Shown one piece after another: positions 1 to 64,000 of a stretch of 64,000 nt of DNA (the first letter of the stretch is position 1; every line of letters starts with the position of its first letter). The stretch comes from Tubiluchus corallicola (taxonomy: Eukaryota > Animalia > Priapulida). Under the pieces are notes generated by a model that saw only the letters and a program-made list of their open reading frames with translations, did not search any database and was not told the DNA's origin. The DNA is taken from the NCBI GenBank assembly GCA_030141605.1, contig JAQGDQ010000217.1:124001-188000 (forward strand). The letters are read 5' to 3'. Position numbers and translations under genes: made by a program.

Positions 1-526
1 ATAATATACATAACAAATTGAAACAAGTTTAGGCTTCTCTTTTGAAGTACGGGCGTTACCAAAAATGAAACGGAAAAATATTTAGTCTTAAAATGCAGTT
101 TCTTAATGGCCATAACAGTTTGATCAATGAAATTTTTAACAGTGATTTAACTTTTTAATCTGTAAATAGTTTTATCGTAGTAATACTTTGTGTGAAAGTG
201 TAATGCAGTGGTTTCTTTTGTACAGATGTAGCAGTTTTTTAATGTACATGTGTGTTGATACGGGTTTTTACTTGGATTAAAGTGCATCTTATCTCATCAT
301 ATCTAGATAAATATCTAACAAAAACCCAAAAAAATTTACCATCAGTTGAACAAATAAGAAATTTCATTCCCAGAAAGAGAAAAAACCCAAAGATTTGTAA
401 AACTGCTACCCTTAGTTAGAAATGTATCTGAAGTAAATATAAACGTAAGAATTAAGCGCTCACTGTAATAATGTAACACTGCCAAATAGAATTATGAGTT
501 CATGTTACCAAAAACAACATGCATAC

Positions 527-733
527 CAAACTGCTTGATGTTTTAGTAGCTCTTTTATTCGCTGATGAGAATAATTTATTCGTTTTCGATGAAATCTTTT
601 TCTCTGGCGTTTGTATTCTTTCAGTGGAACTTGGTTTTTGTCTGCTGGCTGTTGCGTTTTGCTTATCGAATGGCAACAACATCGATGGTCCAGTGTCCCG
701 CTTATACCTACTCCTTCTGTTTTTGAACCATGT
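527..733 (-). CDS. Homeobox gene exon, recognition helix (residue 47 onward) plus basic/Ser-rich tail
   Basis: tttttcag acceptor then TWFKNRRSRYKRDTGPSMLLPFDKQ...TSSSL; GTATGC donor. Confidence 0.85.
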
Positions 734-3700
734 CTGAAAAAATTAGGTGATTAATATTGTTCTCCTTTTTGTTAAATAATATGATATTTATTCAGTGTTT
801 ACCATATGAGCTTATGGGCAATCAAATTATTGTAAACATCGTTTACAGTGGGGCTACTATGCATGCGTTTCTCTCTTTCACTTTTGACTGCTGTCCTGAT
901 CAGTTCTCTGTTGCTGTTTGTGAATATGTGTAAAAACATTAATTTATATGTTTTATCGGTGTTAGGAGAGATATTATACAATTGCGGACATTTGTTAAAC
1001 CAGTGATCTCATAGGAAGAACCCATTCAAACTGTCAAGACATTTTCAGCAATTCTAGACAAATATTTTTAAAGTTGTAATATCTGGGGGCTTAAAATATG
1101 ACAACAAACAGAGAACGTATAAAGTGTGCATTTAATATAAGAGAGTTTCTAATGAAACAAAAGAAAATTTTGACTTTTAATACAATGTACTCTGCTTAAT
1201 AAATCAACCTTGGTGAGCAGACCTAACCAAGGTTTAAATACATTTAAAAAGTAGTTGGATTTGTAAACTGATGAAGCCTATTAAGTATTGTTTTCCATGT
1301 TACTATACTGAGTATTGTTTATTAAATGAAGCCAAGACTTTTAACACTCAGTAAACTGTTTGCAAAACGTTCTTAAGTAAAGTACAATAATTTATTAGCG
1401 TTCGTATAATTAAAGTAACTCACATAAAACACGTGACTTATCTATGATCTATTACGTTTTACATCTGATAACTTGATAGCCAAGTTAAAATTAGGCAGAT
1501 ATTAACGTTCTAGCAAACAACTGTTTACAGCAACAATTAGCATGTCAGTTTAATCTAATAATGTATGTAAAATGAGCAAGCAAGACCATAAAATGCTCGA
1601 GACATGTCCAGTGTGGTCTGTTTTAGCGAATTTTTTTCGAAAATGCATTTCGAGTTCGATGAAGTGTAGCATGTTTGAATAGTCACTGTTCTGCAGTCCA
1701 CAGTGCAGTGTTTCCAGGGCATCCCATTTCAGCAGTTTTCATACAGTAATTTCTGGTTTGTCGTTGTCGTCACCGCCATCTTGTTGTTCAGAATCATTAA
1801 GTGAAAAAATGCAAAGCTGTAAAACGTTTAGAATAAAGATGCTACTATGCTGGACAATTGTGTGGTCTGATGTTTCAATTCTCTAGGCTACGCAGCATGC
1901 AAGACGGATTCTTAAAGCGATGTTTGAGTTTAATAAATGGCGGATTTTACTAGGTTAAAGTATTACACAGTTCCACTCCAGCAATAGTGGCCATAAGCAG
2001 GTGAATTTATTATCTGTAGATATATTAAGCAGATTCTACTATAACTGTAATGGCAATAAAAGCTTGTGATGCTCAAAGATTGTTCGAGTTGAGGACAGGT
2101 TACCTGAGGTAATAGGTCTTTAGATTTAAAGTTTGGGTCAAGACCCAAATTACCATGTCCAAATCTCAGTTGAACTGCAAATCCAGATGGTCAGATGTGC
2201 GTCAAAGGTTTGATTCATCTTCGGAATGTATGATGAAGCAGGCAAATGTAGAAGCTCCCCGGATTTATGGCCGAATGTATACAGTGGTGGACTGGCCCAC
2301 CGGAATACCGGGAAATTTCCCGGTGGGCCCCTAAGTGATGGAACATCACTTTAGAAATAGCCGAGAAAAGTAAAAGCTAAAGAAAAAGAAAAATTTTGTG
2401 TAGATTGTGGCTGACAGGCAAACTCAGGGACAGACAGCCTGTCTGCCTTGCACATGCTCGCTAATATGTCTGGTAGGATAATTTTCATTTGACGATATAA
2501 TCACAGCAGTACTTCACCAGTCCACCTTATATTGTGCCTAATGAGCAAGTTACAATTATATTGATGTTTTAATTAATGAAGCGGCAACTCCCAAGAATGA
2601 GTTTAAACGATTCAAAACTCACTACAATTCCTATGCAGTCTGACACATGCAACCAAATATATCTGCAAAAATAAGACGAAAGGACAAAAACAATTTTGGG
2701 TAGGTAAAACACTAAGGCTAAAGCAGATGAAAAACGGGTAACCAACGAAAAACATTTGATGAAATCATGCTACAATAAACGTACTTTAATTGTAGAATAA
2801 TTGACAGTATAAGTATATATACAGGTATCTGCATAATCGGCTTAATGTCTAACGAAATCATAAAAAAATCTAACTTGTTTTACTATTCACAGTTGTGTTC
2901 TTTGCATTCACAATTTACTATTCAAAGAAATCCCATTATTTAATCAATTCTTAAATGTAGGATAAACCATTTGCATTAACAACTACATTTTTGGTAGGCC
3001 ACTACAAGAAGGAATACATGTTTTAGCAAAAGTCAACAAAAGACCACAGCATGAACATCTCCTACAGGTAATAATCTAGCTTACCTTGTTATGAGGCTGA
3101 ATAAAACAGTAAAATATGTAAAAGCATTCTGTTCACACATTACCCAAGACTATTCTAAGATCATTTTCACCTCATTGGGAGTGCGTTTAAACTTAAACTG
3201 CATAAACTAAAAAGCTGTGTACACAATAAAAAATTCAAACTTACATTAACCCTGTCATATGTTTGTCCAGTTTTAATGGCGATAATTTGTTTCGTTGCGG
3301 TTGCTGGATATTTGTCATTAGTAAAAATCTGCTCCATCAAATCTTTCTGCTCCTATAAGAAACACAAAAGCGATTATAGTAATAAACTTGAAAATATCTA
3401 AGCCTACAAGAAACGTGAAAACAATTATAATAAACTTTGGAAACTTTTATCGAAAAATGTATTTGAACTTGAGGTTTACTTATAAGAAATTGATAATAAC
3501 TTCATAAACTAGCTTAGCAGGAAAGAACCTATGGTACAACTAACCCGGTTACTTGTGCACTGAAGACACTAATTTAACCTATAATTTACTGCAGTCGAAA
3601 GGTTGCATTACGCTTAAACCTTAGTGGGTATTGTTTGATTTGGTCTTACCTGAGATTCAATTTAATTATGCTGTAGAAACAGACTAGTCAAAGAATAAAC

Positions 3701-4593
3701 AGTAACGAATTGTATAAAGTGGCCACATAATAACAAAATCAATTTAACTCACATTTGGATTTTTTCGCTACTGTAATTTAGCTACACTGGAAATTTAGTT
3801 TCACAAGCAAATGGTATCAAATCACAATAAACAGTTCATAATTTAGTTTAACACTTCAAGATCATAATTTTAAGCACAAGCACTACACATTAAAGCATAA
3901 TATTAGATTTAAATCAGGTTAGCAAATCTTCTAATAATTTATAGAAAATAGTCTTATATTATGAATGAAAAAAGCCTGCAAGAGGCAGACGGCACCTGCT
4001 TTGTCAAGTATCTGCTAAGAAAGTAGTCAAAGGTAATAGGTATGCTTCAGTTTTATACTCAAGATTATTCATATATCAAATGAAAAATGCATGGTTACTC
4101 GTGTATACGATACAGGCGGCCTTAAGTATACGATCTAAATCAAATGAAGTTGACATTGAAGCTAGGCAGTGCACGTAGGGCAAGTTTAAGTAGTATTTTC
4201 ACGCATCCATTATTTTAATTCTAAGAAAGAGGATTTTATAGTATGTGTGCAAGAATTTTCCAATTATTAATTCTACTGATCCAGAAAAGGACAGATTTTC
4301 CGACAACTTTTGGAACTCGTCAGGCACAAAAACGTGACACTTCATTTACATATAGCACTGAGTGTGAAAAAAAAATCTTGCAACTGTCAACATTTGAAAC
4401 AAGTGTGCATCATGAATCCTAAAAGATAAGTATTCTCAATACAGAGCCTTACTGCAGTGTAATCATACGGCTTTCGACGAACACGTTTCGTATTTGTAGA
4501 AAGTGGTCTTTCTGCTGCACTTGAAACTGTTGCATTTGCTACTTTTGCAGTCAAAGATGTTGATGAGGCAACAGATGTGTCAGACGACTCCAT
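527..4593 (-). CDS. Divergent K50 homeobox gene (coding exons 4593-4453, 3352-3245, 733-527; 3' end uncertain)
   Basis: Three exons with canonical AG/GT phase-0 junctions splice into a correctly spaced 60-aa homeodomain VRRKPYDYTA|EQKDLMEQIFTNDKYPATATKQIIAIKTGQTYDRVN|TWFKNRRSRYKRDT (Y8, Q12, F20, Y25-P26, W48-F49-K50-N51-R52-R53). ATG at 4593, acceptor at 4602-4603. The exon at 733 may end at the GTATGC donor (526) or read on to the stop at 500. Confidence 0.88.
1590..1800 (-). mobile_element. Possible decayed Tigger/pogo-like transposase C-terminal fragment
   Basis: Acidic stretch NDSEQQDGGDDNDKPE, then WDALETLHCGLQ...F.ELE and, in another frame, KQTTLD, resembling Tigger/CENP-B-like C-termini; contains a stop and a frameshift. 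Confidence 0.3.
2282..2530 (+). mobile_element. hAT-like left end / short MITE
   Basis: TIR CAGTGGTGGACTGG at 2282-2295, subterminal palindrome and GGGCCCC; partial inverted copy CCAGTCCACC at 2517-2526. Confidence 0.5.
3245..3352 (-). CDS. Homeobox gene exon, homeodomain residues 11-46
   Basis: 108 nt, ttcttatag acceptor and GTAAGT donor; EQKDLMEQIFTNDKYPATATKQIIAIKTGQTYDRVN. Confidence 0.88.
4453..4593 (-). CDS. Homeobox gene first coding exon (Ser/Thr-rich N-terminus plus homeodomain residues 1-10)
   Basis: 47 codons MESSDTSVAS...KRVRRKPYDYTA, followed by GTAAGG donor. Confidence 0.8.
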
Positions 4594-5589
4594 GAATTTG
4601 ACTAAATTGTAATTTACAAATTGTTTCGATCACTATTAACAAACAGAAAATAAAAAATAATTACAAAATGCTTTTTAAGGCAAATTTAATACTTAAGATT
4701 AAGATTATTGACAAGATTGGTAAAAATAAATGAAAGTCCCATAATTAAAAAGAAGAAAGACAGTTCAGAGAAGACAATGTTTCAAAGCATTTGCCTATTT
4801 TAACTTGTTTTTAATCGTGGGATTTCTCATTAAGTTTTTTAGCACTGACCAGCAGCAACTCCGATACAAGCTGCCTACTTTCTTATTTGTATGCCAGTCA
4901 AATAAAACTCATTCTAAAATTGTCATAACAATTTTCATTAATATCTATCCAGACTGCGACAGCATGTGTTAGGATTACCAAGGTGCAGTAGGGTAAATAT
5001 GTGATTATATGTATGACGCTGATGTAAATCTACTTTAATATTACGCCAGCACAAAATTATAGGACAGCCAACTATGTTGAACATGTTCCTTGTATGACGA
5101 AGGTAGCCGAAATAATGTATAATAATGATTTAATATTAGTATGTTATATTTGTATAAATATTTACAGCAGTATTAATTTTATGACCAGGATGTTAGAGAC
5201 AATATTATAAACATTTACAATAAAATAATGAAATTCTAAACTTTCCATTCATTTGTTATATTCCTAGACAATTTTTTTGTAAAGACAATGTATGCTTAGC
5301 AAAGCAGAAACGGCACTTCTATTTTCAGAAGAGAGGTGGGGTCCGTAGCTTTCAAAAAATGCTTTACTTTTTTTATTAGATATAACTACACAAATTTCAA
5401 ATATTTTCACCCCATATATTAATTTAATTCAATTTTGAAATTCAATAAACAGTGGCTTTTGTGTACAAAAATATCCTAGTCATTTGTATGTATACTTGCC
5501 CAATACTTAATTTATTTCTAAAGATAATGTTAGACACTATGTTAATACATAATATTAATTTTACAGTTGCCACAAAATTCACAAAACAT

Positions 5590-6693
5590 ATGTTTGGCAG
5601 TCAAGATGGATCAAGGTAGTGTCCCACCAAACCTAATGTTATCCTTAGCGAACGTGTACACGAAAAATCTCGTGAGTTTAACAAGGTAACAGCGCAGGGT
5701 TATGTTAACGCAACTTGCACCTACACACAAGTGATTTAGATACGTTTACTGCATGGGGTTTGGTAGATTCAGCAACAACAAAGTTGACAGAACAGACAAA
5801 AGCAATTGATAACATTCCCAGCAATACGTTGGAATTTGTAAATAAATGTAATGACAAGATTTCACAGATGAAAATCAAACATAGGAAATCGATACTTTGA
5901 AAACAGCGTTGCTTGTTAAGAGACAGAGGAAGAAGAAAAGAATGGCAGATGGGCTTGTTAATGATGAAGGAAATACCCCAGATTCTCTGGCTGATTTTCG
6001 AGTAAATGTGTTTAACCTAATAATGGATCGTGTTTTCCAATCACTAGAATCACGATATGTACAGCACAAACAGTTGCATAAAGATTTGTCTGCTTAGACC
6101 CAGCAAAGTTTAACACTACTGCAGAAAAGGGCCTTGAAGACAAAGCATTGGAATGTATTATGAAGTTGTTTCCACAAATCAGAAAGGAGCAAGTAAAACA
6201 GGAATTTTCTTTTGCTTCAAACTTTGATGTATTAAAACTATTGTTTAATGATGGTGAGAATTATATAGGTTGCAATTATAGAGGAATAAAAATGGGCAAT
6301 TCCACATTTCCATATTGTCCCAGGATTTGCAAAAATACTGTCACGACTTTGTGGCAAGATTTTTTGTGCTATAGATTAGATATATTATATTATAAATAAT
6401 TTATTTATATTTAAATAATAATAATAAAATAAATAAATACTATATAAAGTACACAACACACATCTACCAAAAATTTATTTAAAAATTCAACCATAACATT
6501 CTGTATTTACATTTGGCATTACTGTACATCGCTAGTAATATCGTAATGCAAACTTTCAATTGCACCTTTTGGTTTTCACATGCATTTTTTGAAAATTTTA
6601 TTTATTCATAATAAAATAAATGATAGCATTGTAGTGTGGAAGGGCCCCCTTTGTCTCTTGGCAACCAATATTTTTAGACCCAGTCCACCACTG
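5590..6693 (+). mobile_element. Decayed hAT (ZMYM1-like) transposase fragment with right TIR
   Basis: Broken ORFs 5715-5900, 5897-6097 and 6148-6399 with hAT-like segments (LHTSDLDTFTAWGLV; RQRKKKRMAD...FRVNVFNLIMDRVFQSLESRY...DLS..DP.KF); right TIR CCAGTCCACCACTG at 6680-6693 is the exact reverse complement of 2282-2295; left boundary approximate. Confidence 0.7.
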
Positions 6694-6747
6694 ACTGCCA
6701 TGCTGGCACTCATGTCCACCACTGACTGCCATGCTGGCACTCATGTC
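6683..6747. repeat. 31-bp tandem duplication spanning the hAT right end and its flank
   Basis: GTCCACCACTGACTGCCATGCTGGCACTCAT at 6683-6713 and 6714-6744. Confidence 0.9.
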
Positions 6748-7205
6748 TTTCTATTTACTGCCAATCTAGATATGGATCCGTATTTTCTAGTTGATGCCTT
6801 TCGGAACACGGATTCGTATTTTTTAAGGCTTTACGGCTTTTCTGGGTATGCATCCTTACCATTTGTATCTGTGCACTGGGCCTTAAGATATGTTAATCTG
6901 AATCATATTGATTTTAAATGCTACAACATTGCTCAATCTTTAAGGTAAAAAAAACTTAGTGTCAAGCCCTGGACTGGTACAGTCCTGTTGGAATTGCATA
7001 AAAAAACGAACTTATTTCACTTCAAAGATTAGTGTCGAAGCCAAATTTAATATTGCTCATTCGACTAGCTCTAGAATAAGCTTCTTTTATAATATCAGAT
7101 GTATAATAAATTGTATGATGTATTGACATTAAATTATTATTAAATAAACAAGGACAACAGACGCTGCCACTACGGATAATGATTCAATTCGGGACCTGTC
7201 TTTTT

Positions 7206-7317
7206 GTCCTACTTGGGCAGCCCATGTACGACGCATCCTACTTCGGCTAACCCATGAACGACGCGTCCTACTTGGGTTAGCTCATCTACGGCAATTGTCC
7301 TACTTCGGCTAGTCTCC
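7206..7317. repeat. Degenerate ~30-bp tandem repeat (about 4 units)
   Basis: Recurrent TCCTACTT(G/C)GG...CAT..ACG(A/G)C units; probably transposon subterminal repeats. Confidence 0.7.
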
Positions 7318-7608
7318 TACACCGCTTTCGACAACAGAGATAACCTTTAAACGCAGCACTGAGCAAAAATGCGATTATTCGCTTTCCGTCAAGGTTCCCG
7401 TATCCCTCAACCAGATCAGTATTTGTTCGCCCTATGCAACAGAAGCCCATCTATGATAAGTAAAATAATTTCAAACAATTAACAGTTAGCTACAGTGAAA
7501 CTTGTTAATGTCGAAATATAAGAAATGTTTTTCGGTTGGAAAGAAAACAAAAAACCCGTTTTAGATTAACTTATGGTGAAAATACAAAAACACAAACGTC
7601 AAACTTAC

Positions 7609-7984
7609 AAGGTACAGACCACGATGGCACAGCTTGTCAGCTTGAAGAGCGAGCTCACGCAGCTTAGACGCACGTGTTCACAAAACGCGCCAAAAATGTG
7701 CGCAATTCCATGTTAATAAAATCACTTTTTTGTAACTGTTTTCGTTTATTGCAATTTGTTGTCTATTTTAGTACTTTTGCACAACAAAAATATTTATTTC
7801 TATATAGCAAGAAAAGAATAAGAAAATTACTAAACTATGGCCACTTTTTTATTAATTTCTAGCTTGTAACTTTCCCTAAGGATGGCAGCACTATTCCGCA
7901 CCATTTTAGAGGCTTTCGGTGATAAAAAATGTTGTTTTTATCATTTGTGATATTAAATTAAGGGGTTCACTTTTGTGACAAAAA
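7609..7984. promoter_or_regulatory. Putative bidirectional promoter / 5' ends of the homeobox gene (-) and RTF1 (+)
   Basis: Locally CpG-rich; minus-strand GTAAGT donor at 7608-7603 suggests a non-coding first exon; RTF1 ATG at 7985. Confidence 0.5.
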
Positions 7985-10900
7985 ATGGTGAAACGAAAGA
8001 ATACAAGTAGAATATTCGTTGACTCCGACTCTTCGGACAGCGAAAGTGGAGCTGATCTTGAAGAAGTAGGCTTAAGTTGTTTACTTGCAGTTCATGTTAT
8101 GTTAAGATTAATCAAAAATTAGTTTCGTCAGTGTTAGAGCCACATCATCGTGAACTCTTTTTTACAGTGTTTGTGAGAAAATTTCCATTGTGATAAACAT
8201 CTCCTTTTTTGTTGTTGGAGCATCTGTGGGAACATTTTGTCGATAGACATTGACTTATAAATTTTTTTATAATTATGTAGATGTGGAAATGGGATAGTAT
8301 TACTTATTAATTAGTAATAGTAGTAGTAATTATTTCAGGACACTATTACGCTTTCGCATCTCCTAGTTTTTTCTAGGCTTGTCGGTCATTGTTCTGTATC
8401 CTATGTCATCAGCGAACTTTCCAGTAATCCCGTGATAATTTAATGCTGTGCTTAGTCGTGCCATCATTCAGTCAGCCATGGATCAACAGTGCACATAAAC
8501 GAAAAACCCAGCTTAAGGATAGATCATATTCTACTAGTAAGAGCATTGACAGTGTTCATACTGAGCAGAAATTTTTTTGTTTTGAAGATAATTGCCGTGC
8601 ACATTGGGCTTACATCTATTAGGGGTAGGACAAAGCTTAAATTTCCAAAGACGAACCAAATCTAAATCTTTAACTCAAAATTTTCAATACCAGATTGAAT
8701 CCAAATCTTGTAACTTAATGCCAGTTAGGTTTTTCATCTTAGGATCAGCGTAGTGTTAGTTACAATGGATAAGTTTTGTTGAAACATAATGGTCTTGCTG
8801 AACACAGTATAATTATAAGTTTTTTATTTCAGATTTAGTTTTTGTTTTAGTTCATGTTCAGCTTTCTTTGTTCTCCTTGTATTGCCATCTAGAAAATACT
8901 GCTATTGCTATGAAAAATATGCATGGCGCCATGTACAAAGAATTCAGAAAAATTTTGAGATATTACAAGAGGCAATTGTGATTGTTTCTGTAGTTGTAGC
9001 TTGCAATACAAATCATTTTTTATTTTGGCCAATTTTATATACGTTTATAAAAAACATTATTTTTGAATGAGGCAAGTACAGATAAGCTGTATGTGTACAT
9101 AACATGTGCTTATATATCGCAATCTTTAATTGCTGTTGTTATAAATATGTACTGTACAGAGTACACCAGTTTTTTCGAATGTTACCACAAAGTATTTAAT
9201 AGCTACTTTTGGTCTTTCTAGCTCTTTTTCAAGTGATTGTTATATTATTTTACTACTATACTCAATGATCTAACAAAAGATTTTTCTTTTTATTTATATA
9301 CAGGAATTAAGGACACTGACGAAAAAGCGAAAAAAGGCAGAGCCAGAAGTGAAAAATACCAAACAGCAGCCAGATTCAGATTCTGGAACCTCAGACAGTG
9401 ATGATGATGTATGTTTATTAAATTTCTCTTCATATATACTTAGTGTACGTATGACAGTACTTAGCAAAATCACATTAATGCTACATTGTCATTCATCACC
9501 TGCTCTGGCAGAGAATGTTCCAGTCAAAAATTTGCTGTGAAAAACGTACTTTATTTTTACAAATCAAATTACTGTTCTTGATTATTTTATTAAAGTGCCT
9601 TTATAACTGATTTTCCTTCAGTGGACAGTTGGTAGCAGAGGCTCCACTAAGAAAAAGAAAATCAAGAAACCAACGAAGAAACCGGCTGTTCAACCTGAAA
9701 GTGAAAGTGAGGGTGAGATTGTAAGCGACAAAGCAGATAGTTCCGGTCCAGAAGAAGGTAGGTGTTAGCACATTATTAGCAGGTAGCTTTACTTTAAGTT
9801 GTGATGTTCTGGCAAGATTGGCATTGTCCACTCCAGATCGAAATTTATTCCAGTCCAAAATTGCCCACTCCATCGGTTTTTGCACAGTTCTTCTAACTTT
9901 GCTTTACAAATCCATTTGCTGCCAAGTGGGTTGACCAGTGTGGACAGGCTGAAGAAAAAGACGGTTAAGAAAATTTTGGTTTCGTATTAAGTTTTTATAT
10001 CGGTCTTCTTTTCATATGTGTTGGGAGAACAGGCATTAGATGGAGGTAATGCCTGATCACATAATAAGCTACTTTGGCCGTAAAAAGTAATTATATTACT
10101 ATCATAGACACTCATAACAATCAAATAACTTGGCCATTAAACTTTATAATGAATTGCAAATACATACTGCACATCAATAACAATAAATAAAAACACTGTT
10201 AGCATAAATAGACTAACATAATCACGTTTTACCGTATATAGAGCACAGATTAAAAACCATTTCAAACATTATCACACAGTAGAGCACATTTCATTACATA
10301 ATCCAATCAGTTAAACATTTCATACATGGTCATACAACTGCAAAGAAAAAACCATTATCATTAAAGAAAAAGCCGTCATTAGCTATAAAGAAAAATATCA
10401 TTAGTCTTAGTATATACAAAGCTAACGTGAACTCTATAGACTATCAAAGAGAAACAAGTTTACCAGGCATTTTTATGAGAATACTGTAGAAAATGAATCA
10501 GTTAAAGTAGCTTAAATAGATAACTTAGCAAATCGTCTAGTGAGTTGAAACCTTATTCATTATTAATAAGTAAAAAACTCCAAATTGACAGTACCTCTGC
10601 CATTCTCATCTTAATGAAACATTGTTGAAATCAGTGAGATTCGGGTCTCACCAAATGCATTTGCATTAAGTTGACCCTGCCATTGCAGAACACTGTTTTG
10701 CAGAATGCCGAACTATATAAAGAATGATGTATGAAATGGAAGAGTATATTAAATGGGTGATTTCTGAACTTGCCCTGATGTGCAATTCTACCACATTGAA
10801 TTTACCAGAGCTTAGCTAAACAATAATAACTTTAACACACAATTAAAGCAATTGTTCACAATGTTAGGCCTTCTATTGTTAACAAGTCAAGATGTTTTGG

Positions 10901-13900
10901 TATTTGTGAGTAGCAATATAATTATGTCGGATTATTCTAAGCTGTAAACAAAAATACGATATTTTTGGAATTAATCATTTTTATGTATTCATTTAGTTTT
11001 ATGTGATTTTTCATTCATATTTTGCTACTGTGTGGCGTAGGTGAGGTATCTGACTCAGGATCTGGTGTGGGCTCGGAATCTGATGATGAACAGTTCAATG
11101 ATGGCTATGATGAGAACTTGATTGGAGACGAAGATGATCGTGAACGTCTAGAACAAATGACAGAAAAAGACAGAGAACAGGAACTGTTTAAACGAATTGA
11201 ACAGCGAGATGTTTTAAAAACTAGGTTTGAAACTTTGCGTTTTTAGGGCAGTTAATTTGAGAAACAGTTGAAGTTTTGATATTTAAGCAAATTACTGTTT
11301 ACGATTTTTAAAAGAAAAAAGTCATGTTGTTGGACTTCAACTTGCCAGAGGGCAGAGCTTACTGGTTAAATTTCTGTGGTGCAACTACATTTTTATATTA
11401 ATTTGGAGTTTATTATTTTTTGTGTTTGAGAATTTTGTATATTGTGTCTTTTGCAATAAATAATTCATAATTACTTTATATGTACAGTATGTTGAGTAAC
11501 TAAGTATTTAACACAGTGTTAAGTTCATTTCACTGAATTGTGTGTTTGTTGATCATGGTAGATTTGAGATTGAGAAGAAATTACGTCAGGCAAAGAAGAA
11601 AGAGCAGAAGAGAAAAGCAAAGAAACAGAATGAAAAACAACACAAGACTCCGCCTCTCAGCACACCGCCTGTTTTCTCTCGCAGCACGGAACGGCGAAAA
11701 ACCGTGGAGGAAAACAAGAAGCAAGACAAGAAACAGTCAGCCTTTGAAGCACTTAAGGCCCAAAGAGAAAAGAAAAAAGAATTGGGTAAGATTTTTGGTA
11801 AAGGCTGTTAGCCATGCATTTGTAATTATTAATTTTTAAATTAACAATGCTATGATGTCATTTTGTATCATAAATTTAAGTAACACATGCACAGAGAGTG
11901 GCTGCTAGACATGCCAAAACTGAGGCAAACAATGGGTGCAAATTTGTAACAGAAATTCTATGGCCTGCAGTTAGGATAACAATAGGTTCCATGTTCTTAA
12001 GCAAAAACTGCATTCGACGACTGTTAGCAAAACAGTTTTTGAGCAACACACTTTTGAAGTATTGATCATAATTGCAGACTAACTCTGTGTATGGTATTTT
12101 AAAGTTGTTAGTTCATCTTCATTTTAAATTGATCTATTGAATCTGATAATGTGGACATCGTGTATCGCGAGCAACAATCCTGCATAGATTACTTTATACT
12201 ATACTAAAAATTCACTTAGCTAAAGGCCACCTACTTCACATTATGGCAAAGATTCATACAACTTTGAACTGACTGACGAATGCACAATATGTGGTTTTTA
12301 AGGCACCTTGTATTTAAAACAAATAACAGTTTTTTTCACAATGCATGTGAGAATGTGTTTGCTTTAACAGTAATTTCCATTTATTATGGCAGATATTAAT
12401 ATGATTGTATTATTATAGGTTTATTGGTATTCCTGTACAGTCTTATATGTTTCAGTTCTGTATCTGACTTTTCTCTATGGGAGTGTGTCCCAAAGTCATT
12501 TCCTTATTTCTGCCAGACTTGTACAGGGCTGGAACTATCATGAAATGTCACTACCTAGAGTGTGTTTCCCTCGTTTTTGTAATCACTTTCTGGCGTAGTA
12601 GCTGGTATTAAGAAAACAGTTTAGGCTTTAAAAAAGGGAAGGTAGGAAAGAGATGAAAGAGGCAGTGTAAAAGCAAGTTGTGCTGCCTCTAAGTCTTGGC
12701 AGCCGAGCTGAACTATGACGTTGTTGTTGTAACTTGGTTGGGACTAGTAAGTAAACTATTTACTATTCCAAAGTATTCATCAAAATAAACGAAAACCATT
12801 CTTTCTCAAGACTGAGATAATTATAGTAAATCCTTTCCGTTAATTTATGACTCTGCACTTAATGATCCGACCAAAAGCTACAATACGCCTATATATTAAG
12901 AGCAGTAAAGCTTTGTAGTGTAGTTCTTACCATAGCGAAAATTCACATAACTATTGATAGACGAAAGCAGCACAGAATCTGCAGCTAAAAATTAGCAAAT
13001 AAAAATATCAAAAATCTACAGATGAAATCCTCTGTTTTTTTCTGTATTTAAACTGCAGCAGTTTTTTTTTGTGCAGTGTTTGCAAATATTTTTGCTTTAA
13101 CAGAGGCAAAAAAGCCGCTGAGAGCCAGCGATGTTTACTCAGATGAAGAAGATGATGAAGAGGAGGAAGATAAGCACAAATCAAACCCTGTTAGTACAGC
13201 ATCATCATCGGAATCGGAATTGTCTCGCGGAAGCGGAAAATCTGATTCTGAATCAGATGATAGTGATGAGTATGAATTACACAAGCTTATTAAATTTGTA
13301 TTGTGATATTTCTTCATTGCTGTGTTATTGGTCCGACAGAACATAGTTGTAATCATCAGATAGTAAATAAAGACAATTAGTAATTAGTATTAATTATCTT
13401 ATTGATTGGTATCGCAAATTGAACAAAATACTGTGAGATTTAATTAGTCAATTTAAGGGAAAAAGGTACTTTTCTTTCCATAATAGCTTGGAACGCATTA
13501 GTAATGTCTTGATAATGTACAGTAGTTTCACTTGTGTTTATTGGCATAAGTAATAAAAATACTTGCTAAACTTTGAAATGGTGCTGTTGTCATTAGTTAA
13601 ATAAAGCACTTATCATTTTTGCTCTTGTCTGATTGTTGAAAGGTGGAAACGTCAAATTAGTGAAAAATATGTGATCAAATAAGAAAAAACATTTTATTTT
13701 GAAGAACAGACATTATTCTAGTTACTTGGTGCTGTTTTGGTAACTCATTTATCAAGATCATCATTGGTAATTATATAGATTCCAGTTCTTCCACAACATT
13801 CAACATAAAAAATAGCTCACTTGATTAATTAGTTTACTGTGTTTTACATATTGCAGCTCGTTGAGTATGGAAGTCGAAAAGAAACCAAAGAAAACTATTT

Positions 13901-16900
13901 TGATTTCCACAAAAGACGATCTGTCACGAATTAAACTTTCTCGTCATAAAATGGAGAAGTAAGTAGTGTTTAGTCAACTTTAGTTATTGCGTTTGTGTTT
14001 TAAAAAAGTAAGCGGTTTTTCACTTCCTTTGCTTACCTGCTTTTCTTTACTTTTTCTTCACCTGCGTTTCCTGTCCTAAGTCTATTCATTTGTTAGTTTA
14101 TGTTTTGTTAGAATGTACACTTGTACAGAACGACTATGTTGCATTGACTGTAATGAACTGTGTAATGTTTTCAGGAAAAGAGTCTGACGTGAAACTTATT
14201 TCTGATGCTTGAGAATTTATTGCATATTTTTGATGTCTAGTGAAGTTAGTGAAGTCTTCTAAATTTTATCACGACATATTTTTGTTGCATTTTAAAGCTG
14301 TATTTAACTGCAGTGAAAGTTAATTGTTCTAAGTTACATTGTTAAACAATTAATAAGCCAGTGGATGTTTGTGCATTCATCAGTTTGCCTAATATTTTGT
14401 TGTAATTGTTTTGTAACAGGTGGTGCCATGCCCCGTTCTTCAACAAAACATGTACAGGTTGTTTCGTACGGATAGGAATCGGAAATAATGAAGGTCGACC
14501 AGTGTATCGTGTAGCGGAAATAGTGGAAGTCGTGGAGACAGCGAAGATTTACCAGCTTGGCTCGACGCGAACCAACAAGGGCTTAAAATTGAGGTATGGT
14601 GTGAAATTTCAGTAATAGTTGCTTGCTGCCATGAATACATCTTAATAAGCTAAGGGAAATTCATCTTCCTGCTGTTACATGACTAGTAATATGTAATATA
14701 TTATTATTTGTTCCACTATATCAGTAATTTAATTTGGGAGCATGGTATACTCAGGACTTCAGTATACTGAGGTGTACTCAGTATTCATCAAAAATTTCAA
14801 TGAAAATTTGAATGACCATAAAATAAATACTGTTATATTACCGTGTGAGATTTACACGTGCATTAACTGTATGATGCACTCATGGATGACACAGTGCATC
14901 TTTAAAAACTGTACTGTGATAGTTTTATTGCCAAAGTCCATACAAATGACGCTAAATAAGTAAGGTTGCATTTAAACAATTTATGTATGTCGAAGTAGAT
15001 GCTGCCTTCATCCATGTCAGCTCATTTATAAAAAGCTTTATGGAATTCTAAAGATCATTACCCTTTATCTTCTTTCTTAACCAACCTGTTCCTCTTAGCG
15101 TCCTAAGTTATTACATTTTTGTTAACCTGTTCAGATAAAACTACTCAATTTTCATTCATGTTCATGCTAAGCTTACATTATAGTGAGAAATTTGTAGCTT
15201 GTCATAAGCTTGCTAGGTTAAACCATGCAAAATCGATAAAACTCAGTAAGTTCCGTAACTGCATTTCAGGCACGGAACCCAGGAACGCGTGTTCCGATTA
15301 GAGTTTGTCTCCAACAGTGAATTTACCGACAGTGAGTTTGAGAAGTGGAAGTACACGATGATGTCTCAGGATTTGCAGGTACCGACTTTGGATCACATAG
15401 AGAAGAAGGAACGGGACATCAAATATGCACTCGAGTTCAAATTTACGGATCGGGATATAGAACAGGTACAAAGAACCAGAATCCATACCTGTTGGTACAA
15501 AAAATTAGTTGTTCGTTATTAAAATAATTTTCAGTATTAGAATTTGCTTTATTGTGCATATTAGTTTTCCAGGTGTTACTGCATTGCTCATTTCCTGTAT
15601 TGCAGATAGTTCAAGAGAAGGAACGGTTCAAGAAAAATCCTCATAACTATGCCATGCGCAAGGCAGAACTGCAGAAAAAGCTTGCTGTTGCTGAGCAAAA
15701 TGGAGAGTCAGATCAGGTTGCACAGCTGAAGGAGAAACTAGACGAGTTAGAAGAACGTGCAAAGGAGCTAGACCGGAAGCGTACAGAGAACATATCAGCC
15801 ATAAACTATATCAATCAGCGAAATCGGCAGAGAAATATACAAGAAGCTGAAAAAGCGATTGTGGTAAATATTACTAAATAGCTAGATATTACATGGCTGA
15901 TGAGCTGTACCTCAAAGTTTTTCTTTAACTAGCTGTGCTATACCAGCTATGTGTACCTCCCAATGTCCACATTGCAGCGTTCAGTGGAATTTTGTGACGT
16001 ATACAAAACAATGTATAGCGATTGAATCAGACTTGGTATTGCTTAATTTCTTCACCCTAGGTTTTAATATTTAGATGTGGTATCCCAAATCTAAACTGTA
16101 TTCAGAATCCACTACTCAACTGCAGAAGTGTTTGTCATGTTAGTGGTTGTGGTCAAGCCTAACTCATTTTTAAAGTTAAAATGAAACAGTAAACCGGTAT
16201 ATGTGTTTTAACTACGTTCAGGTGCATGTAAATCCTCCCAAATCAGGAAAGAACCTTGAAGCAATATGACAGGTGAATTACTTGGTTGATAAGTACTTAC
16301 TATGAATGCCCAACTAATCACTTACCCCTTGTGCAAGTTTTTTTTTTGTGCATTTGTAGATGCTTAGTTGACATTTGTCAGAAATTGCATTCTAGAAAAC
16401 AAACGTACCTTTGAATTTTAATAATTTTAAACCTGTCTTCTGATGTCATCTGATGTTCTTATATGAAAATTTGCAAGTGGTGGCACTGAACTTTTATGGA
16501 CATCTTTTTTGACCACGTGACATGTGTAAGAAGCTAATTGCTCGTCCACGAAATGGAGGAAACATAAAGAATTAACATTTCATATTGCCGTTATTCACAG
16601 CTTTAAGGAATATAAATGGACAGAGTACAATTCATGTTGGTTCCTCATGTTGGGTATTGTCACTTCATTGATTTTTTATTTCTGGCATTAAGATTGAAAA
16701 AAATTTAAAAAAAAACAGGTTAAGCTAGAAATATAATGATTGAACTATAAAAAAATATGTTTATGTGTACTTGTGATAAATTTTAAGCATAGGGGGCCGT
16801 CATTTCCTGACGTTGTACATTGACAGTTGAGAGTCTGTTCATCATATTTCATTTTGTTATAGCTAGAAGCAGAAGAAATGAAGAATGCTCCATCAGATCC

Positions 16901-19604
16901 CTTCACAAGGCGGAAATGCAATCCACAGATGGTAACAACTATCAGAGATCAGATGTCATCTGCAGAAATTCTTGCCAAGTTAGCGGAAGAGCGTGTCCGA
17001 CGTGAAAAAGAAGAGCAAATGAAGGAAGCAGGACTTACAGACAAACAGGTAAAGAGTTATAGGGTTGGCAGTTGATTTCACCCAATTTAATTCCTGTATA
17101 TTGAATGTGTTTCTTAAAAAAGTTAAAAATTAGTGCTGAGACAAAATTCTGTGATTGAATGGTATTTTACAAGTGCATTGTTGCACTGTAACACAACTTA
17201 GATTTGCCATCACAGGCTAAAATTATTATTTGTATCCCATTCGATAAACCCTGTAAACTGAAATATATATAGAGAAATGCTTATCTGGTTAGTTATTGCC
17301 AAAAGGCACCCTTTAGAATAAGTTTGTAGACCTGTTTTGTTGTGGTTATATAATGAATTTCCAGGTAGATTTCTGTATTTATTTGATGATTGCATGCTGC
17401 ATTTCATTTATACATTATTATACTTGTTGAACAAAATAGTATGATAATTAGTTGTATTTGGTTTTAGTCTTTTATCTGTCAATATTTATCTATATTGCGA
17501 AATTGTGGTTCGTTATAATTACAGACTTTTCTATGCTTGGGTTCCTGTTTAAATGTAAAATCTTAAAACGTGTTATAATGACCCTGTGAATCGTGTTTCG
17601 TAATGTATATTATTTCCAGACAAAATTTGAACAGTCGAATCAGCAACTTCCTTCTGATACCGTAAGCTACGTGTTTTAATTGCTGTTGCTTGCAAGCTCC
17701 CTATGCAAATCAGTGCTCACAGCTATATTAACAATGCATTTGAACTTTTTTGTTCCTTGCACAAATCTTAAATAAGAAAAAAGTGCTGCTGGGAGTTAAG
17801 TCAGGAACACCAGATTATATACTACTAACCTGCAATAATCTCACATTTAATTAGCAGTAGACTGCCTGTATTTTGTTTTTCTCCATTTGTGGATTTGCTT
17901 TCTCTAACATTTTTTGTTGTATGCTGTGTTTATTGCACTGTTTTGGAAGAATCTACATTTTAATTGTGCTACATTTTAATCGCTTCATATCATGCTGGCT
18001 GTGCTTAGCATATTGATGAAATTGCTGTTCACTCGAATCTCACTGGTAAACATGTTTCTTTTAAAATATCCGTTCTGTCCGTGTTTATTAATCATGATTG
18101 CTTCTGAAGCTACAGTTTCACAGGGCTGCGATTTTTGCGATGACCAAAAAAAGTCTCGTGACATCCAACAGTTGCTAAAAATTTCACAGGACTACTATAT
18201 TTTGTTGTCCAGGACACAAATCATTCATGCGACGTTCTTGTGCATATATTTGTGCAGAATTGGGACACATTCATACAACTTTACAACAGTTTTTGGAGAA
18301 GCTTTGGCAATGTGCTGAGTTTTACGATTCCGGCAGACCAACTGACAAATTGTAAACATTAAAAGTTTTCTGCCAAAGCTAGCAACCTTTTGGCAAGAAT
18401 GGTGACACTCGCGCAATATTTTGTGACTATTTAGAGAACTTTTGGGGCATATTTAGCAACTGTTGGACATGTAAATTTTGGATAGTTACCAAAGTCGCAA
18501 ACTCCATGAAACCTTGGCTTAAGCATGTGTAGCGGTTTTGCCTGCACATCTAGATATTGGAAAAGCAAGTTCATTTATTTTGCAGACTATTTCATAAAAA
18601 TTAAAATGATTGCTTTTAGTAGATAGTATGTGGCTATTTTTAAAATTCTCTGTATTACTAGCTCTACTGTCAGGTTGTCATTTTTTTGACTTCAGCAGAG
18701 TTATTTGGAAACATTAACAGGATAAAACATCACGTAATTTATAAATTTATTTTAACTACAGGTTGACATATTGACAATGTCTAGTGGTGAGGGCAAGTCT
18801 ATCCGGAAAGGTGACCCTTTGCCATCGGCACCCTCCAATGATGATCTCTTCTCAGCACATGATTTTGATATCAAGATTGATCTTAATGTTCCATCTATAG
18901 GTAACCTTTTTCAGTACCCAATTTTAGTTCATAACATAAGTATTTTGCTCTAAACATTGAAAGAGAAATGTTTTTTTAAGAATAACTTTAATTGAAGAAA
19001 TTGTGTTTCAAAAAATACCATTTGTCCCAATCTGGAAAAAACAGCCTAATCATGATGCCAGGAAACTGAAGGAAGAGTCCTGACGCATTGACATAATCAT
19101 GAACTTGAAATTCGATTTGCGAAAAATAAAATTTGTCGAGTTTCCGGATTTCACCATCAGTGTTATACAGCAGCAGCTTATTACAGTTTTTGCATTTGCA
19201 AATATACAAGACTTGCGAGATAATTCCTGTTGTGTTTTGTTTAATTTTGTGTGAATGCAATTACTGATGCCCAATTCTGTTGAAATACATTACTTTTACC
19301 AAGTGAGTATTTACTGTACGTCTCTTGGATATACTTCTGTGCGATTTGACTACAGTTTGTACAGAGACATGTCAAATTAAGCAATCTAGTATTAGTTTAA
19401 AATTTTAAAGAAGTGGATGTTGTGTACCTGTTTATAGTAAGTATTTAGCGTCATTTGACGCATTAAGAAATTTCGTCTTTTTACACACTGCTATAGAACA
19501 TGCAAGGTGTATATTGAGTAATTTTGTTTGTAATATTTATCCATGTTTTACCATTGTACTGTAGGACTGTATAATTTTGCATGTCCCCATGTAGTGATGT
19601 AAAC

Positions 19605-19635
<31 letters not shown>

Positions 19636-22600
19636 GGAAACATCAGCTTCTAATGTGATAGATTAATGATATACATTACACAACAGTTCAGGCAACCTGG
19701 CAAGTTTCACTACTTGTGTAGTCTAATGTGGCATAATTTTATTTTTTATTGAATTTTCACATATTTTGACAAAGATGGAAGAACAGACCACAGTAAATGT
19801 ATATCCTTGCAACTCCAAGTCTCATGTATCTTATTTATTAATCATTTTGTTGGTCAACTTTAAATAAGTAAGGCTGAAATAATTATTGTGGCATCGCACA
19901 ATAGCTCTTAATGGTTCATTCCTTAAAATGATCTGTAAACTGAAGTATTGACCTCCTCCAAAATGATATTTTATCTGTGTCTAGAACATAGTTGTATTTC
20001 TATGAAATGTGCTGTATTGCCTGCAAGCATTTTCTTGGGCTAGTTCCTCAGACTCTTGGTTACTACTTGCAAGATGCATTGTCTTAAGTTCTTTTAAGGT
20101 CTTTGCAGGTATAGCTTAATTTTAATGTTGTGCTTTCTTTTCGGTTGTTGTGCTCATCATATCAAACCTTGATGGCAGAGCTGGCCGCAAGAGGTGTTGC
20201 CACCCTGCTGGTGGTTAGAGCTGTTTGAATGCAGGCATAGTTATTTTTTGGCACACCGTATGCATGTGCATAAAAATGCAGTATAATAATTTCATTGAAT
20301 GATACTGTGTTATACCATAGTCTGTTTGAAAGATCATGTATACATATTCCTTACAGTCTTATTTATATAATAATTTAATTATCCATATACTTTATAAGCA
20401 CAGGCATAGTAGAACTACTGTACCTCAAATTTACTGCCTAATTGTGTTTGCAGAATAAGTTACTTAGCTGAATTTTATTAAAGAAAGTGTTGTTTTTTTC
20501 TCAAGAAAATGTGTAGCCAAATTAATTTTTGCGATTTGCAATGATCATCACCACCATCATAAAAAACATCCGTCAGTTACGTCTATTGGTGTAAGGTTCT
20601 TGCACATTGCTAAACTGGATGTTGCTGTAGTGTAGTCTGTTGGAAGGACTTCCTACCCATCATATCATATAATCTATTCATTGATAACAAGTTCTTGGAA
20701 TGTGCATGACACTGCCAGTTCACACTAACTTTTGCTATTGAAAAGCATAAAATCCAACACTTGTTTTGGTTAACATGAAAAACCATAATACTAAGCAGAC
20801 CCCCATAAAAAGTAACATCAAGTTTTAGACCTGCTGGTTTTTCAAGTGAATCCTTTGACAATGCATTTTTTTGAAAAAAGCAGATTAATTACTCCTGTAC
20901 CGTTGATTTACTCCCACCAAAAAATCTACTAGCTCCCAACAGGTTTAATCCAAACAGCAAAGATAGTGATATCTTCAGATGTGTGCTAAATTTAGAAATT
21001 ATGTTTTAGATTGCTTATACTCATGTAGGTATTACATAGGTCTCATAGTTAGGGCTGCACAGTAACTAATAGAAAAAACAATTAGCAAAGGGGACTCTTT
21101 GCAGCACATTGTTATGTGCACATGAAAAATGAATGTGGATTACTTTACTCTCTATCTGCTAGAGTCTAGCATGTGGCCCATGAGGTGCAGAGCTGATTGG
21201 GAGAAATTGATCGAATTGGTTTAAGGCCTGTCCTGCTTGATGGTGACAGAGGAGTTAACCCGGCCTCTGGTATCTAGAGCCCTCTTCTCTAGATGCACTT
21301 GGGCAACTCTTGTCTGGCGCATCCTAGTCGCGGGGGTGGATGCTGCGGGAGCAGTAACTAAGTTCAGGCAAGGACCCAGTGGTGCGGGGTATAGCGCGCC
21401 ACCCTTGGTCAGGGATACGACTGAAGGATGCTGCGGGAGCAGTAACTAAGTTCAGGCAAGGACCCAGTGGTGCTGGGTATAGCACGCCACCCTTGGTCAG
21501 GGATACGACTGAAGTCCTCAGCGGTTTTATAGGCGGACGAGGAATCTTCCACTCCCAACGGCTGTAAAAGCGGATGAAGGCACCCAAGCACAAGGGCAGC
21601 AGCTTGTGTGGATGATGGTTCATGGCGTGCAAGTCTGGCAACTCGTCTTCTGGCATGGCATGGCTCATCGAGAAGCTAGCAGTTCATTTTGCCGATTCGG
21701 CCTGTTTCCTGGTTGTCTTCACTGCGGTGCAACAGATTATGAGTGCGGCCGTCGTGTCTCTTCATGCCGCCGATCTACACTCTATCTGCCAAGTGGAGGT
21801 GGACTTTGAGCGGCCATTTCTTCTCGCGCGCAAGCGTCTCAGTGCTAATTCTTTTCTCCATGATGATGACTACGACAAATGATGACAACACTATGCTACC
21901 GCGTCCAGGGGAGCCGACGCGCCGTCCAGTGGCAACGGTGAGAAATTTGCGAAGCCCACAACCCAAGAATCTCCTTAGTTTAGGATGTTGGAATGTCAGA
22001 ACCACAAATGATAATAATGGAAATTTACGGCCCGAGAGGGCCACTGCGATTATCTGTGAAGCTCTAAACGACGTCAACATTGATATCTGCGCAGTTTCTG
22101 AAGTCCGACGCCCTGGTGAAGGCAATGTGGTAGAGAAGACCCATACCATTTATTGGAGCGGAGGTGTACACCAGGTTGCAGGAGTTGGCTTCGCAGTGTC
22201 TAACAAGTTACAATTGGAGTCACAGCCCTTAGCTATCAATGATCGTCTCATGATGTTGAAACTTCGGCTACAGGACAGATCCTTTCTTACTCTCTTTAGC
22301 GTGTATGGCCCCACTTTGCAGTGCTCTAATCATGAAAAAGAATCGTTCTACGATAATCTCACTGCTCATGCTAGGCAAGCTGCAAATGATGGCAAGGTGA
22401 TTATCCTAGGGGACATGAATGCAAGAGTAGGAAGAGATTCTATGACTTGGCCAGGTGTGCTTGGCAAACATGGAACAGGGAACATGAACTCAAACGGACT
22501 TCTACTGCTAGAATTTTGTGCCAGGATGGAGTTCTCTGTGACTGGAAGCTTCTTCAGGCTTCACGATAGGATGAAGACTACATGGCAGCATGCGCGGTCC

Positions 22601-25600
22601 AAGCACTGGCATCAACTTGATCACATCTTGGCTTGTAAGAAAACCATGAGTGACAACAACATCCGTGTGACCAAAGCAAGTCTAACTGCAGACTGTTTCA
22701 CGGATCACAGATTGTTGGTGTGCAAATGTTCATTCATGCTACAGAAACCTGCTCGCCCTCAGCGTCCACCAAAGAGGTTCAATGTCGAAGTTGACGAAGG
22801 CAAAGAATCCAAACTGCAGGTTTATCTTGCCAATGTTTTGAGTGATTGTAGACCATCTTGGGATGAAACCAAGGAAATCCTACTCAACAGTGCAGAAGCT
22901 GTGTTCGGTAAACAAGGAAATCGCAACCGAGACTGGTTCAACGAGCTTGAAATCGGTGCACTAGTCAAGGACAAGAAAAACAGGCGTGAGCTCAGAAATC
23001 ATCCGACTTATGAAGAATCAGTGGTTCCAGGACCGAGCCAATGAAGTTGAAAGACACGCCCAAATGAAGAATTTCCGGGAATTCTACGCTTCTCTCAATG
23101 CCGTTTATGGTCCGACATCGCGTTGTAACCATCCTATCAAATCTATTGCTGATGACACTCTCAACTCATCCAATGATATCCAGAATCGTTGGATGGAGCA
23201 CTTCAGCACTTTACTGAATCAAACTACCGACGCTGACTTTACTATCTTGGATGAAATACCTCAGTTATCAGCCATCGATGAGATGGATGGACTAGTTACC
23301 CTCGAGGAACTCAAGTACTCTATTCGCCGTATCAAGCGACGGAAAAGCCCTGGACCTGATGGTGTCCCACCAGAGGTTATCATCCATGGCGGTGCTTCTC
23401 TCCAGAATCATCTTTTGGAGCTCTTCAACGTTATTTGGAGGACTGGTGATATGCCTCGTGACTTTGTCAATGCTAACATCACCATTTTGTTCAAAAAGGG
23501 TGTTCGCAGTGATTGCGGTAACTATCGTGGCATTTCCTTACTCAGTGTTGTCGGAAAGCTTTTTGCAGACATTCTTCTCGTTCGGCTGGACAAGATTTTG
23601 GAGCGTATCTACCCAGAGTCTCAGTCAGGGTATCGACGGGATCGCAGTACCATTGATGGTATTTTTACGATTCGTCAGCTGATGGAGAAAACGAGAGAGC
23701 ATAGAACATCAATGCATATTGCCTTTATCGACTTTACAAAGGCATTTGACTGTGTCAATCGCGAACTGCTGTACAAGGTGCTTTCAAAGTGTGGATGCCC
23801 AGATCGATTTACAAGTATGGTAAAAGCTCTGCACACTGATATGCTAGCGCGTCTCTCTGTCAATGGCCAGCTTAGTGATCCTGTAGAATACAACAGCGGT
23901 GTGAAACAAGGCTGCAAGTTAGCTCCATCTCTTTTCGAACTTTTCGCTGCAGTCCTTTTGCAGGTAGCCTTCGGCAGACTTGGCTCGACGAAGAGCATTC
24001 ATGTTCGATTCAGATATGATGGAGACATTTTTGACCTACGTCGACTCAAAGCAAGGACGAAGACACGAATGATGTTCCTGCGTGAAGCACAATATGCCGA
24101 TGACATAGCTATCTTCTCTGACAACCCGGAAGACCTTCAGGATCTCATCGACATTTACAATGAAACTGCAAAGAGAATGGGACTGCGCATTAACAAAAGG
24201 AAGACTGAGACAATGAGTGTCGGCTCTAGTGACAGTGTCAATTTTACCATTGACGGAGAACAGCTTGGAAGTGTGCAACGGTTCAAATATCTCAGAAGTT
24301 ACATCTGTTCAGATACTCGATTGGATACTGAGCTTCATGCAAGAATTAATGCTGCAGCCAGCTCTTTCGGCCGTATGAGGAAACGTGTCTTCGATAACCA
24401 TGACCTTACCATCGCCACTAAACTGCAGGTGTACAAGCAATGCATCATTCCGCAGCTTACCTATGGTCAGGAAACGTGGACGCTCTATCAAGATCAGGTC
24501 AGGTCTCTTCGTGCGGTTCAGCAGAGACATCTGCGTCACATCCTTCGTATTCGCTGGGACGACTATGTGCCAAACGAAGACGTGCATGCTCGTGCCAAGA
24601 TGGAAGATATCGAGGTTACGCTTACTAAGGCTCAACTTCGGTGGTTTGGGCATGTGGTCAGAATGAACGATAAGAGACCGACAAAGGCCCTTCTCCATGG
24701 AGAACTAACCAGTGGCTCTCGCAGTGTTGGTCGTCCTCTCCTTCGCTTCAAGGACAAGGTGAAGTTCTCTCTGAGGAAAGGTGGAATGTTGGACAAGCTG
24801 CCTTTCGCAGTTCACGACCGTCCTGCATGGAGATCCCTAGTCAACAACTGTGTCGAAAAACTCGATGAAGAAAGACGGATGCTTGGATACGCAAGAAGGT
24901 TCAAGTCGTGGATAAGAGATGGTTTCATGGACATCTGACTCGCACTGATTTAGCCGTATCGGCTTCGACGTTGTACTGCTTGATGGTGCAAAATGATAAT
25001 GTGATAATGTCATCTTCTAGTTCTTTCCCCACAGACACTTTTCTAATGTATCTAAAATCTTCTTTGCATAGGAAAGTATGAGTAAGCATCTGCACTTAGT
25101 GTCCTTGTCAAGCGGACACTGTACATGTCCATCATTATTTGCTTTAGCTTTATTTCTGCATTCATTTTTTTGATAAATATGTAATGCTTGGTATACCTGC
25201 TTAATCTTTTCATTTTTTTCCTTGAACAGATTGCTCATATAGGCACCGTTAGCATTTGTCTTAAAGCAAGTTTTTTTGGTTAACAAAAAACTTTTCTAGT
25301 AAAGATCTCCATGCGTACCAAGGCCTGACAGAAAATGTAGAAGACATTTGTGTGTAACTGTGTCGAATTTTTCTCCTTATACTTCATAGACCATAAACCT
25401 GAAAGACAATTAGTTAATGGGCGAATAAAGCAGTCCATGCTTAGTAGCATAAGATAGCATATTTACTGTGTATTATACGTATATACTAATATTAAACATT
25501 TCAAATTGATTTTTAACACTTTTGCTAATTATCTTTCTATTTTCAGCTTCACAAACGTCTATGACACCAAAACCATCTCAGGGTATTAAAGACACGGCTC

Positions 25601-25653
25601 CTCGTAGATCATTGAACCTCGAAGCTTATAAAAAACGTCGTGGTTTGATATGA
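7985..25653 (+). CDS. RTF1: RNA polymerase-associated protein RTF1 (PAF1 complex, Plus3 domain), 14 exons, about 699 aa
   Basis: Exons 7985-8065, 9304-9408, 9622-9757, 11041-11224, 11562-11785, 13104-13269, 13857-13958, 14420-14593, 15270-15465, 15606-15863, 16863-17048, 17620-17661 (tentative), 18762-18900, 25547-25653; all GT-AG with consistent phases (2100 nt). RTF1 motifs: [21 protein letters not shown], Plus3 [48 protein letters not shown]-terminal [16 protein letters not shown]. Confidence 0.97.
18113..18516. mobile_element. Possible MITE with imperfect TIRs in an RTF1 intron
   Basis: CAGTTTCACAGGGCTGCGATTTTTG versus reverse complement of the right end CAAGGTTTCATGGAGTTTGCGACTTTG. Confidence 0.35.
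19608..19631. repeat. (AT)n microsatellite
   Basis: About 12 AT units. Confidence 0.9.
21263..21373 (+). ncRNA. HDV-like self-cleaving ribozyme in the RTE 5' UTR
   Basis: P2 21308-21318/21362-21373 (one bulge); P3 GCA/CGC; L3 TCCTAGT; P1 3' strand GGGGGT; P1.1 CC/GG; P4 TGCTGC-GGGA-GCAGTA; catalytic C21358 followed by TAA. The P1 5' strand is ambiguous (GCCTCT 21263 or GCCCTC 21279). Confidence 0.68.
21338..21513 (+). repeat. 88-bp tandem duplication in the RTE 5' UTR
   Basis: 21338-21425 and 21426-21513 differ at only two positions (21386/21474, 21396/21484). Confidence 0.95.
21622..21882 (+). CDS. Short upstream ORF of the RTE element (candidate ORF1, 86 aa)
   Basis: ATG-initiated ORF overlapping the start of the APE-RT frame; short overlapping first ORFs are described for RTE elements; no recognisable domain. 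Confidence 0.3.
   Translation: MACKSGNSSSGMAWLIEKLAVHFADSACFLVVFTAVQQIMSAAVVSLHAADLHSICQVEVDFERPFLLARKRLSANSFLHDDDYDK
21860..23044 (+). CDS. RTE apurinic-like endonuclease domain (5' part of frameshifted APE-RT ORF)
   Basis: APE motifs [38 protein letters not shown]; first in-frame ATG at 21860. Confidence 0.9.
   Translation: MMMTTTNDDNTMLPRPGEPTRRPVATVRNLRSPQPKNLLSLGCWNVRTTNDNNGNLRPERATAIICEALNDVNIDICAVSEVRRPGEGNVVEKTHTIYWSGGVHQVAGVGFAVSNKLQLESQPLAINDRLMMLKLRLQDRSFLTLFSVYGPTLQCSNHEKESFYDNLTAHARQAANDGKVIILGDMNARVGRDSMTWPGVLGKHGTGNMNSNGLLLLEFCARMEFSVTGSFFRLHDRMKTTWQHARSKHWHQLDHILACKKTMSDNNIRVTKASLTADCFTDHRLLVCKCSFMLQKPARPQRPPKRFNVEVDEGKESKLQVYLANVLSDCRPSWDETKEILLNSAEAVFGKQGNRNRDWFNELEIGALVKDKKNRRELRNHPTYEESVVPGPSQ
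22986..24938 (+). CDS. RTE reverse transcriptase (3' part of frameshifted APE-RT ORF)
   Basis: [42 protein letters not shown], and RTE-type C-terminus LRWFGHV.RM...R..K.LL.GEL...R..GRP..RFKD. Confidence 0.93.
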   Translation: MSSEIIRLMKNQWFQDRANEVERHAQMKNFREFYASLNAVYGPTSRCNHPIKSIADDTLNSSNDIQNRWMEHFSTLLNQTTDADFTILDEIPQLSAIDEMDGLVTLEELKYSIRRIKRRKSPGPDGVPPEVIIHGGASLQNHLLELFNVIWRTGDMPRDFVNANITILFKKGVRSDCGNYRGISLLSVVGKLFADILLVRLDKILERIYPESQSGYRRDRSTIDGIFTIRQLMEKTREHRTSMHIAFIDFTKAFDCVNRELLYKVLSKCGCPDRFTSMVKALHTDMLARLSVNGQLSDPVEYNSGVKQGCKLAPSLFELFAAVLLQVAFGRLGSTKSIHVRFRYDGDIFDLRRLKARTKTRMMFLREAQYADDIAIFSDNPEDLQDLIDIYNETAKRMGLRINKRKTETMSVGSSDSVNFTIDGEQLGSVQRFKYLRSYICSDTRLDTELHARINAAASSFGRMRKRVFDNHDLTIATKLQVYKQCIIPQLTYGQETWTLYQDQVRSLRAVQQRHLRHILRIRWDDYVPNEDVHARAKMEDIEVTLTKAQLRWFGHVVRMNDKRPTKALLHGELTSGSRSVGRPLLRFKDKVKFSLRKGGMLDKLPFAVHDRPAWRSLVNNCVEKLDEERRMLGYARRFKSWIRDGFMDI

Positions 25654-26468
25654 TGTTATCAGTAGCCAGAGCTTCGTGTAAATAACTGTTAATAGTTTTA
25701 TATTGTACAAAATGTTCATTTATATTATAGTTTTCTGATTAGCTGTATTATATGAAATTTTTATTACACCATATCACAAGTTTAGGTATTATTTCATCTA
25801 CAGGTGCAAAAACTAAAAATTCCCCAATAGAATTTGGAACAGCAAATGTGTGACTGTGATGAGTCCTCAAAAACATTCTTATTGAACCATTATGCAGGCT
25901 GTATTATTTTGTTTATAAACTTGCCAGCATTTATTTATTTTATTATAGTTAAATTTTAAGATGTACAGAAAATGTCTCCATTTTTAGAACGTAATTAATA
26001 CTAATTATGCAAAAATTGGTATGTGTGTAAAGTTGTATACCTTTTGAGGATGTAAAAGTTCTATAGGGGCCTACTTTTTGTAGTTCCACGTAGGGCCTAG
26101 TGTTCCATCTGATTTTCACTTTTTGTACAATAGTATGTAATTGTAGTAATGCTTTAGGTTTGCCTAAATTTTTACATAAATGTTGGTTATACTCAAGCAA
26201 TTAACAGCTTTCAGTGTCATTCACACAAATGAAATGATTTAAGATGCAGAATAGTGTACAGGTGTATATATTTGTACATTTTGAATCAGATTAGCTACAA
26301 ATGATTGGAAAATGTTTTGTTTGTGGTAACATATAGAAGCAGGTTACTGTATAATTTCTGCTGATATTCAGTTTGTTTACTAAGTTAGGTTTGTTTACCA
26401 GCTTGGTGCCACCAGAAGGCCAAATATTTGCAATGTAAATAAAAATGCAGTTATTATTCTGTTTTGTA

Positions 26469-26474
26469 AATAAA
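26469..26474 (+). terminator. Candidate RTF1 polyadenylation signal
   Basis: AATAAA (second copy at 26438) followed by a GT/T-rich tract near 26500. Confidence 0.4.
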
Positions 26475-26799
26475 TTTATATTACCATACAGATATTGCAT
26501 CTTTCTGTTTGATTGTGATTAGTTTGGCATGTGCTTAAAAATGAAGCACATCACATGGTGACTATTTGTGGAGAATATCAGTGTGGTAACAGTCACTAAT
26601 TAAAATATAGTGTTTAGTTTTTGCAAAAACGAATTCCCTGCCATTTTACATTGCTGACTACAAAAAACTGTACCTCGCACATCAGTTGTAAATTATGTTG
26701 GTGTCACCCTCTAATAAATGAGACAGTTTTATTTTGAATAAATTAATCAAGTGATAACAGCTCATAAGAGATCTTCAAAAACATGTTTTGAAGGTTTAT

Positions 26800-28010
26800 A
26801 GCTTCATTTCAAAGAAAATTGTTTCCTAAAAATTTTTAAATTTTTTCCACAGAAAAACCATTTCCCAGAAAACTTCTAGAAATATTTTTCCTAGAAAATT
26901 CGTTTCACAAAAAATGCATTTCCCAAAAAAGATTTTTTAACAGAAAAATCTTCATTACTTTTTAATTGCAAGATCTGCAATTTTTATTGAGATAAAGTCT
27001 TCGATTTCTAATTTATTTTCCCTCGTCCTCTCCTATGTGCATCATCTTCCCTCCCTCTCTCTTCCCAGTCTTTCTCCCCTATTCGCTCGTCCTCTTCTAC
27101 TTTCTCTTTTGTCTTTATCACTTCCTCTCTCTCGGTCCCTGCCTCCCTCCTCCACTCGCTCTCTCTTTCTGCCACACACGTGTATAATCATTTCAAATTC
27201 AACTGATTTTCGTAGGATTTGAATTAAAGTGTAATAAACAATAGAGAAAATGAAAACACTGAGAGTTAGCGAGCCATAGTCAGATTTGTGAACATCTTGT
27301 AGTATGAATTTACCCAATAAATTATGCTTTACAGGTCTTTGTTGCACGCAAGCCATTAAGCAAAACTCAACTAGCAATTACTTTATGGTAGGACCAGATC
27401 CTAGTCCATTATTAAGATAATCTTCTAAGATTAAACATTGAATTGGTAGCGGTGTCTCACGGTCACTTTCGGATGCATGTACATCCTCCCCAAATGAATG
27501 AGTCAATTTGGCATCGCAGTGAAAGCAACTGTGTAAAAGAGAGATTCCTAAGCGGTCATTCAACCACATCAGTTACCAGGCTCGGCATTGCTAACTTCGG
27601 TACGGTCAGCACAAATCGTGACCACTCGAGTATATCCCTCTCGTCCCAACATGAACAAGTGTGTGCCAAGTTTCATCTAACAAAATCCCATATTAGTTTT
27701 ACTTTTTTAGCCTTTTTTCTCCCGATTGAAATAGCAGTGCAAAAGTTATTTCTATTTCGTCGGTTATAACAACAGCTGTACCGTTGGGTAGCGCAGCAAG
27801 AAAGGTGACGCATGCTTAAGCAGGCTAGCTGTTAATTGTCTAATTTACGCTGAAGCCAAGTACTCTACTAATGCGAGTTGACCAATTTTTTTATCGTAGG
27901 ATCCATTTCACTCAGTACACTGCAATATCTTCATCAGTAGGTTTTTCTGTCAAAATAATTTCGGTGAATTTTTTTCTAACAACAATTTTTTCTGGGAAAT
28001 GAGTCTACCC
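26800..28010. mobile_element. Possible non-autonomous DNA transposon with subterminal short repeats
   Basis: Repeated TTTCC(C/T)AGAAAA-like units at 26820-26950 and inverted TTTTCTGGGAAATG near 27987-28000; internal CT-rich tract; boundaries approximate. Confidence 0.35.
27015..27172. repeat. CT-rich low-complexity (polypyrimidine) tract
   Basis: Degenerate (CT)n; explains spurious ORFs 27037-27222 and 27042-27377. Confidence 0.8.
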
Positions 28011-31000
28011 CTTATTATGGTCTATCCCGTTTAGAAAGTGTTTACATTTCATTGATTATCATTATAGTAGTTCAGCAATCATATAGTCTGCTCAAATTCA
28101 GCCAAATATTCTGAAAATTGAGCAAACTAAACCAAAACGAATTTACTTGTAAAGCTGTTTTTAAATAAATGGCAGTAAGACCTTCCCGTTTCTTAGCAAC
28201 GTAGATTGTCAGTAAATAGGTGACTGCAATGTATATTGTCAAATCCTATGGTCAAGCCCACATGCTTGATAGTGACAATTTCACGATGTACTATCGTATA
28301 GAGCCCTAAACCATGGTCCACATTATCCTGTAGACTATTACAGGCTGCAGCCTAGAGCCCAAGCTTGGGATTCCTAAAAGTTATCAGGTGATAACAGAAC
28401 AGTGGTATGGTTGCACATGTATTAACATGTGTGGTAATTTGGTTTGCAATAAATTGTAAAACAGTGGTATTTTTTAAAGAATATTTTTATTGACAAACGA
28501 AAGATAGCTATTCTAGTTTATTTTAAGAACAAGTTTACTTCAAGCTGTGTAAATGTCGCTGAAATATATCAGGATAAAAATATTCAAGACGGGTGGGGGA
28601 GAGTTAGTGGCGGTGGTTGCGTCCGAGGGGGGCACAATTTCATTAGCCTATGAGTCCTAAAAGGTCATAATCCGGCGTTGCCGAGGCCAGAGTAATATCA
28701 TGCTATTTGTCGCCACTTATGCAAGGTTATGATTGTACTGTTGTTTTAATTTATAAACTTCCTGTTGTATTAAGGGGAACATTTCATGAGTTTTCATCGA
28801 CAACACAAATGTGGTCGATCTGTCATGGACTAACTGATATAGGATAATGTAGTTTCAGACTCTTTTCCTTTGTTCTTGTTTTATACAGCTAAGCACTGAG
28901 CAAGCTTCCGCGGCGGGGCCTGCACATTATATTGAAGCTTATGGCTGAACTCGTCTCAGCATTTAAGGAAATTTTTCTGAGTTCAGACATCCATTATTAA
29001 CATAATGTGCATGTAACTTTTTTTCAACAAAGTAAAATCGAAAAGCAAGGGAAATATGGCTGCACTATGAAACCGCCAAGAAGCAAATTTTCTCTATGTT
29101 CACCCTTCCACTTACTACTCAGATTCAGGGTTGCTACGCTTTACATGTCGTGACTACTGGTGTACTCATCATCACCTTACAATATTCATACAATGTTTTA
29201 ACGTTAACTTTATTGAAATTCAGACTAGCCATATTATTATTGGTAAACAATGTTATCGACCTATAATATCTCGATAATGGTTGATCCAGTTATTGCAATG
29301 GAAATACCTACGCTGCTCTGGGATGCCAGCATTTAGTCCACAAACTAGTTTCTAAAGTTGTCAGCTTACCCGATACTAGGACGATTTCAATGTTAAGCGT
29401 TTATTATAAGGCGACAAACTTGTCAAATGTAAAGATCTGATAATTTGTATTTACTTATTACGGTGTTTTGGTGCAGTTTCCGCGTGACCTTGAGATTCTG
29501 CACCGTCATGTTGCGAACGAAGCTAGGCTCCCAAGCCGACAGCGGTTATTTACGTGAAATTACTGGGTCAAGTTATGCGAGTCAATATACAGTACCATAT
29601 AGACGTAGTATAACATGCAGTAGCATAGCAGCACTGTACAAGCTAGTCACTAAACCATTACATTATGCATCAGTATTTTCTGGAATTCTGAGAATTCCCA
29701 AGCGGATGTTCGTTTTACAATTACAAAGACGTATCTTTACATACGTATAATAACAGATTAAACTCAGTAATTTTTGATATAGAGGATTTTACTTATTATA
29801 TGACACAGTTTTCAAGTTTCTCCAAAACAGTACTTATTATACGATGGTAAAGGTGACAAAGTAGTCATCAGGCTTTCAACTTTCATTATAAAAACAATAT
29901 AAAATTATTTATTTTAAACTGCTTAATTGAAAGCAGGCAACATCACGTTAATTTAAAATGTCAGTACACCACATGCGTTAAACATCCCAAGATACTATGT
30001 ACAACTTATTACAGCTTGATTTTCCAAAAAATATTTTCAATTTGTTCGCTGTTACAAGTATCTGCATGTCAAGTAAATTAGGTCTGGCAACCTTACAGCA
30101 TTGCAGTGTTTTCTTAAAGACAGCACAGCACAACACAGTAAAACGCAATTAAAATTTGTGGTAAAATACAAAAAGAAATTGGCATCAACTGCACAATTTT
30201 GTTTCTTCTATGACAACCGCAGTTTTTATTTATTTTTGTTAAAAAACTTCTACATGCATTTTAGGTCTGAATATTACAGTAATACCCAGATCTAATTATT
30301 ACTCGTTCTGAAAGCGTGCCACAAGTCCACTTTTCATTAAAACTCATTATAAACGTGACCACAGTTTGAAAAAAATCAATTGCGTGTATATAATTTTATG
30401 ATGTGTCATTTGGCGAGGGGTTTTTGAGCAAATGTCCACTATACATGTCCCGGTAATCCTACAGCTAAGAAATTTCTAACAATTATTGGCCAAGTTTATG
30501 TGACTCGTTTTCCTGTATGTGATATCCAGACATTTACGAACTAGCAATATAAGCAATGTACAACATCTTAACATAATATTGGCAAGTTAACATTTATATA
30601 ATTATTTAATGCCACCTGTACTACCATTAGGTTTTGTAAAATAACAAAGGTATGCTATATTAGTTACAAATGCAACTAAGCCAATACTCATAATAAACTG
30701 GCTCTCAAAACAACATTTTAATAACTTACACAAATATATACATTTACTCAACTATTACAGGACAACTGACAACAAGAAAAATGAGGTATATGAGTGAAAG
30801 TAGTCAAAGTACAGATTTTTCGAAATCTTTTGCCTTGCCTACTGTAGTAGTTCATGTACAAAGTGAATAATTAGGCCAATTTGTCAAATTTATTTTGCAT
30901 GTGATTTTGTGTGTTTTTTAAAAAACAGCTCAGCAGAAGAAACCGTTATAGTTGATATAAAGTTTTGTGGAATTTTTACATTTATGTTAATATCAAAGGC

Positions 31001-31053
31001 TTTGAGAAGTGTCATCAGTACTACAGTTTTAACAGCAAGCACAACACTTTCTC

Positions 31054-31515
31054 TTAGTTAGCTACTTTTTTTGCCTTTTTCACCTTATAGTCTTCCAATG
31101 CAGCTTTAATAGCATCTTCTGCCAACATCGAGCAATGCAACTTCACAGGGGGCAAGCTCAATTCCTTTGCAATATCTGTGTTCTTAATACCCAAAGCCTC
31201 ATCTGTCGTTTTGCCTTTGACCCACTCGGTAGCCAATGAACTCGATGCTATTGCAGAGCCACAGCCGAAGGTTTTGAACCTAGCATCCACTATTTTACCA
31301 TCCTCACTGACCTTGATTTGCAGTTTCATCACATCACCACAAGCTGGTGCACCTACTAATCCTGTGCCAACGTTTTCTTCATTTTTCTCAAACTTGCCAA
31401 CATTGCGTGGATTTTCGTAGTGATCAATTACGTTTTTGTGATACTGTGCAGTAGTGGAAGCAACTGCACGATGCACAGGTGACCAAGATCTAAAAATGCC
31501 CCTATACAGTGCCAT
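31054..31515 (-). CDS. ISCU: Mitochondrial iron-sulfur cluster assembly scaffold IscU, 153 aa, single coding exon
   Basis: YH..VIDHYENPRNVG, GAPACGDVMKLQI, FGCGSAIASSS, LPPVKLHCSMLAEDAIKAA; Arg/Ser-rich N-terminal targeting-like peptide; ATG at 31515 (the track start at 31521 is TTG); probable 5' UTR intron 31551-31900. Confidence 0.98.
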   Translation of the reverse strand: MALYRGIFRSWSPVHRAVASTTAQYHKNVIDHYENPRNVGKFEKNEENVGTGLVGAPACGDVMKLQIKVSEDGKIVDARFKTFGCGSAIASSSLATEWVKGKTTDEALGIKNTDIAKELSLPPVKLHCSMLAEDAIKAALEDYKVKKAKKVAN

Positions 31516-31900
31516 ACTCAATGAGTATGAACTGTAAGCACCCGTAATGCCTGTTAAGAGAAGAATTCAACATACTACAAAGAATACTACATAGGCGAGA
31601 GCTGCAGCAGACTTAGTAGGCCTAATAATTAATACCTAATAAAGTTTAACAATAAAATAAAACCATAGCAGCCATAGAACAATCACAGTTAAGAAGACAA
31701 CAGTTTAAAACTATATACAAACTTTACAACAATGTGTAGGTCAATTTTATATTAATAACACAAAAATCGTAATTATAAAATCTGCTACTACGGCTTGCAC
31801 ACACTGCAGTGGGATTAGTATAAGTGGTGATTATTTTACAGTCACCTACAGATGTTATTCAAGTAATAAGTCAAATAATTATATAAAAATGCACACATAC

Positions 31901-32171
31901 TTGTTGTAAGCCAAGTGTGTAGCTTTTGTACACTTAATACACACCACCTTCCACAGAATCTTACACAGAAATGAAACAAAAATAACTACATGCCTTGCTT
32001 ACAGCAGTTCATGGTAAGTTGTATTTAACTACTGTTGCGCCATCTATATTATTTACATGTGACGTCACGTTAGCCATAAAAATAAGCATGGAAGATTTGA
32101 GTTGTTTCGTTTATTATGTACTCACATAAATTTTATAATTAACATAGCAAAACTACGATATACCAATAATA
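31901..32171. promoter_or_regulatory. Compact bidirectional promoter ISCU (-) / ATG2 (+)
   Basis: About 270 bp between the ISCU exon 1 donor and the ATG2 ATG; GCGCCATCT at 32037-32045, CATGTG E-box at 32056-32061 overlapping palindrome GTGACGTCAC (CRE) at 32059-32068. Confidence 0.6.
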
Positions 32172-35100
32172 ATGCCTTGGTACTTTCCGTGGACAGATTT
32201 TCTGAAGAAAAGGGCTTGTCGTTACCTTTTGCAGCGATACTTAGGGCAGTTTTTACAGGAGAAGCTAAGCCTTGATCAACTGAGCATTGATTTATACAAT
32301 GGCACAGGAGTTATTAAGGAAGTCAAATTAGATGTTGAGGTACTGGCGTACTGCTCTTTGAATTTCACTTACAACAGTATATTTACAATACTGTTTACTC
32401 ATTTGTAAACTGTAAATTTAAAAGTGGTATGCTACGTGTAATATCTACATGTTCTATTTCGTAGTCTATAACTGACTGAGTGCCTGAAAAACTCAGTAAA
32501 TTTTAGTGCCTAATAGCTATAGAGCCTGCTTGTATTTACATGTGTTTGCATAGACCTACGTTACATTTTATTTAGCTTAGTTAATCTTATTACATTTTGT
32601 TAACCTGTTTTAAGGCATTGAATGAACTGTTGGAAACAGCAAATCTTCCTGTAGAAATTGTTGATGGTTTTATTGGAAGCATATCAGTGATCATTCCTTG
32701 GTCGGCACTTCTGATTGAAAGTTCCATCGTTGAAATATCTGGCTTGGAAATAACTATGCAGCCGAAACAACGGCAGGATGACAGTATGAAATTTTATTAA
32801 TTTTTTTAGCACTGCGAAATTTGCAAATTGATTAACATTGCGAAATTTGCGATTTCGAATAACCACAAAGCTTCTGTCTGTTCACTTTATGTGGATTCAC
32901 TTTAGAGACTTAAGGAAATGATTACTTTGAGCAGAGAAGGTTCTTGCAGGATATTTGTGCCTTACTGGCTTCCTTAACATTTTAATCAAATTGGGAAGTG
33001 GGTGTGGACAAAGCGTTGAAACTGGTGCTGAGGCATCATGGCTGCTGACAAGTATTCAATTTTACAAGCACAAATAATCGGCTGATGCTGAGTCTTAGCT
33101 TACACATATACATTGTTTATTACTCTTTTCAAATAATGTTTTTTCAAAGACGGTGATATAACAATTGTATACAAAATGTTAACTTGGAGATATTACTTTT
33201 GTATTATCCTCAGCTATTCTTCTTCTTCAGTAGCTTTTATGTACAAAACTTTCGGTGTTACCTTCAATGGTAGACAGAAACCTGTCTTATTAACCTTGTA
33301 TTTGCATGCATTTTTATGCCTAGAACAATGTACATTTATGCATGGGTATTTTATTGCCAAATTTCTAGAAGAAATTTAAGCTGTGAGTTTGAAAGCTTTC
33401 ATTTACAACTATTGAGTCAGTTACTACATGCATACTTTATTCATAGAGATATATATTAATAAGAAAATATTTGTGTTTTATCATAAAACCTTCTCTTTCA
33501 TAGGAGCTTAAGCTTTTCTTTCGCTTAATTACTAGTAGCAAATTGCTTCTGTTGCTTTAGTGGTGATTTTTGAATCAGTTTTCGGCAGCATGACAACAAG
33601 TATGCAATTAGCAGAGGAGTGTTTGAAGCAAGAACCAGTTGTTAATGAAGAACCGCCACAACAACCATTTGAAGGATTGGAGTCATTTGCTCAGACCATC
33701 GAATCAGGTTTGCTTCATCAATGAGATCTATAATAATGATCAGATGACTCATATTGACCTTGGAAATTTTTACTCAGCTTGAAAATATTTCATGTTCCAA
33801 TCGTCATAATTTTGAATTTTCTAGGCAATTGCAACTATTATCTTGTACATTTTTCACAAATATTTGAATTATCAAGACAGTTTTACTACATAGTCAGGCA
33901 TGACACAGACACTGACAGTTGGTTTGGCTGCTTTCACATTTTTATCATATGTATTGTAATTGTGCCGTATCTACATTTTGACATTGTGAAACAACCACTG
34001 ATGTTTTCACAATATCATTCATTTTTTTTATTTTGTTGTTTATATTTCGGCTTTGTGTTGCATTTTTGTCAACAGCTCCTTTGGTGACATCATGAGACAT
34101 TTGTGTTGCAATTTCAGTGCTATCAAGAATACGGGTGTCATTTCTGGATGTCATTGTTCGAATGGAACATGTGCCAAAGGAAAGCAAATCAGGAGTCGCA
34201 CTTGAGGTCCGGATAGACAGGTACTTTTTCTACCCTATGTAAAGAGTTTGTAAAGCAGTTAATTGTTCATTTGTTTATATTTGGTTGTTCACACGATACC
34301 TATGTCAAAGAAATGTGTATTGGTTTCTGCAGCATTTTGCATAAGTGTTTAAATTTACAAAAAAATGGATAATTTATGGTAAAAAGCTGCATTTTTCATG
34401 GTTCTGAGCAAATGAAACCATAATGGGCAGTAATCTCAGAAGTCTTTTGATTTTATGAGCTCTTGCTTACCATGATCTGGATCTGCTAAAAGTAGTGTGT
34501 TTTTTTAGTAAATTAATTGTCTTTGTATTTCTCTGTCAATAAATTTGTGCACTAGCAATGAAACTTATAATTTTGTTAAAAACCCAATGCTGTGAAGGTA
34601 TTTTTGTCATTAGACTTGCTGATTTGTATTTTTGTCAGCAAACAGCAATAAAAGTGCTTAGCATTTGTACTTTAGAGCTAATAATAAAAAGTGAAGATGT
34701 AATCCAGAATGCATGCTGGGCAGATCAGATTAGTCCTGATGTGATAAAAGTGAATTTTGTACATCTCTGGATTGCTCATCTTTATTTATTTGAAAACCCA
34801 CGAAAGATAATCAGAAATTTGTAATATCTGAGTGAGTCGAGTCAACAAAGATGGTGAAATGCAGTCAGTTGTGGCTTAATTTAATCTTTTGTCTTAATTC
34901 TAATTATTTATGAAAAGTATTGAACACTTTCCAAGTACATTATGTACAGGCCTTTCATTGAATTAAAATCTAATTATACCAAGTAATTAATTACATTACA
35001 ATTTTATCCTCAGTCTATCATAATGACCACTCACTAACCCTTCTCACTATTCTTTTTAAACCCTGCTTACCTTGTTCTATTTTTAACTGATATGCTATAT

Positions 35101-38100
35101 GATTTTTCTTTTTCTTTGTAATGCTTTTATTTTACTGTTACATCAGTCTAACAAGCTCTACTTACAGAGTGGTTTGCGACACAGTGGTATGTGATGAACA
35201 AGATTTAAAATTATCATTAAATTTTATAGACTAAAATTTTCTGCCCATTGCAATAATTTTGCACAAAATTTGTATTTGTGATAATGTGGTAATTATGTGT
35301 CGCATCGAAGTAAAATAAATTTGAATTTGAACTTGTCTCTAAACAACAATAATTTCTGATTCAGGATTGACTATTTTGATGAAGCGGGCAGTGAAGTAAG
35401 CAGCACTGTTGCAGATTTCTCCAAGAGTGTGTATCAACCTGCAACATTTACAACTAAAATCCTGCAGCTCTTTGGTGTAGCATTGTTCTCTGATGATTTT
35501 CCTTCTTCTGCCAGAACTCATTCACAAGGTTCAAGTGATTATAGTCCAACAGCAATGCCTGAATCGCCATCTGTAAGCTGTAGTTTTGTTGCTCTTATAT
35601 TCAGTTTTTCTGCATTTTAAATAAATACCTTTTCACGTTATTGTACCTATATTACTAAATTTTTCACACTTTCTTACTTTTGAAATATCCATATTTATTC
35701 AAAGCTGTTTACAGTTTTCTGTGTGCCTAATTAAATTACAATACTTAAAAAAAGCTAGGTAACTGGCCATTGACATGCCAAGTATTTGTTAGCCCTATGT
35801 CTTTTGTTTAACGAAAAAGCTTGCAGTTGCAGATGATGAATTTGTAGTAATTAAAAATTTTTGTTTCTGATATGTGGATTATCCCTTCAAAATTAATCAG
35901 CAGCTTTTAAGTCTAATACTAGCTGGCTTCTGGGCCATTGCTACATTATGTTACAGTTTTTACTATTGCTGTGTTACAAATTTTAGGCTTTAACCCTTAC
36001 CCCACTTAAAATGTTACTGTTTATGCATATGTTGATCCTTTTGTTCACCTTTGACTTTCATTGTCACCCAGGATGACTCACATTATCTTGATTCTTTGTG
36101 TGTATTTCAGTCTTCTTTTCTACACTGGAGCCTTGTTATTACATTTTTATGCAAATCATCATGACCAGTTTTGCCCAAGGTCGTGAAAAGGTTTTGAAAA
36201 CGCTGTGTGATTCAAAAATCATTTTACATTTAAATCAAATACATTTGTCTATTAAAGTTCACAATAACCCCAAAAAGAGATGTGACCTAACACCCTGAAG
36301 TTATTTTTAACTATAACATTTATAATTTTTAAATATTTAACACTGCCAGAGTTGTTTCAACAACAATGCCAACTATAAAAACATCATCAAAAGTCTACAA
36401 TTTTGCAGAATTTGAGTTTTCCATCTGAGATTTCCCGGGATTCTCCAGAACAGACGTACCAGTCCAGTCCAATTGTGATTGCCAAACTTACAGGCAAACA
36501 TGAGCTTAAGGTTAAACTAAAACAAAACGATACCATTAATGGTCCAAAGGTAAGGACTTTTATCAGAGAGTAAAGCATTTATGACTTTGTTTCTGTGTTG
36601 GCCATAGTGATAGCCGGTATGTTAGTTTTTTATAATGAATATCACGAAGACGTTTCTTGTAAACCTTCCTCCACTAATCTGCTGTTAAAAGAGCCTTTTC
36701 TTCAGTATTATTAAAACTGTTATTTTGGGAGCATGAAGGTTTTGTAGATATATTGTATATATATATATTAAGTAACTTACATTGATCAAATTGTGTCAGC
36801 TTTTGCTACATTTTTATGTATTTAACATTTCTTAACAATGCTTCATTTATTAATACAATGTTACCTTTATATTTTATTTCAGTTTGAACTTGATGGTTTT
36901 TTGGGATATGTTAATTTTTTTTTATCGCCCAAACAAGTTCACATTATTGTTGATATGGTCTGTGGACTCCTCTTTCCTGGTAAGCATTTTCATATATTCT
37001 CATATCTTAAATATCATAATGAGTACATTATTACAGATATGATCACTATACACTGCTCAGACTTGCTCATTCCTTTTTTATGCCATAAAGGTAGGACTTC
37101 GTGTGCACATAATGTATGATGACTTATCAACATATTTGTGAGAATACTGAGCTTATTAGCAAAGCTTCATGGCACACTTTCAGCCATTTTTGGAAGCCAT
37201 GACACTGTCGAAATTTCAGCATGATAGTGATCAAGAAAAATTTCAATGATGGCATTATCTTATTGTTGTACTATTAGTTGGAAAAGAAACCACGGATTCT
37301 GGATGCATAACATTTTGCAGGGGAGAAAACAATACAGTGTGTACAACCACTTAGTGAAAGAACTACAACTACATGCAAAACAACACAATTATCACTTTTA
37401 CCTCACCGAAACTCAAATGAAAGAAATATTATTGTATGTAGGTCATGGAGTGACCAAAATTCATCTAATCAGGAAGCTAATCACCGAAAATTGTCACCGC
37501 AAAGCCGGAAAACTCACTAAATCACCTAGGTAGTGACGGCTGGTGACTTCTAATCTGCATATTGCTGTTTGATATATGTATTCACAGCACATATTACGCT
37601 TTGCTCATTGCGTGCTCATTAAGATTTCATAGTGATAGATGATGCTTTTTTGGTCTGTAAAACATTGGCACTGTTTGTTGATCTACAAGTATTGATCTGC
37701 AAATGATCATTTTTTGCAGAAATGGAAGACAGCAGCAACATTGTACAATCCAAGAATAAGCCAATGCAGCTAGATGATTATGAAAGGATTGAATCAGAAT
37801 TGCAGCGACAGCTTAACACTACACAGCAGGGAAAGCACACGCTACTTACTACTCAGCCATTGAGTAAGATTTGTGCAATTTCTTGTTGATGTTTTCTTAA
37901 CTAACTGGCCATTTTTGTTTAGATGTGCAACTTTGTGAGTGTTTGTGCTAACTCACAAGGAATTTGAAAAATGAAATTTTACATGATTATCATCATTACT
38001 GTTGCAGTTAGATGTCTTAAATATTAATTGTGATTTTCAGTGTTTTGTGAGGCCTTCAATTTGAACAGAAATGCTATTTGAGAAAATATTTTCTATTTTT

Positions 38101-41100
38101 GTTTCTGCGGTTGTAAATGTTTTGAGTCATTGAAATGCAAAATATACATACTACTGCATGAGTTGTAAACTTGTCATTCAAAAATTTTTATTTATGTATT
38201 TTTATGTTACGTGTTATTAATTATTGTTGAGTGATGTGCCTGACTGTAAACTTACACAGTGCCTGGTATGGCGATTGCCAGAAACACTTGTACCGGATTG
38301 TGTCCATGCAACTGCGTGTCTCGCCTCAACCATAATAGATTAAGTAGGCTGTGGCATGGGGTGCGACTACAATTTCGACTATGACTTGCTGAGGGCCATG
38401 GGGAATAAAAATGGCATTTAATATCAGCAAATTACTGCTATCCCTTCGTTGCATTAATCCAAGTCTGCAATCTGCTTTACTTTCATGTAAAGACTGCATG
38501 TTACTTATTGTTTCATTAAATGTGCAAAGTATAGGATCTTCGATTACCGTGAGTAGACAAAAGTATGAAATGGAAAAATAGAAAAATTATGATATACAGT
38601 TTGAGGATAATGCTAAGGTGTTGTTATTAGTAGCATGTTTTTTATTGTTTTATTAATTATTCTAGATTTAGACGAGAACTACTTTCCAGTGGAAACTGGT
38701 AAGCTCACCACATCAACTACTGCTAGCATGACGTCAAGTGCTGTTAGTAATGCCAGCTCAGTTCCTACAGCACAGTCTGATTTTGATTGTAAGTAATTAT
38801 TGGTTTTTTTTAAGTAAAATTTTTGAATAAAAGTTACAAAATTGCAGTGCGTCTAGGTAGCAAATAAAAAGTTTAAAAATCCTAGCAGTATTATTGCTTA
38901 TTTCATTTGCTACATGGTTTTCTAAAAATCATTAATATTAGTTTAACAAATTGGCAATTATGAAAAAAATAAGAAAAATTTTTGATATAAAAACACCCTC
39001 TTGGATATGAATACTTTTGTACTTGGTAATTATATAAACTGCATGTGCATAGTATTTCAGTCAACTGTTCAATGTAAAATATGTAGTGTCCCATTGTACC
39101 ACAGCTGTGGTTAGTGCATTGAGAAAATTTGTTCGAAGTTTTAAGTTTTACATTGCATGGTTGCTGTTAAAAAAATGCTACAATCTGATGCCCTTATTAC
39201 TAAAATACACATTCTAATCATGTCATTAATTTTTGATGTAGATGGTGTTCCAAACTACTATGGCGAGGTATCACTTCCCAGTGAACCATCACATCGCACA
39301 CCGCGGAAGAGTCCACCTCACATGAGCAAGCAATGCCAATTTAAAAGTACTGACTTTCTTGAGTTTCCTTCTTGTATTTTCTGTATGGAAAAGGATGTGC
39401 TTGTGAGAATGTGTGTATGTGTGTGTCTAATGTACGTGCATTAAGTGTGCATATAGCTGAAAAATAAGATTATTGTATTTTCTCGTAGTAACTGTTTAAA
39501 CGGTGGATTAAATAGCAAAAGTATCAGTGAATTTCTTACTTTTTTGGCAATTTAATAGCTTTAACTATGAAACACATATCAATGTAAAAAGTACATGATT
39601 TTGGATTTTTCTGTTATAATGAGTTATTACAGGGTTTTGTGAGCTCTTTATACCTGCATAGCTTTTAATACATACAAGAAACATATGCTTGCGCCTATGC
39701 CTGTGCTTGTGTGGACACTAGACTGCGCAGCAGCAATTCATAATTTTTGATTCAAGGTTCTTCTGATTTCTCCAGTTTATTGCATTTTTTGTTGTAGGTT
39801 TTCCTGTTCACGATGAAACACTAGGTGATTTAACAAGCTATAAACTTAAAGTCAGTTGCCTATCGATTACAATACTACATGAAGATCTGACAGCAAGTGC
39901 AGAGATTAACTATGGTAATTAACTACTAATTTTTTCATAAAGAATTCATTGTGCAACGTCAGATGAGCAAAATATTTTAGTATAAAACAAAGTGTTTCTT
40001 GTAAAAGTTTGTAACAAAAAGTATCAGTTTATTAAAAAATAATTAGGGATTGGCAGAAGGGATTGGCTCGAAAGTGTTTTCATCTGATAAATGATGCATG
40101 TTTTTATAGGTCATCATGGCATTGAGCAGTTAGATGGTACGAGTGTTCGCGCAGATGAGAAACAGAAGCGGCTGGCTGATGAGTTTTTCTCTGCTGTGAT
40201 GGGTATCAGTGTAGCTGGGTACACAAACAAGTTAGATATGTTACGGGAAACATTCGCAAAAGCTTGTTCATCGGATCACTTAAGGTACTGAAGCACAGTA
40301 ATTTAGCTTAGCTGCATGTAGCTTTAAAAAAATACACCATCAGGGAAATGCTAGATCTTGTACGTACGAGTTACCAAAAATGGTTATATGCAGTTGTTTG
40401 TGATTTATCTTTCCTGTAGCTTTTTCTTACATTTGCTTCTGTAGGTTGATTGCCACGCCTGTTACAATCAAATGTCAGGAGAAAAAGTCATCTACGTGCC
40501 GTAGCCTGGTGGCCAGTGTTACAGCTGGCAGCATGGAAGTAATCGAATGTTTGTTTGAGAAGTCACCAAATTCAACCTCTCAGGATGGCCCACTTAGCGA
40601 TCTAACCATGTCTTATTACAGCGAAGTAATTAATTGCAGTTCCTAAAACATACTTTAACCTGGAATTGTTGTGTACATTAATACACAGTAAATGACTGTC
40701 AAATTTTCCACATTTTCTGAAACATGAATTCTGCAGGCATTAGATGTAGTCACCTGGATATTACTTTTCATTATTGATAAACCTATCAAATGCAAAAACT
40801 GAATGTGCAATTTTAGATTTGTGTCCACTTGTTTTATTTCAGTTGTTACGATTCACTAGTCCCAGTACTTCAGTACCAGCAGCAACAGTTTGCGTTCAGA
40901 CACTAGAGAAATTAGTAACACGTCAGGTTGGTATAAAATGCCAGGTTATAATTTTGTGACATACATCAAAGTGGCCTCGTATATTATTTTGTTTTATGAT
41001 AGTGGTTAGATGTGAGGTTTGGTTGATTTAAATCAGAAACGATTAAAAATAGATGTTTGATAGATCTAAATGGAGCCAGCTTTGAAGAATTGAATATTTA

Positions 41101-44100
41101 AGAAGGTGTACCATTCAGTTATGGTTGCTTTGCCTGTTTGATTTAAATTGCTTAGTCACAATAACCACATTTCACAGTATGTTAAAAATTTCCAAAGCAG
41201 TCCATTTAATAAGAAAGTCCAAAGATAAATTGAAGATGATGACATTTTTAATAGCCCCATAGAACTAATGTTTTTACGCAACAACAACATTTAACGCTAT
41301 AAAGCAATGGAACAATATTGAAGAATTAAATGATTATCAATTTTAAAAAACCCTAAAACATAATCTACTGTCAAAATATTTGTGATCTCCTCAACTCTGT
41401 GTTATAAGTAAACTTGTTATGCTTGCATTGTATCAGAATGTAAAACATATATGTAAGCTCGCATCTATTCAGTTTATATTTATTATTATATCTGAAGTTA
41501 TTTATTATTTGATGTTTATATATAACTGTTATTTGGCATGTTTGTTCCAACATAAATTATTTGATGCTTATCATTTCTCGAAACAGTTTAGTATAAAATA
41601 CTTATTCAAGTCTAGTCTAAGTAAATTGTTCAAGCTACATAAATTTCTGTGTAATAATTTGCTTAGTGGGACGACTAGTAGCTTGCCTCTTCGTCCCCCT
41701 CATAATGTTATCTAATTTATATTGAAATTGAGATCCTTTTGTATGTATACTATGGTTGCTATGCATTGTGAAATAAGCATTCTTATCATCTTAGCTTAAT
41801 ACTGTTCGATTAAATAAGCATAGGATCTTTACAGGTCACATAGTGTGTTGAATTAACTGCTCAGTAGTGTGTGTTTTAACAAAAAAGTATTATTTATATA
41901 GGTGGTGTTAGCCGGCAATAAGCTGTATAACACTTGTAGCCGATAATTCAATACTAGTCTTACTTCATCGATAAGCTAGGTATTGAGAAAAGGTTCTATG
42001 GCAAATGGCAAATCCTCAGACCAGAACTGTACTATAAATGTAAAGTTGTGCCAATAAGTGTTACTTGGGTAATTATCTGGATATTCGCATTCAAGATGTG
42101 GGACACGTATTGCAAACAGCTACATTTTTACACTCAACCAATGTGTGTTTGGTCAAATACATCCAAATGCAAATGCTCAGTAATGTCTAGTTAAGTTACT
42201 TCCATAACTGCTTTAATTGTGTTATTTGTCGTGTAGGGGAAAAGTGCAGGTCGTTATTCATCTGGCCACCCAAAAACTGAAGTACAGATTATATTGGACA
42301 AATTCACCTCTGAGGTAGACATTTCGATTGTCGACAGGCTTCACTCTCTTCTCAATCCTCATTTACTTGTCAATTCACCAAATGGTTTTCAAAAACCTAC
42401 TCCTGTGAGTCTAACAGATGTACGTATCTTGTATATTGTGTGATAATAGTAGTTAGTTTAGAATTATGATAACTAAAACTATTTTTAATGATTATTTTTC
42501 TAATTAGAAAATAACCATAATTGATGTTGGAAACACTCAGTTTTTCTTTGTTTATGTGGATTATTTTTTTAACTACATTAAAATGTGTTAATATATTAAT
42601 CTTTAAAATCCTTTTAAAATATATTATATAACTTTTCAACATATACAGATTGCCCCTAATAAATTCCAATAGCCATTCAAGGCCAATAAATGTTGGTAGT
42701 GTAGCCAAACTAAAATGTTTTCTGGATGTAACCAACAGAGATACACGTATTTATTATAGGCTTGTATAGCTGTATAGATTCTCCATCAATGAAAGAAAAT
42801 AGCCTCTGGAATTTCCAGCAGTGTGCTGGCTGATTAATCCAACCAAGCAGCAGTTTTCTTGGTTGTCACCCCTCAATTATGTCACAAGGCAGAGGTTTTC
42901 TTAGATTATGCATGCTAACAGACATTGTGGCCGCTCAGTCTGTCTTGTCTCATGAATCTATGTGATTGCGTAAACTAGGAAGTAATTTATATTCTATATG
43001 TTTGTAAGTGCAGTTCCAAATTCAAAAAGCTGCAATGACCTTGATTGCCCAGGTAATACGTCACTTTTTGCAATAAAAATCAACATTGCATCGTAAGTAC
43101 ATTAGTACTAAAATTCTGGTTGATATAACTCGATTTGTTTATATGTGTATTAGTCTTAGCATGACTTATATTTCAGGGCCCACATTCATTCTTCTCGCAA
43201 GCATTCATCGATGATCATTCACCGGAAGAGAAGCTTGTGTCATTACGGGTATCTAGTCCTTTTGCTGTCCTTAACGTTCGTTTTCCCATCGCTGATTTGA
43301 GACTTGAACAGAACCAGCGGCCTTGGTGGCAACGAGCTTTAAGGAAAGAAGTGCTGATACTGGAATGCTGTGATGTGGACTTTCATACTGTCCTGGGCCA
43401 TGACGATGTCCACAAACTGGAGTTTACAGCAAAAGACGTGCATGGTAATTAATATATGGCTACGCTAAACTTTGGTCAGCTAAATTTTTCAAGAAAATTT
43501 TTGCTTTACTGCATTCATATAGAGTGTACCATAAACGATCTCCCAGGGTTTGGTAAAATCAAATTTTCATCATTTTCACTTCTTCAGTATTTTCGCTGTT
43601 GTTAGACACATTAGAAACATTGTTTGAAATTAACACCTAACTTTGGCCAAGCCTTAGAGAATGATTGGAAAGTAGACTAAGAAATAACTTAGCAGTATAA
43701 TTTTGCAGTAAAATTATTTTCGAGTAGACTTGAACAGAAAAATAATTTTATTAATGTTTTCTATTAATCGTGCATGGAAAAAGTTTTTCTGATTTCAGCC
43801 TTCCCGGAATCTGCCATATGCCACATATCAAAAACATAAATTATAGAGAACACCGTCTAAATTTATGGCCCTTTCCAAGTTTTATCAACAAATATATACA
43901 TGTATATTTATATTTACATACATATATAAAATCTATGTGAATGTATTGATATACTAAGGGCTGTGAGAGTGTTTCGTCAGTACATGGCCAACTTATGGTT
44001 TTCAGTGCTTCTGCTTTGAATTCTCTGATTACCTTTTCCTTTTAGATCATAAATTATAAGTAAATACATGTTTTTGCTTTCTAGCCTTATTTCAAGAATG

Positions 44101-47100
44101 TGCTGACAAGGGCTCCATATCTGTTGCACGGATAAGCCGTGGAATGGAAAGCGAAGCGCCATATTCACAGAGATATGAGAGTTTTGACTGGCCGAGGTAA
44201 TATGTGATCTGCAGTGCTAAAAATATTGTATTTTGATTTGACATTTTTGTATAAGGTACTTATACAATTTATGGTAGCATGGGTTATTTTCCACTGCAAT
44301 GCTCTGAAATTTGCCATATATTGCATTAGCGTATGAATTGAGCATGTCATATTGACTGGTCTTTTTTAATCTTACATATTCTACAAAGTTCAAAATATTT
44401 TAGTTACAACTCTTATAAAATGTGGACTATAGTGACATGTCTAACGTTTCAAACCGTATAGTTTTTTTAATTGTAATTATTCATTGTATTGCAGTAGAAA
44501 CATCTGATATTGTAAACTTTGCAATATGTTTAATTTAACTTGAAACCTGCTTTAAACCTAATACTCAAAACAGGTTATGGTCTCCCAGATATTCACAATG
44601 TATGCTTAAATTACACAAAGTACAGTTAGTTATCTGCTCCCGTTTTTGTTTACGTAGAGTTGTTCTGAAGTTTAACCATCGAGTACATCATTCTGTGCTA
44701 GAAGAAAATAACCAGAATGCTTCCTCCGATGAGTCTAACCCATCTTTGGATGATGCAAGTAAAAAAGAGAAACCATTTGAGGGCTTTCAGAAAAGTGAAC
44801 CGTCTCCTTTTTCTTCTCGAAAAGTTATGTACGATGGAGAAGAGGTAAGCGTTGCCAGAAAAATATCCCCGTATCCATATGAGAAAAGAAGAGAAAGCAC
44901 GAATTAAGTGTGATTTGGCTTTGATCTAATAATAGCATAAACATGATTTAGAACATGATCTTAAACACCATCATACTTTTGACTACAAAACATTATGAGC
45001 ATTTTTAAAATATTCGAAATTTGTTGCTTAGCAGGACAGCAAGTTTGAGCAATGAAAGACACTGCCCAGTTATCTGCAAATGAATACCTTAAACTACATA
45101 TTGTATATATAATATGTAAGCCTACAGTAACTTCAGTAAGTGTGATACATACAACGTTTATATTTAGTAAAACTCAGCATAAAAAGAATAAGAGAAATGA
45201 GATGTTACCCTACATTTGTGATTTGCTAAAGTTACACATGTTCATTGTTCACCACACTTGAAACTTCTAACAAACATCACCGCCATCATCAGCTAAAAGC
45301 TTAGAAAGGATACTTAACGTTTGTCTAGCTTGAATTTTCTAACTGTCTCTCTTTACCCCATGCCCCTCTTTGTCCTGATTTACGGACCAACTACTATTAC
45401 GTGAATGTCATAGTCAATTAGGTTTCCATGAGCGATCCATTTCAGTATTTAGTTTCAATGATTTTTATCCATATTCTTGATGTTGCAACTTGTTATTAAC
45501 TCTTGGGCTTTCCTTCTAGATGGTTATTCCCGGTGATAGGACAGACATGTTAGACTTTCAGGAGAAGACGGCTGCTCAAACAGAATTACTGCTGGAGTTA
45601 AATTTGCCCAACGTAAATACATTTTTTCCAGACAAACGCCTCTTCGAGATTATTTATAATAGGCAAGTGTTTGATCCATTAAATTTGCCTGATAATTTTT
45701 ATATTAGTAATGGTAAAAAATGGTGGTATGTAGTTACACTACCGAGGAGCAATTTTTAGGAGTAACAGTTTTAAAAGCTGTTAAAGATGAAAAACATTGA
45801 AATTTTTTTTACATTGAAATTTCAGAATGAATTTCGTACATAACACGCATTTGAAATGACTATGTTGTCATTGTCACCACATCTCCATTATCGTCTTCAC
45901 AATTACTGTCATTCTGATTGTCATTGTCAGAAATTATTCAAATATGACATGTATTTTTTTGTAAATTCACTGTTTATTATAAATAAGAAACCTGGTCATT
46001 TTTTGGTACTAACTAAGTGCACTTCTACATAGGTTGTGTAATGATCTGCTGCTATGGGAACCCCTAGCTCCTGCTCCGAAAGACAGACAAGATCTTCCAA
46101 TAACTCCATTTCACTTTGTCAATGACACAGAACAGTTTACTATGTGCAAAAGTGGCATACACGGCTCATGTATGGCGAGACATTTTCAACTTTTTAATTT
46201 ATTAGCTATTTATCTTTGACATTCTCTTTCATTTTTTGACATTCTAACATAGTATTTAATTAATTAATATCATGTGTTTCTTATTAGAAAAGTGCTTATG
46301 CTGCCTTTCAAAAGAGTGCATCAAATTCGTTAAAGAAGCATTGAGATTTTTTAGTAAATGTGAGCAAATAACTGCTTATGATACCCGGAGACTAAATTCA
46401 TATCGATTTTGCCTGGCTTTGTTTTCTTCTGTGCTCACTTCACTGCACGTTTAAATGTTGAGCATGACGTCACACAGATCTACTTCGACGCACTAAATGC
46501 TAAAATCCTCACTGTTTTGTGTAACTGTTTTTGTTTCTCTAGTCATTTACAGGTCAGCAGATCACTGGGAAGTTAAAGATTTCTTTGGCATGTGAACTCA
46601 TTTGTATGCACATAGTGGGTGACTTGAGACTTACTAATAGTATTTTCAAATCAGATAAGAGAGAAGTTCTTTAATGTGCCCGGTACACATTAAACCCATT
46701 CACTGAATTCTTATTGAGCAAATTGTTGAGTGCAGAGTCTGAAACAGTCGGGGATAATATACCCATAGAATAGTTTTACCAATAATTACAGTCATTTGTT
46801 TCTAGATGGTAATTGTCTTGTTGTGTGGTAACAATTTAATACAGAAATATGGTTTATTTGGGTTTAAACAAAATAAACTATTATTAATGGCACAAATTAT
46901 TTTTTTTTAAATTAAAATAAACATCTGTATTTTTTAATGTATCCTTGTATTCCCTGTAGGTTTTAATGCTGTACTTTAATTAAAAGTGATAAAGTTGACT
47001 TCAATGTAAACTTCTCATGAAATGTAGTAGTAGTGAGATAGAACAGTGCCTCCCTTTGGTAGAAATAGAATGGTGCAGGATAATGCGAAAAAAAATATTT

Positions 47101-50100
47101 GGGAACACGGTACATAGAAGAGGTAGAATAGAGATGCGTGTGGCGCGTGACTGCCTTAATAATATTTACACCACAGAATAAAGACTTGGCTAACTCTCTT
47201 TATTCTGTGACCTGTACAAAGCTTTTGGCTAATGAAGCTGATAAAGTTGGGAACTTTCCAAATAACAAAAGAGTTTAAATAAAATAATAGGGCAACCAAA
47301 TTTTAGTCTAATAGGCATATTGAGATTAATAATATTTTGACTTGAATGTTTAAAACAGTCTTGCTTTTCCTAGCACAATATTTGCAAATTAAAAAAAAAA
47401 ATCCTGGAAATATATTTCTAAGTTGCCTGAAATTTAGGTAATACCTCTTTTAAAGATTTAGAAAGTGCTGTCTGAAAGTCATTTTTACTGTCAGATGTAG
47501 ATATACATTATTTTGATAAAACTGACTTGTTAAAAATCAAATGTTATAATTTTACACTTTATACAGTATGGTCGTTTAGTGTATTTACTGAGTGTTAAAC
47601 AGTGCACCGACAATGCTTATGATCTGTGTGACATCATTAACCAATTAGAAGTGGCTTTATCGGCCAAAAGACGATGGCACATGACAGGTTATAGCATGAT
47701 ATGGATACGCTACAAAAACACGTACTTGTAAAAAAACCTCAGTGCCCTTTTTTAATTTTGCATCAGAAGTTTACTCTACAGTTCCTACACATGACAGGTC
47801 TTATTTGTTCCTTATCTCCAGCATTTAAGTTAGCTGATTGCTGACATTTTGCACTAGTAATTCTGGGTTCGAGTTCTGACTGAAAAATGTGTTCTGACAG
47901 AAAAACATTATAGCAGTAAGTTTCGAAAGTATGTATTGAAAAGTTTGTACGTATGTATTGAGGGCAAAGAGAATGTCTGATGCTAGTTGGTTATTTAACA
48001 AATTTGTCACTGATCGAATGGTAGTCATTGACAGTCAGTGACCTAGATGATTGTTTTTTGCCCAGTATGGTATTATTTGTAGTACACACATTATTATGAA
48101 GTAGACTGAACAAACATTAACACACTCAAAGTTTCAAACATGGACTGCTTAGGTGAGAAGTTTACTATCTAACATAATAGCTAATCTAACATTTGTAAGT
48201 TCTTCTTGTATCTTTTTCTTACAGTGCTAATATTTTCCTCTTTTTTTGTATAGTTGATTCCGATTCCGACTCAGATGATGAAATGTACAGAACAACATAT
48301 GAACAAAAGAAACGGAGCTCCAAAGCCCAGGGCAGTAAAACCGATAACTCAAGACCCAGTAAAGTTGCCGTTGTACTCAATATAACGCAAGGGCAAATGA
48401 CAGCAAGATCGTCAGTACAGGTGAACTTAAATGATAAATAACCATAAGATTTTTAAATTGTCATTAATTTCTTTTTTTTGAAAAACAGAAATTTATTTTT
48501 CCTCATGCACAGTTATAAAATCATTGAGTATATTGGTTATGTTTAGACATTCAAATTTTTTGCCATATGTACACTTTCTTCTGAATTACTTGTTAAAGTT
48601 TTTTTCTCAGGACACGGGAGGAACATTACATGGGTACCATGGTGAATTTGTCGTGCAGGTAGAAGATGCAAATTTGTTCACGGTTGTGTGCTACAAAGGT
48701 CAACCGGAGGTCGCATATATATCATTTACGACAAATCGCTTTGCGCTATTCCACAAAGGTTCGTATACATTCTTGTGGAAGCGGTTTAACTTACAACTAG
48801 ATTTCGGAGTTAACCTTGAAATATTTTAACATGAATTTTGATTTTACAGGGAAAATTGTTGACATGCCTGAAGCTCGTTTAGTTGAACGTGCTGTACTCA
48901 GATCTCCATCTCATCTACATAGGGTGCTATACAAGTCAGAAAGTGGTGTCTACACCAAGCTTTCAGGCATGGTGGGTACCGGTGGTGACAGTTTGGATAT
49001 GTTGAGTCTTGCAGTTAAGCTGAGTTCCAAGCTGGACTCATTAAAAAATATTAAGGTAATTAACTTTGGCTTGTAGTTTCCAATTCAGACGTGTCAGTAG
49101 TTAAGATTGTTCTTGTTAGAAGCCAATAGTGACGAAATGGTGAGGATTTGGTTTTCCCACAAGGTACCATTCAGCTTTTTATAGCATTACCGTTTGTAAA
49201 AACCCATTTTTTGTGTTTTATTGGTTGTAAATTTGAGTATTATACCAGTGGTATTTTTTTGAAATTCAAATCAGGAATCTTTTTTATTTATGCATTTGTA
49301 GGAGGTAGTGTTGGCGCTCTCTGTCCGTGGTGCCACATTACTGCACCGCGTTGTTCCACTCGGACAAACATGGTTAGAGCAGCTTATTGAGTTTTTTAAT
49401 GTGGAAGACTATCCGGTGCTTGGTTATACATTCCCGACAATCGTCACAGAATTGCATGCACATGTCCATAGCTGTGCTATTGACTATAGGTGGGTAAGGT
49501 TATTAGAAGAGGTATTTTTAGGTTTGTCTGGTTTATGTGTTTGTCAGATAGATTTTCTTGTCTATAATGTAAAATTTGTTTAATTGACTAAGAGTACAGA
49601 ACTTGCAAAGTTGTTATTGTCTATTATTTTTCAGAAATTTTACGATTAAAAGATTCAGAAATAAACGCTTAATTAGTTTTACTATCATTTTGAATGAATT
49701 CTGCATTTGATTATGCATTTTTCTAGATAATTAGGTTGGTAACAAAGAAAGAAATTTCTAACATTCTTTATACTTGTCTTGTGGTAATTATTAATTAGCA
49801 TGCTGGTTTTATTAACAGTTTCTTTTTATGGTATTAATTGTATTAGTAAGATGTGTTATTTCTAAAAATTAGTGGACAGTGGTTTGGCAGCCAAGTTTGC
49901 ATAAACTTAAGGATTACTGTGTACTATTGTCCATCTGTCTTTTGTTTTTAGACCTATCCATCTTCCATTACGAGCCCTGGCAACTATAGAATCATTTAGT
50001 GTGTCAAGCAACATTGTTGCCGAATCTGTTTCAAGTACATCGTTGTTAAAGTTCCTTCTTGAAGACGCTGGATTGTTCTTGTCTGATAAATCCAAAGTTG

Positions 50101-53100
50101 AAGTGGTAGACTTGAAAAAAAGTGAGTAAAATTTGGAGCAATTTTGCCCTGTGCTTACAGACAAGTTTTCAGGCAAAATTTAACTGCGAGACAGGAAATT
50201 TGAAAAGACTGAATTGGATTTGGTGTTAAACCATAACCCTTTGACATACATAAACAATTAATGAATTGTAACAGCTAGGCCATCACAGATTTAGGGTTTT
50301 CTTGATCATAAAGGAGTGGATGGTCTACTAACTGAGATATTAATTAGACAGTGTTGTCTCAAAAATCCTAGGTTCAAGTCCAAGTTCAATTATATTCTCT
50401 TCACATTCCTTTTTGTTGCTCTATTCGGTTTCATAAGGTTAATGAACAATTGCGAGTTTATTTCACCATTAATTGTTGTTCTTGCATTTAAGTCTAAGTT
50501 CAGATTGAGTGTGTATCTTTGCTTATTAATTACTTTATACGAGTTGTACTGTTTATACTAGTTGTTCTGTACAGGGACCCTATCCTTTTTTAGTCTTGTA
50601 AAATAATGCAAAAAATATTGCTTACTTGAAATTACATTGAGCAAAACTTAATTTTAAATAATTATCTTGAGGAAGCACAATCATTGTCATTATTGTCATA
50701 ATCTTAATCATTATCGTTATCATCTCCATTACCATTACCATTATCACTATCATTATCATTATCAATATTATTATTAGTTTTTTCAATTAATTTAACCTTA
50801 TTTGCAGATTATGTTTGCGTCTTGGATGTGGGACTATTTGAGGTGTCTTTGCGATCATCTCACGGCATCCACGCGGTATTGAGAATCTTACTATGCTTCC
50901 CTATCATTGCATTATGTTTCTGTATTATCTATCTAAGCTATGATTGCATTCATTTGTTTAATTTTTTGCGTACGTATACATTTGACGTCACATCTGTATT
51001 GCAAAGTTTAAAATACTGTAAAGGCTGGGTCGGACGTTAACCTGTCCAGGGACAAGCGCAGCATAGAAATAAAGGATGGTGACTTGTTCAACAAAAGGAA
51101 ATTTTAAGTTCCTCAGCTGACAATAATTTGTTTCTTATCTATTTTCATATTTTGCTGTCTTTGTACAATACATTTAATGTCTTTCATTTTTTATGTTTTT
51201 TTTAGAAACAGCCGCAGCTGGACCTGCGAGCTCACAACAGCATGCTGCATATCAGGACCTGTTCAGATTCATGCATAGCCTTGCAGAAGCTCATAAGTTA
51301 CTTAGCAACAGATGGCGATCTACCCGACGATAATATGTCTTTCTCATCTATGCGAGATTCTAAGGTAAGCTGATTTATATCAAGGGTTTTACTGCATAGG
51401 GGTAGAATGCTAATTGGTTTTCTAGTGTTCCAGTTCTGGAGTATGATGCTGGGGTCTGCTGTGGCATTTTTAGGTTCTCTTTGAACAAGCTGTTTTAGCT
51501 CAGATATTTGCGTTAAGAGAGAATTATGCAAATCACTGTACCTGGGTTTACATGAGCTACACATTATTGATTTTTGCTAATGTAACTTATCCAGATCCAT
51601 TTATATTGTCGTTTATGGGGGGAGGCATATTTTTATTTAACAACATTTCACTCAACATCGCATTTTACTGAAATGCAACAATTGTTAAAAGATGACTATG
51701 GAGTTACTGTATATAAAAAATGAATGGTTCCTGTTGGCAGGCAAAAACAGTAAGTGTTAGCTAATAAACTCTTGCTAACCAAATTAAAGAAAAAACTGCT
51801 TTAATAGCCTTATATGGTACAATAATAATATAGATAATGTTGTTTGTTTACTGAGAGTATAAGTATGTACACACATATGGAAGAAGCAAAAGTGCACAAA
51901 ACAAAATCCACAAGTCAGTAATTTTATACATATGATGAAACAGCTTAAACTTAATAGAAATGGAAGTAAAAAAAGAAAAAACAGCGAATAACAAAAATAA
52001 GTTTTATAGATTGTAAGTACTTGTGTAACTCGTGTAGAATTGCATAAATTGGCAAAAGGTGGCACCACTTAGATAGTTGTCAATACTGTAGCATATTTGT
52101 TTACAGGTTACCACGTCATAGTACAACGAGTATTAATATAGTATTTAGTAAATATTGTATACTGTGCAATTTTAATTTATGTGCTGTCCTGTTTCTCGTC
52201 TCTTTTTTGCTGATGTTGTATATAAAACTTATCGCAAAAGTTCTCATTTCCGTATCATTTAGGCCATTAAGAGAGATAAACTGTTTACTTACAGTTCTGC
52301 AACACAAGAAATATTTTTATAATATTTTCAAATAAGTCTCCTCTAATTTCAATAAGCAAGACATTTCATACTAAAATGCATTTCCTCCTCAACTTCATGC
52401 ATCCTGCACATGAAAACATATTCTTTGATGAGCACATATTTTTGTTTTATGATACCTTCCCTTGTTCGATATCCAATTTGTGCGCACTAAGACTAATACC
52501 CAATATATTATCAAAGACGTAAAATATGATGATATCTTAATATTATGATAATATTGTTTTATTGTAATGATATATCAATATTGATATAACATTATAATAA
52601 ATCAATATTAATATTATATTAATAAAATGTTAATATATTATCAAAGATGTTTCGAGCAACCTTCATCAGTTGATGGAACAAAAGTATTTTGTCTTCCATC
52701 AAACCGATGAATGTTGTCAGAACGTCTTTGATAATATATGATTATTCTACCATATAAACGCTATGGAAACAGCTTTTTCTTAATTTATCTTTGCTAATGA
52801 TATTATTGCATTAACTATATCCAGAACACAGAGCCATTTTATGAAATAACATTAAATAAATGGCATCGTCATTAGTCACCACATATTATATGTTTATAGT
52901 TTGTAATAGGGAGATAATTTTTCACTTGTGTAGATAGTGATGGCACTAGCCTAAATTTTATTCTATAAAAATTGCACAACTCAAACTGCACATTTTTGTT
53001 TTCTCAATAAATCACTTTTTAGGAGGCTAGTGGGGAGGACAACTCTTCTGCTAGAAGCGGCAGCCCTCTTGTTAGCTCGTTGCATGGATTGGAAGTTCAT

Positions 53101-56100
53101 GATCTAATGGCTGAAGCTATGGAAGAATACGATTCTAATTTAGGTATTAGGTATTTCTTAGATAGTAAATGTTAAATCATTAGATTACCAGAATTCACTC
53201 AGTATTATAAACTTTCCCTTCATGGTTGTATAAATGTATATATAACTAGATTATTTATATGCTATCATTGCAGCTTATAAAATGTAATTTTTTGTGTGTA
53301 GAAACTTCTGAAAGGAAAGGAAAGGGCAAAGCTGATGGAAAAGTGGAGGTATTCTTCTTCCCAGATGAAAACCAGCGGAAACAGACTGCCAGTCAAGGTC
53401 AAACTTCTTTGGCAAGCAGTAAAAACTCGCAAACATCTCAGACCAGCACAACAATGACGGATGAGACGGCACATTTTTCTGATGATGAAGAGTTCTGCAT
53501 AATTGATGATCCAGGATTGGGAATTATTGTAAGTTTGCTAATCGTTGCATGGCTCATGCTGTAATAACAGCAGTTAGCATTCAGTTTTTATCGCTCAGCC
53601 ATAGGTGCAGTTGTTGTAATACTTTCTTGCACACCATTACCCAACAATAAATTATCTTGCAAATTTACGCAACTATTGAGAAGCATTTTAAAAAAATAAT
53701 CTGGTGACTAAGTGGTTTTTTAGACATTGTTTATTTAAACTGTGTTTAACCCTTTCACTTGCAAAATTACTTTTTTGTTTATCAGTTCACGGACAGAATG
53801 GCTTTTGTTTTTGTGCATTTGTTATGATAGTGACACTGAATCTGACATTGCTGTTGCTGGATGCAGTGTTATTTAGAAAAAGGTATATTTAAAGATTCAG
53901 TAAGTGACAAACCGCCAGTTACATACTTTTTGATATGCATGCTTATTTTACCTACACCTAGAATAAACATAATGAATATAGGTTTGATTAAAGAAGCATA
54001 GAATAGCTTCACTTGCGATGCACATCATTGTTAAAACAACTTAAGAGCTTTTAAGTATGATTCTGCAACAGTACACATTTTCAAAAATTTTACTTGCATA
54101 TTTTTAACGCAAAAATGCATAAAATCCACCCGTGAAAGTATGAACTTAAAGAACAAAATATGCAGCAGAAATGCTTTTGAACAATGTATATGCAAACGAT
54201 GGTGTTGTAACATGGCCATAATAAAGACGCACACATCTCTCAGTGTACCCATTTCCGGAAAAATTTTGACTCTTGAATGGAGATAAGCTCATAATTTTTT
54301 CAAGTTATTGTACCATTGCTTGATGGCATGATCAGCTCATTCTTTGTACTGCTTCACAACTAACAACATTGTTTCTTAGCAGTCAAAGTCTACGCATCTA
54401 CACCTATGTGTTTGCATGGCTTACATAAACTTATAAATAAAGGTCATAGTGTACACCTGAATGGAAAAAATCATAGTGTAGTTCACATTTGTAACACGAA
54501 ATCTTAAGTTTAATGTGGTTTTGCTGATATTTAAATTTATGGTTTGTGGTTTTAGCCTAGGAAGGGTTCAGTCGAAATCAGAGTGCTAACGGACAAAAGG
54601 ATTGACATTGTTGACAATTACTTTGCCCTACCCATGGGAAGGACTGACCAGTTGAAGGCTCCCGAACATTTTCCGGATCCAACTAGTCGATATACATTGA
54701 GAGAGATGACGCTAGTTTGGCACATGTATGGTGGAAGTGATTTTGATAAAACCCATACAAGCAGCAGTAAAAGTTGCAATGGTATGCCGCTATTAGTTAA
54801 AATCTAACAAAAATTTATAACATTTAAGTCTAGTTTAGATATGAGTATCTCTATAAACATCTTTTTAGGTCCCCATAAAGAAGTTAATGATGAAACTGCT
54901 GCTTCGGATAAGAAATTTGTTCCCATGTCATCTCCGTCACTTGGCACGATCAGTCGCAGTAGGCCATACCTTCAGGACTATGCAGGTTTGAAAACCCAGA
55001 AAGTGTCGTGGGTACATCGGGGTGGGAAGGGACGACGTATGGATGTGTGTATGGAATTACAGTTAAGTAAGGTGAGTACTGTGTGCAAGTAGGCCTTTCA
55101 GTTTTTACCAATTTTTTGCCAAAAAAGCAACTGTAAGAATGGGTTTGTAAAAAATGAGGTGTGCTAGAAGTTTTATTTGATATATGACCTGATAACATTC
55201 CAAGCTTATTTATTTCAGACTCCAAAGGAAATAGCTAGGTAAGAATTACCAAAGTTTTCTAAATTTATTTTTTTAGATTCCTTACTAAGTGTTTAGATTT
55301 TTACTCATTATTTTAGATCCGGTTTCAGTACGAAGTATATCCAGAATTGTCTAAGCATGTAAGTCGTGTTATTCTTATCATCTCTGATCTGGAAATACGA
55401 GACCGGTTAGCCAGCAGCCACATTAACAAGTTTTTGTACCAGTACACCAGTGAAGCCAGACCTAAACAAGCGCATGCAAACATGGTGAGTTCTCAAAAAG
55501 ATTTTTTTTGTGCCATCATCTTTAGTTTTATAAATGACGACTGCAATACTTTCTTTTAACTCAGTTCAGCACAGTGTAAGCTAGAATCATTTACTCACCG
55601 GCAGGGCTTACTTAAAGTGTTTGGATAAAGCGAATCTGAAACCTTATTAATTATCGAAAACTAGTCTGGAATGCGAGGCAATGGGTTACTCACATGGGCC
55701 CGCACGCACATTTTGCTTGCATGTATTTATGAAATGTGCAGACTTTAGTAACATGTTTCATACTATGTTTTGGATGATGCTCTCCATCCGTTCCTTTAAA
55801 TCATTCAACTGTTTTTCTGCATTTGTGCTTTATTATGACATCACAATAGTAAAAAACCACCCCACATCACCCATGCACAGCACCTCCAAATAATGCCACA
55901 AAATGACAGCAACAACTAAGACTTTTTGTACAATGTTGTAACTGCTTGAAATGACAAACTCTAATAATAACCCACAATTTTTTGCGAATATTAATGTGAG
56001 TCTTTGCTTTCTACTCCTAAAATGGTTGCTGTAATGCACAAACATCCTACATAGTTTTTGTTTACTGTTCCTAAAATGATATCAGTGAGCTAATGGTTAC

Positions 56101-59100
56101 CAGTTATGCATTTGTGGTTATCATAGAATCCAAATTTTTGTAAAAATTTTGTGTACACATTATTTGTCGTACAATGGGTAAATGGCAGAGTGTTGTGTTA
56201 CATGAATGAAAACCAGATCGGCATAACCGTGACCACTCAGCTATTCTCTTGCCCTGTACTTTGACAAGATGTTATGTCAACTGTATGTGATTAGAAACGA
56301 AGTGACACGATTTGGTGAGATGTTTTGTGATTTGGTGTGATGAGGCGAAATATTGTGATTGGTTCTGCTTACAGTAAAATTTGATTGTGGTACATCGTGG
56401 TAGCTTACAACCATTTTAGTATAATCAGTGTTATTTCCAAGAAGGGCTGGTCGACAGCCGCAACCTTTAAGATGAATAAATATCAAACCTGGAAAAAATA
56501 CATTTTGTGGATTCTGTTTTTGTGTATGAAATGATCTTTCGCTTTGCAGTGTTTGCAACGTTGCATGAAATGACAAGCTCAAATGCGTGCAATAATAATT
56601 CTTATTTATTCAGATGTTGCTCTAACTCTAAGTTTGTACCAAATGTTACACATACTACAGCCTAATGTAAAACATGACCTAATGTGGTGTGACATTTCAT
56701 TACCTTACACAAATATTATTCGATCTAAAAGGTTTAGTGATTTTTAGGAAAAATCCCATAATAATATTTATAATCAATTTTACTATAAAGGATAATGTTT
56801 CATGAATGCGCTGGCCTCCTCTTCAGGTCACTAAAGGATATAATCTGAACATGCTTTTGTAATTTGAAGAGGAAGTGTGTTCTCAAAACATTATCATTTG
56901 TAATAAAATTGTTTATATGGATTATTCTTGACATTTTTGAATTATCTAGTAATAGTTTATTGTTTCTTTGCTACAGTTGGTTGTCAAGGCAACAACAATG
57001 AAGACAGAGCCAAATCTGCCAACTGAAGAATGTTCGCTAAAAATATCAGTGCAGCCGCTGCGTCTGAACATTGATCAGGACTCGCTGTTCTTTTTGCGTG
57101 ATTTTATCACAGAAATTAGCAATAAACCACTGCCCGCTGAAGCAGGTGTGCCATTTTGTCCGATGTTTAGCTGTTTCTCTTACTGTTTTAGTCTTTTGTA
57201 CTCTGTGTTTTATGCTTAACATGGTTTATACTTTGATGCTACTTGATATTACGCATCAAATACTTAAAAATTGTTATTACTTAAAAATACCTATTATTTG
57301 CATAATCCACCATAATCTTAAATCAAGAGTGCATAATAATGTTGATCCTGAATGTAATTATACAGTGTAGTCACAATAAATAAAGTAAGCCCTTTTAAAA
57401 TACCGTAAAACTGAGAATTTTTCTCCACTCTGTATATAAATTTAACAAGTTTAACTAGAAACATTTTAGAACCACTGTTTTCTGCCAAGAAAGTCCAAAA
57501 CAATAAACATTTTGTGCTTGATCTTGTCGTCAATCTCATAAAAACTAGATGTTAGTATGATTACACTGACTTCATTGAATTGCTATTGTCTTTATTGTAC
57601 AGATATTAGTATGATTTTATTTCAGTAAAGCTATTGATCACTTCAAGCTTTGACTGAAATAAGTAATTAAAGTGTCAGGAACACTCTTTAGTGCAAGTAA
57701 AAAATTAAAGGATAAATTATATTATTTCTTTCTTTAGGAAATTTGATTTTTTTTTTTATTTAAGCTGTGTTGAAGTCTTCAGACTTTGCATTTTTATTTA
57801 AAACTTGGTATTAATCATAATACATGCATCTGTTTTCATGGTAAAAAGTCTTATTCCAATGCAAAGAGAAATAAGTGTTTAATTTTTTAAAATTGCTTAC
57901 TTTTTGTGTTCATCCATTAATTTTATTTAAAAAGCATGTTAATTGCACAATTTTTTAATAATATTTCAACTAGCAACCAATACTCTCTCTCTCTCTCTCT
58001 TATTAAAGTGCAATAATTCCTTAAATATAGTTTGCTGTACTGAAACACTGTATTGAAGACTTCATGTTTAGTCAGTTGTATCACAAAGAACATATTGCTT
58101 TTGGATTGCAGCACCAAAGGTACTAACTGAACCACCAGTTTTGGTAACTCAAACCCAAGGATTGGTGGCCCCATCTAGTTTAGACGATGTCAATGATCGG
58201 GAATTGCTTATCATGCTGGATGAGGAAAATGTGGAGGATTTTCAGAGCAGGGAATCTAGGAAAATAAATTCTGAGCCAGCTGACGATTTGGCTTCCTCAT
58301 CTCCCCAGCCTATCTTCTTCAAGTATTCATTTTTTATTATACTGTTATAATACGCTTGTGAATTTTGTTAAGTGAAATAAATGAAGTCAGTTAGATGATC
58401 TTCCCAGTGGCTCCCTAATTTCTCATTGCCTAAATTTAAAAGCATTTTCATACACTTTGTTACTGTAATTTATCGTTATTTGTTACTGTACACTTGCAAA
58501 TCAGCAAGTTTATTAAATTCGAACTGTGATCAAATCATGACTCACAGCTAACTCACTGCTATAAAGTAGACTATTCATCGTCTAAGTCACTGTCTAGTAT
58601 AGCCAGGGCCTTATCTCAGTCTGAAAAGCCAGGCATCGTCCCCACTAAGAAGCACACATTTAGTAGCAGACTGGTGTGATACAAGCTGTGGAGAAGAGAG
58701 TATTTAGTGGAGGGATGTTCACAAAGTGCTTCTGTGCATGTAGCATAGTACAGACAGCAGAGTTTGATTTGTCTTAGTCTCTTGACTTTCATACATGCCT
58801 TGTTCAAAACATAAGTAGTATAAGTTCATCTAATTCAAACATCCTGAGACTGAAGTAAGTTGTGATTAGAGAGGTAAATGGTATACTTTTTTCTGCTTCC
58901 TGTTAGGTGCAAAAACTTTCATCAACTCAGTCCCATTCATTTTCAGGTCATTTGTGTTCAGTCCAGATGTTCCAATTCGACTAGATTATCATGGAAAGAG
59001 GGTGGATATGGAACAGGGCACTGTACCTGGCCTTGTTATTGGTCTTGCCACGCTCAACTGCACAGAGTTGAACTTGAGGAGGTTATCTTACAGACATGGG

Positions 59101-62100
59101 TAAGTTAGGGCCCTAACCATTAAATTATGTGGTTATGCCATTGGCAAAAATGCAACATGTAGTTGAAAAAAGAATAGCCTCTTTTAAACAATTTTGTTGA
59201 CTTTAACTGTAAAATTACTTGTGTCGAATTAATCTTTGAGTTACCAGCATAAGTTTTGGTTTCTGTCAGTAGAGCAACATGAAACAGTCATCGATTAAGT
59301 CTTGTGCATTAACTTTTAGCGTGAATTACACACACAGTTTTGTCGATACAGGACTTTTGGTAATAGCATGAACTTTTTAAATGAACATATTTATCAAAAT
59401 CGCTCAAAAGCTATATATCTCTCGCAGTTGCAAGTTCTTTTTATTGTATGTCTCTTCTCCCTCTTATATTCCATGAAGTATTTCTCAGATTATATGATCA
59501 TAGCACAATACGAAATTTTTTAATTATGGTTAAACTCATAGGGTCATATTGTAGTATATAGTGCCAAGTTCACAAAATTGAAGTTGAGGGTACATAAGCA
59601 TTATGGGTTGTTTAATAGAAAACTTGGTTTCTGCACTGTATAATAGTTTGCAGTATTCTCATTCGCAACAAACAGGTTGTTTCAGGCTTTCAACAAACTG
59701 GACAAATTCAAAACGAATGCTGGAAATAAGAGCAACAATAATAATGTCATCTCTTTTCCAAATCATTAACAATCTTGTGTTTACTCAGTGACACAGGTTT
59801 TGCATAAAGTTAACGTAAGTGACACAGGTTTTGCATGAAGTTAACGTAAGTGACACGGGTTTTGCAGGAAGTTAACGTAAGTGACACAGGTTTTGCATGA
59901 AGTTAACGTAAGTGACACAGGTTTTGCATGAAGTTAACGTAAGTGACACAGGTTTTGCATGAAGTTAACGTAAGTGACACAGGTTTTGCATGAAGTTAAC
60001 GTAAGTGACACAGGTTTTGCACGAAGTTAACGTAAGTGACACAGGTTTTGCACGAAGTTAACGTAAGTGACACAGGTTTTGCACGAAGTTAACATAAGTG
60101 ACACAGGTTTTGCATGAAGTTAACATAAGTGACACAGGTTTTGCATGAAATTAACATAAGTGACGCAGGTTTTGCATGAAGTTAACGTAAGTTCATTAAA
60201 CTGTAATTACATACTTTGTGGCACTGTTTTCAGATTGCTAGGAGTCGACCGTCTGATTTTGTATGCAGTGAACGAATGGCTAGATGACATCAAAAAGACT
60301 CAGATACCTAACATTGTTGGAGGAATCGGACCAATGTCTTCACTAGTACAGCTGGGTGAGTGAGAAAATTAGTTATTTTTTCTCTGTCAGTTTTTAAAAT
60401 TTCATTCACTGCGATTTTGTGGTTGTAATAATTAACGGTAATTTGTAATGATGTTTCTCAGAAGCAAGTCTCCTCATTCTAACCGTTAGACTTCGCTTAT
60501 GTATCAGGACTGTGTTTAGAATGTGTTTTAAGACAGTTTTTGTCGTTACTTTTGAATTTGCTTTTGCACTTTAACCCACTGGATTGTTCAGATTGTCAGT
60601 TTAATGAAGTCTGTTTTTCGGTCAACCTTGCAATGCTTTGCTCATCGAATGTCTGTTGTTATGTTAAGCCTCTTTATTGCTACTTTCATGGAAGGCACTT
60701 TGAGAAATTTCATAAGTGATTTCTAGATGATGACAGCTTCGTTTTGCTGCATTTTTACCTGGATGTAAATCCATTTTTTGCCTCATTTTTTCTTATATGC
60801 AGAAGAGTTGTTTCCCTTTTTGTTGGAACCAAACTGGTTTAAAAAAAATGTTAACAATATCTGCCATCATTGGCAAATCAGTTATAAGAATTCTACTTTT
60901 CTATTTTTACTGTTGCCCCTTACCATGAGTGGTTGCCGGTCTTGCTTGAAATAATTTTTATAAAAAAAAACTTTAATCCTATTAAATAAGTTAAACAGGA
61001 AGGTATTTAATTTGCAAATGACAAGGTATTAAAACTCAGTACTTAAATATAAACCTAGTTAGGACCACTTATTTTACCTTAACACAGCTCAAGGTGTGAA
61101 GGATTTGTTTTGGCTTCCAATTGAGCAGTACCGTAAAGATGGACACATTGTGCGTGGTTTACAACGAGGTGCTGTAGCTTTCTCTACGACAACTTCCACA
61201 GCATTGCTGGAACTCACAAATCGTGCTGTGCAGACTATACAGAGCTGTGCTGAGACAGCTTATGACATGTTATCACCCGGTCCTAGTGTCAGGTATGAAT
61301 ACCTGCTTCTTTTGAAACCAAAATAATTTATTAAGTTTTGTTTCAAAAACATGTTATGATAACAGTAATAAGTCTTGATACGTTATTTATCCCAGAAGAG
61401 TCTTCTGGAACCCATGCACTGTCAGTTAAAGCAATTATTCTTTTAAACAAAAAAGTATATAAATGGAATCACATTTCACTATTGTTTGTAAAGTGTAATT
61501 TTAGACATAACTATTGTATCTGAGGAATATTTGTGTGGAAATTATCTGCTTGAAAAAATATTATGTCACTATTTTCACAAGTGAAGTTCTAGCTAAATGC
61601 AATGTATATACTTTTTAGAAAAGTAATTTAATTGAAATACATATTCTTTCAGTGTTTGCTTAAGAATTTAGAGTTTTGTTAAATAATGAAAACTTATCTT
61701 ATGGTCTCTGAAATAACCTTACAAGTTAGCATATTCAGAAATTTCCATAACAATCCAGAGGACATGTATTGCTAAATCTGGATTTTTTCCTTACAAGTTT
61801 CTTTTATCTTTTGTTGGCCATAATGTTGTTTTTATTTTTCTGAATGCTATTGATCTTATTAGTTTATTAAATTTACTTTGAGCAAAAAAACTGTTAAAAC
61901 GTTCCTTTATAGACTTATAGATTATGTCTGTTAGGTGCCTTATGTGTTAAATATGGCAGGGTGATTTATAATGAAACTGCTAATGTTTTTCTAATGTAAC
62001 CTCGCAACTTACTACGTTATTCAATTCATAATTCGCATTTGATGTTAAAATTTGGAAATCCTTGCCCTCTGCACTACTTTGTTGAAGTATTCTGCAACAT

Positions 62101-62761
62101 CTTAATTTTAATACAGATGTCCCGGTCAAGGTCAGATGAAGCCACACCCAAATCAATCGCAGCCAGTCGATCTGAGGGAGGGTGCCACCAAAGCTTATTA
62201 TGTATTGAAAGAGGTAAATTTTTTTGATTTTTCTTGCCAGCTAAGCTGTTTGTCGGCTCTGCAGTGCTGACAGTGAATACTAAAAGCATGACAGCTTTGC
62301 CATTTAACATAGAAAAGCTAAATTTTTGCCTAGCAGTACTCAATAGATTAAGATCTTTCTCAAACATATGTACTTTGTTATGAGAGCCTGAAAGATCTAA
62401 TTTTTTCTGTCTCATTAGCACTTTTCTTCCTTCTTTCCATATCAAAAATATCTAAGCTGTATTTCATTCTAGCTCTGATCATCATGAATTGTGTAAAAAG
62501 TTGAATGTTCTTTTTCAGGGCATCGGGGAAACAGCTAAAGCCATTGTTCAAGTTGCGACTGAAGAACATGAGCACAAGGGCATGTCGGGTGCAGTGGGCG
62601 GTGTCTTGAGGCAGATTCCACCGACTGTAGTCAAGCCGGTCATCTTTGCAAGTGAGGCTACCTCAAATGTTCTCGGTGGGATGAGGAATCAGCTGGTGCC
62701 AGATGCTCGCAAGGAGGCTGTGGAAAAATGGAAGCAGAAAAAAGATTATCCTCATCAATGA
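32172..62761 (+). CDS. ATG2: Autophagy-related protein 2 (lipid transfer protein), 39 exons, about 2080 aa
   Basis: Exons 32172-32339, 32615-32783, 33561-33707, 34118-34220, 35365-35572, 36409-36549, 36883-36979, 37720-37863, 38666-38788, 39242-39346, 39798-39914, 40110-40284, 40445-40625, 40843-40926, 42237-42419, 43177-43444, 44085-44196, 44658-44844, 45520-45662, 46033-46169, 48254-48420, 48611-48758, 48850-49055, 49302-49489, 49952-50121, 50808-50875, 51206-51364, 53023-53143, 53302-53528, 54556-54781, 54869-55071, 55317-55484, 56977-57145, 58112-58322, 58947-59099, 60234-60355, 61088-61292, 62117-62213, 62519-62761; phases consistent (6243 nt). Motifs: chorein-N KKRACRYLLQRYLGQFLQEKL, NDLLLWEP, LIR EEFCII, DLEIRDRLASS.INKFLY, PLRLNIDQD, WLPIEQYRKDG.IVRGLQRG, ATG_C GAVGGVLRQIPP. 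Confidence 0.97.
50681..50776. repeat. Degenerate (ATC/ATT)n trinucleotide tract
   Basis: tcattgtcattatt...catcattatcattatc immediately upstream of ATG2 exon 26. Confidence 0.7.
52633..52739. ncRNA. Inverted pair of minimal hammerhead-ribozyme motifs (Penelope-LTR-like remnant)
   Basis: About 46-bp imperfect inverted repeat; minus arm reads ATCAA-CTGATGA-AG GTTG CT C-GAAAC-ATC-T-TTGAT (52674-52640); plus arm ATCAAA-CCGATGA-ATGTTGTCA-GAAC-GTC-TTTGAT (52698-52732). Confidence 0.55.
59788..60190. repeat. Minisatellite, 13 x 31 bp
   Basis: Consensus GTGACACAGGTTTTGCATGAAGTTAACGTAA, head-to-tail, no spacers. Confidence 0.97.
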
Positions 62762-63233
62762 TGTATGCTTATGCATAGGTATTTTCAAATATTGAGCACT
62801 CTTCGGTTGTTGATAAATTTTATATGAGCGGCCTTCATTTTTAAGATTTTATCAATTTTGCTGATGAATTTCCAGGACTTTGAGGTTTCTGTTTCTTTAT
62901 CAGGATTTGTTGGTATTTTTTGCCTATGTAGACAGATCACTGACATAACAGTTGCTGTAACCAAAAAAATTATGTAACTTACGTATTTTTATGAAAGCCA
63001 CAATTTAAAATCCTGGAGGAAAATGCCAACAGAAGTAACAATGGTACCTTTAAATCCTATTGTTTATGTCTACAAGCAACATTTATTGTAATTATATAAG
63101 TTGCTATTTGGTTACTAAAACCCTTGACACCAGGCAGTAGTCAAACAATTTTCTGTGTACAGTACAATTATTCTGTATAACTTATATCTTGTGCTTCTGG
63201 AAAAGTTCGTAATAATTGTAACAGTATTATTGT

Positions 63234-63344
63234 AATAAAATAACATGTTATTTGTTATGTGGTTCATAAATTCAAATAGCTGAATCAAATATTTGTAGTT
63301 AAGTATAATAACAAAAGATAACTCTTTTGTTTTTCATTAATAAA
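63234..63344 (+). terminator. Candidate ATG2 polyadenylation signals
   Basis: AATAAA at 63234 and 63339, the latter followed by a T/GT-rich tract. Confidence 0.4.
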
Positions 63345-64000
63345 CTTTTTTTTGTAATTGTGGTTTGCCTTTTTTCTGCTCATTGTAGTTTTAAAATGAT
63401 TTTGCTCATTTCTGATGCTAGAGATAGCACAAACGTATTTATTTTATCATTTGACAACAATACACTAAACTACTTAAAATGATCTTTAAATGTTATCTAT
63501 GTTTGCCAACTTTTATAGTATAGCACTATATCAATAGATCACATCGCATTAATTTTTTTGTCAATTCCTTATGCTTAGTACCAGTGTGTAAGAAGGTATA
63601 ACAAGCAAAGACATCAAAGTAGTAGTGAAATTATTGCTTCATTTCTTTTGTACAGAAAAGATTGTTTGATATTGTGTTTTGTGTAAATAATATGTGTATA
63701 ACTTTGTAAATATTATTGATTACACACGTCACTGGTTTTTGTCTACAGTTTTCTTATTTTGCTCTTATATTTTACCTTCATGTGACTTAGCCAGCTTATA
63801 GCCTTGTTATAATATAACAAGTTTCTGTATAACAGGTTTCTGTATAAGTTTTATGAATATGTATTTGACATTGGAAACTATTACTTGAATTTTTTTTTAT
63901 CCAAAAGTCCAAGGCTTTCAGATAATATTACATACATATATACATAAAACTTAATTTCTTCTGCAAGTAATATTGATCAATTCTGCTGTGTGGATAATGT

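What the first reader, a model, noticed from the sequence alone, without database searches (positions are those of the whole stretch)
21263..21373. HDV-like self-cleaving ribozyme at the 5' end of the RTE element
Seen: all core elements in the correct order. P2 TCTTGTCTGGC (21308-18) pairs with GTTCAGGCAAGG (21362-73); P3 is GCA/CGC; L3 TCCTAGT has U and G at loop positions 1 and 6; P1 3' strand GGGGGT ends in U; P1.1 is CC/GG; P4 is a 6-bp stem with a GNRA loop; J4/2 is A-C-T-A-A. A 10-bp hairpin (21270-79/21287-96) fits a J1/2 insertion. Known: RTE and R2 elements use HDV-like ribozymes for 5' processing. Caveats: an A.C mismatch closes P3 (could be CpG decay from GCG) and the P1 partner is ambiguous.
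Basis: partly seen in the sequence, partly recalled or inferred. Interest (0 to 1): 0.82.

Follow-up and report, generated by a model that had tools for sequence, protein, structure and literature searches.

The report
Clipped retrotransposon HDV-like ribozyme
This is the front end of a jumping gene in a host intron: its family starts with a fold of a known self-cutting RNA type that likely frees the element from host transcripts, but this copy lacks 20 front bases found in sister copies, including the predicted cut site, and is probably inactive.

Summary
The HDV-like core is really there (P2, P3/L3, P1 3' strand, P1.1, P4, J4/2 C21358). My descriptor finds it once in the window and in 0 of 3,640 shuffles. 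It lies near the 5' end of an APE+RT non-LTR element (21246-~24971) in a sense intron of an Rtf1-like gene. Contigs of 4 of 4 runs read G at 21321, so the family's P3 is perfect. A second subfamily differs at 8 of 72 core sites and breaks no pair. Sister copies carry 20 more 5' bases; two different junctions diverge exactly at their first G, which starts a 6-bp P1 with a G-U pair. G21263 and G21279 lie inside predicted J1/2 hairpins. So the family likely cuts at its 5' end, while this copy is clipped, P3-mutated, partly duplicated and frameshifted. The closest match is drz-Agam-2-1; RTE ribozymes are published. The scan already holds 126 similar notes in at least 34 other genomes. No cleavage was tested. 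New member of a known kind; low interest.

The parts
21246..24971 (+). Non-LTR retrotransposon copy (APE + RT, one frameshifted ORF, RTE-type layout), 5'-clipped by 20 nt relative to sister copies; 3' end approximate
   Evidence: Pfam Exo_endo_phos and RVT_1; tblastn to full-length homologues with a frame change near 22945-23001; run contigs become shared at 21246
21229..21245 (+). 5' copy of a 17-nt target-site-duplication-like repeat
   Evidence: 16 of 17 identical to 24972-88; next best match in the window 13 of 17 (D16, 41)
24972..24988 (+). 3' copy of the target-site-duplication-like repeat (part of it may be the element's own tail)
21246..21253 (+). Remnant of the first J1/2 hairpin: 21248-53 can pair with bases 7-12 of the missing 20-mer (predicted)
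   Evidence: 6-bp duplex, -4.5 kcal/mol; 20-mer read table 7
21263..21268 (+).
   Evidence: positions 2-4 unpaired with probability 0.00-0.23 in four folds; pairs with 21301-04 or 21247-52
21270..21296 (+).
   Evidence: -11.5 kcal/mol, G21279 unpaired with probability 0.01-0.02; second subfamily keeps the stem with T-A to G.T and C-G to T.G changes (table 7, aligned by eye)
21308..21318 (+). P2 5' strand
   Evidence: no difference in the second subfamily by subtraction
21319..21331 (+). P3 (GCA/CGC here, GCG/CGC in the family) and the 7-nt L3 with U1, C2-C3 and G6
21332..21339 (+). P1 3' strand (6 nt, ends in U) and the P1.1 GG
   Evidence: same in both subfamilies; one contig of run X4 has one G fewer
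21341..21356 (+). P4, 6 bp with a 4-nt loop
   Evidence: in subfamily 2 the base pair changes T-A to G.T and the loop is swapped
21357..21361 (+). J4/2 with the predicted catalytic C21358 and A21360-A21361
   Evidence: only the variable position 21359 differs in subfamily 2
21362..21373 (+). P2 3' strand with bulged T21364
21426..21513 (+). Second unit of an 88-nt tandem duplication (P1.1 GG, P4, J4/2, P2 3' strand, downstream hairpin); not seen in run contigs
   Evidence: D1 (98% identical); joints skipping 88 nt (X1) and 90 nt (X4); no contig over 21408-25 in 4 of 4 runs
21893..24938 (+). APE + RT coding region, broken by one frameshift (start codon uncertain; in-frame ATGs at 21764, 21860-66, 21893)
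18901..25546 (+). Inferred last intron of an Rtf1-like host gene that holds the element in sense orientation
   Evidence: Plus-3 domain in upstream exons; GT and AG ends that join in frame

Best explanation
This is the 5'-clipped remnant of an HDV-like double-pseudoknot fold that heads an RTE-type retrotransposon family and likely cuts the element's RNA free of host transcripts at the family's first G, a base that this copy lacks, so this copy is probably inactive. Shown: the core helices and conserved bases; the family's G at 21321; 20 extra 5' bases in sister copies whose first six pair with 21332-37; and two different junctions diverging at that G. Inferred from HDV chemistry (PMC13635239): C21358 acts as general acid and Mg2+ activates the 2'-OH, giving a 5'-OH RNA that the element's own APE and RT copy into new sites. 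Inferred from drz-Agam-2-1 (PMC4908430): J1/2 hairpins and the long P2 pinch P1 and P2 together. In this copy, copying likely stopped 20 nt short of the RNA end; a CpG change then weakened P3, and the 3' half was duplicated.
For: Core pairs. Descriptor hits: 1 in the window, 0 in 3640 shuffles. G at 21321 in all laid contigs of 4 of 4 runs. Subfamily 2: 8 differences in 72 core sites, 6 in 17 unconstrained sites and 2 in 55 constrained sites, and those 2 form one retained pair (Fisher p = 0.0016; p = 0.025 when collapsed to events). 5' boundary: an X1 contig with one flank, an X3 inverted junction with a different flank, and an X2 contig that starts at the same G (tables 7-8). G plus five pyrimidines occurs at 0.7-1.2% of positions. 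Both decoys are buried in predicted hairpins. L3, P1.1 and J4/2 closely match the active drz-Agam-2-1 sequence (parsed by eye). The cut at the 5' junction is reported for RTE ribozymes (PMC3774820).
Against: No cleavage data. The upstream P1 is the weakest of the three candidates as an isolated duplex (-5.3 against -6.4 and -8.1 kcal/mol) and has three G.U pairs. Only two distinct 5' junctions were seen, from at most 2 samples, and X1, X2 and X4 are one sample. The P1 5' strand of subfamily 2 was not visible, so P1 has no covariation; P2, P3 and P1.1 are invariant between the two subfamilies, which says nothing about pairing. The nested core (-17.4) is less stable than a misfold (-24.4) that pairs P3/L3 with P1.1/P4, and the family letter barely changes that helix (-7.8 against -8.2). 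0 of 9 related loci at 35-59% protein identity gave a descriptor hit. One X4 contig has a P1 3' strand one G shorter.
Confidence: 0.8

Rival explanations
1. One reading: the ribozyme is complete in this copy and cuts at G21263 or G21279. The upstream bases would be a leader kept because some transcripts escape cleavage or start at an internal promoter.
For: Both hexamers pair fully with 21332-37 and more strongly than the upstream one. Subfamily 2's hairpin loop stays all-pyrimidine, so its G21279 equivalent could still pair.
Against: Copies share 37-53 nt upstream of these sites. G21279 closes a conserved 10-bp hairpin (unpaired probability 0.01-0.02), and 21264-66 are mostly paired. RTE ribozymes are reported to cut at the 5' junction.
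Confidence: 0.09
2. The fold is a real HDV-like relic, but the family no longer cuts. It is kept as a translation-initiation or protein-binding structure, or is simply young and decaying.
For: The review describes IRES-like and protein-binding roles for such ribozymes (PMC6765202 passages). P1 is weak and a misfold competes. Related families showed no descriptor hit.
Against: The catalytic C, the L3 U and G, and P1.1 are kept in both subfamilies while loops change. Junctions converge on the predicted cut site.
Confidence: 0.08
3. The 20 upstream bases belong to a preferred target repeat that supplies P1, as 28S rRNA does for many R2 elements, and this copy inserted elsewhere.
For: R2 precedent (PMC3774820). 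Only two junctions were seen.
Against: The two flanks differ immediately upstream of the G; a shared target repeat should continue upstream.
Confidence: 0.02
4. Chance resemblance in a G+C-rich 5' UTR.
For: No Rfam hit. The descriptor was written knowing the candidate.
Against: 0 of 3640 shuffles; variation avoids the paired core; position at the element's 5' boundary.
Confidence: 0.01

Closest known systems
drz-Agam-2-1, large HDV-like ribozyme (Webb et al. 2016, PMC4908430; part 1 of 4, passages and 3 supplement rows read)
   Same: Structured J1/2 domain, extended P2 (11 bp here, 12 bp there), P1.1 CC/GG, L3 of the form UCC-N-N-GU (5 of 7 identical in this copy, 6 of 7 in subfamily 2), J4/2 CUAA followed by G (my parse of the wild-type row). 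That Agam-2 heads an RTE element is recalled, not read.
   Different: P1 is 6 bp with a G.U first pair and three wobbles, against 7 Watson-Crick pairs. P4 is a 16-nt hairpin, against a long branched P4. J1/2 is predicted to hold two hairpins. This copy lacks its P1 5' strand.
5' HDV-like ribozymes of non-LTR retrotransposons: RTE, R2, R4, L1Tc (Ruminski et al. 2011, not held; known from passages in PMC3774820, PMC6765202 and PMC5786205)
   Same: Ribozyme fold at the 5' terminus of a non-LTR element that lies in a host intron, with the predicted cut at the element's 5' junction; dead copies with core mutations are described for R2.
   Different: A different family, whose closest named relatives are cnidarian; activity untested. 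I did not find this family in four successful paper searches, but Ruminski 2011 and repeat databases could not be checked.
CPEB3 intronic HDV-like ribozyme (passages in PMC6765202 and PMC13635239)
   Same: HDV-like fold in a sense intron of a host gene.
   Different: CPEB3 is conserved across mammals and complete. This one is part of a low-copy retrotransposon insertion and is clipped.

Membership tests
HDV-like ribozymes | Nested double pseudoknot, order P1-P2-P3/L3-P1'-P1.1-P4-J4/2-P2' | tested here: met
   for the family, using the P1 5' strand seen in run contigs
HDV-like ribozymes | 6-7 bp P1 starting at the cleavage site (PMC4908430) | tested here: inconclusive
   Met in sister copies (6 bp, G.U first). 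In this copy only the decoys 21263 and 21279 are available, and both are predicted to be buried. No covariation data.
HDV-like ribozymes | 3-bp P3 (recalled consensus) with L3 U and G reverse wobble (PMC3774820) | tested here: met
   Family GCG/CGC, U21322 and G21327 in both subfamilies; this copy has one mismatch
HDV-like ribozymes | 1-2 bp P1.1 | tested here: met
   CC 21323-24 / GG 21338-39 in both subfamilies
HDV-like ribozymes | Catalytic C and constrained A in J4/2 | tested here: met
   C21358, A21360 and A21361 unchanged in subfamily 2
HDV-like ribozymes | Covariation of helices | tested here: inconclusive
   Two subfamilies only: two-sided changes in P4 and in the J1/2 hairpin, both to G.U; P2, P3 and P1.1 invariant; P1 not visible
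HDV-like ribozymes | Mg2+- and C75-dependent self-cleavage | not testable with these tools
   needs an in vitro assay
HDV-like ribozymes | Match to a curated Rfam model | tested here: not met
   I treat this as a library limit, not a defining feature
RTE clade non-LTR retrotransposons | Single ORF with APE endonuclease and RT (PMC8501958 passage on Perere-3) | tested here: met
   homologues are single ORFs of about 990-1080 aa
RTE clade non-LTR retrotransposons | No C-terminal zinc knuckle (recalled feature) | tested here: met
   0 of 11 homologues matched a CCHC pattern in their last 200 residues
RTE clade non-LTR retrotransposons | Short 3' UTR ending in short tandem repeats (recalled feature) | tested here: inconclusive
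   3' UTR about 33 nt; no clear repeat tail before the TSD-like repeat
RTE clade non-LTR retrotransposons | RT groups with named RTE elements in a tree | not tested
   No named RTE reference was returned. One cluster member is named craniofacial development protein 2-like, a label I recall as typical of RTE endonucleases.

The most novel reading that the evidence does not exclude
The clipped copy re-forms P1 with its internal decoy at G21263 and still cuts slowly inside the sense intron of the Rtf1-like pre-mRNA. It would be a snapshot of a retrotransposon ribozyme moving its cut site and becoming an intronic, CPEB3-like host ribozyme.
Probability: 0.06. Interest if true: 0.5.

Novelty: new member of a known kind. 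Interest (0 to 1): 0.2.

Why it matters
It adds one more RTE-type family with an Agam-2-like ribozyme, which is expected biology. The practical lesson is that a P1 3' strand made of G's pairs with any pyrimidine run, so a descriptor hit in one copy can name the wrong cut site; the junctions of sister copies fix it. A clipped ribozyme in a sense intron of a conserved transcription-factor gene fits the idea that such insertions are tolerated when the ribozyme is dead, but one locus cannot test that.

Tried and rejected
No whole genome is held, so copies could not be counted or aligned; contig depth is not a copy number. Rfam: 0 hits at gathering in the window, 3 unrelated weak hits in 20900-22000, 4 unrelated hits in 4 of the 9 related loci. 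No RNA holder listed. The first metagenome scan and the viral protein scan confirmed no relative. The second metagenome scan gave 9 loci; a looser descriptor on their + strands found 0 of 9. Several of them have little or unrelated upstream DNA, L006-L008 are near-identical, and L001, L005 and L007 align mainly to the 3' part of the window's UTR, so this is weak evidence either way. Core-pattern scans gave 3 viral stretches and 1 bacterial stretch; read by eye they have no P2 or P4 context and are rejected as chance. No second copy of the core or the element lies in the window, and the 20-mer is absent at up to 3 mismatches. 7-bp versions of P1 at 21262, 21263 and 21279 either mismatch or use C21331, which P3 needs. 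Host-flank hexamers at 20910-21147 could pair with the P1 3' strand but lie outside the element and are not shared by copies. Earlier findings by sequence and by place showed nothing. No covariance model was built because only one full core sequence was held. Ruminski 2011 could not be read, so its list of RTE families may bear on novelty.

Full report
Observation. P2 has 9 + 2 bp with T21364 bulged. P3 is GCA/CGC with an A.C mismatch. L3 is TCCTAGT. The P1 3' strand is GGGGGT. P1.1 is CC/GG. P4 has 6 bp. J4/2 is ACTAA with C21358. A 10-bp hairpin lies at 21270-96. A descriptor that I wrote from recalled HDV-like rules, knowing the candidate, hits once in the window on both strands. It hits in 0 of 3000 dinucleotide shuffles of the first 500 nt, 0 of 600 shuffles of the element and 0 of 40 shuffles of the window. 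Rfam has no matching model at gathering or at E up to 10.

Context. Downstream are an endonuclease and a reverse transcriptase (Pfam) in what is one ORF in homologues and is broken here by one frameshift near 22945-23001. The best homologues are 52-59% identical, and the few named ones among the closest clusters are cnidarian. A 17-nt repeat, 21229-45 and 24972-88, 16 of 17 identical with the next best match at 13 of 17, brackets the element. The element lies in sense orientation between exons of an Rtf1-like gene (Plus-3 domain); a GT at 18901 and an AG at 25546 join in frame. The layout is RTE-like, but no tree with named RTEs was possible.

Other copies. No genome is held, so I laid contigs of 4 of the 6 listed public runs on the region; they come from at most two samples. 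In 4 of 4 runs all laid contigs read G at 21321, which gives a perfect P3, and the window's A is a CpG-type change. The 88-nt tandem duplication of the ribozyme's 3' half is skipped by contigs in X1 and X4, and no contig covers its junction in 4 of 4 runs. Contigs drop rare variants, so it may be private to this copy or an assembly artefact.

A second subfamily aligns over 21302-21405 with 15 differences from the window. One is the window's own A21321. Eight more lie in the 72-nt core: L3 position 4, all four L4 bases, the variable base of J4/2, and both sides of the P4 base pair (T-A to G.T). Six lie downstream. The count of zero differences in the P2 5' strand comes from subtraction, not from a direct read. 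Differences fall in 6 of 17 unconstrained and 2 of 55 constrained sites (Fisher p = 0.0016; p = 0.025 as events). Its J1/2 hairpin keeps the stem with a T-A to G.T and a C-G to T.G change (aligned by eye). This is conservation of the fold, but it is thin as covariation: two sequences, changes to wobble pairs, and invariant P2, P3 and P1.1.

The cut site. The window copy joins its flank at 21246, but sister copies carry 20 more bases (table 7). An X1 contig shows them behind one flank, an X3 inverted junction shows them behind a different one, and an X2 contig starts on their first base. The two flanks differ immediately upstream of that base, a G. It starts GCCTTC, which pairs over all 6 bases with 21332-37, with G.U first. 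G plus five pyrimidines occurs at 0.7-1.2% of positions. The next six bases can pair with 21248-53, and the rest of J1/2 folds as a long hairpin that pairs 21263-66 with 21301-04 and encloses the 10-bp stem. The 20-mer is absent from the window. Against this reading: the upstream P1 is the weakest duplex of the three (-5.3 against -6.4 and -8.1 kcal/mol), only two junctions were seen, a misfold of the core is more stable than the nested helices (-24.4 against -17.4, without P1 and P1.1), one X4 contig has a shorter G run, and 0 of 9 more distant loci gave a descriptor hit.

Mechanism. Inferred: the element is transcribed inside host RNA, the double pseudoknot folds, and C21358 as general acid with Mg2+ cuts 5' of the first G (chemistry from PMC13635239, part 1 of 8 read). 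The element's APE and RT then copy the freed RNA into new sites. The structured J1/2 and the long P2 would speed folding as in drz-Agam-2-1 (PMC4908430). This copy likely arose from copying that stopped 20 nt early, and then decayed. Confidence 0.8. None of this was assayed.

Known systems. PMC4908430 gives a 6- or 7-bp P1 as normal and a 12-bp P2 with a P1.2 helix for Agam-2. Its wild-type sequence, parsed by eye, has L3 UCCACGU, P1.1 GG and J4/2 CUAA, close to this core. PMC3774820 (parts 1 and 3 of 7 and passages) states that RTE ribozymes cut at the 5' junction and describes dead R2 copies with core mutations. PMC6765202 (passages) says RTEs are transcribed from introns or downstream of LTR elements and use these ribozymes for release. 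PMC5786205 (passages) lists RTE among six clades with 5' ribozymes. PMC8501958 (passages) describes an RTE that uses twister instead. PMC4035085 (passages) notes that strict descriptors miss members. The primary RTE paper, Ruminski 2011, was not held. The scan itself has 126 notes with these words in at least 34 genomes; they are unchecked AI notes and were not used as support.

Verdict. [quoted passage not shown] P1 and covariation are inconclusive and activity is untested. New member of a known kind, interest 0.2.

Noticed in passing
window 21150-21245: The flank upstream of the element is itself repeated: 21193-21237 matches other contigs with 7 differences in 40-45 nt. One frame reads like the end of a retrotransposon ORF. 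The element may have landed at the 3' end of an older relic, which could also explain part of the TSD-like match.
   Followed up: partly
window 21377-21406 (run X3, record 20): A contig joins the reverse complement of the family's 5' end to position 21377, as expected for a 5'-inverted (twin-primed) copy. Run X2 also shows a copy truncated at 21378, so two independent breaks fall just downstream of the ribozyme.
   Followed up: partly
window 21378-21402: A strong 8-bp hairpin (-14.2 kcal/mol) follows the ribozyme directly. Subfamily 2 has six differences in 21374-21405; whether they are compensatory could not be read.
   Followed up: partly
L001:750-830 and L005:345-420: Two related elements from different samples begin to share sequence at the same point and show no HDV-like descriptor hit; this may be a different 5' structure or a shared truncation.
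   Followed up: partly
window about 9274-25625 (+): Multi-exon Rtf1-like gene; Plus-3 domain in exons at 14406-612 and 15259-519.
   Followed up: partly
window 500-742 (-): A frame starting FFQTWFKNRRSRYKR looks like the end of a homeodomain (recalled motif).
   Followed up: no
window 5885-6399 (+): Frames that read like a decayed DNA transposase (impression only).
   Followed up: no
L007:5-114: A long imperfect hairpin that gives weak miRNA-family scores, probably a miniature inverted repeat.
   Followed up: no
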